A stretch of DNA of 62,745 bases, counting the filler, from Albugo candida (Eukaryota), in the NCBI GenBank assembly GCA_040437565.1. It is 29 parts of 29 records of this genome, joined end to end, with 100 filler letters (N's around TTAATTAATTAA, not from the genome) between each part and the next. Parts side by side here need not be neighbours in the genome. Positions count along the whole stretch, not along the records: positions 35,339 to 37,392 come from JBDOQK010000356.1; 28 more parts are not named here. One strand, written 5' to 3'. The notes beneath the pieces were generated by a model. It was given only the letters and a program-made list of their open reading frames with translations, did no database searches and was not told the DNA's origin. The position numbers and the translations under genes are program-made. This document shows, piece after piece, positions 1 through 62,745 of this stretch. The first letter of the stretch is position 1; the number at the start of each line of letters is the position of its first letter.

Positions 1-925
1 TAAAAACGCCAAAACGGAGTTTGAACAATTCGGTAGTATAGTAGTGTTACAGAACAAGTTCAATACCACTGATTGTAGTCGAAGATAGTTGTAGTCACGA
101 TGGACGTCGATCGACAATTATTTACTCAGTATATTGTGTGTGAGCCATTTAAATTACATTATAGAGGAGCAACTATTGGTAACGCGAAATTTGACACATG
201 CAGAAAGGGGTATTGATATAAAAGAAAAAGGATATTTTTCAAATATAGAAATGGCGAAGCATAAATGACGCATACGACAAGAAAATTAACAAAAAGAAGA
301 TATTGCAAATGGATTAACTATAACAATGTATATTAAATGAATTGCAATTTTACACATCTATATTTTTTTCATTATTGCTGCACAGCAAGCGCACAGACTG
401 TGGCAAAAAAGTCTAAATTTAACTTTTTTTCTTTTTCAACTCATCTTTATGCTTAGCAGAAAAAAAAAAGAAAGAGAGAGGCAATAAATATACTTACAAG
501 CGTATCTTTAAAGTGTTTCCACTTTAGAAACGACTTCGTTTTTTTACAATCTCAAGCGCTAGTGATTACTCAATGTCGGCTGCCATGACTAAAAAGGTGA
601 AAGGTGAATGTATTTTTCTCAAAGAAATTGTATGTACAAAAGAGCGTTAATTCCTTTGTTTTTTTCTTCGTTACTATCTTTTTTTATCAAGTTAATTATA
701 TTATAAAATGAAACCCTCTAACAACAACAGCGATTCTGGCAATGCCCAAGACTTTTTTTATGCTCCCGTCCCCTCCAGTTAAAGATCTGTCACTAGCCTC
801 GTCAATAACATGGACATTGATAGCTTGCCTGTAACTAATGCTGGTGAAGTAGTAGTACCTATATCAGTGATATTTTTCTTTCTCCTGCTCCTTTCGCTTT
901 TAGATCTGATAAAATTTCTCTTCAA

Positions 926-1819
926 GTGAACGAAGAAGAATATATTTCTCGTGAATATGTTTTTGAAAACTTTACTCTTCCTGAATATGGTGTAATGTTG
1001 ACCAATTCAGTAAATACCAAAGAAGGATTTACTGCTAGTTGGGTTTCTAGATGTGGTCATGCTAAAAGAATAAATGTTTATGTTTACTGTAATGCTCGTA
1101 ATACTGCTGGTGGTAGACCTTGTTTGCAGCCTTATATCAGTAGACAATCTGGTACTAGTTCTATCATTAAAAATTGTCCATTTGCGTGATAAACACGGTT
1201 TAGGCACTAAAAAAAAAGGTAAGATATTATATAATTATTCTTTAAATAATTCAGCCTTGCTAAATCTTTTTTATTCAATAATAGCTAAGCAGCTATGTTG
1301 TAAAACAAACGAAGAAAATCAAGGACCGATTTCTTCCTTTCTACAAGTTAGACATCCCACAAACAGCATCAAATATGGTTTTACCAGTTATAATGTCGCT
1401 AAGGACGGATTTAGACGTAAATTGATAAAGTTTTTATCAGAAACTCTTTACCTGCAAATTTGGTTGAAAGTAAAAAACTTCAAACGTTATTTCATGTGGC
1501 CAGACGTGCTGAATCCAGTGCTGATATTGTTTTCCTTCCGTCAAGAAAAACATTGCAATCATTGACTGGCGAACATTACTCCCTTTTGAAGAAAACTGTT
1601 TTGAATATATTAGCCATCCAATCAAGAATGTCATTCACTTGTGATATTTGGACTAGTGAAGCAAATACAGACTTCCTTGGTGTCGTTGCTCATTTTTTTG
1701 ATTACAACTGTAAGTCCAGACAGATTATCATTGGCTTCGAAGCTTTTACAAAGCTCTCACATAGGTATAGTAGTGCAAAAAAAAACATAATTCTTTTGAA
1801 TAGGTTGCTACGTTGGTAA
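926..1819 (+). pseudogene. Degenerate hAT-superfamily transposase, N-terminal part (BED zinc finger plus first catalytic Asp)
   Basis: BED-like VYC...C...SGTSS...HLRDKH is split over two frames. The hAT motif SFTCDIWTS...FLGVVAHF...IIGF lies in the 1460-1819 ORF, which then ends in frameshifts and stops. Confidence 0.8.
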
Positions 1820-2171
1820 AGTTTTTCTTGACTGGTATAAGACAAAAATTATCTGTTCTTCTAGTGGCTAATTTTTTTAATTACCGAAATAATTGGGTCT
1901 GACCTACTCAGGTATGAAAACTATCTTCAATTTCAACCAATCATTATGAGAAACATAACCATAGGCGATAGGTGACGTCATTTTTTTTCAGCTAATTTTA
2001 AAATGATTGCGTTGTATCTTTTTTTTTTTTCAGAAACGTATACATTCAATTAGGAATACACAGCTTGCAATAATCGTTTCAATTCTCCAACAGATGAACA
2101 ATATCGTATTCGCTGGTGCGCCCTTACTTTTTCTGATACTAAGCTATTGAGTTGGCTTGTCACTCAGTCAA

Positions 2172-2271
2172 NNNNNNNNNNNNNNNNNNNNNNNNNNNNN
2201 NNNNNNNNNNNNNNNTTAATTAATTAANNNNNNNNNNNNNNNNNNNNNNNNNNNNNNNNNNNNNNNNNNNN
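2172..2271. other. Artificial contig spacer N44-TTAATTAATTAA-N44 (first of 28; others start at 4418, 6659, 8899, 11137, 13373, 15591, 17806, 20015, 22204, 24393, 26578, 28749, 30919, 33081, 35239, 37393, 39541, 41680, 43807, 45925, 48043, 50157, 52271, 54377, 56477, 58573, 60662)
   Basis: Identical 100-bp block with stops in all six frames. The contigs between spacers shrink from 2146 to 1989 bp, as in size-sorted concatenation. Confidence 0.98.
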
Positions 2272-4417
2272 TTCCTTGTCGAGTAGTTGAATGTACTGAT
2301 TCTGGAAGAGTGCTTCGAAGTCCATGTTCATTTAAAATGTTTAGTATATATTCTCGATTTGAAGAACTTATTTTAAAATCAACATTAAAATCGCCAGCAA
2401 TGATAATACGATCAAATGAAAAATTGAAAATATACGATAAAGACTGATGCAATATTTGTTGAGTAGGTTGTGGAGAGATATATATGCTGCAATATAAATC
2501 TAGATTTAAAGCAACAATCGCAACACTCACAGTATGACTACCTTGTCGAAATACACGATTATGTGATGTGACTTGTGAGGGATGGAAACGTTCTAAAAGA
2601 CTTTGAGATATATAACAACGTGCACCAATTTTTTCTGTTTGGGTCGACTTATCGGCAGTAGAGATCATAGTAAATCCAGGAATATCGAAACGATCGTTAG
2701 GATTTGTCCATGTTTCATTTAATAAAATAATATCAGAAGAAAGATATACTTTATCGGATATGATTTGTCTAAAGTTGGGTCCTAGACCCTCCACGTTGTG
2801 CGATATGACTTGGATGCTAGTGTTGGATATTTCACGGCTCGATAAATGAGAAAAGTGAGGATTTAGTAATACGTCTTCTTGACGGCACATTTCAACATAA
2901 AGATCACTATGTTCATCTGCAGAGATAGAATTAGGAGGGATGAATTTGTTTTCTTTGCATATAAGCTTCAATCCAGCTGCCTTAGTTGCTCTAGATGCTG
3001 CAACGTACATGGATAATCGCTTCATTCTCTTACGACCAGTATCATAGACTACTACAGAATCATACGTTCCACCTTGAGATTTGTGGACGGTCAATGCCTC
3101 TGCTGGCACTATGGGAAATTGCTTACGACTTAATTGTAATGATCCATTTTTTGATGAAGCAACAATACCAGTAGATGGTGAAATCATGGTCCATGATTCT
3201 TCAGCGATGTTAGCATTTCTTCTTATTCTTTCTTGTGATTTGCGTAAGTTTAAGGCTGAACGTTCTTCTTCGAATTCAATCCATAATCGCATTGGTTTTT
3301 TTTCAACAGCTGTATTTGAAGACACACTTACTTCTGTATCTTCATTGTTATTATTTGATACTATTCTACCATAATCAATTCTTCTTAAGTAGCCTGTGGA
3401 TCCATTAACAATGCCATCACTTGTATCGATATTAATTGAAACCATATATCTTGCACCCACCCTAAGCAAAAGATTCTATAATAACCCTTTATTAACCAAG
3501 TTAGAATGGTTTGAAGAATCTGCTCTATTCATTAAATGATCAATTGCGCTTTGGTTAGCTCGACTACCAAGAACTCGATCAAAAGCAGTGGATACCGCAC
3601 CATCTACATCTGACATTGATAATAAAATCGTAGAATTTGCTGTATCAACTTCCAAATTGGTTTTGAAAAGACAAATTCTTCTACTTGCTTGTAGTGATGA
3701 GATGGTATTAATAGCTGCTTCTTCTTCCGAAGTATTATTACGAATGTTATCAAAAGCTTGTGTAGTACGATTAAGGTCTAAGTGAGGTAAAACTAGTGCA
3801 TTTGAGCGAGTTGATTGTAATTCAGCAGAATTCAATTCTAACATACAAGACTTGATTATTGCGAGGTCGTCATTACTCATTTTACCAACTGCCATGTTAT
3901 TCAAACAGACGGCGAAACTTTGATCTCCACGCTGGCGCATAATTTCTGTTAATCTAAAAACGGAGAACCGCTGCCATAGATTTAATGATCGTGAAGTTCT
4001 TGAATAAATGTTTTTGGCTAGTACACTAGGAAGCTGATTAAAGTCACCAACACAAAGAACAGAAATACCACCAAAAGGCAAATTCAAATCAAATATATAG
4101 CGAAGACGCTGATCGATATGTGAAAACATTTTGTCGGACACCATACTGATTTCATCGATTACAACCAGCTTAAGATCTTTTAACCCAACAGACATAGAAT
4201 GGCTAACCTCTCTAGACAGCTCGCTGAGACCATCATTGGAAGATCTTTGTTGGCTTACAGGTAAACTAAATGCACTATGTACTGTTTGACAATTAATGTT
4301 AAATGCAGCTTTCCCGGTGGGAGCAGTCAAGAGAACAGTTGGTGTTGATGTATCACGATCAAATTCACGATTCAAAGCTTCATACAATACTTTAATTAGC
4401 ATGCTTTTACCGACACC
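2272..4417 (-). mobile_element. Helitron (Helentron/Helitron2-like) PIF1 helicase fused to an EEP/AP-endonuclease domain; partial, with one in-frame TAG at 3476-3478
   Basis: PIF1 motifs: GVGKS at the contig edge, APTGKAA, VIDEISMV, GDFNQL, EIMRQ, VNG, QFP...TVHKSQG, YVAASRA. Then EEP motifs HNVEGL, LNETW, IYISP, AGDFNVD. The two listed ORFs are in the same frame. Confidence 0.88.
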
Positions 4418-4517
4418 NNNNNNNNNNNNNNNNNNNNNNNNNNNNNNNNNNNNNNNNNNNNTTAATTAATTAANNNNNNNNNNNNNNNNNNNNNNNNNNN
4501 NNNNNNNNNNNNNNNNN

Positions 4518-4554
4518 TGGGAACTTTTTTTAACCTCGCCATTTAGAGGAAGGT

Positions 4555-4601
<47 letters not shown>
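4518..4601 (+). rRNA. 18S rRNA: 18S rRNA 3' end
   Basis: GTCGTAACAAGGTTTCCGTAGGTGAACCTGCGGAAGGATCATTA. Confidence 0.97.
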
Positions 4602-4819
4602 CCACACCTAAAAAACTTTCCACGTGAACCGTATTAACAATTATAATTGGGGGTGATCTTAATGGAGGCTACTAGTCATTTTGGCTGGAGGCTACTATCG
4701 AGTGAACCTTATCATGGCGAAAAACTAGACTTTTGTTTGGTGAAGTAGTGAAAATTTTAAACCTTACTTAAATACTGATTATACTGTGGGGACGAAAGTC
4801 TCTACTTTTATTCTAGATA
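4602..4819 (+). other. ITS1, oomycete (Peronosporaceae-like)
   Basis: Starts CCACACCTAAAAAACTTTCCACGTGAACCGTA and ends TACTGATTATACTGTGGGGACGAAAGTCTCT...TAGATA, both typical of Phytophthora/downy mildew ITS1. Confidence 0.9.
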
Positions 4820-4978
4820 ACAACTTTCAGCAGTGGATGTCTAGGCTCGCACATCGATGAAGAACGCTGCGAATTGCGATACGTAATGCGAATTGCTAAA
4901 TTCAGTGAGTCATCGAAATTTTGAACGCATATTGCACTTCTTGGGCTAGTCCTACGAAGTATGCCTCTATCAGTGTCC
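4820..4978 (+). rRNA. 5.8S rRNA: 5.8S rRNA (ends approximate)
   Basis: CAACTTTCAGCAGTGGATGTCTAGGCTCGCACATCGATGAAGAACGCTGCG...TTTGAACGCATATTGC. Confidence 0.96.
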
Positions 4979-5478
4979 ACATATCAAACTTGGTTTTCTT
5001 TTATCGTGTATTCGATAAAGGATATGCCAGATGTGAAGTGTCTTGCGGTTGATTTTCGAATTGACTACGAGTCCTTTTAAATATATGACTGTACATCTCA
5101 TGCTAGAAAAGCGTGACGATACTAATTTGAAGGCTGTCCGTGCTGACCTGTCGGTGACTAGTTTGTTAACTGTGACTATATATATGAAGAAGTATTCGAT
5201 TCGCGGTATGATTGGCCGTTCGGCTGGACTACGTGTATTGGATCTTTTTTATGTATGAAGAAGTATTCGATTTGCGGTATGATTGGCCGCTCGGCTGGAC
5301 TACGTTTATTGGATCTTTTTCTGGTTGTGGTAGATGAATAGGTAAACCGTAGTTGCATGTGTGACTTGGCTTTTGTACTTGTATTGTCAGTGCGAAGTAA
5401 AGCGTCAACTTCGGTTGTCGAGACGTCGACCTTTTGGGAAATGTGTTGTAAAGCTTCGGCTGCACTTCACCTCAAATG
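4979..5478 (+). other. ITS2 containing a ~71-bp tandem duplication (5183-5320)
   Basis: Lies between 5.8S and 28S; carries two near-identical copies of TATGAAGAAGTATTCGATTYGCGGTATGATTGGCCG...TTGGATCTTTTT. Confidence 0.9.
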
Positions 5479-5818
5479 GACCTGATATCAGGCAAGATTA
5501 CCCGCTGAACTTAAGCATATTAATAAGCGGAGGAAAAGAAACTAACAAGGATTCCCCTAGTAACGGCGAGTGAAGCGGGATGAGCTCAAGCTTAAAATCT
5601 CTGTCACAAATTTATTTTGTGCGGCGAATTGTAGTCTATAGAGGCGTGATCAGTGTAGGTACTTGAGATAAGTTTCTTGAAAAAGAACAGCATGGAGGGT
5701 GAAACTCCCGTTCATACTTAAGTGGCTTGCACGTACGATCCGTTTTCTTTGAGTCGCGTTGTTTGAGAATGCAGCGCAAAGTAGGTGGTAAATTCCATCT
5801 AAAGCTAAATATTGGTGC

Positions 5819-5852
<34 letters not shown>

Positions 5853-6618
5853 ATGAAAAGAACTCTGAAAAGAGAGTTAAAGAGTACCTGAAACTGCTGA
5901 AAGGGAACCGAATCGTTTCTAGTGTCTATAATCTATGACATATTTCATTGGGAAGTATGTGCGTGTGTATACTATGGCAGCGGCTTTTTTTGAGCTGCGC
6001 TTGGTGTGCGTGCTGTATGTGCTAACTGGTGCCCTGTGTTATAGTGGGACGTCAAGGTCAGTTTGTATGCTGCGGGAAATGGCTACTAGGGAGGTAGGGC
6101 TTACGCTTGCGTTTGTCTATTATATCTTGGTAGTTGTGTCGTGGTTGAGACTGAGGTGTTCTACAACGTGCTTATGAGTGGGTCTGTGTCTCCGTGTGCG
6201 CCGTGTGCAGATAGCTTGCTATGTGTGTGTGGTGGTGTGTGGATTGATGTGGGCTTTAACTTGTCGCCGTTCGGGACTTTGGCGAAATAGAGCGATTTGA
6301 CCCGTCTTGAAACACGGACCAAGGAGTCTAACATGTGTGCAAGTGTTAGGGTGTGGAAACCCCAGCGCGAAATGAAAGTAAAGGATAGTGCAAAGTATCT
6401 GAGGTAGGAAATGTTATGAACTTCGGTTTATGGCGTGGCACTATCGACCGATCATGAACCCTCGTGGTGAAAGATTTGAGTTTGAGCACATATGTTGGTA
6501 CCCGAAAGATGGTGAACTATGCCTGAGTAGGGTGAAGCCAGGGGAAACTCTGGTGGAAGCTCGTAGCGATTCTGACGTGCAAATCGATCGTCAAACTTGG
6601 GTATAGGGGCGAAAGACT

Positions 6619-6651
<33 letters not shown>

Positions 6652-6658
6652 ATTTCCC
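5479..6658 (+). rRNA. 28S rRNA: 28S rRNA 5' part (D1-D3), truncated by the contig end
   Basis: ACCCGCTGAACTTAAGCATAT, AACAAGTACCGTGAGGGAAAG, GACCCGTCTTGAAACACGGACC, ACCCGAAAGATGGTGAACTATGCC. Confidence 0.97.
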
Positions 6659-7689
6659 NNNNNNNNNNNNNNNNNNNNNNNNNNNNNNNNNNNNNNNNNN
6701 NNTTAATTAATTAANNNNNNNNNNNNNNNNNNNNNNNNNNNNNNNNNNNNNNNNNNNNAAAAAAAGAGTGAGTACCCTACAAAAAGAGTGAGTACACTAT
6801 GGCGAAAATATTGCAGGAAAATCATCTATGATTGGATGGTGGTTCCTCCAATTTTTACTAAAAAATATTGGATGGGATTAGGCTGGCATCAATTTTTCCC
6901 TCTAAAATTGGAGTGCCTCCGTGCAATATTTATTGGATGGGCCTTACTCCAATATGATATGATATTCATCCAATAAAATATTGGTCGGTTCAGTACAATA
7001 ATAATATTCTTTTCTATTCCTTTATTTTTAGGCAGATAATATATAATAATAGTACGCGTTTCTCTATTGATTTATTTGATTAATTTAAAATATAATAATA
7101 CTAATACTACTACTGATGAAAAAGATCTACAATTGTTATAGGAAACACTGTAAAACTTAAATAGCACACCTTGCTTGCTTTACGAGTTGCATACAATAAC
7201 AGTTCAATCAAATACAATTTATCCTTACAGCGCCTACACTTATACGTCAATTAAAAGCATCTCCTTTTCAAGCTAATTAAAAAAAAATAGTAAGTAAAAC
7301 AGATGTTACATACTCTTCCTTACAAAAGGCTTCTTTTACCTAAAACCTTCTTTATAAGAATCATAATTAAACAGAATGTAATTGAGATTTACTACATAAT
7401 AAAATAATAATTACTACCAAGTGTTTTGTCATAACTAAGTATTAATTACCTTTATCACGCTAAAAGAAGCAAAACAGAACAACTTCCTACACAAAGCAAA
7501 TTAGAATCAAGCTCAAAGAAACATTATATACACAAAGACGTACCATAGCACACTTTAAGTGAGTGCAGACAACTGTATAAAGAAAAGTTAAACACGTTGA
7601 ATCATCCAAGAAAAAAAATATTACCAAATAAAAGTTTCATTCAATGTTTACACAACATGAGATGACCACAACACAAAAAGCAGATTAAG

Positions 7690-8840
7690 AAAGGAAAAAG
7701 ATCAGCGTATACACCACAACCCAGTTGAGCAATGGAAACAATAAAAGTTAAACAAGAACAAGACAATATAGAACTATTAAAAGTTAAAGAAAGAAAAACG
7801 AGTTAGTTTATAGAGTAAACCATATTAGATCTACTTTTACCTTTTGAATTAAAGAAAATAAAAAGATCAGCGTATACACCACAACCCAGTTGAGCAATAG
7901 AAACAATAAAAGTTAAACAAGAACAAGACAATATAGAACTATTAAAATTTAAAGAAAGAAAAACAAGTTAGAATGCAGAACAAACCATATTAAATCTACT
8001 TTTACCTTTTTAATTAAAGAAAAAAAAAGATCAGCGTATACACCATGACCTAATTGAGCAGTAGAAACAATAAAAGTTAAACAAGAACAAGACAATATAG
8101 AACTATTAAAAGTTAAGGAAAGAAAAACAAGTTAGAATACAGAACAAACCCATACTAGATCTACATTTACCTTTTCCATTAAAGAAAAAAAAGATCAGCG
8201 TATACACCATGACCTAATTGAGCAGTAGAAACAAGAACAGTTAAACAAGAACAGCATTATATAGAACTATCAAAAGTTAAAGAAAAAAAACAAGTTAGAA
8301 TACAGAACAAACCATATTAAATCTACTTTTACCTTTTTAATTAAAGAAAAAAAAAGATCAGCGTATACACCATGACCTAATTGAGCAGTAGAAACAATAA
8401 AAGTTAAACAAGAACAAGACAATATAGAACTATTAAAAGTTAAGGAAAGAAAAACAAGTTAGAATACAGAACAAACCCATACTAGATCTACATTTACCTT
8501 TTCCATTAAAGAAAAAAAAGATCAGCGTATACACCATGACCTAATTGAGCAGTAGAAACAAGAACAGTTAAACAAGAACAGCATTATATAGAACTATCAA
8601 AAGTTAAAGAAAAAAAACAAGTTAGAATACAGAACAAACCATATTAAATCTATTTTTACCTTTTTAATTAAAGAAAAAAAAAGATCAGCGTATACACCAT
8701 GACCTAATTGAGCAGTAGAAACAATAAGAGTTAAACAAGAACAACATAATATAGAACTATCAAAAGTTAAAGAAAAAAAACAAGTTAGAATACAGAAGAA
8801 ACCCATACTAGATCTACATTTACCTTTTCAACTAAAAAAA
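7690..8840. repeat. Tandem array of ~7 units of 163-165 bp, with a 327-bp higher-order dimer
   Basis: The anchor ATCAGCGTATACACCA recurs at 7701, 7866, 8030, 8194, 8357, 8521 and 8684. Alternate units are the most similar. Confidence 0.95.
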
Positions 8841-8998
8841 ATCGTTCTAGGTTGGTGTCTCTATGCATCATGGTCCAATTGAACAATAGAAATTATAANN
8901 NNNNNNNNNNNNNNNNNNNNNNNNNNNNNNNNNNNNNNNNNNTTAATTAATTAANNNNNNNNNNNNNNNNNNNNNNNNNNNNNNNNNNNNNNNNNNNN

Positions 8999-11136
8999 GC
9001 AATCGTTCCTGGGTAGCTTGAACTATTACAGTCGTTTTATAGAAGATTTTGCAGTATATGCATCTGTGTTGCACGAGTTACGAGAGGCGGACTTTTTCGA
9101 GATGAGCCATGTGGGAGATCGTGATGCTATGTCGGTGAGTTGCGATAACACATCACAAGGAGGTGAGCATGATCCAAATGAGCGATCTCGGTGGGAAAGG
9201 GCCGCCATTGCATTCACTTTGCTGAAGGCCAAGATCGCTACAACCTCGATCCTCAAACATTTCGGTCCATATCGACTTCCAGTGATCGTGGTATATGCTA
9301 GTAAGTGGGCAGTATCGGCATCTCTATTGCAAGAATATGACGGCATATACTGGCCGGTGACATTCACGAGTCGCACACTGAAGCCGAATGAAGTTAATTA
9401 TGGTATGGTGGAGAAAGAAGTTTTAGCCCTACTTCGAATCTTGGGAGTGTGCTACACTATGCTAGTATCCCGAGAGATCAGAGTGCTCACTCGATATTTA
9501 ACATTAGCTTGGCAAGTTCAATCTTCTGGCCTCAATGGGAGACTGGAAAGATGGTATGCGCTGCTATCGAATTGGACACTGGAGGTCAAGAGATGTAACA
9601 AAGGAGATGATGAAATACTAGGCGCTCTCGCAGCTAGTATTACTCCGCGAGATGAGGTAGATGATGTGTTGATTGCAATCGCTCCACAGAATCACTTTCC
9701 AATCCTCCATCTACAGCCCAAGTGTCTTCTCCGGTCTTCCGAGTGGACTCCCAGCATCCTTCCCAGTTTCGGTCGTCAAGCTCTGCACCCTTCAACAACC
9801 CTTGACAGAGGATCAAGAGGATTTGCGACAACTGATATGGAAGAGTCGTCACCTGTTGATCGGAAAAGGAAATGCATTACCCCCTGCAGCACGCGGGCCT
9901 GTTTGTAATATTGATGTGGGAGAGGCGAGGCCGATTGCTCAGCGTGTACGACCTGTTACGCCAAAATTTTCGTGAGAAGTTGGCCGATATGATAAAAGGC
10001 CTGTTTTCAGCCAAGATTATCTGACCTTCGACATCGTCGTGGGCATCACCAATAGTCGTGATTATTAATAAAAATGGAGAAGATATCCGACTGTGTATCG
10101 ACTATCGACGAGTTAATCAGATAACACAGCTGATGGTGTACCCTATGCCACTTATCAGTGAATTGTTGCAGGACATGGACAAAGCAATGTGTTATTGTTC
10201 GCTGGATATGGCGAGTGGTTTTTGGGTGGTAGAGATGACCGAACGAGCAAGATCGATCTCTGCATTTATCACGCCGCCAGGTCTGTTTGAATGGTTGAGG
10301 ATGCCTTTTGGATTGAAGAACGCCCCACATATTTGTCAGCGTTTGATTGATAATGCTCTATATGAGTATCTCAAGATCGGCGCAGATAAGGATGTGAATG
10401 CAACGGATCATCCTAAGTTAACTGATAAGTTTATGTAGGGAGAGCCGGAAATGGATTAAGCGCCGTCCGTGCTAGGCAGGAGATCTTATATTGACGATAT
10501 ATTGATCCCGGCTACGTCATGGATATCTTTGTATGACAAGGTCGAAAGATTATTGACAGCATGCGATCTATGGAATCTGTCGATCAGTCTGACCAAGAGT
10601 TTTTGGGGACGGCGTAAAGTGGATTACTTAGGTCATCAGGTATCATTGGCTGGGTTGGAGGCCAATTCTAAAGAAATAGGATCGCTGGTGAATATTCCTT
10701 TTCCCACAACTTCGCGATCCATGCAATCGTTCCTGGGTAGCTTGAACTATTACAGTCGTTTTATAGAAGATTTTGCAGTATATGCATCTGTGTTGCACGA
10801 GTTACGAGAGGCGGACTTTTTCGAGATGAGCCATGTGGGAGATCGTGATGCTATGTCGGTGAGTTGCGATAACACATCACAAGGAGGTGAGCATGATCCA
10901 AATGAGCGATCTCGGTGGGAAAGGGCCGCCATTGCATTCACTTTGCTGAAGGCCAAGATCGCTACAACCTCGATCCTCAAACATTTCGGTCCATATCGAC
11001 TTCCAGTGATCGTGGTATATGCTAGTAAGTGGGCAGTATCGGCATCTCTATTGCAAGAATATGACGGCATATACTGGCCGGTGACATTCACGAGTCGCAC
11101 ACTGAAGCCGAATGAAGTTAATTATGGTATGGTGGA
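8999..11136 (+). mobile_element. Degenerate oomycete-type Ty3/Gypsy pol (RT + RNase H), permuted, with a 414-bp direct repeat at both contig ends
   Basis: RT motifs IRLCIDYR, SLDMASGFW, RMPFGLKNAP, YIDD. RNase H motifs VYASKWAV, SRTLK...NY...EKEVLA. Several stops. 8999-9412 is repeated at 10723-11136. Confidence 0.92.
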
Positions 11137-11752
11137 NNNNNNNNNNNNNNNNNNNNNNNNNNNNNNNNNNNNNNNNNNNNTTAATTAATTAANNNNNNNN
11201 NNNNNNNNNNNNNNNNNNNNNNNNNNNNNNNNNNNNCTGCTACTTTGGTAACTTCGAACGCTTCCAACAGCTTTCCTTCGATATTTTTTCTAAGTCTAAT
11301 CATTAACTTTAGTTAAAAGCCTGAAGTACTTTTTGTTTTTGATCGGAAAACTGAACATGTTTGAAGTAGGTTCTTTCTCGAATATCCCTTTCTGGTAGAG
11401 CGCTCTAGTACGTTAATTTGTTTATCAAAACATGTTGCAAAATAGGCGTTTTTAGCGACTTATCAACGGTTGGATTCAAGCTCGTTGAAAATCGTTGACT
11501 TAACTCTCCGTATTACAGGTCTGTTGATGAAATTATTATTGGTATTAAAAAGCTCAGCACCAACACTTTGCAAATTCCAGTATGGTTGATTTTGTTCCTT
11601 GGGAAAAGTAGCAGTAAATAACCGCAAGTAAATCCCCTTTTATAGACGAGAAGAATATGAAGAAAGTGGCTTGTTTCAAAAAGTAAACAAGTAAAGATAT
11701 AAATCTATCAAGTAGCGGGTTTTTTACGTTCTTTCGTACTTATTTAATAAAA

Positions 11753-13317
11753 ATGGGTGTCGACACAATTAGAGTCAAAAGAGTTGATGGGGACATTAAT
11801 ATCAATATAATTTCAAGTAAATCGAAAAGAAAATTTGGTAAAGGTGCACGGAACCGTAAAAGATTCCCCAATCACTAATCTGCTTGTATGAAACTTTTAG
11901 AAGATAGCAATGTTAAAACTTCATTCACAACTGAAGAGCCTCCTGCGAAAAGAGGAAAACGACTAAATTATCTTGGTGGAAAAGGGGATAAGAACTGGTC
12001 TATTGTCAATAAAGTAAAAGTCTGCAGCAATATCTAAGGACAACAACTTTTATTAACTTACATTCCCAAATAGTTGATGCTTGGGAACATAGATGTTTCT
12101 TCGAAATTACAAAGATTTAGAAAAAAAAGCTTGACAATTGCGGAAGATGGTAATAGCTTAAGCGATTTACGTATTTTGTAAGTGCCAATCCTAATTGGGT
12201 CATATATTATTGCTAATAACTCTTCTTGTTCGATTTAGGTCCCTTTCATTTATATTCCCTATTAACAAATACAATACAAACTTGTGTATTACTAGAAACA
12301 TGAAGGAAGAAGAACAAGAAGCAATTCATTCATTTGCTTACAGAGATATTGAGGTACCAAAAGCGTCCAATGAGGCAATATGTTTCTGTAAACGGATCTC
12401 TGAGGTATACCAAAGCATAATTCATCTGTTTAACAACATACTTTAACCTTTATATAATTTTCATAGAATAATAAATTAAACATACCGTTTGAGCCATCAA
12501 GCGAACTGGATAAAACGATGGAGAGGTTATGCGTTTACTTTCGAGATAGTAACTACCAAATATCAAGTAACTCCGAGTTTAGCTATGTGTCAAAGTATAT
12601 AACTCCATTTTTCCGATTTATTTTCTTAACCAACCCAGATAAGAGTTTAATATTATCAATGTAAGTATGTCGTTCAAGACATTTAAACTAGAACCATGCT
12701 AATTTTTTGTTATGATAACAGGGTAGATCTTGCCCAACTAGACACTAAGCCTGATATCATGCTGGGATTTAGAAAGAATAGAAAGAACATATTCCTTTTT
12801 TTTGTAGAGATTAGACGTGGCAATAAACAAGATGTTTGTCAAGCGGAAGATAAGTTTGTGAAGTTGATGAAGCAAATGAAAGGTTCCATCAACAAGCAGA
12901 TCGAAAAGGGTATTGGAAATCCATCTTCTTTTGGTCTACTTTGTGAAGGTAAATCGCTATTTAAAATTGTTCTACGGACGAAGACTTAAAAATGTGTTTG
13001 ATATTTGAAAAAAAAGGTTTCAAGTGTTCATTGTATCAAATGAATATCGTTCATGATGGTGTTTATCTCCCTGTGTTAGTTAGAAGGTTTAGGCTAGTAC
13101 AAGATATGGAGGATACTGTTAATATCCCTGCTATTACAGAGTCGCTTTTTATGGTGAAGGTAAATAAGAACGTCATCAAAAAGAAAGGGTTTAGCTTTAA
13201 CACTCCTCATAGAAAGAATTTGATAAGTTTCAAAAGAAGTTTGAATGCAAGAAACAATCGCCCGATTTTGCTAAATTTATGAAGCCCTCTTTCCGAACTG
13301 AATTTGTAAAAGGATAA
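11753..13317 (+). pseudogene. Multi-intron, probably degenerate fungal gene with a PD-(D/E)xK-like motif (boundaries approximate)
   Basis: Exon-like pieces KPDIML...FFVEIRR...EDKFVKLMKQMK...FGLLCEG / FKCSLYQM...DGVY, separated by short GT(AA)...AG introns; stops and shifts upstream. Confidence 0.5.
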
Positions 13318-13563
13318 TTTTATTACTAGTTTTATGTTTTCCGATAATAAAAGATCAGTAATAGTCAATAAANNNNNNNNNNNNNNNNNNNNNNNNNNNN
13401 NNNNNNNNNNNNNNNNTTAATTAATTAANNNNNNNNNNNNNNNNNNNNNNNNNNNNNNNNNNNNNNNNNNNNCTACAATTATAACTTATCTATTCAAAAT
13501 AAACTTTAAAAAGCCCCGGTTTCATCCACAAAACTTGTACAATATCTTATTACCTTTTTCAGA

Positions 13564-14901
13564 ATGGATCCGACGCGTATAGAATTGATAAAAAACTACT
13601 TAGAATCATTAGAGGTTCCTGAAAATGCCACTAAAGCTGAGAAGCGCTATTTAAAAACAAAGGGACATCTATTTACTATATACCGTGACCAATTACATTT
13701 ATTAAACTTAACTACTAGTCACTGTTTAAAGAAAGTGCTTACTAAAGAAGAATCCAAAGAAGCCTTGTTACAATATCATCATCATCCATTAGGAGGGCAC
13801 TTTGGGTTTAAAAACACCGTTTATAAGATCTCTGAAAAATACTATTGGGACAATATGCAGAAGGATATTAAAGAATTTATAAAAGAATGTCCGAACTGTC
13901 AAAATCATGGTGCCAAATTACTAAACGAAAAGTTACACTCAATTAAAGTTTCGGCAAAACCTTTCCAACAAGTATTTATAGATGTTAAACATATAATACC
14001 TTCTAGAAAAGGGTCACGTTATGTTGTGGTAGCTATCTGTTCCTTAACTAAATATGTAGAATTAAAACCCCTTCGCTTTCAAACCTCCGCTGAAATTGCT
14101 CTATTCATTTTTGAAAATATTATCTGTCGACATTCTACTCCCGATACTATATGTACTGATAATGGTTCTCCTATGATTGCTGCTATTGTTGCTGAAGTTT
14201 GTGTTTCCTTCAACATACATCACAAAACTATCACTCCATATAATAGTCAATCTCAAGGATTAGTTGAACGCTTCAACCGTACACTGGATTCAACATTAAA
14301 GTATCGTGATCGTGTAGATAAGAAAGATTGGGATTTATATATCTATGCCTCAATGTATAGCTACAATACTATTAAACAAGAAGCGACAAAACAATCACCC
14401 TTTTATTTATTATATGGATACGAACCAAATACACCATTTGATAACAACCATAAAATTTATAACACAAATGAATCTAGTTTTGAATTAAATTTAATATTAC
14501 GTACATCGCAGCAGATAACCTTACTAGAAAATGCTAGATTAAGTGCAATCAAAAGTATTGAAAAATCTCAAAAAACGCAGCAAAAAAGAATTGAAGCAAA
14601 ATTATTAACCACCAAAAAGGAATTAAAACCAGGATTCAGTTTAGGTGACATTATCAAACTCTACAAAGAAAATGTAAGCAATAGCTGGTCAGGCAAGATA
14701 GACATCAAATGGCACGAAGACCTATACGTTATCCACGAAGTCCTGGGTAAAGGAACCTACCTCATAAAAAACTTAACAAGACCTTTAGAAACTCGAATTC
14801 GAAGAGTTCATGGAAATCGCTTGAAAATCTACACTCAACCCAATGTCAACTGGAATCAGAATTTAAAATTTCTTACTACTTCTAATACTGCACCTATATA
14901 A
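13564..14901 (+). CDS. Gypsy-type DDE integrase, apparently a stand-alone ORF (Ginger/Polinton-like or spliced)
   Basis: HHCC finger H..GGHFG...CPNC; catalytic D (FIDV), D (TDNG), E (GLVER); C-terminal SH3-like KW...Y.I...VHGNRLK. In-frame TAA upstream at 13507. Confidence 0.88.
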   Translation: MDPTRIELIKNYLESLEVPENATKAEKRYLKTKGHLFTIYRDQLHLLNLTTSHCLKKVLTKEESKEALLQYHHHPLGGHFGFKNTVYKISEKYYWDNMQKDIKEFIKECPNCQNHGAKLLNEKLHSIKVSAKPFQQVFIDVKHIIPSRKGSRYVVVAICSLTKYVELKPLRFQTSAEIALFIFENIICRHSTPDTICTDNGSPMIAAIVAEVCVSFNIHHKTITPYNSQSQGLVERFNRTLDSTLKYRDRVDKKDWDLYIYASMYSYNTIKQEATKQSPFYLLYGYEPNTPFDNNHKIYNTNESSFELNLILRTSQQITLLENARLSAIKSIEKSQKTQQKRIEAKLLTTKKELKPGFSLGDIIKLYKENVSNSWSGKIDIKWHEDLYVIHEVLGKGTYLIKNLTRPLETRIRRVHGNRLKIYTQPNVNWNQNLKFLTTSNTAPI

Positions 14902-14998
14902 CTAGTAGCACGTTACTCAAAAAAAAAATAAAATATATATAGCTATTTCTATACAGCCTTTACAAGGTATCTTTATTCCTTTACCTCAAGTTTACAAA

Positions 14999-15556
14999 AT
15001 GTCAAAAACTACTTCTCTCAAGTCAAAAGAAGATACAAAAAAAAGATCCTACTATAGTGGCAAAAGACCTCCTTCTTCTAACATAACCATCACCCGAAAC
15101 TTTGAAGAAGATGACGCGGTGGTAGATTCCAAAAACAATATTATTATTCAAGGAAGTGCTGAAAGAAAAAGGTCCAAATCAAAATTTAAACCTAACACAA
15201 AGACTAACTATAACAAGAAAGATTTTAAGAAAACTATTACTGGACCCTTGCCTACAGAACTGATTGAAGAAGAACAACAATTGCTTCGTGATGCTATAGA
15301 TCGCTTTCAAAAAAATAAAATTGAAATAGAAACACTCAACAAAAGAAATCAAGCCATCTTAGAAGAAGAAATCTGCATCCCAATGGTAGGTCTGTTTCAT
15401 GAACAAATGCCTGTCAAACCTATAAATAAACAAGCCTATTGTGCCCTTCAAATGGAAATAGCCAAATCAATCGTACCTTCCAACCCTGAAATTGCCAATT
15501 TCGTCCGCTTAGCCCGTAAATATGATACTTACTTTGCTAATGAAAAGGCTTTATAA
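14999..15556 (+). CDS. Hypothetical basic 185-aa protein downstream of the integrase
   Basis: ATG-initiated ORF 97 bp after the integrase stop, followed by a long A run; no recognisable motif. Confidence 0.5.
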   Translation: MSKTTSLKSKEDTKKRSYYSGKRPPSSNITITRNFEEDDAVVDSKNNIIIQGSAERKRSKSKFKPNTKTNYNKKDFKKTITGPLPTELIEEEQQLLRDAIDRFQKNKIEIETLNKRNQAILEEEICIPMVGLFHEQMPVKPINKQAYCALQMEIAKSIVPSNPEIANFVRLARKYDTYFANEKAL

Positions 15557-15690
15557 AAAAAAAAAAAAAAAAAAAAATTATATATTTATTNNNNNNNNNN
15601 NNNNNNNNNNNNNNNNNNNNNNNNNNNNNNNNNNTTAATTAATTAANNNNNNNNNNNNNNNNNNNNNNNNNNNNNNNNNNNNNNNNNNNN

Positions 15691-16822
15691 GAGTCGAGTC
15701 CTTCAACAGCTTGTGCTATCTGTCGTCGTGACAATCCGAAGCCATCTTCCGTGCTTTCTGATGCGAGCACGATGGGATTTGCTTGCCTCATGTCTTGACT
15801 ATCCTGAAGAAGCTGTATTTTTGTCGTTTGCAGCCCTTGGAAATGATCGACAGCTTCCTTCCACGCTATTAAAAGCACATTTGACTGGAATTTCACCTCT
15901 ACATTCAGTAAGAATGATTCAATCTGATCGATAGAGTAAGGCTGAGTGTACCTGAATCGCTTGCAAGAGATACTTGAAAAAGTGGCACATCGATTCCATC
16001 GCTTCTCTTTACCTCTAAATAGAGACTGTAAGCAATCGATAGAGCACAACAATGGGTTTCTCGCACCACAAATCAGCTCCAAATGAAACGATTGAGTCTC
16101 TTTGACAACTTCCAGCCAGCAAGACGACATGTACCCAACCTTTGATCAAACAATCAATTTCCTGCAAATTGTTCATACAATTCAATACAATCTACCGGAA
16201 ACAGCTCATTCGTCTTGTGGAACGAGGCGTTGATTATGATGTATCCAAGTGAGATCACGGTCACTGGTCCATCTGTGAATGGCAGCTTTGATTCCAAAAG
16301 CTCCCGACGGATCGTTGCAACGAAAAAGAGATCTTCTCGAGCGATCCGTTGATGTGACTCATAATAGATGACGCGCACAGCGTCGAGTACTTTTGAATAT
16401 TGCTTGGTATCGGGAGCAATCAGTTTGTGGCCATTTTCCGTCATACGCCATCGATCCAGGGCTGATTCAGGTACACCACGCTATATAACATTTCATGAGC
16501 TTTTATTGCTCCTACGATTTGGTCTTACCGATGCCAAAGTTGCCCTCAGTTGAGAAAGGAGAGATACATCCAAATTGCATTGCGATTGGCGTTTGCAGAG
16601 AAAATTGTTTGACGCGTCATCCGGTTCGATCGCGTCATCAAGCAGGACTTTTGATTTCTGTGATCTGACAGAAGCTCTGTTGTATCTTATGGGAGATGGT
16701 AATGAAACAATGGTTTCTGCGTCTGTTGCAGCAATTTTCTGCGTCCGATCGCGTTTTCTAGTCGATCGCGTTGTGCGCGTATTCTCTTGCGCAAGATATT
16801 TACGCTTCTTTTGCTTGTGTTC
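15691..16822 (-). CDS. FYR (FYRN/FYRC) domain protein, partial, with short introns
   Basis: FYRN-like GPVTVISLG.I....FH...LFP|VGY.S is restored by a GT-AG intron at 16195-16140. FYRC-like EDGFGLS..QIAQAVEGL lies at the contig edge. Confidence 0.7.
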
Positions 16823-17905
16823 CTACACAAACGACATTAGAAATCTTATATTTTCGAGTGCCACTATGCATCTTAGCGTTCAGCGTCCATATCCCTGTCT
16901 AGGGGCAATGCAATAGCTTTTTATCGACTACGAAAACTTACTGTAATGTCGTCATCATTTTCTACTGTGCTCATACTTTGGACGCCTGAAAAGCTATGGA
17001 GACTTACTATAGTGTGTACCGTACGTTTTGTAGTAAAAGGTCGGTTTGCTTAATGCAATCACTGCGATCAGCAATACTGCAGTGTGCGGATGTCTTGCTG
17101 CAGCTAAAGTGCGATCTATCATCGTTGCGTCACAGCATGCAACCATAAGGCATTGTCTGGCTCAATCGCTTTTATATAAAAGGATGAGAGAAGTAACATA
17201 ACGCTTCGACGTTTCACCCCAGCGTAAACCTTTTTAATACGGGCACCATGATTTTTGTACAAATCAAGACTCAAGAGTTTATCCTCCAATATATGTATAT
17301 ATTTGTAAAGAAAGCTTGGGTAAAGAGAATTTATGAGATGGACCATCAATTTAATCAAGTACTAAGTGATCGTTTTACAAGGTACGCTTAGGAGTAGTAG
17401 CACCATGCACATCTCTAAACAAACCAAAGCCGTAGGAAGACTTGAGTAGACAAGTGATTGTTTTATGCGAAGGATTTTCTCGAGTACACAATCTGGGAAA
17501 TGGAACTTGGAATGATGGCTATGGGGTCGTTGACATCGGTGCTACGTTTATGTTTCCTGGTCCTTTCGACACGCTCGCTCTCAGCCAAAGCTTGAAGACG
17601 CGTACCTTCTGTAGAGAGGTTTGTGCAAATTATGACATTACGATCTGAGTTATGCGCCATGTATTTACTCATCAAAAAAATCGATGCGTAGTATTCCCGA
17701 GCTTGTGACAATCATTTGACGATAGTGTAATCGTTATGCGCACGGAGACATAACGTGCGGGAATATAGACCATGTGAGCGCTTCGCCTTGGCATGCACAT
17801 GACGCNNNNNNNNNNNNNNNNNNNNNNNNNNNNNNNNNNNNNNNNNNNNTTAATTAATTAANNNNNNNNNNNNNNNNNNNNNNNNNNNNNNNNNNNNNNN
17901 NNNNN

Positions 17906-18343
17906 CAACTCGCAACGCAAGGATCATTTGATGGATTTTTCAGAAGCCGAAGATCATTACTGCGGGTACGGAACAGGCGAGTGGAAAGGCAAGTGCAACT
18001 CGGATCCTAGTCCTAGTTGGCTGGTTATGCTCACCGTAGTGTGGCGCACACCAATTATCAAACCACGGTACTTTTGGACTATTTTACAACACACGATAGT
18101 TTTGAACCTTTTTTTAACAACTTTTTACAACTTTCGACACCTATCCGTTACACGATGGACACACTCTCGTACTGTAGTAGTGAACGCTACCGCGCTGCAG
18201 GACTAGCAACGAGGGATATATTATCATCTCTCACAGCTATTTCACGAAAAGTTTTTTTATATGTATATATGTTATTTAAGATAGCCTACGCAACTAGACA
18301 AGTCAGTTGGTCTAATTCTAGTAATATAGACACCTTCAACTGA
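17906..18343 (+). repeat. Dispersed repeat family, copy 1 (LTR-like terminus ...GACACCTTCAACTGA)
   Basis: Homologous to the reverse complements of 19494-20014 and 23774-24240. Confidence 0.85.
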
Positions 18344-19493
18344 TCCCATCTTTGTCAGCTTGACCTACCGTGTTGTTCGCCGCGCGGCATTATTGATCAC
18401 AATCCACCAGATTCTTCAGCAAACACACATCTTTGACTAGATGCACGCTCGACCCATTGTACAGAATCCACATGTCGGCGTCGTTATCCGTACCAGTCCG
18501 TATCGCCAGCGCGACTCGAATTGAGGCCGCGTTTTCGAGTCTTTTTTGCTCGGGACACTTGGCCGCAAAATGCCTATTCTTTCCGCAACCATGAAATGTG
18601 CATGACTCGGCATTTCCTATCCGTGCGAGATGTAAGTCTCCGCGCACTCTTTTTCCGATTCGGACACCGCCGGGGTATCGACCCCCTTGATCAGGGACTG
18701 GGCGCCCATCTCGGCCATCTCCCGCTCCGCATTTTGGCTTGATCGTACTGACGTCAAAGTCGATAGAAAATGCAACAAGCTTGGCAGCTTGAACAAGGTA
18801 AACTGGACGCTGCGCGTTCATCCGGGTTAACATTCCAGTCTTGATATGCGCTGGTGCCGAATTGCATAGGTATTCCAGCACACTCTTCACCGAGTTACCC
18901 GATCGCTCTGCCATGTAAACTAGGTATTGGTAGTGCTCTGGCCATATTTCCTAGTGATCCTATTCGCTTTCCATCAGTTCAATGCCTTTCGTGCTTGAAA
19001 TGGGAGTCATGTATAGGATCAGGATGCTGGTCACTACATGCTCAAGTGTGTTCGACACTTCTGTACATACCGGAAGCATTCTTTCGTAGTAGCTGAGTGC
19101 CGAACCATCCAGGTTACCGCTGAGCGCGAGGATTTTAAACTCTTCTGGCTAATCACCTCCCCTCATCAGCTGAGCTGCGCCGAGTTGCTGTAGGAAACGC
19201 ATTCCCCAAGCTTTAAAGGCGACGCTCACACCCGGGTAAGTCTCCTTACCCGTGAACTTGGTAAAGCCTGACCAGTCCAGGTCCCGAGACGTTGGTGTAT
19301 TAACCCCATGATCTTTCGGTGGCATAAAATGCCGAGAAGGACGCGGTAGCTGATTCTTCTCCACTTAGTGCGGCGGCTCATCGAGTGAAACCCTCCTCAT
19401 TCGACGGTCGCGCTCTAATAAAGTCATTGAAGGCGCTTTGACCGTTGAATGAGTGCTCGTGGGGTGGAGTGGGTGCAGCTTCAGCCCGGTGAC
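18344..19493 (-). pseudogene. Oomycete Ty1/Copia gag-protease relic
   Basis: FTGKETYPGV...FKAWG.RF, a degenerate CCHC knuckle, and the Copia protease-like WILYNGSSVHL; multiple stops and frameshifts. Confidence 0.8.
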
Positions 19494-20014
19494 TCAGTTG
19501 AAGGTGTCTATATTACTAGAATTAGACTAACTGACTTCTCTAGTTGCCTAGGCTATCTTAACTAATATAGATACATATAAAAAATGTTTCGTGAAATACC
19601 TGTGAGAGATGATAATATGTTTCTCGTTGATAATCCCGTATAGCAGTAACCTCAGCCACCTTAATACGAGACTGTGTCCAGCTTGTAAATGCTGTAAAGT
19701 TGTAAAGCTGTAAGAATGGTCCAAAAGTACCGTGGTTTGCAAATTGGTGTGCGCCACACAAGGTGGAACAATGCCATCCAACTAAGACTAGGATCTGAGT
19801 TGCACTTACATTTTGACTTGTCTATGCCGTACCCGCAGTAAAGATCTTCGGCTTCTAAAAAATCCACCAAATGATCCTTGCGTTGCGGGTTCATCCAGCA
19901 CCTTTGCAAGTCGAATGCGTTCGTCTTGGCCGTAACACTGTTTTCGATAGTACCGAACGTGCGCACTAAACGTGGTGTAGATCACGGAAAGCGCTGGAAT
20001 TGTCGTATTTGCAT
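19494..20014 (-). repeat. Dispersed repeat family, copy 2 (inverted relative to copy 1)
   Basis: TCAGTTGAAGGTGTCTATATTACTAGAATTAGAC... matches the reverse complement of copy 1. Confidence 0.85.
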
Positions 20015-20114
20015 NNNNNNNNNNNNNNNNNNNNNNNNNNNNNNNNNNNNNNNNNNNNTTAATTAATTAANNNNNNNNNNNNNNNNNNNNNNNNNNNNNN
20101 NNNNNNNNNNNNNN

Positions 20115-20180
20115 ACCCTAAACCCTAAAACCCTAAAACCCTAAAACCCTAAAACCCTAAAACCCTAAAACCCTAAACCC
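20115..20180 (-). repeat. Telomeric repeat tract (TTTTAGGG)6 flanked by TTTAGGG units, at a contig end
   Basis: CCCTAAA (CCCTAAAA)6 CCCTAAA CCC, with the C-rich strand 5' at the contig start as expected for a chromosome end. Confidence 0.9.
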
Positions 20181-20880
20181 AGGTCTCTACTTGGTTGTGG
20201 TAATACCGTTTCGCAGTGCCACTCAGGTAATGCCCCAAAAGGTCAGCCTTGACTTCTTCTGTCCACTCGTAACCACATGCCATCTAAGCCAACACCAGCT
20301 GTCGAACGAAATGATGACCCCAATCCAAAAATCCGGAACCTAGCCCTTCGTAGAGCTCCTTTCCATCAAATGGGTGAATAGATAGTTTTCTCTACCGAGC
20401 ATCGGGCACTCTAACCCCATCCATTTGAGGTGACTTACGACATGAAGTTGTGCTGGGTAGTATCGGTGCTTGCTGCGACATCTGATCCTGAAGAATTGGC
20501 TGACCTTGCCTCATGGCTGCATATTCCTGATGATGACGGTACATCGAGCTCTGAAAATGTGGTACCCTTGGTACTGGAGCTTGGGCGACGAGTCAAAACT
20601 TCTTCCAAACGCCGGCTAAAATACACCGGTTTCTTGAGCGCCCCTCATGCTATCGTCTTCTTCCCTCTTGATTTGTGATATCTCCAGGCGACTCGAGCGA
20701 TCTTGCAGGGCCGTCAGTGCCTCACGTATCTTGAGGTTCACATCACTAGAGGCACGTCTCACCTCACGAGCATCTGCCACTGCAGTCTCGGTGGGTGGAT
20801 ATGTTTCGACCTATACGCGACCGTCTGTTTTCGTTTGTGCGGGCTCGGAGCGCGTGGGAACGATAGGCGTCTTTGGGCTC
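20181..20880 (-). pseudogene. Oomycete Copia-type gag relic, truncated by the telomere tract (upstream limit approximate)
   Basis: Minus-strand translation: PDAR*RKLSIHPFDGKELYEGLGSGFLDWG..F.RQ...[29 protein letters not shown], with stops. Confidence 0.78.
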
Positions 20881-21428
20881 ATAACCTACAAAAATAACTC
20901 CCTGCCTTTTTCTTTTTCATGCAAATGTGAAACTGTTACTAGCTTTTATCACATGCATTTACTATGTAAGCTGTCTGGTTTCAAGCTACAACATCGCGGA
21001 CTATTTTTAACAGCACGGTCGATAAATGGCATCTTCCAACACAGAATTTTATCCGTCGGACTTTTTTTATGATAAACGTTCCCATTTATTACTCACCCTT
21101 TCAAAACAATCAGTAAATCAACAATAGATTCAGCAGTCATAGCATATTACTTAGATTATAGGTCGATCGGAATTCTTGTCAACGCATCTCCCTTTACTAA
21201 AACTGAAACGAAGAACTCAACACATAAACAAACCAAAACATCAAAATGTATTGACTCATATTTGAAAATGGGGCGGGTGTTTATTGAAATATATAAAACA
21301 TATGTGAGGAGGAGGTGTCGGGCTAGCAGCTCCCTAAACAATATACCAATTTGATAAATAAATAATAAAAACATACCAGGGCTGTAAACTATACGCATTA
21401 TATACACATTACACATTTAATACCAGCG

Positions 21429-22203
21429 ATGGAAAGCGAGGACGAAGAACAGCAAAGTAGTAGAAGCTTCTTCGAGAACAAGAGTTATGCCAATAAGAGG
21501 GATATAATTCAAGCAGTAATTGAATACGACCGAGAATGTAACCGTCTGTTTCGTATGGTGTCAAGTGACAAACGGTGTTATAAAGCAGTGTGCACACAAC
21601 ATGGCTGTTTCTTCGTTGTGCAGTTTGCCTTTTTGCGAACAAAAAGCCCTACAACGAAGTTTGTTTTGCATTTATGTAAAGTATCCGAATCGTCGAAGGC
21701 GTCTCGTTGATATACAACTGCGAAACAAATTGCTTTAAATCCTGCAGTCAAATATATGGCCATAACATCCGGTAGGAAAGTGACTCCCGTGATGATCCAA
21801 ACGACGTTGAGGAAGAATGGATATTCGCACATATATGAGCTGTGCTCACGCAAGTAAAAAGTTGTAGCTTGAGTTATACGGATGTGATATTGAGCAATAC
21901 AACCTCATTCCGTCCTACATGGCTGCACTACACATTCGAGGCCACGAAGCCAAGCTTGATATCGTAGATGATGAATACATGAGGTTGAGTATCATTTTCC
22001 AAGAAGGGCTTCGAGCATATAGGTCATACAGTGAGAGTGGGATATCCGTGGACGGCACATTCACGAAGACATCAATTAGTGGGGTAATCCTTGTTGCGTG
22101 CTTTCGAAATGGAAACAGCGAGATCCCAATTATCGGAGTTGGGCTCGTGTAGGTAGAGAAGGAGGATAATTGGAGAAGTTCTTACTCTCTCACCTCCAGC
22201 CAT
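21429..22203 (+). pseudogene. Degenerate MULE/Mutator transposase
   Basis: MuDR DNA-binding-like SDKRCYKAVC...C.F, then the MULE core ISVDGTF......ILVA..RNGN....IG.GLV..E..DNW; stops and frameshifts. Confidence 0.75.
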
Positions 22204-23773
22204 NNNNNNNNNNNNNNNNNNNNNNNNNNNNNNNNNNNNNNNNNNNNTTAATTAATTAANNNNNNNNNNNNNNNNNNNNNNNNNNNNNNNNNNNNNNNNN
22301 NNNCGGTATTCAGTTCAGTCAGCGCCACCACTTAGCATAGGAATTTCTATGAGAGAACGCGGTTTTGTGCTTTTGCGAATTCAACTCTCAGCTGACCTAA
22401 TTCGCTGATTTTCTTCTCTTGATCTTCATATGTACTTGTTCGATCAAAGTTGCGTTGACATCTTATTATTAGGCACAATATCGCCAAAAAAGGCATACCA
22501 ATGCTAAGGGGATTCATGTCTTTATCCGTATCAAAAAATTAAACTTTGCAGTAACCTACTATGGTGATCTGTGGTGATGTCGTATGCTTAAGAACGACTA
22601 GCACAAGAACACGAAGATGTGATCAATTCTTAATTCTCGACGATGATTATTCGCATCGTATACTTATATACACGAGGCAATGGATCGGATCTTCTACCTG
22701 CGATATTGCTTTTCTTGAAATGATTACTGCACCTTCAGCTTCTTTTAAGAGAATTTTAATAAAGCACCCGGCACCGACAGAGTGATGGTAGCCGTTTCAC
22801 TTAACGCACACATTCATGACCAGATTCCTTGTACTCTGCAGAAGTCTCATACGAAGGTGATCAGCTTGACAGATACTTCAACAATTGTATATTGAACTCT
22901 TATCACGCCAATTCTGATTAGCCCGGGGTACACGGTAGCAGCAAATGACTCTGCTACTAATAATTTGATTATATATGACGGAGCGACTTTCTTCTACATA
23001 ATTCTGTACTTTACTGGCCATGTGGTCCTGGCCGACAAGAGAAGAAAGCTACGTCTATTACGTCGGCGATACATTCTGAGTCACTTAATCTTCGACTCCG
23101 TTTCCCAAAGTCGCCATCCATACAATGCTCACCAGTTTTGGAGGGAAATATCTGCTTTATCACCGCCCGTCAAAAAAATATATCATATTCCATGTTTTGT
23201 TCCAATATGCAATCAGATTGGTGGAATGAAGTTTAATAATCACTTTTGAACGGAAAACAAAGCGAGAGTAGCAACACAGTTTTTTTTGCAAGTCTGCAGA
23301 TCTGCGTTCTATTATCACATGAATTAGTTCGCTGGATAAGACTTGTTGGGTAAAACGTTTGGTCAAAAGGCGGACTCGAAAGTATGAGAACGCATGCATC
23401 CTCTGGGTTCAAACGACGATTTCACATTTATTCAAATCAATCACATGGATATCTCGAGACTGAACTAGCGCTTTCTGAAACGTGAAGGCGAGGCCGTCCT
23501 TGTCTATCATCAGCGATCGCGAAGAAGGCCATCACAACTATAGCTTCAAAGTTCACAAGATCATGCCTAGTATGTGGAGGTATGGCAGGGCTCGCCCAGC
23601 TCAGGTAATGGTGTTCAGCCATAGTGCTTATATTTAGACACCATTTTTACTACAGACTGGTGGTTGTCTACTCCATTACTAATCAGTAGTATGTAAAGCT
23701 CGAGGAGCCCGGTCTAACGCATGTACAGTTTTTTTTTCGTGCAATTGCCAGCGGCCTTGAAATGTCCATAGCT

Positions 23774-24240
23774 TCAGTTGAAGGTGTCTGTATTACTAGA
23801 ATTAGACTAAGTGACTTCTTTACTTGCCTAGGCTATCTAATATACTAATATAACATATTTAGATATAAAATCTTGTAACGCAGCAGACTCAAAAACCACC
23901 ACGGTGCCTGGCGTGTAAATAAAATAGAAGTTGCAAAAGCTGGAAATTTTCCAAAAGGACCGTGTTTTCAGAATTGGTGTGCACTACACTATACCGAGCA
24001 GAGCCACCCAACTAGGAGTAGGATCCGAGTTGCACTCCTTCTTGTCTGTGCCGTACCCGCAGCAATGATCTTCGACTTCTGAAAATTCACCGAATGATTC
24101 ATTCTTTGCGAGTTGCAACAGCACTTTTGCCATCCGAATTTTTTCGTCTTGATCGTAACACTGTTCGAAAATACCGAACCTGCGCACTAAACGTGGTCTA
24201 GAAAGGGCTGGAACTGTCGGAGTTGCTGATCGCTGATCAA
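23774..24240 (-). repeat. Dispersed repeat family, copy 3 (far end approximate)
   Basis: TCAGTTGAAGGTGTCTGTATTACTAGAATTAGAC...GGATCCGAGTTGCAC...CCGTACCCGCAG is shared with copies 1 and 2. Confidence 0.85.
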
Positions 24241-27200
24241 ACAGACGACGATTCCGATCGGAGTGCAGAGTCAGCGCTTGCAATGAAAGCCATAAATCTG
24301 ATATAATTCGCTGATGTTCCGTGCCGGCCGAATTGTTGACACAAGTGCACATGCTATATACGTCCAACGTGGACGCGAGGAGGAAATCTGATNNNNNNNN
24401 NNNNNNNNNNNNNNNNNNNNNNNNNNNNNNNNNNNNTTAATTAATTAANNNNNNNNNNNNNNNNNNNNNNNNNNNNNNNNNNNNNNNNNNNNTGTTTCGG
24501 TCGTTACGCGTTACGTGAGAGAGACCTTCGTACACTATTTAATCCTGTATCATAGGGCACATGCTCGCTTTGTATTGGATATCTTTCCGATAATTGGAGA
24601 CTTTAGCCTTTGCACACTGAACAAGTATTCCAGCTTTAAATGAGACAACATGCTTTATCACTTAACGGCTTGTGTCAGTGCTTGTATTACGTTTGCACCT
24701 GAGCAATTGAGAAACCGTGAAAAGTAAGGGTCTGAACATTGCTGGATGGTCATTAAAGTCGCGTTTTCAAATGTGAGCTTTACTACATACTTTTTGACTT
24801 TTTGAGACCTCATAGCTGTGCAGAATATCCACACACATGGCGTTTACCTGCCAGTAATTATATCTGGTTTGTGTCTATCAAGCGCTTGATCACAACGACC
24901 AAAGCGGATGCCTTGTGTAGAGTGGTGCTCCAAGCACCTTATCATAGATTTTACACGCATGGCTGAAACTTGGCTGGGAGAAGCCGTCTTGCTGCGATAT
25001 GGACGCTGTATTTGAACGCTGGCTGGATACTGCTATCCGGAGGAGCTGTATTGCTGCTGTACACATCAAAATGCTCATAAATACCTTTTATTTGCTCATT
25101 CGAGATCAGTGTGAAAACTCGAAGACCTTTAATAGTCGCATTGGACCTCAGTCTGTTTATATCACGAACTGCTGTACTGATCAGAGTGTGAGAATGCAGA
25201 TACCATGTAAATTCCAGTGCCAGGATTGTATCGACGTCTACTACCCGTTCTCACGCATGAAACAGCCTCGCTGGAAAATCTCAATTCGTTCATGCTGACT
25301 GGATTCCTCCGCGTCAAAGAAAATAGATCAGAGCCTCAGATGACGCAAATCGATTGCTTTCCGGTGGAAGCGCCCAGGTCAGGAAGGACGCAACGCGATG
25401 GATCTGACTACGGAAATGGCAAGCTGAAAGACCTGTCTTCGATTCTAAGTAACTTGATTGACGTTTCGTGGACCGCTCACCGTGGCGGAATGCATGCAAA
25501 GAGTGAGTCATAAGCTGATCTTATAATTTGCTCGTACAATTTGCACTGACACTAAAATAGGCATCAGCGCATCCTACACACGGATATTATATCGAGAAAG
25601 ATGTACTCGGCGTAGACAGCAACTTTACCGCCGCTCCAGTACCAGTCAAATATATCGAGGCGCGCTATGTTTTGCTCTAAATCATTTCCATGTTTTCATA
25701 ATGCGTTGCAAGTTCGTCTGGTAAGAACCGATGAATATTCGCATACGCTATGTCTGATGTGCTTCGTTGACACTATAAAGGTTGGAAGTAAAGCTGCTGG
25801 CAGGTGTTGTTGAGATCAAATCTTCTCTATATCGCTCACAAATCTGACTCATGTTTCTAAACTACCTTTCCTTGCGATTGTGCAGGTAAATGCCTGCTCT
25901 TCAATTCGAGCATAAAAGAACGGTACGTAATTTGATTTGGATGATTTGGAGGGTTGATCTATTCACATCCAAATTCTATCCAGTCGCTGGTGTGAGCAAA
26001 TTGACTGACTCCCATGATGATCATGTGAACGAGTTCTATCGATTCTCATCATCGCCAAGTCCAACAGCGGTAATCAGAATCTTCATCGGCCCGGCAAAAT
26101 CTTCGAAATTTGAATTAATCGGCTGCATTTGAGAATAGAAGCTTGCAATCGCTGAAACAAGCTCAAATCGGCGATCAGCCCAACATATCACCTGCCAGCA
26201 TAACAATCATGAAAAAAGAAGACAATGTCAGCGAATTGCGGCGCTACTTTGATCGTCGATTATGGATATAATGATGTGTCTTCGTTCAATCATTGTAAAT
26301 TCATGCTGGCTCTCTTTTATTTGTCAATATTTAAAAGACCTTACCGCGAGTCATCGTCGATGAAGCTCCCGCATTCAAGGCTTTTTGTCGAGCAAAATTC
26401 GTCCTTGTTGCATTGGCTCCACCGACGCGAACCACGTTGGACGACATTCAATTTCGACTTGCGCTGTGTCGTGCTGTTCGTGTCGGTGTCGTTGGGCGAA
26501 GTCATGCGCTTTTGGGTTTTTGCTGGCGCTGGCGTCTCCGCATGCTCAGCGGTTGGTGTGAGTCAATACAAGAAACANNNNNNNNNNNNNNNNNNNNNNN
26601 NNNNNNNNNNNNNNNNNNNNNTTAATTAATTAANNNNNNNNNNNNNNNNNNNNNNNNNNNNNNNNNNNNNNNNNNNNTCCGGTGTATGACCCTCATTTTT
26701 AAGCAGTAACTACATATTCTATTTAATTACCCCTTGTTCAATACAGTATATATTTGAAATGCGTACATCAGAAGCAGAAATGAAGCCGAGATTAATACAA
26801 GATGCAACAAAATAGAATTTACCATAGATTAAAAAGAAGCGCTCGTATTAATGCTGAACTAGCTCAAAGCATTGAACAACAAAACTTACATGGGAATTAC
26901 CTGACTTATTTACCTCAATGAAGACAAAATGAAGCTGCAATGTGTGAAAAAAATAGTACAGAGAGAATGAGAAAACGCTTGTGTCTTTTTAGAAACTGAA
27001 ACTAATAGATTTAATAAAGAGACTGAATAAAGACGGAAGCAAGTTTGTCATCTGAAAGACTAATCTGTATTAGTAGTTCATGAACCTCATCATCAGTATT
27101 AAATCGTTTGACAACAAGAGAGATCTCGGTAGTTTATTGCCTATAATTGAAGAAATGTTAGCACAGTAATCGTAGAACGATACCACATCGTAAAAGCAAG

Positions 27201-28848
27201 AGCTATTTTACATAATTTCAAGATGATGTTAAACCAAGTAAAATTATGACTATTTTAGTAATTAAAGACAAATTATATTATGGATTATGGTGTATTTGGC
27301 GATAGATGTGCTATACATTTGATTGTTCATATAGACAGGTATTGTTGTTGTTATTTTGTAGATAGAGATTATAGAATTCCAAGTATAGAGATGGGTAGAG
27401 CATCTGTTTGTATCGAATTTATTTAATGCTTCTGTTCGGATTAAGATGTAAATTACTGGTTAATGCAACTATCATAAATAATATTTTACTAATGTAATCA
27501 TTTAACTAGAATCTCAAACATGCAGTAATTACAACAAAAGCTGGTTTCAGAAAAATAGTAATATAGGTAAAGTGCTTCTAAATCAGGGTTATGCCTTCAA
27601 GAAGACTGATTACTTTTTCTTTTTTTGAAAAGAACCCTACTTTCTGGGTAATCTGCAAAAAGTCAAAATATCAATTTGGTACAGAGTTGTTATAGATATG
27701 TTGTAAAGGGCTACTTATTATCGAATTTAATATGGTCTATCAGTAGGAGTCTAAAAAGGCATAAAATAAAATATGGAAGAAAGTTGAAAATAGTATAAAT
27801 AGACCATGCTCTCACTCTTTTTTTTTTTACTTTATCAATTTAAATATGCTAAACAACAACAACAAAGACAACAGTACTCTCGACAGTTATTTATTTAGTA
27901 ACACTGTCTCCCAGCAATATTCTGTACTTTCTGTGTTTGGTAATCAATTAAACCTAGGATCTTCGTCAGCAAATATTATGCATCGTTTTGGCCATATCAA
28001 CAAAAACGCCGATCCTTTTTAATCCTCAACAAAATTGGGTTTCTTATCTTGTGAATGTATCATTGCCTAAAATAACAAGTCTTTGAGTGAAGCTCTTGTT
28101 GTCAAAAGGGTTGAATTACTTAAGCTTGGTTTAATTGTTACTAAGCGTAGTAAACAATTGTTATGGTGGTAGCGCTCCTATGTAGTTGGGTGTTTGTTTA
28201 TGGCTATCCTTTTGATATGAAACAGACTGGATTTATTGCAAGGTTACTAGAGTTTTGAGCGATAATGAATGTTATGATAAGTCCTACAAAACCAAGCAGC
28301 CAAGAACCGGCAACATCGTTGATCATATAGTCACCAAGCATTTTATTACTGAAGAAAAAGAGGTAGTTAGAACAATAGTTTCTTTTTTCCGTAAAACGCT
28401 GCAATGTATCAAGAGCAATAGTTCTGAAAACATGGAAACTATGATGGACTACGTTGAAAGTGCAACTAACAAGACGTTCATCAAAAGTCAACATTCACTG
28501 GATTGTTTGTGCAGAGTATGTTATTAAAATAAGTGATCAAGTTCTTTTAGGCCATGGATTACGAACAGAAGCACCTTCTGGAAATAGCAACTTTCATGCA
28601 ATGAATGATGAAAACGATGGCGAGACAGAATACATCTCTATTAGTGATTTCATAAAGAAATGGGAAGAGGCATTGTAAAAACCAAGTGAGTTAAAAAATA
28701 TGTAAAGCAATAAGAATACTGTGCACTAATTCTTTTTTGTTAGTGCATNNNNNNNNNNNNNNNNNNNNNNNNNNNNNNNNNNNNNNNNNNNNTTAATTAA
28801 TTAANNNNNNNNNNNNNNNNNNNNNNNNNNNNNNNNNNNNNNNNNNNN

Positions 28849-30559
28849 ACCTGTCTATTGCAAGAAGTCGGTGCCACACGATTGGTGTTGACGCATATTC
28901 GTAAAGAATGTCAAGGGCGAAGATGTATAGCATTTCATATGTTTTCGGTCGCTGCATCCGAATTTTTTTATGCTAATGTTGTGAGTTTCTGCGCTCGACC
29001 CAAGAAATGCGGCATAATGTCGATAATCGAAGGTACTGCTCCGGAGTTAAAACCATCTGTTTTTGCGGACAAATTGCAAGCGCAGTATATGTGTTTGCTA
29101 AAAACGAAGAAAGCTCAAAGGGTTACGTGCCGCAACTGTCTCAAGCAATCGAGTCATTCTGACTTGGTTGGGGACTTCATCATGAACCATCCTATTTATC
29201 ACCTGGCTTTGCATATGTATGTGCTTTATACAACAGAACGTGATGATACTATCGTGAACGGCTGCATGTCGAAAACATTCTGCAGTGGCTTTACTGGTGT
29301 CCTCGAAGCCGAAACTTGTTCACTATTTGTAGAAAGCCTACCAGTAAAAGACCGTGAACTTCTTCCTAAATCAAATTCATTGAAACAACCAACCAAGCAT
29401 ATTTATGAGAAAAGTATAAGCCGTGCCGACGAATATTTGAAGCTTATGAAATCGCTTTTGCAGAAGGGAATGGACAGACATTGTCTTAGAACAGGAAAGG
29501 TATCGAATACCACCGCAACTTGTTCAGCCTGTATAGCAAAACAGCTAAATGCGCAAATATTCAACATGGGAGAACAGTTTGAGAACAACAATCACGAATC
29601 GACAGCGATGGAAAAACCATGGCTACGATACGTCTATTACATATACACAGACACTGGTATAAACTGGAATCAATTGCATTCGTTTTGTATTCAATCTTGT
29701 GGTGTAATCAAAAGTGAAGAGGATGAAAGGAATTGTTTAACTCCTCTTAACAGCCACTTTGACAGTTCCACGCGTGACCTACCAATCAGAACGCAATCAA
29801 TGTCTGCTTCATCGTCTGTAAAACCTACGTTTTGCATTTGGATTAAAATGATAATGACGGAGACGGAGAACCAAAAGCCCGAAATCTGCTCCACAACTTC
29901 AACAAATTCCAAAACTATTATGGAGCTATCAGAAGCAACATATTTGCTGTGGACGAGTGATTTGACCGTCTTGACATGCATTGGTGAGTCTACTAAACGA
30001 CTCGCTTTCACTCGTGAAGTACCGATTGCAATATGTGAGTATGGTGGGAGTGGAAAAACCCCAGGAAACGAAAAGACTTCAAGCTTCTGTTTTTGATCTT
30101 AATAAGAAACCACGCAGCGAACTAATTCTCGCTATTCCTTCTCGTGTAAGGAAACAGCACAATGACGATGATGACCAAACGGTTCATATCCAATACGACC
30201 CGAGTTTTCACAACGTTATCAAAGTGATCCATCTGAAAAACACTGCTAAGGATATGATACTTACCTGCATCATATGCCTTTGCCAGTATGAAGAAGTATT
30301 GCTGGTCTCAGTTACTCAGAGCTATCTATGGCTCACAACGAAGGCAGAAGGCACTATAAGCGGGTTGTCCGAGTGCAAGAACAAATGTTCCATTGATACA
30401 AGCTTTCCTCAACACGTGCATTATCTTGATGATTTTCAATCTTTACAGCCACTTCTGTTGACGAAGTGGTCTCAATGTATGGAGAGAAAGGAAAAGATTA
30501 CTCAAAGCTTTGGCGGAAATCATCTGATGGTGTCTCTATTGAAATGCTCGATCGGATAA
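28849..30559 (+). CDS. Cysteine-rich hypothetical protein with recurring CxxC(L/I) modules; partial, apparently frameshifted near 30000-30090
   Basis: Overlapping 412-aa and 192-aa ORFs containing CRNCL, CSACI and CIICL, each followed by further spaced Cys. Confidence 0.5.
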
Positions 30560-33180
30560 CCGAAGTTGAGTGAAGATCACAGCAACGAGGATATTGATCT
30601 ACTGGAGTACCGTAACAGCTCTACGAAATTGATAATACACGTAGTCATACCCTTAGCATTTCACTGCAGCGTGGGAAGCGTTGTAAGAAAAACCCTTGCG
30701 TTCGTCTTCATTCACCACTCAAGTTGATAGATCTTGATAGCTCTACAAGGATTGAGGTTGCTTTATTCGATGCATTTACTGGGTGTTATACAGCACAAAG
30801 TCGATCGTTTAGAGGCTGAAAGAGCAAGTGAATAAATATTGTATCATAATAGTGCTACCCTTTGCAATGGAGAGACTAACGCCGAAAAGGCTTCAGAGAC
30901 CAAACAATTCTCATTGTCNNNNNNNNNNNNNNNNNNNNNNNNNNNNNNNNNNNNNNNNNNNNTTAATTAATTAANNNNNNNNNNNNNNNNNNNNNNNNNN
31001 NNNNNNNNNNNNNNNNNNACTTACGTATGCAGCTTTAGGTGTACTTAGGTACTTGGGTTCCGATCATCTAAATATGGAACGTCGCACGACCTACTCTTCC
31101 ATCCCGTGGGAAAGCAAACTTGGCAGCAATAACGAATTCATTTTCCAATACTTTCTCAACTGCTCACACTAAATCAAACAATTGCATAGAATGGTTCGAG
31201 TGACGTCTCAAAGATTGACAATGGTCGCGTCCATTTTTGCTCTACTTGACGGGCAGCACCCGGTGCTGGGGAAGCAATCACAGTCGGGTCATGAAGGACA
31301 TCCCATAGACCTGAATGAACCACCCTCGACCTCGACTTTCTCAGAAATGGGTAAAGTAGCTACTCTCCATCAGTCGTAGCTCAATGTATATTATCTTTCT
31401 CTATTGCGATCTCATCCCCTGCATGCATTAGAACAAATGTTTAAAGTGCATTTGGAACAGCATGAGGATGATTTACGCACAATCCAAGGATATCAAGGAG
31501 TGGGAAATGCCAACCATGGATCTGTTTCCTCAAATGAACTGTTGGCTCGTTGCGAAAAGATTATTCACGATCACCCAAAAGTCATGGAAATGTCAAAAGC
31601 GCTTCAACCGCCCCAACGTATAGGAAGCAGTAGCAAACCACCCCTTCCACCCAAAAAGAAGCAGTAGCACGCTGCCCGGTCCATCAACATTGAATCCGAA
31701 GTTGTCGGATTCGATAAACCTAACAAACAAATGGTAAGCACCCTAAAGTATATCCATTTTTATTGGCCACCGACTCGTTCTCATTGCGTTAGTCATTATT
31801 AACTTAATGCTAAGTCTGCTCTACCTATAGCCACCGATCTTGGGTCTGGCAACACTCCCTCCGCAATCCATTGTTCTCCATCATTCATGTAACCTTATTT
31901 CCTCTTCTACTCAACGCCAAACCTTTCTTTTGGCATATTTTTTTGGCATGATTAATGAAATCTTTTTCAATGATTCTTATTCCTTTTTTAACTGCGCCTT
32001 CCATTTCAAAGTGCACGTATACTTGCTCTGGCTCCGCTTTTGCTGTGAGATATATCTATTGCATTATATTCCAGTTGCTAGTGATTGACACTTCTTCAAA
32101 TATCTCAACGGGAAATTTGTCAAGGGGGTGTTGACATAAGGTCTGCTCATTATCTTCTCCTTGGCGGTGGACAGAAGTTTGAGCCAATTCTACCGTAGCC
32201 TCGGACCAATTAAGATTACTGGAATTGTTCGATATCTTGGTGTTTACTTTAGTGGGTACTTTAGGCGCTAAATCTGTTCCGATCGTATCGCGGATTGCTT
32301 CTATCTCAGACTGTTCGCTTCCAAACATTCAGCACCGGTAAATGCTGATTAACAAGTACGGATATAGAAAACACCCGACAGTATTAGTAGCGTTTGTCTA
32401 TTCTCAAACGATCAGAAAGATGCAAAGTGCATAGATACTAAAGCTTCCATTCTCAAATTTTACTAAATGGATCATGGCTTCATATTATGAGGCATTGTGG
32501 GCGTGACGAATTTATCCGAATGCCAGCAATGCAGGGAAGGTTATACAATCAGGTTTTACGCATACAAGAGCTTGATATTGACATCGGTCTCTCTATTATC
32601 TATGTCGATCGGCGAAATCAGGGTATAAAGTAGACGGTGTAAAAGAAATGCGCAGGAAGCACCTTTTGTACGCGATACTGAGCGTTTTCTTAGATTCTGC
32701 AAGTGTGTGTGTAATATCGTAATGCAGCAAGAACGCCGTCCAGCATCACGCGCCTTGCTGCTTTGAATTGTGTATGTCATTGAGAAATATGCAGGACGAA
32801 ACAATAATTCGATGTGTATAATGATCATAATTTAGCCGGAGCCATGTTCTGGTCCTTCGTGTACGCCTCAAAGCAAATCTAGAATAGCGTGCACTGAATC
32901 AAGAGCCGAGCACCCAATAGGGTATTATAGCGCAGCATTTTTTAGCTCTCTGCTTTCAGAGGGAGCTACAGATAATTGCTAATTTCTCATTTTTTCATCG
33001 TCCATTTCTCAAAATGTCATCAATCTAGCGTGCAATTCTCAGTCGCAAAGTCACCAGGGCTTCTTTGTACATGTTTCAGTNNNNNNNNNNNNNNNNNNNN
33101 NNNNNNNNNNNNNNNNNNNNNNNNTTAATTAATTAANNNNNNNNNNNNNNNNNNNNNNNNNNNNNNNNNNNNNNNNNNNN

Positions 33181-35158
33181 CAATGAAAATGTAAACAAAC
33201 ACACCGATATAATCATGCAAAAGAGTATTCATCATACGTTGAAAAGTTGAAGGAGCTGACGTCAAACCGAAAGGCATTACATTAAACAGGTAGGTCCCAA
33301 ACTTACACACAAAACCAGTCTTCTCGATAGAGTTTTCGTCCATTTCAACTTGCCAGTAACCAGTAGCAGCATCCAATGTAGTATAAACGGTTGCACCAGC
33401 TAGTGAATCTAATACTTCGTCAATGTGGGGAATGGGATAGCCATCTTTAATAGTTTTTGCATTCAAGGCAGCATAATTCACCACTAGACGTAACTTTTTT
33501 GAATCCTTCTTAGGTACAAAGAAAATTGGGGCAGTCCATTCACCAGAGCTTGGTTTAATAATATTCAGATCTAATAAATTCTTTATTTCTTCTTTCAAAC
33601 TATCTTCTTCATCATATGATAACTTATAAGGCCTTGACCGAATAGGAATTTCATCTGTAGTTCTTATCACATGTTTTACATCTGTTACTCTACCTACACC
33701 ATTATTCTCAACAAAACACGAACTATACTCTTCAATTAATTGAGCCAAAAAATGAGGAATTGTTTCATCATCACCAGTAACTTGTCTAGCTTCATTTTCA
33801 TTAATAAAAGACGCATGTGAAATAGTATCTTCTTGGTATGTATTTAATTCTACATTATTTATATTCTTCTTTTCTTCATTGTATAATACGTTTACTTGAT
33901 AAATTGACAAACCTTTTCTTTCATGATCTTCATCAGGCAAACATTCAACTTCTATGTAACTTTTACCATTATTAGTTGGTACCACAATCACTCTTCCATT
34001 CTTGATTACTTGAACATTGTGTTGTACTATCCATGGTCTACCAAGTAAACAAACTTCCACATTATCCTCTTCTTCATCTACACAGAAATGTTCTACTCTC
34101 TTCTTCCCTCCAATTCTTACATCTACATCAGTTGCTACGCTACAATATACAGTCTTCTTACTACCAAAACCACACAAGGGAATTTTCTTCTCATTACTAA
34201 TGTTCATATTCACCCTTCTCGCCAACCTTGCACTACACACAGATACTGCTGCACCGGTGTCGATAACGGCTTCAACTAATTGATTATTAATACTAATATG
34301 AACTCTTGATGGTTTAGCGTTCTTCATTCTATGATAGTTGTAAGGATATTCACTAACAATTGATTCCACTTCATCATCAGAAAATTCATCTTCATCTAAT
34401 CCACTAATATCCTCATCCTCTTCGTCATCATAATCATCTGAATTATCACTTGTATACTCTTCGCTATTTTCTTCTTCAAATTGTCTCACAGACGTATTGC
34501 TAACATTCCTACTACTTCTTTCATATTCATCTTCATCCAATAATCCCGCATTTCTTAGGTTATTGATAATCATCGGTTCGTCATTATTATTTCCATTGAT
34601 TTTTTTATTTCTAGATTTTCGTCTGTGTATATATAATATACCTTCTTTAACATCTCTAGCTGCCTTTTTGCTTAAAGACATATATTCCGCAAAAGTGATT
34701 TCTACCTTTGTCTTTTTTAACTTATCCCAGGTGTTCTCTACTACCACCTCTGGTTTCTCTTTTACCCTTAATATTCTATGTTTCCTATTCCCCTTCTTTT
34801 TAATTTCTACCCCTTTACCATTATTATTCACAACAGGTTGAGATACGATACCCATCCCATTACTATTAAAATTATTACTAAAACTAAGTGGTTGTGGTTG
34901 TGGAATAAATTGATTTTGATAGTTTAAAACAGTAGTACTACTTTCAGGTTGATGATATAACACAGGCTGTTGTTGAATAGGTTGAAATATAGGTTGTTGC
35001 ACTGCAGTTTGTGGTAATACAACAGGTGGTGCTATTTGTGTATCTTTTCCTTTTTTATTTTTTGGTTGTTGATTAATTATAGTATCTGTACTTCCCGTTT
35101 GATTTCTTTTCACAGCATAAATGTCTACATCCTCTTTATTATCTCTTACCTGAATCAT
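33181..35158 (-). mobile_element. Ty3/Gypsy gag-pol fragment (aspartic protease + RT), uninterrupted, AT-rich
   Basis: Protease AVIDTGA and LLGRPW; RT motifs WTAPIFFV.KKD, LDAATGYWQ, MPFGLTSAP, cut off just before the DD motif. Confidence 0.93.
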
Positions 35159-35339
35159 TCCAACTATAGGTGATTTAGAAAGTGATGATTCTCCATTTTT
35201 TTGATTATTATTTGTATTATATCCTGTTTTTGTATTTANNNNNNNNNNNNNNNNNNNNNNNNNNNNNNNNNNNNNNNNNNNNTTAATTAATTAANNNNNN
35301 NNNNNNNNNNNNNNNNNNNNNNNNNNNNNNNNNNNNNNG

Positions 35340-37211
35340 CTTGCTAATGATCTATTACGCTGTGCTGGTTATAGTAATTTTACTGCAAATATCTGTCCCA
35401 TCCCTTCAACTAGTTTAAATGGGTTGAGGCTTAATGCGCAATCAATATATGATTTGTTTTGTGTAAAGAAGAGAAGAGGTGATGATAACCAAGAACAAAT
35501 TTGTATCTTTAATTTTGATCAAGAACGTATCTCCGATAGAACCATGGCGGTAAACTATAAAGATGCGGTCTTCAATAGCTTTTTTGATATATCTGCGATA
35601 GCAGATGCTTGCAAGAGAATGGAATTATCATTTGATCACAACATCACTATATTGCCTGGATGTACGCATGTCAGAATTTTGGGATTAAAAAACAAAGACA
35701 GTAGTACTCCTACATCAACTAATGATGTTCGCTCTAAAATAAGAAATAACAACATCCCCGAACATGCTATAAACGAACAAAAAAGAAAGAACAAGACGAC
35801 ACTTAACAATGAAATCGATGTTTTAAAGGCAGAAGAAAAAGAGTTGGATAAACAACTAAAATACAATTATATACAATTAAAAGAACAAGATTTTTCAGAC
35901 AAGATACGTAGACTAAAATCCAAATGGCATAAGACGAGAGAAAATGAAAATTTATCGGTGGATGAACAGAAGCTGAACGATGCTATATATCAAGAGATAG
36001 AAGATAAGAAGATGGAACGTAGTGAGATTTATAACAATATCGTCAGATGTAAAAAAGAACTTTCGACTACAAGATTTGAAGTGTATATTCGACAGAAAGC
36101 ATCATCACCTCAATCCAGGATTGTACCGGCGTCTTCTTCTCCACCTAATACGATTATAGATAAATCAAACAGCGGCTTATACAAAGTAGAAAATGTTCAG
36201 TTTTCTGATAGTGATAGAAAAAACTTATCTCGAAGGTTCACTTGTTCAGGAACAGACAATGGCATCGTCAATATGACAGAATCGATTTCATTTCCGGTGG
36301 ACAAATTTCGGTACCACCTTTTACTGCACAACAAATACTCTGTGTTGTCTGAGGAAGTAGCAGAAAAAAATCCTATACCGTCACAAGAGCCTGATATTCC
36401 CTTTGTGCCATTACCAAAAACCGTTACGATTAATGCAGCAGACATCGACTTTGGTGGCGGCCATTATAGAGCCAGAAAAAAAAGAGAAAAGAGGAAAAGG
36501 AGAAACAAAGAAGTGATTGATAGTGAAAAAGAATTATCTACCCAAAGCATCAAAAATTCTAATGATATTCTCTCTTTGCAAAACGGATACAAAACTCATA
36601 TTCAGCACAGGGATAAGCTAAGGGATTTTTATGATTCGAAGAAGCAAGCTAGGGAAAGAAGAAGATTAGAACTTATAGATAAGAAATTTCGGGAAGTTGT
36701 TTGTTCAAGAGAAAGAAAGAATTTAAAATCAAAAAAGAGAAAGCATTTGTTGATGTTTATCGGTGATAGAGGTCATGGCTATGGATCTAAAATAAAAGGT
36801 CATAGAATATATGGTGGGTTTTGGAAGCAGAAAATCCACAGCAAGTATACGACTGTATTGGTCACAAACGAAAATAAGACTTCCCAGACATGTGTTTTTT
36901 GCTTTTCATCTGTTTTCCATCCCAAGCAACAAATCAATTCTAAAGGAAAGAAGATACATAAAAACGTTAATGGTTCTTTCATGTGCGTCAATCCCAAATG
37001 TGTTTCTGTGATGGCAGGGAAAGCTATTCAATCTAGAGACTCTGTCTCTGCTGCAGCTATAGCAATTTCAGGATTAAGCAAAATGTTATTTCAAGAAACA
37101 CTGCCGTGCTTCTCTACTCGTACAACCAGTCAATACAACACTGGACTATATATTAAAACCGTTTCCTTGTGGACAGCAAGCGGAAAAAGGGCTGACAGCG
37201 GTGCTGTATAA
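35340..37211 (+). CDS. Fanzor1-like (TnpB-derived) RuvC nuclease, 5'-partial
   Basis: Frame open from the contig edge. RuvC-I GTDNG (D at 36255), basic bridge helix, RuvC-II strand FIGDRG, TNENKTSQTCVFC (E at 36870 plus first Zn pair), CVNPKC, RuvC-III SRDSVSAAAI (D at 37038). Confidence 0.88.
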   Translation, partial: LANDLLRCAGYSNFTANICPIPSTSLNGLRLNAQSIYDLFCVKKRRGDDNQEQICIFNFDQERISDRTMAVNYKDAVFNSFFDISAIADACKRMELSFDHNITILPGCTHVRILGLKNKDSSTPTSTNDVRSKIRNNNIPEHAINEQKRKNKTTLNNEIDVLKAEEKELDKQLKYNYIQLKEQDFSDKIRRLKSKWHKTRENENLSVDEQKLNDAIYQEIEDKKMERSEIYNNIVRCKKELSTTRFEVYIRQKASSPQSRIVPASSSPPNTIIDKSNSGLYKVENVQFSDSDRKNLSRRFTCSGTDNGIVNMTESISFPVDKFRYHLLLHNKYSVLSEEVAEKNPIPSQEPDIPFVPLPKTVTINAADIDFGGGHYRARKKREKRKRRNKEVIDSEKELSTQSIKNSNDILSLQNGYKTHIQHRDKLRDFYDSKKQARERRRLELIDKKFREVVCSRERKNLKSKKRKHLLMFIGDRGHGYGSKIKGHRIYGGFWKQKIHSKYTTVLVTNENKTSQTCVFCFSSVFHPKQQINSKGKKIHKNVNGSFMCVNPKCVSVMAGKAIQSRDSVSAAAIAISGLSKMLFQETLPCFSTRTTSQYNTGLYIKTVSLWTASGKRADSGAV

Positions 37212-37245
37212 TCGAGACGGTAATAGTACAAAGCAAAAATAATGA
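37126..37245 (+). ncRNA. Candidate Fanzor omegaRNA (scaffold plus putative guide; ends uncertain)
   Basis: Nested stems spanning the stop codon: CCAGT/ACTGG, and ACCGTTTC/GAGACGGT enclosing CTTGT/GCAAG and ACAGC/GCTGT. Confidence 0.45.
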
Positions 37246-37547
37246 AATGGCCCTTTATGTATTAACTTTTTTAAAAAATTATGTAGTTGGGACTGCTGTT
37301 TTCATTTCCTGAAATTTTGATCGCGAAAATCTTTCGCTCAAAGTAAAATAATCAAAAGACTTGCTTCTGGCATATGGTTCCTAAGCTAGATANNNNNNNN
37401 NNNNNNNNNNNNNNNNNNNNNNNNNNNNNNNNNNNNTTAATTAATTAANNNNNNNNNNNNNNNNNNNNNNNNNNNNNNNNNNNNNNNNNNNNATTTTCAA
37501 AAAGTAGTTTCGTCGTACACCCTCTTCTTCACGTGTTTTTAAAAAAT

Positions 37548-37698
37548 GATCGTAATGCGGATGATTTTATAATCGGTTTATAAGGCGATCGTAATGCAGA
37601 CAATTTTATAATCGGTTTATAGGGCGATCGTAATGCAGACAATTTTATAATCGGTTATAGGGCGATCGTAATGTAGACAATTTTATAATCGGTTTATA
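37548..37698. repeat. Minisatellite, 4 x 38-39 bp
   Basis: Unit GATCGTAATGCAGACAATTTTATAATCGGTTTATAGGGC starts at 37548, 37587, 37626 and 37664. Confidence 0.93.
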
Positions 37699-38544
37699 AA
37701 ATGAAAGAGAAGGAGATGGGTTACTCAATCTTTTTTCTATACGCAATTAGATTGTCAACTTATTTTTTTAAAGCGGATGCAGATTAGTGGTATAATGTAA
37801 AAAGGACTTGGAAAGGGAAAAAAAAGGAGGCATAGCGTATCATTCTTCATTCTTTGTAAAATAAAAGAAAATCACACACTGTTTGTCCTTTTATGAAATG
37901 GTTTTTTCACTTTGATTTTCAAAGAAATACAGGGCTTGTTAATTTCTACGTATTTGGTAATGCCAAAGTTAGCAGACAAATCAATGGGTATACAGTTTAA
38001 TGCATATCAACTTTCTGCACATTAAATTGATACTTGGATATTTAAATTATAAAAGAATATTACCCCTTGAGTTCAATACAACTAGCAGTTCTCTTATTAT
38101 ATTTGTTGCAATTAGTACAATTACTGTCGATGTCTCTTTATTGTTGATTATAGGCACTTATTGTCTGGTTGAATAAGACTACCACCAATCGACTATATTT
38201 AATACCATTGAAAAAGCAATATTTATAGCTTCAATTGTAAAATTTTGTTATACAAGAAAGAAAGAGAGTTCGATAGTAGATTAATAAGAAAGTATGCTTT
38301 TAAATAAAGACGTTTTGAGAGAAAAATATAAAATTAACAACAGTAAAATAGAACAAAACTTAGTGGGATGATAATAAAATTACTTATGGCTATTATGTAC
38401 GTCAATTGTTTTTAAATTTCTATTAAAAATATCAGGTCTTCTTATTAGATGAAATGGAATGTAAGAACATTTTATTTTACACCACTTACTTGAAAGTCAT
38501 AAACAGACTGGCAAAAATATCCTTTAAAAAAAACTAATACACTT

Positions 38545-39350
38545 CACTTTTTCTATACGATTTTCTCTAACAAAAGTAAAAAATAGTGAGAATTACTTTT
38601 TCTACACGATTTTCTTTAACAAAAGTAAAAAATAGTGAGAATTACTTTTTCTACACGATTTTCTTTAACAAAAGCAAAAAATAGTGAGAATTAGTTTTTT
38701 TTACACGATTTTCTTTAACAAAAGTAAAAAATAGTGAGAATCACGATTTTTTTTAAGAAAAGCAAAGAGTAGTGAAAATCACTTTTTTTTCACGATTTTC
38801 TTTAACAAAAGCAAAAAATAGTGAGAATTACTCTTTCTACACGATTTTCTTTAACAAAAGCAAAAAATAGTGAGAATCAGTTTTTTTTTCACTATTTTCT
38901 TTAATCAGTTTTTTCTACACCGATTTTTTTTTAAGAAAAGCAAAAAATAGTGGAAATTAGTTTTTTTTTCACTATTTTCTTTAACAAAAGCAAAAAATAG
39001 TGAAAATTAGTTTTTTTTTGACTATTTTCTTTAACAAAAGCAAAAAATAGTGAGAATCAGTTTCTCTTCACGACTCTCTTTAACAAAAGTAAAAAATAGT
39101 GAGAATTACTTTTTCTACACGATTTTTTTTAACAAAAGCAAAAAATAGTGAGAATTAGTTTTTTTTACACAATTTTCTTAACAAAAGTAAAAAATAGTGA
39201 GAATCAGTTTTCTTTTCACGATTCTCTTTAACAAAGTCGAGAAGTAGTGAAAATTAGTTTTTTTTTCACTATTTTCTTTAACAAAAGCAAAAAATAGTGA
39301 GAATCGCTTTTTCTACATGATTTTCTCTAATAAAAGCAAAAAATAGTGCA
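38545..39350. repeat. Tandem array of ~50-bp units (roughly 15 copies) with internal dyad symmetry
   Basis: Unit AACAAAAGYAAAAAATAGTGAGAATTACTTTTTCTACACGATTTTCTTT; some units read AAAATAGTG...CACTATTTT. Confidence 0.92.
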
Positions 39351-40384
39351 TTTCACATTATCTAACACTATTACTTCTAATAAAAGCAAGTAAATTGAAG
39401 AGCAAATGTTCCAAAAAAATCAAAGGGACAAGTCTAATATTTACGAGTAATAATTGCTCAATTTTAGAAACAATATTAACTATATTTCATTGTATTATAG
39501 AAAATTGAATACAGTACAGCTACATTAATACTAAACGAAGNNNNNNNNNNNNNNNNNNNNNNNNNNNNNNNNNNNNNNNNNNNNTTAATTAATTAANNNN
39601 NNNNNNNNNNNNNNNNNNNNNNNNNNNNNNNNNNNNNNNNTTCGCAGTAAATTAAAAAAAAGGGGCATAAAAAATGAAGGGAATAGATATTTTGTTGTTT
39701 TTTTTTAGCTGTTTCATTTATGTTATTAACCTGATTATTTTGAAAATAAAGATACCTTTAAACATGCCCTTTGGCTTAAAAACGAAATATTACAAACAAT
39801 TTATTTATATAAAAAGTGTGGAAAATATGATTTTTTATCATTAATTGATTACTGTTTAAGAGGCCTAATCTTATTTTATACAAGTTGTTTCACAAGATGT
39901 GGGGGGGGTAGACTGAATTAATCTTTCGATTGTATAAAGTATCCAATTAAAAAATAGGTGAACTGTTTACAGCTTTAGACATGAAAGAAAAGAGATGTGT
40001 TTAAAAATAAAAAAAAATCGAATGTATTGTTATTGGGTAAAGAAAAAAAAATAAAGGTATGACAAAAAATGTCAACAATTAAAACCCGATCAGAAACCTA
40101 TTTTTTTATTTATTTATCAAAATACACCAAGGTGATGAACAAGCAAAATAAACTTTTTATTTTCCCAAGGACTTTTTTTTCCCTAGTTAAGAATAATCTT
40201 TCATTGTAAGGAAAAATAACTTTTTATACAAGTAAATGTATTGAATCTAGCAAAAAAAAAAAAAAAAATAGCTATGTACCATTTAATTGAAACAGGACAA
40301 ATAAAAAATTTTATATGAAGATGGAAAAGATAATAAAGGGTCCTTTTTTTTTCCCCCTTTTTTTATCTATAATATCATCTCATT

Positions 40385-40897
40385 ATGGAAAACACAAAAT
40401 ATAAAAATATGTTTAAAGATTATCTTGCTTTAGAAAGAGAAATTGGTCAATTACAACAGAAATTTGATCGCAACTACGAAGATTTTGTAAATAAATATGG
40501 TAGAGAAGAATACCATCATCCTGAAGTTGTTGAAGAATCAAGTGGTAATAATCGGTACAATCCAGAACAAAAAAAAGAATTTTCAAAGACAAGACATGAA
40601 TTAGTAAGAAATGAAAATGTTCTAAAAGAAAAAAGAATGAAACTTGCCGATTTTACACCGTATTATATGGACAGCAAATACAAAGAGGCAGATTATTATG
40701 ACTTTCACGCTGTCTATTTAGAAAACACGGAGTCAAGAAGGAAATTAAAAGAAATAAACAGTGCATTGAGGGAAGATGAGGAATTGCGCTTTAAATTTAG
40801 AGTAGAAGAGCGTTGTCTATGCCAGAATTCAACAATATTAACTTCGTCGACCGATGATGTTATTGATCTTTCTGGCACTATTTCTGATTCTGAATAA
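40385..40897 (+). CDS. Hypothetical helical protein (paralog A)
   Basis: 170-aa ATG ORF in very AT-rich DNA; similar by eye to the downstream ORF. Confidence 0.6.
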   Translation: MENTKYKNMFKDYLALEREIGQLQQKFDRNYEDFVNKYGREEYHHPEVVEESSGNNRYNPEQKKEFSKTRHELVRNENVLKEKRMKLADFTPYYMDSKYKEADYYDFHAVYLENTESRRKLKEINSALREDEELRFKFRVEERCLCQNSTILTSSTDDVIDLSGTISDSE

Positions 40898-41170
40898 ATA
40901 AAATTCAATTTTATACAAATTAATAATATTCGTTTATGAATGACTTTTTCTTTTGATTAATATAAATTTTAGCAAATAAAGAATTAAAATAATAAACTGA
41001 TGTTAGACATACATACAAACTATGAAATTGACGTTTTGTATTTTTTAGGATAGGTGAATGTAATTGGCTTATTATACATATTTTTGTATTCCTCTTTATC
41101 TGGTTATTTTTCTTCTTTTTTTTTTGCTTTAGTGTACCTTTCTTTCTCCAAAACAATATATTATTACATT

Positions 41171-41679
41171 ATGGATAATCAATCTTTGCGCCTCGTAATT
41201 AGAGACACCTTTACTTCTATAGAGAGATGTGTTATGCGAAATGTCAACTACAAATTGTTATTAGCAGATTACATCAAAACAAATCATGAAATTAAGCAGT
41301 TGGAACCACTATTTACTGAACAATACAAATCTTTGGTTCCAGCTATATTGACAGCAGAAGAATATAATAATGAAGACTTGTGTGATCAATATGAATTTAA
41401 AACCGACAAGATCCTTTTTAGCATCTACAAAACAAGAAATCTTGAACTAAAGATTACTCTTTTAAAAGAAAAGTTATTTGTTATGAAGCTTAATATGCAA
41501 AAAGAAGAAGAAATCGATAATCAGGCTCGTTCAAAGTATTATGTGTCGAAATATACTAAACCATCTATACTGCATAACGCTGATACTTTGAGAGAAATTG
41601 ACTATGCTGCTTACAAAAGAAGACTCGAAGAAGGAAAGGTGGCTTCTTACAAAGGTTGCTTTTGCAAAGAAGTCAAAAG
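41171..41679 (+). CDS. Hypothetical helical protein (paralog B), 3'-partial
   Basis: Likely ATG at 41171 (MDNQSL...); shares M.N..YK....DY.....EI.QL...F...Y, KTR, LKEK...MKL and a C.C motif with paralog A. Confidence 0.6.
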
Positions 41680-43319
41680 NNNNNNNNNNNNNNNNNNNNN
41701 NNNNNNNNNNNNNNNNNNNNNNNTTAATTAATTAANNNNNNNNNNNNNNNNNNNNNNNNNNNNNNNNNNNNNNNNNNNNAATTATTACAAAGATATTAAG
41801 CGAGCATGCGACGAATCTAATTTGTTAGATTTCTTTGCCAAGCAACCATTACAAATGAGCACATTTTTAACATAACTCTACATAATTTATTCGAATTATC
41901 AGCAGGCACAGCTAAATTTACGATGCTATATTACTACCATTTTCATTAAAACACAATCTTGTAACTTGCAATAATAAAGTAAATTAAATACAGAATCCTT
42001 TTGAAGAAAGTTGAATAGTGCACCTCAAGTAAATTGAATAAAATGCTTCAAATGAATTGAACACAACAACACTTCAAATTAATTGAATACAACGTCTCAC
42101 CCGACTCAACTGCGACACTTCAAAACCAATTGAATGCAACAACAGCAGGTGAACACCAAATCTAATCTCTACAAAAAACTCAATTCTTAATATGCAACGC
42201 ACACTTAACTCATGACGCCGAAGAGCTCAATCCTTAATCATCGATACACACATAATGATGTTTGGCGATGATATTTCCAACTCATAGCTAAATGTGTATT
42301 TTGATACATGTCGCTATATTACTAAAGCCTCTTATCAGTTCATGATGATAATGGATTTTTTTCATATAGTACTGGATTGGATGAGATTTATTAGCTTGTT
42401 GCAAAACTATAAAAGGGTTGATTTTTCTTGTGAACTCAATGATAACCATCTAAAGCTTTTTCTGTATATTTTGTTTTAGTAGTATCTTATTCAACAATGG
42501 TTATATTAACTTGTGATAGAGTAGTAGTGATTGAAGAAGTCCATATGTATATATGTAAAAAGAAGCTACTCAGTGGTCAATATATCTCATTGGAAACCAA
42601 AGGATCAAACTCCAACCTTAGGGTGACGTTTTTGATTCGCGTAACAACGGCCCAAAGATGTTTTACTTTCTATGATTTTTAAAAAAATAAGTTTCTTACC
42701 ATATCGGTGGTAAGTGATGTAGCTCATATGTAGCCTCTACGTGTTGGCGAAATATTAATCTGAAAGTAATTATTGTACATATATTATACAACTTTTGTGC
42801 CAAATTTATTTTGTACACGCCAATTCATCAACAAGTTAATTGGATACCAATCAATGTTCTCAGCAAAGTAAATATTTGTAATTTGGCATAGACGCGATGA
42901 AGTTTTTATTATATTATGTAAAACCCTGTTGAAAGGGTATCTTCCTACTAATTGCCTACGACGACTATATACAAGAAGAAGTAGCGTAGATAGAGTAAAT
43001 ACTACGTATTAAAGAATTTACCATGAAGATGAATCAATTTCAATCCTCTCATTTGACACCTAAAACGGTGGTAATCGTAGTTCAACATCCAGAGCCTTAA
43101 AAAAAATCACACTCCTTAAAGAAGAATTCCACCAGCAAAAAATTGACACGCTGGCCATGCTATTTAAAATTTACAGCTCTTTCAAGTTTGGATCAATGGT
43201 ACTCTTGCAAAGATCATCGAACTAGATGAAGAAATATTCTGTTGAGTACAAAAACGTCGATGGCAATCATATAACACTCTGGATCTAAAGTATTACAACA
43301 TTAACTCCTGGTACGGGCT

Positions 43320-43508
43320 ATGTTAGTTCTCAATTCCCAATTAACCTTATGCATTTGCTACGCCATCCACAAAGCTCAAAATATTACGGTTGAATTCGTT
43401 GTTATTATTCACTTGGATCATTTACCATCTTCTGGTCAGATTTATGTAGCGATCTCTAGTGTCCAAAAGCTGAAGATTTGTGCTTTTTTGGATAATCTCC
43501 ATCAATAA
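43320..43508 (+). pseudogene. Decayed PIF1/Helitron helicase C-terminal remnant
   Basis: SQLTLCICYAIHKAQNITV...GQIYVAISSV resembles QFPL.LAYA.TIHKSQG.T...GQ.YVA.SRV. Confidence 0.65.
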
Positions 43509-43906
43509 TTAAAAGAAATTTCGTTGTACACCTGGATGCTATTGATATGACAGGATCCTCCGAACAAAAATTTCATGTTATATAATAACCACTATTATAA
43601 TATAAGAATCCTCTTCCACATTATAAATATGACACACGTATATGTTAAATATCAAAAGTTAAAATAGTGATTAAATCAAGCACACCTAATACTGCACTTA
43701 AGCCCAATTTTGCACTCAATAACACTACTTAACGAGAAGGCAGTATGAGATCAGATTGTATAACTGCTTGGTTTATACCGCTTTTACCAAAATATAACAA
43801 ATTTAANNNNNNNNNNNNNNNNNNNNNNNNNNNNNNNNNNNNNNNNNNNNTTAATTAATTAANNNNNNNNNNNNNNNNNNNNNNNNNNNNNNNNNNNNNN
43901 NNNNNN

Positions 43907-44617
43907 GAGCAGCAGCAAAAAGCTCTTGATAAACAACCTAAGTTGAGAAATGAATCTGTGAGGGATCAAGGACCTCAGTTGGAAAAGTATCCTGCGACAA
44001 TTGATCACCACACTTTTCACGTCGAATTGTATGGTGACCATAAATTTTTCACAGAGCAGGTTCTTCTCCTGAAAGCATTGAAAGAAAATGGAGTGGAAAC
44101 GTACATCGTCACTACTACACACACCGAATACTTCATATATGCGAAGGATATATACGAAGAACAACTAGAAAGTATAACCGGAATATATGGTTCGGGCCCT
44201 GGTACACTCACATCACATTATATCCCGCATAATCCGGCCCCTGGTACACTCCTATCAAATTATGACCCGCATGATACGGCACCCAATACAGTTCAATTTG
44301 AGAACGTGCTGGCTGGTAAAGGTTATGCCAATGCAGGTGAAGCAAAAAAGGACACGCTAAAAAACAGTATCGATGAGTCATGTACTCTCGTATATGGGAG
44401 TGGAGATTCATCTAACGATTATCCAATGCTTCGGCATGTTTTGGAGAAAGGGGGTTACATAGTAGTTCAGAGCGATCATGCTGTAGAAGACGCTACCATG
44501 AAACAAGTCTTGGAGCGTAACAACAAGGCTCGCTTTCAACCTGTCAACGAGAAGCAAGCCAAGTGGATATCAAACCTTCCTAAAGGAGGGAACGAGAACA
44601 AAGAAGCAAGTTCTTAA
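43907..44617 (+). CDS. HAD-superfamily hydrolase, C-terminal part
   Basis: Motif II-like YIVTTT, motif III-like Lys (GEAKK), motif IV GSGDSSNDYPML. Confidence 0.7.
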   Translation, partial: EQQQKALDKQPKLRNESVRDQGPQLEKYPATIDHHTFHVELYGDHKFFTEQVLLLKALKENGVETYIVTTTHTEYFIYAKDIYEEQLESITGIYGSGPGTLTSHYIPHNPAPGTLLSNYDPHDTAPNTVQFENVLAGKGYANAGEAKKDTLKNSIDESCTLVYGSGDSSNDYPMLRHVLEKGGYIVVQSDHAVEDATMKQVLERNNKARFQPVNEKQAKWISNLPKGGNENKEASS

Positions 44618-46257
44618 CCTTTCCACTGCAAACGTATGCCGCAATAAAACGTGCTTACCACTCCATGTGTACACTTTTCTTCCTGACTTTACGAGCCAAA
44701 AACGATTCTCCTTCGCCGTCTCATAGTGGCAAGTGACTGCGATCCCAGTGTTCTCATGTTCTCATATCGGAGCTTGGATGAAGCAAGAGCTTTTCCCAAA
44801 ACCATCTGTTCCTACTCTGTATACATCCTTTTAGCATTCATATTAGCGCATACGCCATTGCTCGCAAACGAAGTCTAATCTCTACGCAATCGTGGAATCC
44901 AGGTCCAGTCCAATTCCAATCAAGGTCTCACTACAAATGGCACGTCGATGGGAGCCATTGCTTCTGGATTAGTATCGGTCACTCCACCAACAATGAAAAC
45001 TTCTCCACGGATGACATCTGTATGTACCGAGTCTACTTCATCGGCTTCTTTCAACATTGACATCATTGTCTCGGAAATCCAAGGTATTGTTTGACGAAAT
45101 CTATTTTGGAATCAACCACAGAACTTGAATGGCCCTAACGAAGCGGGACATACAAAATCTGCAGCCCACATTTAAGGCTGTGGCGCCTCCCAGAAAGTTG
45201 ATGGCTTAATCGATAGCGTGATCGAGTGAGGCTACAATTAATCAAAAAATGGTATGCATCCTCCATTGGGTCATAGTATCGCATGGCGGTTACTGTGTGC
45301 GGACGACTCAGCAGCCCATTTGATAACACAGACGAGATCATTAGCATGATCAGAAGAGAACACTTTCAGTTTTTTTGTTTTCCAATTCGACGATTTATGT
45401 GGCAAATACAACCGAACTGTTGCTTCTGGAGACTATGGGTCCGCCGATGAAATGAAAAAACTCGATGCAAAGTACGTGTCGACATTCATCGATGAGTACT
45501 CTAGATCCGTTAGAGGAAACTTTTCGAATCCAAAGTCACGAATCAGATAATGACGAAAGACAAAGTGACACTTTATACGAATGCCTTGCTGATCGGAAAC
45601 TGATGGATCGGATTTGCCTGAACACGACAATGGTAGAATGATGCTTTGGAATATCTTAGATATCAGATGCAGCCGCTCTTGCACATATTGGCACGTCGAA
45701 TCGATCCAAGTTGGTAACGAAGGAAAACCACGATCCATCTTTCGTTAATGCAGTGGAGAACAGCATGCGTCTAGCTCTAGTGTGAAATTCGACGTTCTGA
45801 AAGAAACAAACGAACGTTTGGACTACATCGCAAAGTAGCACTTTGTGTGTGCGTGTCAGATTCATAAAACTGCACTTGATCGAATTGATTAAGCTAAGCT
45901 GAAACACCTCGAATCCAATCAGACNNNNNNNNNNNNNNNNNNNNNNNNNNNNNNNNNNNNNNNNNNNNTTAATTAATTAANNNNNNNNNNNNNNNNNNNN
46001 NNNNNNNNNNNNNNNNNNNNNNNNGGTAATGTATAAATTTTATTGTGTTGGTTGTATTATTCTTAATACTTTACACCTTTGGTAATTTTTTCTGTAGGTA
46101 GTAGAAACATTGGCAAGTACAAGGAATCCTTGGCTAAATACGCAGACAAGATTAACGAGTTGCTCAAGTTGTATAATACCACTCTTGTTGCTATTGCTGG
46201 TAACTATATATATTGTTAACTTATGCATATATAATTACTCACAAATTATTTTGTAGA

Positions 46258-46840
46258 GGGCGAACAATTTGTCACCTTTGGAGAGATCTTTGATCAAGAT
46301 CATCCTTTTTGGGGCCGCACTCCTCGCAACACGGGATTACTCGACTGGCTGAAGAAGAGAAATGCTGAAAAGGAGCTAGAGATGATCAAAGTAAGCTCAC
46401 TAACCGTAATATGGAAATAATACGAATTTGTTGAATAATATTTACTTTTTTTATAGTGCGACATTGTGAACCTTCTTACGTATGCTAAAGAAGAAGTAAC
46501 AATGGCCAACAACGGCGTGCAAATGATTGACTCTCGCTTGCAAGACAGCATTTCTCTCGAATGTGATGTCGGTAAAACAAACGTGCTTGCAGGTTTAAAG
46601 GTGCTGGCTGAAGAGAAGCGTGATCAGGCGACTCAATGGAGGGTTAAATCAATTCAAGACATTTGTAGCTATGTCGGAACTGACATTGATATTGATTTAA
46701 CTCTCATCAACATTGGGTCGTCCCAAGATGATTGCGTGGATCTGAGAGTAGAAGAAGTAGTAGAGCTCGTGGAAGACGATGATGCGGAAATAGATGAAGA
46801 AGAAGATGATGAAGAAGAAGATGCTGTTGGTGAACTATAA
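46258..46840 (+). CDS. 3' exons of a hypothetical intron-containing gene with an acidic tail (start approximate)
   Basis: Short GT...AG introns (for example GTAAGC at 46391 to TAG at ~46457); ORF ends in EEEDDEEEDAVGEL*. Confidence 0.4.
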
Positions 46841-48142
46841 GGTAAGCTCTTCTTCTTCCTTTTGTAAAAATATTCAAAATAAATAAAAACCTTTTTGCAA
46901 AAAATAAATGATTTCCTTAACTTGGTAACTAAGTTAAAAATTAAAGTTTTATTGTGTTTCTTGAAAATAAATAAAGTTTCGTGGTGGAATGCCGATCATT
47001 TCAGGCACGTTTGATTTTCTAGCCAATGAGATGCCATGACAAAATATGAATTCGAATGTATGTTTCCTTATAATATAACAAAATACTTGTAGCAAAGTGA
47101 ATATACACATGCAATAGCATGAAAGAGCATATTTTTTTACATATATAAATGTATAAATAATCTAAAAACTGAATTCATTACTACAATTAAAAATATTTTT
47201 GTTGATTTTTAATAATTAAGCAGTGAGGATTGAAATCACTATTTTTTGAGATTGCAAAAGAACTACGACACCTGGTGCATTGAGAGATATACCATTCGAA
47301 AGGAAAAAGTTTTTTTGTATTAAATATCGTGTTATATTAAAAAAAGTTTGTAAAAGATGTGTTTTTTGACATGTTAACATAATATTGGAATAAATTTTGT
47401 AAAGATCTTGATCAAATATTTTTAAAAACTAATAACTATATCTATTTTTTTCTAAAAAACCACTTTTCTAATGTATCTTTGTATTTAAAAACGGTTCGTA
47501 ACATTTTCAGCAATGGTTTAGTTGGTAGTTCTAGTTCAATTGCAATTTAAAGACTAAAAAAACCTCATTTTACAGCAATAACAAACTCATTTAACCGAAA
47601 AAATGCACGTCTAACCATCTCTACTTGTTAAAATTAAGTGTATAGGTAGCAACAATGCTCTAGTTGATATATTTGAATAGCTGATATTTTTAACGTTGCT
47701 CTACTAATTATGCTCAACGATTCAATAATTCCAGCATATGACGTCTGCACTGAAATTTCATTTGTAAAACGTCGTAATGCAATATGAATTAATTAATATG
47801 ATATCGGCATATAATACAGTGTTCTCTTTTACGTTAGAAATAGCATTTATACAAAACAACAAAAGTATGCAATGCTTTTCTTATAAGATCAAGTCGTTGA
47901 ATTCTTATTATGCTCAGCGGACTTACACGCACGCTTGAAAAAGTTAGGGTTAGGGTTGCTTCGTAGTAACCCTCTGAATAGATAGAATTGTAAATAGCAT
48001 GTATAGGTCACATTAAACAACAGTAAATATCATAGTTTACAANNNNNNNNNNNNNNNNNNNNNNNNNNNNNNNNNNNNNNNNNNNNTTAATTAATTAANN
48101 NNNNNNNNNNNNNNNNNNNNNNNNNNNNNNNNNNNNNNNNNN

Positions 48143-49998
48143 GTCACATCCTTGTTTCTGCAGTACGACCCTAGCTCGACGAATCCATCACACTCTTGGT
48201 TAAACCCTCTTTTAATCCGAGTAAAATCACCTTTTATGTTTTTACCGACTTTGATGATATCAGTAGATTTTAAAACAGTGCAAAGCTTTTCCGGAAGTAC
48301 ACTTGTTTGGAAATTATGAACCCGAATCAAGAAAACAAAAGATTCATACGCTATCTGTATGAGTGACACAGCACTTGTTCTCTCCCACTCACAATCAAAA
48401 CCAACATGTATTTTCCCCATGTGTCCTCCTTCATCTATCAACTTTTGGCAAGCGTTGTTGACCTCATCGCAATTGTTAAGGATAATAATTTGCACATTAG
48501 CTGGAAGATTAACTGTAGATAGCGAGGCAAAAGGATCTTTATCTAATGTAGCAGATTCAGTTGCTGGAATGGGTACAACGTCTTTCAAAAGCGAAGGAAT
48601 AACATCTCCGAGGAAGCTTTGATCAGCAGTAACATTATCAGTGTAAAATAATTCAGGGAGCTTCATACCTAATTTCCGGTATGTTTCCATCATTTCAATA
48701 AACTGGGGTGCCAGATGATCAACTTTCTTGCTGTGTCCAAGCACCTGCAAGCGGATTTCTTCATATTCATTTAATAGCGTGTATAAACAAAAAAAGGTAG
48801 AAACACCATTAACCTTAGCCATATGATCAATAACTTTAAATGAGTGATCTCCTTTTAAAACCACACCATCCAAAAAAGAAATCATTTGATCCATGAATGG
48901 TCTCAATTCTTTTACTACAGAGCTGTAAACATAGCTAAGATAATTGGCAGATGGATTATAGCCATTGTACTTAGTTTTATCGTTAAACTTCGAAAATTCA
49001 GTATTAGCGACAGCAGTGGTTGGTCTAAAATATGAAGTGAGCGTCGTATTGTTATTAGCGTCACTAACACTCGTATAATACTGAAGTTGAATTTCGTCGT
49101 ATCTTTCAGTATTTAAGATTCTCAAAATCGTAGCTAATCGATGAGTACCAATACCATGCTGAAATAAAGGTCGCATTAACTTTGAAAGGTTTTTTGAAAT
49201 TCCAGATCTATGAGTGAGAATAGCTGGAAAATCTGCTTGGACTCTTGAAGGTAACTGACTTATCAAGCTCGAATTAAATCCGTTAAAAGAGTTTTCACAT
49301 TCACCTGTACACTGGTATCTCGTTGTCATTATGTAAAAAGATCTAAATAAAATATGAGACACTGAACTAATCTAGATAAACGTCTATTACTTACTTAAAA
49401 AGATCTATGATCCGTCTAGCTCTTGGCTCTGTTGTAAATCCTCTTACAGACATTTTACTGTTACAATCAGGGCACTTTAAAGAATCCCTTGGTACAAGAT
49501 AGTGAGGGAACCAGAGAAAAACTTTAGTCTATACAATAATGAAGGGTCGAGTGTTGCTCCTCCTAAGACAAAAGAAGGACTCTTTACGCTAACCCAAAAA
49601 GTGCCGTTTTTATACTCAACAGGCATTCCCTTCCCTCTTAAACGATTTTGAATGCTCTCTAAATATTTATCTACAACACTTTTCTCTTTAATAGATCCTA
49701 ATTCTTCATCTATCTCGTTGAATTGGTTTTCATCCAATTCCACTTCCTCAGTATCATCGAGATCTTCGACGTCCTCGTAGTCATTATCATCGTCATCGGT
49801 TACTGCATCGTCTTTATCGACATCAATGTCATCGGTTACTACTACCTCGTCGTATTCAACATCAATATCGTCGCTTATAGAGGTATTAAGCTCTAAAACC
49901 TCATCTCTCTGTTCAGGCAAATTTTCTCCGGGATCTTCTGTTTGATCAGGTGTCTCATCAAGATCATTTATGAAAGCGGTTGCGGTTACTGATTCCAA
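48143..49998 (-). mobile_element. MULE-like DDE transposase (DUF6729-like region) with an inserted DEDD/WRN-type 3'-5' exonuclease; N-terminal part
   Basis: FPAILTHRSGI...LFQHGIG, KGDHSFK (D1), LFYTDN (D2), then exonuclease motifs VGFDCEW...LIQIA and KVGKNI.GD. Acidic N-terminus; an intron and frameshift near 49340-49530. Confidence 0.7.
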
Positions 49999-50007
49999 GG
50001 TAGTGAA

Positions 50008-50156
50008 TAGAGCTGTTCACGATTAAATCGTAGCCGTTTTTTTGTAATCGTAAACCGTAACTTTAAGGTTTTTACTGCTTAAATATCAAAAATATTTAAA
50101 ACCGTAACCAATTTTCGTAATCGTCAACCGCAACTCCAAAACCGTGAACAGTACTA
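50008..50156. mobile_element. 149-bp MITE with hAT-like terminal inverted repeats
   Basis: TAGAGCTGTTCACG (50008-50021) against CGTGAACAGTACTA (50143-50156), 12/14 complementary; subterminal GTAATCGT.AACCG.AAC repeats. Confidence 0.65.
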
Positions 50157-51070
50157 NNNNNNNNNNNNNNNNNNNNNNNNNNNNNNNNNNNNNNNNNNNN
50201 TTAATTAATTAANNNNNNNNNNNNNNNNNNNNNNNNNNNNNNNNNNNNNNNNNNNNGGTCGGCACATACGTGTCCATTTCTGTTTCTTCTTACTGAGGAT
50301 CATATGTACCAATTACCTAGCTGGATATAGCGTGTCGCGTGGCACTGTCAATTCCGTGTCAAAGCCAGCCGGCGAGTACGAGGAATCATATTCTTCGTGA
50401 TGACTGTTTGTAAATGGAGAAATCACAGTTCGTATGTGAATGCAAACAGCTGTCCCTCAAATGAAATTAGGCCGAAGAATCACACCATTCATTTAAGTAA
50501 TGTTAAGACTACGAAAACATGTGTGTAGAGAATTTGAAACCTATATGCCACCGCAAACACATGTCTTCTTCGGAATTTGGAATTATGTGTTCACTGTCAA
50601 CTGTACATCCTTGCCAACGGAGTTCATTACTTATATCGGATAAAACAATGTATTATGTTTAGTACAGTAACGAACACTAGAGTCGTTTTACTGCTCATTC
50701 CGCCATACTTTTGGTTATAGTATACTTATCTCCTACTTATTCTGAGTATAGGACCAATATCTAGTACGCATAGATCTAGACCGCAAATTCGTATAATCAC
50801 TGTTCGAACGTCAACTGCGGTCCAATCCGTTACTCCATGTGTAGCAACGTACTCTCTAAATCGATATGGCGTTACGGGGCCAGATTTGTCCGCGCCATAA
50901 GATTCTTACATTACATAGTCGCGACTAGTGAGAACATTACTGATTGCCTTTCGACCGACATGTGCATGAATAAACATATTGCACAATAAAGTCAGGGGGG
51001 ATTACTTGAGGCAAAGCCTGGTCTGATTAGTTAGATCTTACCCTGCGCTAGAGCATTCATTTAAGCTTAA

Positions 51071-51088
51071 GCTCACTTTACAATTTCA
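51071..51088 (+). promoter_or_regulatory. Oomycete Inr-FPR core promoter element
   Basis: GCTCACTTTACAATTTCA resembles the GCTCATTYYNCAWTTT consensus and lies ~40 bp upstream of the ATG at 51110. Confidence 0.65.
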
Positions 51089-51109
51089 CAAGGCCCTCGA
51101 ACACCTCAA

Positions 51110-51568
51110 ATGATCATTATATTACTGATTAACGTAATCTTCCTCACTGTCGTTTCAGCGGATGCTGGGGTGGGAGCTGGATCATCCAGTGCTCAGTCAA
51201 TGGAATTATCCTGTGTTAATTATAAATGGGATCTCCCTATGATAAAACTGGATGATGTGAAGAGTTTTATATTCAAAAGTTTTGAGTTTTGTAATTCGAA
51301 AAAACAATCTCAAACCGATATTGGCATTTGCACAAAACGTCTTTGGGCTCTCGCCGACCGGTTCCTTGCTAAATTCAACGCACTTGGAAATGGCTTGACG
51401 AAGCTCATACTTCCGCACTATTTCGGTGCTGGTGTGGGTATTGAAAGTGTCCTGGCATTCATGGAAGCGAATCCATGTCGTTCGTATAAATATCTCAAAG
51501 ATTACAAAGATGGAATGTTGAAAGTGGCGTTTTTTATCCTATCCAAATGCAGTATGGGTTATAACTAA
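51110..51568 (+). CDS. Small secreted Cys-containing protein (candidate effector)
   Basis: Hydrophobic signal peptide MIIILLINVIFLTVVSA-D; 152 aa, intronless, 5 Cys; no RxLR. Confidence 0.7.
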   Translation: MIIILLINVIFLTVVSADAGVGAGSSSAQSMELSCVNYKWDLPMIKLDDVKSFIFKSFEFCNSKKQSQTDIGICTKRLWALADRFLAKFNALGNGLTKLILPHYFGAGVGIESVLAFMEANPCRSYKYLKDYKDGMLKVAFFILSKCSMGYN

Positions 51569-52370
51569 TGCGGACTTCGTATGCGAAGAATGTATGCTGC
51601 ACCCCTTTCTTTTCTGTAATCATCCATAGAAAAAAACCTTTACCATCTCTTTACCGAATTTATCATTTCTCTGCACGTGATTGACGCACTTCATCATCCC
51701 CTGGCGCACATCAACACTTATGCTTGTTGTAGATACTCGTCTATGTTTTTTTGTTCCTATTCCTTCGGTAAATAGCTTTGTTATTGAATAAGTGACCTAT
51801 TGAATTTCAGCTGACGACGCGCTCTGTCGAATGATAAATGGATGGCATTTCTTTTCCTTATTCAATGTCCGTTCATTATCCTTTGAATCATTCCAGTGGG
51901 AGCAATATCCATCCTCGTTTATGGTTCTATCGTTCCAGACTATCAAAAATTGAGATTCAATCGCGCATCTATGATGCATGCATATGCTTACGAAATTTTT
52001 TAATTCTAGGAAACTCTCAAGTCGTACGCTTTGTACCTTTTTGTACTGATCGTGAGTGCAAGAAGCGACGATGGCTCTCCTTGGCGGCACAAGTCCTCCC
52101 CTTCCTTTGATCGTTCTGTTGCTGTTAGAAACAGGTAGTCGTTTACTGATAACGGAAAGTAGATCAGGCTCGGAATGCCAAACAGATAGTACTCTAACAA
52201 GTTCTCGAGAAGGTAGCAAGTACCTCCCTTGCTTTCAAAGTAAATGAGAAAGTACGCCTGCTATCGAGAANNNNNNNNNNNNNNNNNNNNNNNNNNNNNN
52301 NNNNNNNNNNNNNNTTAATTAATTAANNNNNNNNNNNNNNNNNNNNNNNNNNNNNNNNNNNNNNNNNNNN

Positions 52371-54376
52371 CCCCTAGTGATTTGTGTTCACGAGAGAATT
52401 GTTTGACTATTTCAAAAGCAGCGTCAGCATCAGTTCCTTGACTATAGGCTTCGATGTATCTAAAACTTTTCAAAAAATAACGTCTTATTAAAAGAGGTTC
52501 TTCTCCAGGAGGAGAGGCGCTGTCTAAAAATGAATTAATATGGTTTTGTAAGGCTTTGAAGTTATAGGAGCAATTTTGACGGGCAACTTTTTTAGCAACA
52601 CCCCAATAACGTTCAATCCAATTGCATTCACAATGGAAGCGAGGATAAAGTTCATATATGTGACCAGCGGATTCAACTATTTCTTGTAACGCTGATTTTT
52701 GAGTTTTAAAGTCTTCTTGAGATGATAATAAATGTGTTGCACAGCAGGCGTTGTTGTTTGATGGAAAGTCGTTTTTGCATTTTAATAATAATTTATTGTT
52801 CCAAAGATTTCTTTCTTGTAAAATAATTTTGATGCCTTTGCTGTAAGTTTTTTGTGTACCATTAGGAAAAGTTTTATCCATAATTTTGTTGATTTGTTTA
52901 ATTTTATCATCATGTTTCATATGACTATTGAAAACTTTTTGTCTAGCAATAAAATCAAAATTCTTGGTAACATAAAAAGATTGAGTACATTTAGAAGAAC
53001 CACCATTGATAGAATAATAACCGTCTTTAATTTTGTTGTCATCAGCTTTGAGTTCAGAAGGATGTAAATTGATACGAGTAGCAACACGAGCATCTTTTGA
53101 ATAGGCTTTGTGGTTACTAGATTGATCAAACAGGAATACAGCAGTCATATTTTTATGAAGTTCATTGAAAATTTTGATAACATCTTTTAATTGAGCAACC
53201 ATATGTTCTGAAGTCCAATAATCATCGTAACCTTTACCAGGATAAAATAAAACACGAGAATTCATATCTTTACCATTAATTTTAGCACGCATTGTCCCAT
53301 GACAGGGACATTGGAATTCTGAGACCATTATTGATCTTCCTTGGGATTTAGGTAAACAAAAATTTTCTTTTGAAAAAACCCAGGCATACTTCTGATAATT
53401 ATTTGCTTGAAATGTACTTTCATCTTGAGTAACAAATACAATTTGTTTAGCATTTGCAGTTGGAGAGACAGAGGGAGGTATAACAATAGATACATCATCA
53501 ATATGATAGGTTTCAGAGCGTTTTAAGTAACCCATTAATCTTTTTGCCCAAGGCAAGCGGTATTCAATCACATCTTGGCGTTCGTGTCCATCAAAATAAA
53601 TAATTTTTCCTATACAAAACGAAATGCGTTATTAACAAGTTTTGACTTGAGCTGTTGATCAATATATACTACTTACCAAGTTTTTTATAAGAAAAGCCCC
53701 AGTCATTTAATCTTTTTCTAATGCATTCAATAGACAGAGGATTTGAAACTTTACCATCATTATCAACTTCAAAATTAAGAGTAGAAGAACCAATAGCTTT
53801 AGGAAGTATTACTTCACGTAGGTGGTTTAATAAACTTGGAATACTTCTTTGGGGACGGGGGACAGAACGGAACCATTCAATTATTTGTCTTTTAATATCA
53901 TTGTCATCTAAAATTGATCTTCTTTTACTGTGTTTTCCTTGATTGCATTTGCTAATTTCACCACAGTCCATGTATTCTTTGACATATTTACGAAGCATTT
54001 TTAAACGATATGAAGTACATTTATTATACCAGGCAGTTTTAGTAGCAGTATCAAAAGCAGTTTTTCTTTTAACACCAGCAAGACGTAATTCAAAGTATTT
54101 GTGTACAGCGATATATTTGGAGCGTTCATAGGTACCCATAATTTGTTGTTCAGAATTAGCATTGATAACAGGGGCTAGTTTTTCAGATAAAACATCATAG
54201 CATCTTTTTATATCTTCAAGAGATTCAAAGGCAACATGAGTAATAGAAGGAGCAACAGATTGAGAAGAGTCAGAAGTAGAATTATTAGATATAGTAGTAA
54301 AGAAGCTTGTAATTTTTTTTGAGCCTTCGGCCTTTTTTTTGTTTTCAGATATAAGACGACGTATATGCCTAGAAGA
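52371..54376 (-). mobile_element. Fungal Tc1/IS630-like DDE transposase gene with an intron at 53676-53610
   Basis: Splicing gives KKLG|KIIYFDGHERQDVIEYR. Catalytic motifs QDESTF, LFDQSSNH, YPRFHCECNWIERYWG. Confidence 0.87.
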
Positions 54377-54476
54377 NNNNNNNNNNNNNNNNNNNNNNNN
54401 NNNNNNNNNNNNNNNNNNNNTTAATTAATTAANNNNNNNNNNNNNNNNNNNNNNNNNNNNNNNNNNNNNNNNNNNN

Positions 54477-55811
54477 TTCGTTTGGGTCGTGTTTCCGACT
54501 TGGTTAACGGCCCAACACTGTATACTGAATTAGGGTTAGATAAGCACGGTTTAATGAAGTATAGATGTTGTAGAGGAACCAGTTCTGTTGAAGGCGCAGT
54601 TCACATGAATATTGTTCGCAAATTTGCATCGTATAACGCTGGTCCTAGACTGACTGATATGATATTGGCTGATTATAGACTTTACCATAATACTGATGTA
54701 AGTATAGAACTTCTAACATATATTATATACAAAAAACATCTAAACTTCTCATTATTTCTGTTGTTATTACATTTAGGTTGGATCAAAAAATAGACACGGA
54801 AAGTTACATAAAGGGCATTACAGTCCTTGGATATCACAATCAATTAATACTATACGAATGAAATTAGGTCATGATCCCGTGGAAGACTATTTCTGTAACA
54901 GGTTGGGTAGCTCTTTTGAGTATGAACAAACGAATGAAACGTTTGGAATAACAGCACTACCATCTGATGTCATGCGTTCTTATAACATACGTCCTAGTAA
55001 TAATGCTATTTCAAAACAAAGCTTTACCCACGAAAAGCTTTTGCGTATAAGCATTATTCCAGTGGTTTGCTTACCCAAAATACATTATTCTTCAACTGAT
55101 TTCATGTATAGATTTTTGGCTGAATCTCAACAAACTGAATTAGCTGTTACTGCCGTCCACACTGATGAAGAAGTAAAGTTGTATAATCGTTTTGTGACTG
55201 AACCTTCGTTCCGTAAATGTATTAGATTCACAGAACAGAACAGCAAACCTGATTTTGAACTTTTTTCGAAAACTTGGTCAGCTCACTGTATCTCAGGTAC
55301 ACGAATCTATTTCAAAACACCTAAACATCTAGAGGCTTACTTTAACGTACTTCAAGACCGTAAAAAGTATGGTGATTCAGTTTTGCTTAATATTAATATT
55401 GTAAATGAAGTCAGAGAATTTACTCAAGCCGAATCTCGCTTCGAGTTTTCTATTCCCGCATTACCTCGACCTTCTCAACTAGAGAATAGAAATTTTTTCC
55501 CTATTGCTTCTTCCATCTCCCCTGCCTCTCCTCCTCCTCAGCCTACTTCTCAACCAGAAGTTCTTCGCCGTCTTGTACCACTAATTACAGCATTACCAGC
55601 AGCTTCAAATGAAAGAAGTCGATTTGCAATAGTTCCACCAAAGCCTGTCATTAAAAAGAAAAAAGCAGCTCCTTTATGCAAAACTTGTAGAATTGTTGGT
55701 TGCCAAGGTGGACAAAAGAAAATTTATTGTACAAACAAATGCGGCGTTTGTCAAAACGAACTTTGTATTGGCAGATATAAAGGGCCAGCTTGTACCAGTC
55801 CAAAAAGATAA
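54477..55811 (+). mobile_element. C-terminal part of a MULE-like (DUF6729-family-type) transposase, with an intron at ~54698-54777
   Basis: YRCCRGTSSVEGAVH (third catalytic E-like motif); GTAAGT...TTAG intron; C-terminal Cys cluster CKTC...C...C...CGVC...C. Confidence 0.62.
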
Positions 55812-56416
55812 GTTACAACTTTTTTCTCTTACAATGCATGATTTCTACTTTCTTTCTTCTTCCCTCATATGATTTTTTTAACAACACAACAATAACACTA
55901 TAACGATATATAAGACCATTATAATTACCAAATCAAGTCTGCCTCCTTTTTCCTTACATATCTATGAATATTATACTATGCCATCAAACTTTTTCACAAT
56001 TATTTACTATTATTTTATCTATGCACTATCTATATTTTTTAACAGTCATTTATTACAAGTTACTATAGCCATTAACACCTATGCCAAATATTTAAAATTA
56101 TTATTATACTATGCCAACAATCTTTTACTATATAATATCAATATTCTATGTAAAATTAAAAATTATTATTATCATATTTATGCAATAAAAAGTAACTATC
56201 ATATAATACAGCAGCTTGTCACATTGTTGCTCCAATATATTTGTTTATTATACTACTTTTTTTCTAGCCTACAAAACTATTATGCGTTATACTTTAACAA
56301 AAAAAAGCTATGCTTTACACAATGGGTTTCTGCAGTGTACAAAATAATTTTTTTTTTGCTTTATTGTATGTAAAAAAGAAGTGCAATTTTGTATCCATAC
56401 AGTACAAAAAACGGCA

Positions 56417-56449
56417 AAAATTTGGGTGCCCTAAGGGCACCCAAATTTT
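56417..56449. repeat. Perfect inverted repeat with 16-bp arms and a 1-nt spacer
   Basis: AAAATTTGGGTGCCCT A AGGGCACCCAAATTTT. Confidence 0.9.
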
Positions 56450-56576
56450 AAAAGAATTAATTCTTTTTTTAGAAAGNNNNNNNNNNNNNNNNNNNNNNNN
56501 NNNNNNNNNNNNNNNNNNNNTTAATTAATTAANNNNNNNNNNNNNNNNNNNNNNNNNNNNNNNNNNNNNNNNNNNN

Positions 56577-56869
56577 CTAGACAACGGTTAGCTCGACGAC
56601 TTTTGCCGGATCAGTGTTCCGGATGCTACAAAATCATGTGTCCTGTATCTCGATCATTCAGCAGCTCGTGCAAGATTTGTAAAGCCCGCGTGTGTGCTCG
56701 ATGTTGTGTGACCAAAAAAATCACTGTAAGCGGTGAGCAGCAATCCCAGATTGCAAGCGTGCTTGCTACAATAAAGGCTATGCGGTTCTGTCTTCCATGC
56801 ATCCATGCTGCCAGACAACTGGCTTGTAATCAAACACAGCTACATGATAATCTCAAGTCAGATGGCTGA
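56577..56869 (+). CDS. 3' end of a gene with a FYVE-like zinc finger
   Basis: CSGC...CKIC...VCARC...FCLPC eight-Cys pattern, as in oomycete FYVE-like proteins. Confidence 0.6.
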
Positions 56870-58672
56870 TAAATTAATTCACAATGGGTAAAAGTACATA
56901 AATCTGCGTGTTAGTACTTTTATTTCTTGCAATTTTTGACTTATTTCGACTCAAATGTACTTCTTTGCTTACACTACCATCATCAGTCACATAAGCCCTC
57001 ATTCATCTTCATTTCGTGTTTATTCTCGTTATTTACAGCGTGAGGAGACAATAAAGGGGTATAGTCACATTTCAGCGCCATCGATCCGATTTGTTTTCAA
57101 AGGTATCGAAACAGAGAACGCCGCACAATAGAGCAAATCGACCGCTTGATCACCAAGGATTTTACAGTGTTAGAAAGCTAATCGCCGCGAGCAGTTGTGA
57201 TATCGTGAGAGTTTGATCAAAGGAACAAAATGTTCCGCACGTAGCAAGACCGCTCTTTCGAAATCCATTATCATTTAACTTTATATCTGTTTTGTAGGAG
57301 ATGGCTAAGAACATCGCAAACTCAATCGGGAGCTTCCTTATGACTTGAGCTGTGCTAAGCTGGTACAGCAGGGTGGAGCTGACGCTCCTAGGCACAAAAA
57401 ATAGTTTGTATGACGAATCGATGTGCCTATGCATCGTTAGTGTGTTGATTCAACGCCGATTTGCACCGATTTGGTTTTTTGGAGATGAATTATATGAAGT
57501 CAAAGATGATGCCTACGCCATGAGGACTACTGAGAGAGTGCCGGGAAGAATGTTTGGGACCAAGGAACTGGTACGCTTAATAAGAGAAAATAAATGCAGG
57601 GAGATGTTGTTATCTATCAAGCAATGACAATTGAATTTTGTAAAGTGGCGAATCATAGTCGCACAGAGTTGCGACAATTGCTGCAGAGGGATTTGTAGTG
57701 CGCGTGAGCAAAGTCGTTTGATCACTTGGAGGTAGAAGAAAGCGTGAGATCCAATTCGCAAAGTTAAATTTCGGAGCTATCGAAAAAGAACCACCACAAA
57801 TATTTTGTACAGAGCGTCAGTGCCGATAAACGGAGTGGTATCGCACCCACGTAACCCTTGAGCGATATCGCCACTCGGAACACGAAGTCATAAGCAAAGT
57901 GAGCAAGAGTCAGATATCATCTTGTTCGAAGCTCAAACTTACAGGCTTGAATACCGAATAGAGATTCTCGTGTCATGGTCCATATTTCAGCATAGTGGTG
58001 AGTTTTGAGGTCTTCATAGCCTACGGATCGACTGACAGAATGAATGATTCAGAACAGATTACAGAGGCTTCTGATTCCGCATACTTTTATATACGATGCA
58101 TTGACGCTCCTATTGCGGTGATCCATAATGAATCCTTGAGAAAATGTAATGCGATTGCACGAGGTAGAATCGGGGAAGTGATGACTTTCATAGTGGTTCA
58201 GATAATACCCTGGCAATGAGGCATGAAGACGGAAACAGGTCAAGTTACTATGCAATTAGAGCAGTAGGGGACAAGCAGTACTGCTAGATTGTACAAAGCT
58301 GTCTCGTGTTGCGAACATTTTGTAAATTTGTCACCCTTAGGGCTACCAGGCGTTCATGCTGGAACTCGTATAGGCCTGCGTAAGAGGTGTATTCACTCTT
58401 AGGATCCACATGCTTACAAATTAAGTGAAATACCTTATACTTGATGTTTCGCTATTGAAAGCCGTTATATATTTTCTATCGTCCAAGACCGTTCGTTTGC
58501 GTCAGCATTAAAAGCCTCATGTAAGGGGTATACTTCAAATGGAGTTTCACGAACGCGTAACAATGTGTAGTGNNNNNNNNNNNNNNNNNNNNNNNNNNNN
58601 NNNNNNNNNNNNNNNNTTAATTAATTAANNNNNNNNNNNNNNNNNNNNNNNNNNNNNNNNNNNNNNNNNNNN

Positions 58673-60661
58673 GGTTTTTCGTCAGCCACCACGTTTGAAA
58701 AAGTAATTAATCACAATAAGCGATCAAAATCATTTTTCGAATCCAAGGTCATCAATAGTTGTGAACAAGTTACAGACTTATTGAATGAAAAATACATTCA
58801 TCATCCTTTCATTGTCTTACCCAAGGTATATGACACTGCTACAAATTCTGAATCACTCGTTGTTGTTCCTACTGGAATGCTTCTTCTACAAACAATAAGC
58901 CAATGCTTATACTGTTCGTTTCTGGTTTTTTCCACTAGGGCATCCCCCGTGTTAATTAAACCCTTTATTGAAGAAAGCCTGCAAAAAGAATACAAGAGAG
59001 AGAGAAAGCCTTTGCCAATGTTCGTAATACTGCATCACGTGGACTCATATGTACCCCAAAATACACACTGGTGCCCATTAGATTTTACATGTGAGCCACG
59101 TGATGCAGAATATAGACAACACAAATTTATAAAAAATAATTCATATGATCGCCACCAACCTACTAATATCATCAACAGCAATCAAAATTATGAAGCTATA
59201 TATACACCTTTAGAAGAAAATCAGTCAAGAAGAGCTAGATCAAAAAGTATGACTACAAAAGATTTAATCTCTGATGACGAAATTCTTAGCTCGGTAACCT
59301 CAGCTATCAATGCGGTTTTTTCTAAAAAGTATAAAAAGCTCAAAAAGAAGAATAAGGAGCTAACGATTGATATGTTTGTCTCTGGAGAGCAGTCGTCTAC
59401 TTCTAGTTTGCCTTCAGTAATACCAAAAGTTAGAAAGACATTGGAATCAACCATTCCAAAGGAAAAAGTTCCAGAAAATAATACTTGGTTGAATAGTCGA
59501 TGGGATAAAATAAAAAAGAAAGGAAGATATGACTTGAAGTATTTTTTGGATTATTTTAAAGAGAATTTTGAAGAGAATTTTACTTTAGAAGAAATTCCAG
59601 CAGTTACTAGAAATAAAAAAAGCACTAAAGTAGATCAATTAGAAGAAGATTCGAACTTTTTGGAAGCTCTCGAAACAAATGAAGAAGACAATGCTACTCA
59701 AGAAGAGTTCAGGACTATTGCTGTAACTCTCAGAAAAGTTCTAAAAGAAAAGATTGATTATAAAGAGTTCTTACATTTGCTTACCGACTATCAAAAAGTT
59801 TCATCAAACTGCATGCATGGAATACAGCACGTTATTTCTGTAATAACGAATTTAGTTTTAAACGGCAGTTTTTCCAGAGCATTAGGAAATGAAGACGAAG
59901 TTGTGAATTTTTTTGATTATTCCAAGCTAAATATTGCTAATTTACAAATCACGGAAGAATCGGATAATATTGCTTTAATGGATGAAAACATCTTATTCAA
60001 TTCCAAAGGGCTCTTTAGTTTTAAATCGATTTATCAGCTTTTGTCATGTTGTGTGGGAAGCAAATCAAAAATCAACAGAACGCCGTAAATATCACCTAAA
60101 TTTTTTATAGTTAACAAATTGATCGTACAACAACTGATACTAATAATATATTTTGTTTTATTATTGATATATAGACTAATGGACATCGTGATTGAAAACA
60201 TGGATAAGTCGTATCAAACCGAGTTCACTTCTTCCCCATATGTATTGGATGCGCTAAAAAAGTTTCAGGTTAACTTTGAAAATTTTTGGAACGATGTTAA
60301 TTTCGATCGAGATTTAACAGCAGTGATAAGAACGTTTTTGAAAATTAAATTTCCTAAAAAAAGAAAGAAAAGCGTGTTTTCTAACAATCAACAATTACAA
60401 CCTACTTCAGCAAAAACATTCAACACGAAGAAATCCAAAAAGAAAAGGTTACTGAAAAGGCTGGAAAAAGAAATCGTGAAAAGGGATGGTGGGAAAATGT
60501 ACATTGTTGAACAGCTGGTGGATAAAATCTTTAATACTACTCCTTCTTTTGGTAATAATAACTAAGCATTTTTTTTTTATCTAAAATTACGGTTTACTAA
60601 TAACAATTTGCTTATTTAAATATACTACAGTTGTCTCCTCCATATCAGCAGAACCTATAGT
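58673..60661 (+). CDS. Intron-containing large protein fragment; candidate N-terminal (extension + WED/REC) part of a Fanzor1
   Basis: Frame open from the contig edge. In-phase introns at 60085-60174 and 60552-60630. Contains FRTIAVTLRKVLK and ALKKFQVNFENFW...FDRDL..VIR.FLK. Confidence 0.55.
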
Positions 60662-60766
60662 NNNNNNNNNNNNNNNNNNNNNNNNNNNNNNNNNNNNNNN
60701 NNNNNTTAATTAATTAANNNNNNNNNNNNNNNNNNNNNNNNNNNNNNNNNNNNNNNNNNNNAAACA

Positions 60767-62745
60767 ATGCAACATACCATGAATGGGTTAGCTGAACGTG
60801 TTCTTCAACCTGCTGCTAATGGTCCTTCTACTCCTGGTCATGTCAAATTAAGGGATCCTCCTCTATATGATGGTGCTCGTGACGCAGTATTAGTTGATGA
60901 ATGGATAAGATCGGTGGAACAGCACAAAGAATTCTATTCTATGGATGATCGTAGGACAATCATGTTCGCTACAACTCATTTGACTGGTCGTGCCAATGCT
61001 TGGTTTCGCTCTATCGAAAACACATCTGCTAATCCTCTTACTTGGGCTGGTTTTAAAGAAAGCTTGGTTAGTAAATTCAGACCTATTAATGCTACTCTTC
61101 TGGCTCGTGATCGGTTAAGCGTGATTACACAAACATCAACTATTCAGGATTATGTCAATCGTTTTATGGATATCTGTATCTTGCTTCCTGGTGTCACTGA
61201 AGACGAACGTTGTGATAAATTCATGCGTGGTGTTAAATCGGATGCTCTTCGTTCTGAATTGCGTAGTATCATTGATGCTAACCGTAATATAGAAAACTAT
61301 TACAACGTGGCCTTAGCTTGGGAAGGTGCAAGAGATTATGGTTACAACAATTCTTCTGCAGCTTATAGGAATAATTCTTCTATACCTGCTTCTATTGATA
61401 CTGCCGAACCAATGGATCTTGATGTCATGCAATCAACAAGACGGGGTACAGGTGGTAATAATTTTTCTAATAGAAAGTTCAACAAGAAAGGCAAGAGAAT
61501 AAATCAATGTGATTACTGTCATCGTCAAGGTCATGTCAAAGACAATTGTTATAAACGTGCTGAAGATATTCGAAAGTTGGATATGATTGCTAAACGTAAT
61601 GATCCTAAGTCTAAATTGAATGTCATGGATTCTAGTAGTCAACAACAAGTAGTCGCCAATAACAATGATGATAGTCAACCTGGTTCTAATAATAATAACG
61701 ATCATAATCATGCTATGAATAATAAAGATATCAATAATTCTTACCATTATTCCGATAACGTCCCTTCTTCTTCTAAATGTATTATGAATGATAAACAAGT
61801 AAGAAGGAATAGCCATGGTAGTCGAAATGTTGTCAATGATAAAACTGTTCAGAAGATCGCTTCGTTTGATCATATTCCTTTTGAATTGGTACCTATCATG
61901 GAAAGTGATTCAGCTTTTATACCTGCAGATCTCAAACATCTTACTTATCTTAACGCTCTTCATTCTTCAAATAACTTGGTATTTTACAAGGCGTCTGTAT
62001 TAGGTAAAGATGGTGCTGCTCGTACTATTCAGGTTATGGTAGATACCGGTGCAACCGAGTGTTATGTCTCCTCTACAATAGCGAATTCAATAGTTGGTGG
62101 TCTTAACCCGGTGGATCGTGAAGTCGAAACTGCTTCTGGTAATGTCGACAAGATATCTAGACAATTTGTTTTCAATATGAATATCGAAGGATACACTTCT
62201 ACAGTGTCTGCTTTTGTATATGGACCGAGCAAGTTCGATTTAATTTTGGGTCGTTCTTGGCTTAAGGTTCACAATCCTAATTTAGTAATGGAAGACGATT
62301 CTATGCATATCAAGTGTCAAGATGGTTCTACCTGTGTTGTTTATCCTACTAAATCTGATGATTCTCTCGATGACGATTCTTTAGAAGAAGGTAATTCTCT
62401 TACCACTATGTCGTTGAACTATTTGATTTCTTCAAAACAAGCAGATAAATGTATCAAGGATAAGAATAATGCTGTATGTCTACTTTTCGTAATGGATGAC
62501 AAGGCTAACCGAATCATGGTATCTCCACATAACAATGATGGTAAAGATGATTTTTACAATGAGTTAGTAAAACAGTATCCCTTGGTTTTTCAAGATGGTT
62601 TACCTGGTTTACCGTCACCAAGATCGTTTGAACATATAATTGATACCCAAGATTCTAAACCAGTAAATCGTCCAGCATATAGAATGAGTCCAGCGGAGTT
62701 GGATGAATTAAAGGCTCAATTACAACAACTTCTCAAATTGAAATT
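60767..62745 (+). mobile_element. Ty3/Gypsy gag-protease-(RT start) in one frame running off the window; absent from the ORF track
   Basis: Gag PPLYDGARD....EWI, EPMDLD, CCHC CDYCHRQGHVKDNC (61508), protease VDTGA (D at 62042) and RPAYRMSPAELDELK; the anchors checked share one frame. Confidence 0.92.

What the first reader, a model, noticed from the sequence alone, without database searches (positions are those of the whole stretch)
37126..37245. Multi-stem candidate omegaRNA overlapping the Fanzor stop codon
Seen: a locally GC-richer island that can fold as hairpin CCAGT(37126-30)/ACTGG(37140-44). It is followed by a closing stem ACCGTTTC(37158-65)/GAGACGGT(37214-21), possibly extended by TATTA/TAATA, enclosing hairpins CTTGT/GCAAG and ACAGC-ggt-GCTGT. 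The sequence turns AT-rich after ~37227. Established: TnpB/Fanzor omegaRNAs are encoded at the element's right end, often overlapping the ORF 3' end, and take their guide from the flank. Inference: the element ends near 37225-37230 and the next ~15-20 nt are the guide.
Basis: partly seen in the sequence, partly recalled or inferred. Interest (0 to 1): 0.75.

Follow-up and report, generated by a model that had tools for sequence, protein, structure and literature searches.

The report
Fanzor guide RNA with an intron
The tail of this fungal jumping gene, which encodes the RNA-guided DNA cutter Fanzor, appears to carry a small spliceosomal intron inside its guide-RNA region, so the guide may have to be spliced before it can aim at the DNA next to the element, something I did not find described for Fanzors.

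Summary
The stems are in the sequence, but the main one is chance-level and poorly conserved. The ORF is a Mucorales-type Fanzor1 with an intact RuvC triad. The element does not end at 37225-30: a second genomic copy stays 98% identical to 37304, then diverges. The AT-rich stretch taken for the guide looks like a 67-nt spliceosomal intron (37220-37286). Its donor lies 185 nt after the RuvC-III motif; 4 of 4 metagenomic homologs have one at 180-190. Alone the intron scores weakly (p about 0.08). By eye, 9 of 15 published Mucorales Fanzor1 ends show a hairpin followed by a donor, and the two yeast-made Parasitella omegaRNAs share their supposed guide, one ending in a branch point and pyrimidine tract. 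Best reading: omegaRNA = leader, hairpin 37195-37207, spliced junction, 18-nt terminal exon, then guide from the flank after 37304. No RNA data were available, so splicing is inferred. The contig probably comes from a fungus co-assembled with an oomycete. Earlier scan notes report introns upstream of Spizellomyces ghost omegaRNAs, none inside the scaffold. New variant of a known kind; interest 0.68.

The parts
35339..37211 (+). 3' part of a Fanzor1 ORF, open from the start of contig C356 to TAA 37209-11 (623 codons; 595 aa from the first TTG at 35424). Upstream coding pieces lie on C1471 (36-nt overlap, with an intron) and C633 (a 92% identical copy).
   Evidence: 30-47% identity to 12 proteins, the named ones from Mucor, Rhizopus and Helicostylum; top six Foldseek hits are PpFz and SpuFz, E 1e-6 to 2e-5.
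36255..36257 (+). RuvC-I aspartate D278 (GTDNG)
   Evidence: Invariant in 13 of 13 rows of alignment A2; position; catalytic role inferred from the family.
36870..37040 (+). RuvC-II glutamate E483, 7 residues before the zinc finger (C490, C493, C521, C526), and RuvC-III aspartate D539
   Evidence: the short E-to-zinc-finger spacing is the Fanzor signature given in PMC13565253 (passage).
37126..37144 (+). CCAGT/ACTGG hairpin in coding sequence; probably incidental
   Evidence: Present; no counterpart in alignment A4.
37158..37165 (+).
   Evidence: 8 of 8 pairs here, 6-bp run in L013, weak or absent in L014-L016; chance-level length.
37186..37194 (+). Purine-rich leader with GGGCT (37189-93); inferred region of the omegaRNA 5' end
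   Evidence: G, C and T of this motif are invariant in 5 of 5 rows of A6; published Fanzor1 omegaRNAs start about 7 nt before the first stem. The 5' end is inferred, not measured.
37195..37207 (+). Hairpin SL1 (ACAGC-GGT-GCTGT). Its 5' arm (37194-37202) can instead pair over 9 bp with 37292-37300.
   Evidence: A hairpin ends 6-13 nt before the donor in 5 of 5 loci (combined p 0.006, or 0.04 with three groups; search window chosen after seeing them). MCi-6, MCi-5 and MCi-7 carry compensatory versions (by eye). The long-range pairing is the RNAfold optimum of the spliced form.
37208..37219 (+). Linker holding the stop codon; end of the first omegaRNA exon
   Evidence: 12 nt between hairpin and donor; 11, 13 and 13 nt in L014-L016 and 6 nt in L013.
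37220..37286 (+). Candidate spliceosomal intron, 67 nt, 22% GC: donor G|GTAATA, branch-like TTAAC at 37262-66 ending 20 nt before the 3' end, acceptor TAG at 37284-86
   Evidence: Best candidate in the region at 2.7 bits, matched by 173 of 2000 shuffles and 57 of 828 genomic tiles. Donor 185 nt after the RD codon against 180, 189, 190, 190 in L013-L016; a donor this good occurs at 2 of 4090 positions of the contig. Not shown by RNA.
37287..37304 (+). Terminal 18-nt exon and right end of the element (ends in TTTTCA; the last 2-4 nt may be target-derived)
   Evidence: Identical in both copies, which diverge from the next base; can close a stem with 37194-37202 or with 37214-22.
37305..37319 (+). 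Predicted guide of this copy: about the first 15 nt of flank (start could shift if a target duplication belongs to the scaffold)
   Evidence: First variable sequence between copies; 14-15-nt guide length from PMC10432273 section 7. Inference.
37305..37392 (+). Flank: an unrelated dispersed AT-rich repeat into which the element inserted; not part of the element
   Evidence: 5 other contigs match 37326-37392 at 82-87% and continue past the junction with other sequence.

Best explanation
This is the right end of a Mucorales-type Fanzor1 transposon, and its omegaRNA is made from a spliced transcript. The Fanzor transcript reads through the stop codon, the 93-nt tail and the element end (37304) into the flank. 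The spliceosome removes 37220-37286. The 5' end is trimmed to about 37186-37190. The mature scaffold is about 50 nt: leader, a stem built on ACAGC 37195-99 (closed locally by 37203-07, or at long range by the terminal exon), and a few unpaired bases. About 15 nt of flank follow as guide, so the nuclease cuts the empty donor site and promotes restoration of the element. Shown here: Fanzor1 identity, intact catalytic residues, the end at 37304 (two copies), and splice-site motifs at a conserved distance from the RuvC-III motif. Inferred: transcription, splicing, 5' processing, binding, guide start and homing. Component odds: Fanzor1 0.98; end at 37304 within 4 nt 0.88; intron real 0.7; spliced RNA is the working guide RNA 0.55.
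For: (1) The second copy ends its identity at 37304, and the flank is a separate repeat that runs past the junction elsewhere. (2) Donor at +185 from the RD codon; 4 of 4 metagenomic homologs have G|GTA at +180 to +190 although they are only 48-53% identical to the window there. (3) Length 67 nt and 22% GC match the self-trained intron set of the fungal contigs (31 confident introns, median 68 nt). The same donor hexamer opens a homology-supported coding intron in L015 and candidate introns in L057 and L054. The same TTAAC branch motif is in the tail intron of L010. (4) Homolog tails hold complete introns: L013 900-963 (5.7 bits), L016 1375-1437 (8.4), L014 997-1063 (1.8), L015 2531-2604 (1.2). 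(5) By eye on PMC3627910 additional files 2 and 3: 9 of 15 Mucorales families whose 3' ends I saw have a hairpin followed by a donor. In MCi-1, ROr-2 and PBl-1 the last AG lies 2 nt before the element end. The deposited protein that by file order is ROr-4 stops exactly at the donor, where splicing creates its stop codon. MCi-5 and MCi-7, without an intron, end within about 11 nt of the hairpin, so the scaffold can be that short. (6) PMC10432273 supplementary file 5: two Parasitella loci with divergent proteins give yeast-made omegaRNAs that both continue CAG|GTAAGC into nearly the same 'guide'; the RNA of locus 59 runs 50 nt past the donor and ends in CTAAT plus a pyrimidine tract, as an unspliced intron would.
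Against: No RNA evidence exists for this locus. On its own the intron is weak: 2.7 bits, at the 10th percentile of the training set, acceptor -0.7 bits, p about 0.07-0.09; the model is ab initio and has no branch-point term. The donor slot and hairpin window were fixed after I had seen the motifs. L014-L016 are 63-69% identical to each other and L013 belongs to the ROr-4 family, so independent cases are few. Splicing improves the folding z-score in the window (+0.45 to -1.09), L013 and L014 but not in L015 or L016. RNAalifold on the MAFFT alignment gives 0 pairs. The unspliced RNA can also form a 9-bp terminal stem, GAGACGGTA/TGCTGTTTT, that needs the first three intron bases, and its 5' arm resembles an exonic arm in L013. 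The first introns of L014 and L016 are short (42-43 nt), with the branch motif only 3 nt from the AG, and L015 has no matching first acceptor. The end rests on two copies in a fragmented assembly, and the left end is not assembled.
Confidence: 0.55

Rival explanations
1. Same element end and same flank-derived guide, but the omegaRNA is unspliced (about 115-nt scaffold). The AT-rich 67 nt are the loop of a long stem closed by the terminal 18 nt. Any splicing affects only the mRNA's 3' UTR or does not happen.
For: Both long-range stems (37194-37202 with 37292-37300; 37214-22 with 37294-37302) can form without splicing, and the first is in the RNAfold centroid of 37190-37304. Fanzor1 scaffolds tolerate variable regions beyond SL1 (PMC11423790 section 5). 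The intron score alone is weak.
Against: It does not explain a donor at the conserved distance in 5 of 5 loci, nor tails of 150-210 nt with two introns in L014-L016 and long tails in ROr-1, ROr-2 and MCi-1. Unspliced tails fold no better than shuffles in the window, L014, L015 and L016.
Confidence: 0.25
2. The first reader's fold is the scaffold (about 37150-37228) and the protein takes the next 15-20 nt as guide. Because the element really ends at 37304, that guide would be internal to the element and fixed across copies, as appears to be the case for PpFz1 made in yeast.
For: The 8-bp stem has probability 0.98-1.0 when 37150-37228 is folded with short flanks, gives the lowest constrained energy of the unspliced models, and has a 6-bp counterpart with two double changes in L013. 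PpFz1 is active with a guide segment (C50-C58) that lies 12-20 nt downstream of a donor-like site.
Against: The proposed boundary is contradicted by the second copy. A fixed internal guide cannot recognise empty donor sites. The stem is chance-level in length and absent or weak in 3 of 4 homologs.
Confidence: 0.12
3. No working omegaRNA is encoded here: the tail is a decayed or ordinary 3' UTR, with or without an intron, and the protein uses a guide RNA made elsewhere or none.
For: No significant folding signal for the region, no Rfam match, no consensus structure from automatic alignment.
Against: The frame and catalytic residues are intact, the two copies are 98% identical up to a sharp end, hairpin and donor keep their position across divergent homologs, and Fanzor1 omegaRNAs come from this position in the tested systems.
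Confidence: 0.08

Closest known systems
[quoted passage not shown]
   Same: Same protein clade (TDNG, GDRG-like, TNE, zinc finger and RD motifs). The hairpin at the ORF end is nearly the same as in MCi-6 and compensatory to MCi-5 and MCi-7. A donor follows it in ROr-4, PBl-3, MCi-4 and MCi-6, at 180, 176, 177 and 196 nt from the RD codon (by eye).
   Different: A new family (30-47% identity to the nearest proteins found). The paper predates omegaRNA, and 'intron' and 'splic' do not occur in its main text. Terminal inverted repeats and target duplication could not be determined here.
PpFz1 of Parasitella parasitica (Xu et al. 2024, PMC11423790, PDB 9CF0/9CF1; I read sections 5, 11, 24, 26, search passages and Table S3; also supplementary file 5 of Saito et al. 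2023, PMC10432273)
   Same: Top structural match; a Mucorales Fanzor1; short scaffold with one main stem-loop followed 13 nt later by CAG|GTAAGC.
   Different: A different subclade: 10-13% identity in the structural alignment and no phmmer match at E up to 1. Its omegaRNA was defined only by expression in S. cerevisiae and described as contiguous; 'intron' does not occur in the main text.
SpuFz1 omegaRNA of Spizellomyces punctatus (Saito et al. 2023, PMC10432273; I read section 7, search passages and supplementary file 5)
   Same: omegaRNA from the 3' end of the element, scaffold through the terminal repeat, 14-15-nt guide from the flank; fold match E 4e-6.
   Different: Its 75-nt scaffold is contiguous in native small-RNA data; the paper's main text has no 'intron'.
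IStrons, IS605/IS607 elements with TnpB and a group I intron (bioRxiv 10.1101/2023.11.20.567912, abstract start and passages; PMC13521648, search listing only)
   Same: One transposon end serves both as omegaRNA and as a splicing substrate, with competing folds.
   Different: Bacterial and self-splicing; the whole element is the intron and, as the title states, intron and guide RNA are in conflict. Here a small spliceosomal intron lies inside the omegaRNA region, and splicing is proposed to build the guide RNA.

Membership tests
Fanzor1 nuclease | RuvC D-E-D triad with the glutamate about six residues before the zinc finger | tested here: met
   D278, E483 (7 before C490), D539 (criterion).
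Fanzor1 nuclease | C-terminal zinc finger (TNB) | tested here: met
   C490, C493, C521, C526; Pfam PF07282 only at E 0.089, below its cut-off.
Fanzor1 nuclease | Fold closest to solved Fanzor1 structures | tested here: met
   Ranks 1-6 are PpFz and SpuFz, E 1e-6 to 2e-5, TM-score 0.24-0.34 on a model of mean pLDDT 73.
Fanzor1 nuclease | Encoded in a multi-copy eukaryotic mobile element with a sharp right end | tested here: met
   Two right ends with different flanks; an upstream copy at 92% identity; an intron in the coding region.
Fanzor1 nuclease | RNA-guided, TAM-dependent DNA cleavage | not testable with these tools
   Needs a reconstituted RNP.
Fanzor1 omegaRNA | Lies at the element's right end, overlapping or following the ORF end, with variable flank next to it | tested here: met
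   End at 37304, 93 nt after the stop; flanks differ between copies.
Fanzor1 omegaRNA | Conserved first stem-loop of about 7 bp | tested here: inconclusive
   A 4-6-bp hairpin at the same place in 5 of 5 loci, combined p 0.006-0.04; 5 bp locally or 9 bp at long range in the window; RNAalifold found 0 pairs.
Fanzor1 omegaRNA | Terminal scaffold bases in a double-stranded stem, no pseudoknot (PMC10711439 passage) | tested here: inconclusive
   The terminal exon can close either of two stems in folding predictions; covariation could not be scored.
Fanzor1 omegaRNA | Expressed small RNA bound by the protein, extending 14-15 nt into the flank | not testable with these tools
   No run could be laid on this stretch.
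U2-type spliceosomal intron (37220-37286) | GT donor, branch motif and YAG acceptor, with host-typical length and composition | tested here: met
   G|GTAATA, TTAAC ending 20 nt before the end, TAG, 67 nt, 22% GC; total score low (10th percentile), acceptor weak.
U2-type spliceosomal intron (37220-37286) | Position conserved in homologs | tested here: met
   Donor at 180-190 nt from the RD codon in 4 of 4 homologs, 185 here; acceptor positions differ.
U2-type spliceosomal intron (37220-37286) | Junction seen in RNA | not testable with these tools
   No run could be laid on this stretch.
MuDR-like Fanzor elements (ROr-4, PBl-3, MCi-4) | Terminal inverted repeats and a 9-bp target duplication | tested here: inconclusive
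   The last 22 nt occur only at the two right ends with up to 2 mismatches; the left end was not reached; degenerate repeats would be missed.

The most novel reading that the evidence does not exclude
Mucorales Fanzor1 elements make their omegaRNA by spliceosomal splicing. An intron that starts about 5-25 nt after the first stem-loop removes most of the element's terminal sequence, including much of the terminal inverted repeat in several families, and joins the scaffold to the last few bases and the flank-derived guide. This would free the DNA end needed for transposition from the RNA-structure constraints of the guide. It would also mean that the published PpFz1 omegaRNA, made in budding yeast, is the unspliced form and that its 'guide' is intron sequence.
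Probability: 0.55. Interest if true: 0.82.

Novelty: new variant of a known kind. Interest (0 to 1): 0.68.

Why it matters
An omegaRNA at the end of a Fanzor1 is ordinary. An intron inside it is not, as far as my searches reach. Fanzor guide RNAs must carry the transposon's end sequence, and the published solution is to fold terminal repeats and target duplications into the scaffold (PMC10711439 passages). Splicing the repeat out would be a second, eukaryote-specific solution. It would tie guide production to a spliced, Pol II-type transcript, and could give the host or the element a switch between working and non-working guides. It has practical weight too: Fanzor scaffolds are usually mapped in yeast, E. 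coli or cell-free systems that may not splice these introns, so scaffolds, guide boundaries and perhaps TAMs of Mucorales Fanzors, including the structurally solved PpFz1, may be mis-assigned, and the native scaffolds may be about 50 nt or less. The claim can be tested at once with Rhizopus or Mucor RNA-seq.

Tried and rejected
RNA runs: none was listed for 35339-37304, so no reads could be laid; this is no evidence either way. Rfam: nothing significant. Sequence search of solved structures: 0 matches; only the fold search placed the protein. More homologous DNA: none confirmed in viral contigs (19 and 50 candidate stretches) or prokaryote genomes (20 and 122); the metagenome scan gave 4 of 75. 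The 1580 protein relatives found (150 listed) come without DNA. First intron training on 200 kb of large contigs was dropped, because those contigs are oomycete-type; training was redone on 33 AT-rich pieces (72 kb), including 11 of 20 newly fetched contigs that passed a GC cut of 37.5%. MAFFT plus RNAalifold on the five hairpin regions gave no consensus pairs; loops differ in length and the hairpins were not aligned in register. Guide target search: the first 18 nt of flank have 5 other matches with 2 mismatches, all on large contigs (C2-C82), control 0; I do not read these as targets. The flank of the second copy is single-copy. Left end: a walk upstream reached C1471 and C633, both still coding. 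The two differences between copies both fall in the candidate intron, but the shared stretch is too short and assembly-biased for that to count. An alternative donor at 37226 folds well after splicing but scores -1.9 bits as a donor; rejected as less likely. A TAM cannot be called: related empty sites read TTGCA or TTCAATT before the flank, which hints that the terminal CA or TCA may be target-derived; left open. No covariance model was built, as five divergent sequences are too few.
Full report
Setting. The window is a chain of 29 unplaced contigs of about 2 kb. The finding lies on C356 (window 35339-37392). The assembly is mixed: 17 elicitin matches lie on large contigs of 41-50% GC, while the 2 fungal Zn2Cys6 matches lie on tiny AT-rich contigs. 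C356 is 35% GC and its named protein relatives are from Mucor, Rhizopus and Helicostylum. I infer that it comes from a co-assembled Mucorales-type fungus and not from the oomycete.

The protein. The frame is open for 623 codons up to TAA at 37209-11. It has D278, E483 seven residues before a four-cysteine zinc finger, and D539. The six best Foldseek matches are PpFz and SpuFz. [quoted passage not shown] Upstream pieces on C1471 and C633 are also open, with one coding intron. The left end was not reached.

The observation. All named stems are present, with one small correction to the outer extension. The long stem has a 6-bp counterpart in L013, a broken one in L015 and none at the same offset in L014 or L016.

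The boundary. A search of the assembly with 37090-37304 gave 2 places, this one and C3931. C3931 matches 37176-37304 with one substitution and one inserted base, then diverges completely. The window's flank after 37304 is another dispersed repeat, found on 5 other contigs that continue past the junction with different sequence. The last 2-4 bases may be target-derived (unresolved).

What the AT-rich stretch is. 37220-37286 begins G|GTAATA, carries TTAAC ending 20 nt before its end, closes with TAG, and is 67 nt long at 22% GC. A splice model trained ab initio on AT-rich contigs of the same assembly (75 candidate clusters, 31 confident introns, median 68 nt) ranks it first in the region but gives it only 2.7 bits; 173 of 2000 shuffles and 57 of 828 genomic tiles do as well. 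Alone it is only suggestive. The support is comparative. Measured from the RuvC-III RD codon, the donor is at +185; the 4 homologous loci from the metagenome scan (4 of 75 candidates) have G|GTA at +180, +189, +190 and +190, though they are 48-53% identical to the window there. A donor as good as the window's occurs at 2 of 4090 positions of C356, about 0.005 for a 10-nt slot (the slot was set after I saw the motif). A hairpin ends 6-13 nt before the donor in 5 of 5 loci (combined p 0.006, or 0.04 when L014-L016 count once). RNAalifold on the automatic alignment found no pairs.

Published sequences, read by eye and not scored. In additional file 2 of PMC3627910 I saw the 3' ends of 15 Mucorales families (the ends of ROr-3 and MCi-10 were not shown). 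Nine (ROr-1, ROr-2, ROr-4, PBl-1, PBl-2, PBl-3, MCi-1, MCi-4, MCi-6) have a hairpin followed by a donor. Two (MCi-2, MCi-3) have a donor in the last codon, as do 3 of 3 similar Fanzors in this assembly. Two (MCi-5, MCi-7) end within about 11 nt of the hairpin with no intron. Two (MCi-8, MCi-9) showed neither. In MCi-1, ROr-2 and PBl-1 the last AG is 2 nt from the element end, and in MCi-4 and ROr-1 an AG lies 8 nt from it. Joining the first donor to that acceptor, with an assumed TA target duplication, gives a short second stem in ROr-1, ROr-2 and MCi-1 (inference). The window's hairpin differs from that of MCi-6 by an A-U to G-C double change at second codon positions (DSGAV against GSGAA), which points to selection on the RNA. 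In supplementary file 5 of PMC10432273, two Parasitella loci with divergent proteins give yeast-made omegaRNAs that both pass CAG|GTAAGC and then share nearly the same next 24 nt; the RNA of locus 59 runs 50 nt past the donor and ends in CTAAT and a pyrimidine tract. The PpFz1 guide segment named in PMC11423790 (C50-C58) lies in that shared stretch. I read this as an unspliced intron used as guide; I could not check the genomic loci.

How it most likely works. The transcript runs through the tail into the flank, the intron is removed, the 5' end is trimmed to just before the hairpin, and a scaffold of about 50 nt plus about 15 nt of flank guides the nuclease to the empty site. That Fanzor1 guides come from the flank and serve restoration of the element is taken from PMC10432273 section 7 and from passages of PMC13565253; 5' processing by the nuclease is shown for TnpB and left open for Fanzor in the IStron preprint. 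Two folds share the arm 37195-99: the local hairpin, which homologs support, and a 9-bp stem with the terminal exon, which RNAfold prefers after splicing (-16.1 against about -7 kcal/mol) and which leaves 4 nt before the flank, as in MCi-5. I cannot choose between them.

Against this reading. There is no RNA evidence. The acceptor is weak. Splicing improves folding z in 3 of 5 loci only. The unspliced RNA can loop out the AT-rich stretch with a 9-bp stem that uses three intron bases. Independent homologs are few, and the first introns of L014 and L016 are atypical.

Novelty. Nine full-text searches listed no paper on a spliced Fanzor omegaRNA. 'Intron' does not occur in the main texts of PMC11423790, PMC10432273, PMC10711439 or PMC3627910; the passages I saw in PMC10530073 and its preprint concern introns in the coding sequence; the 2026 review PMC13565253 has no 'spliceosom'. 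I read passages, named sections and the supplements cited above, and no whole text. Not seen: the supplementary figures and Data S1 of PMC11423790, the main supplementary PDF of PMC10432273, the supplements of PMC10530073, PMC10711439 and the preprints, and most subscription journals; any of these could hold a remark on these introns. Earlier scan notes describe spliced transcripts upstream of Spizellomyces ghost omegaRNAs (unchecked), which is a different layout; look-ups for an intron within the scaffold and by sequence returned no match.

Verdict. A real omegaRNA region of a new Fanzor1 family, with a different end and guide than first proposed, and probably interrupted by a spliceosomal intron. 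New variant of a known kind; interest 0.68; 0.82 if the spliced-guide reading holds across Mucorales (probability 0.55).

Noticed in passing
Whole window and G000: The assembly mixes an oomycete (large contigs, elicitins) with a Mucorales-type fungus (short AT-rich contigs); window segments split into about 26-37% and 41-47% GC. Findings on the short contigs should not be credited to the main organism.
   Followed up: partly
PMC10432273 supplementary file 5, IDs 58 and 59; PMC11423790 Table S3: The two yeast-made Parasitella omegaRNAs share their presumed guide after CAG|GTAAGC, and one ends in a branch point and pyrimidine tract; the structurally solved PpFz1 guide may be unspliced intron.
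   Followed up: partly
L010 1977-2037 (C316), L011 (C1014), L070 (C4198): Three MCi-2/MCi-3-like Fanzor1 families in the same fungal fraction each have a donor in the last codon (AA|GT), so splicing would change the protein's C-terminus; C316 has an open frame of 625 codons.
   Followed up: partly
L009/L019 (C327): A second family of the same Fanzor1 clade (37% identity), with a frame break in the middle; its 3' end was not found.
   Followed up: partly
L014 909-950 and L016 1286-1328: Short first introns (42-43 nt) with CTAAC or CTGAC only 3 nt before the AG, followed by a 46-nt pyrimidine-rich segment and a second intron; in ROr-1 a second donor follows the first acceptor directly. These could be nested or stepwise introns.
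   Followed up: no
window 37305-37392; L003-L007: A dispersed AT-rich repeat family, at least 6 copies at 82-87% identity, of unknown kind, used here as the insertion target.
   Followed up: partly
L002 316-321 (flank of the second copy): In C3931 the element's terminal pyrimidine run plus the first flank base forms a good acceptor (CAG), absent in the window copy; splicing could differ between insertion sites.
   Followed up: no
window 2272-4417, 13473-15590, 33181-35238, 8999-11136: Other mobile-element pieces: a helicase with an endonuclease-like tail (Helitron-like, by eye), an integrase-like ORF (by eye), a protease and reverse transcriptase ORF (Pfam) and a GC-richer reverse-transcriptase-like ORF (by eye).
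   Followed up: no
window 37555-37700: About four head-to-tail copies of a unit of roughly 37 nt on the neighbouring contig.
   Followed up: no
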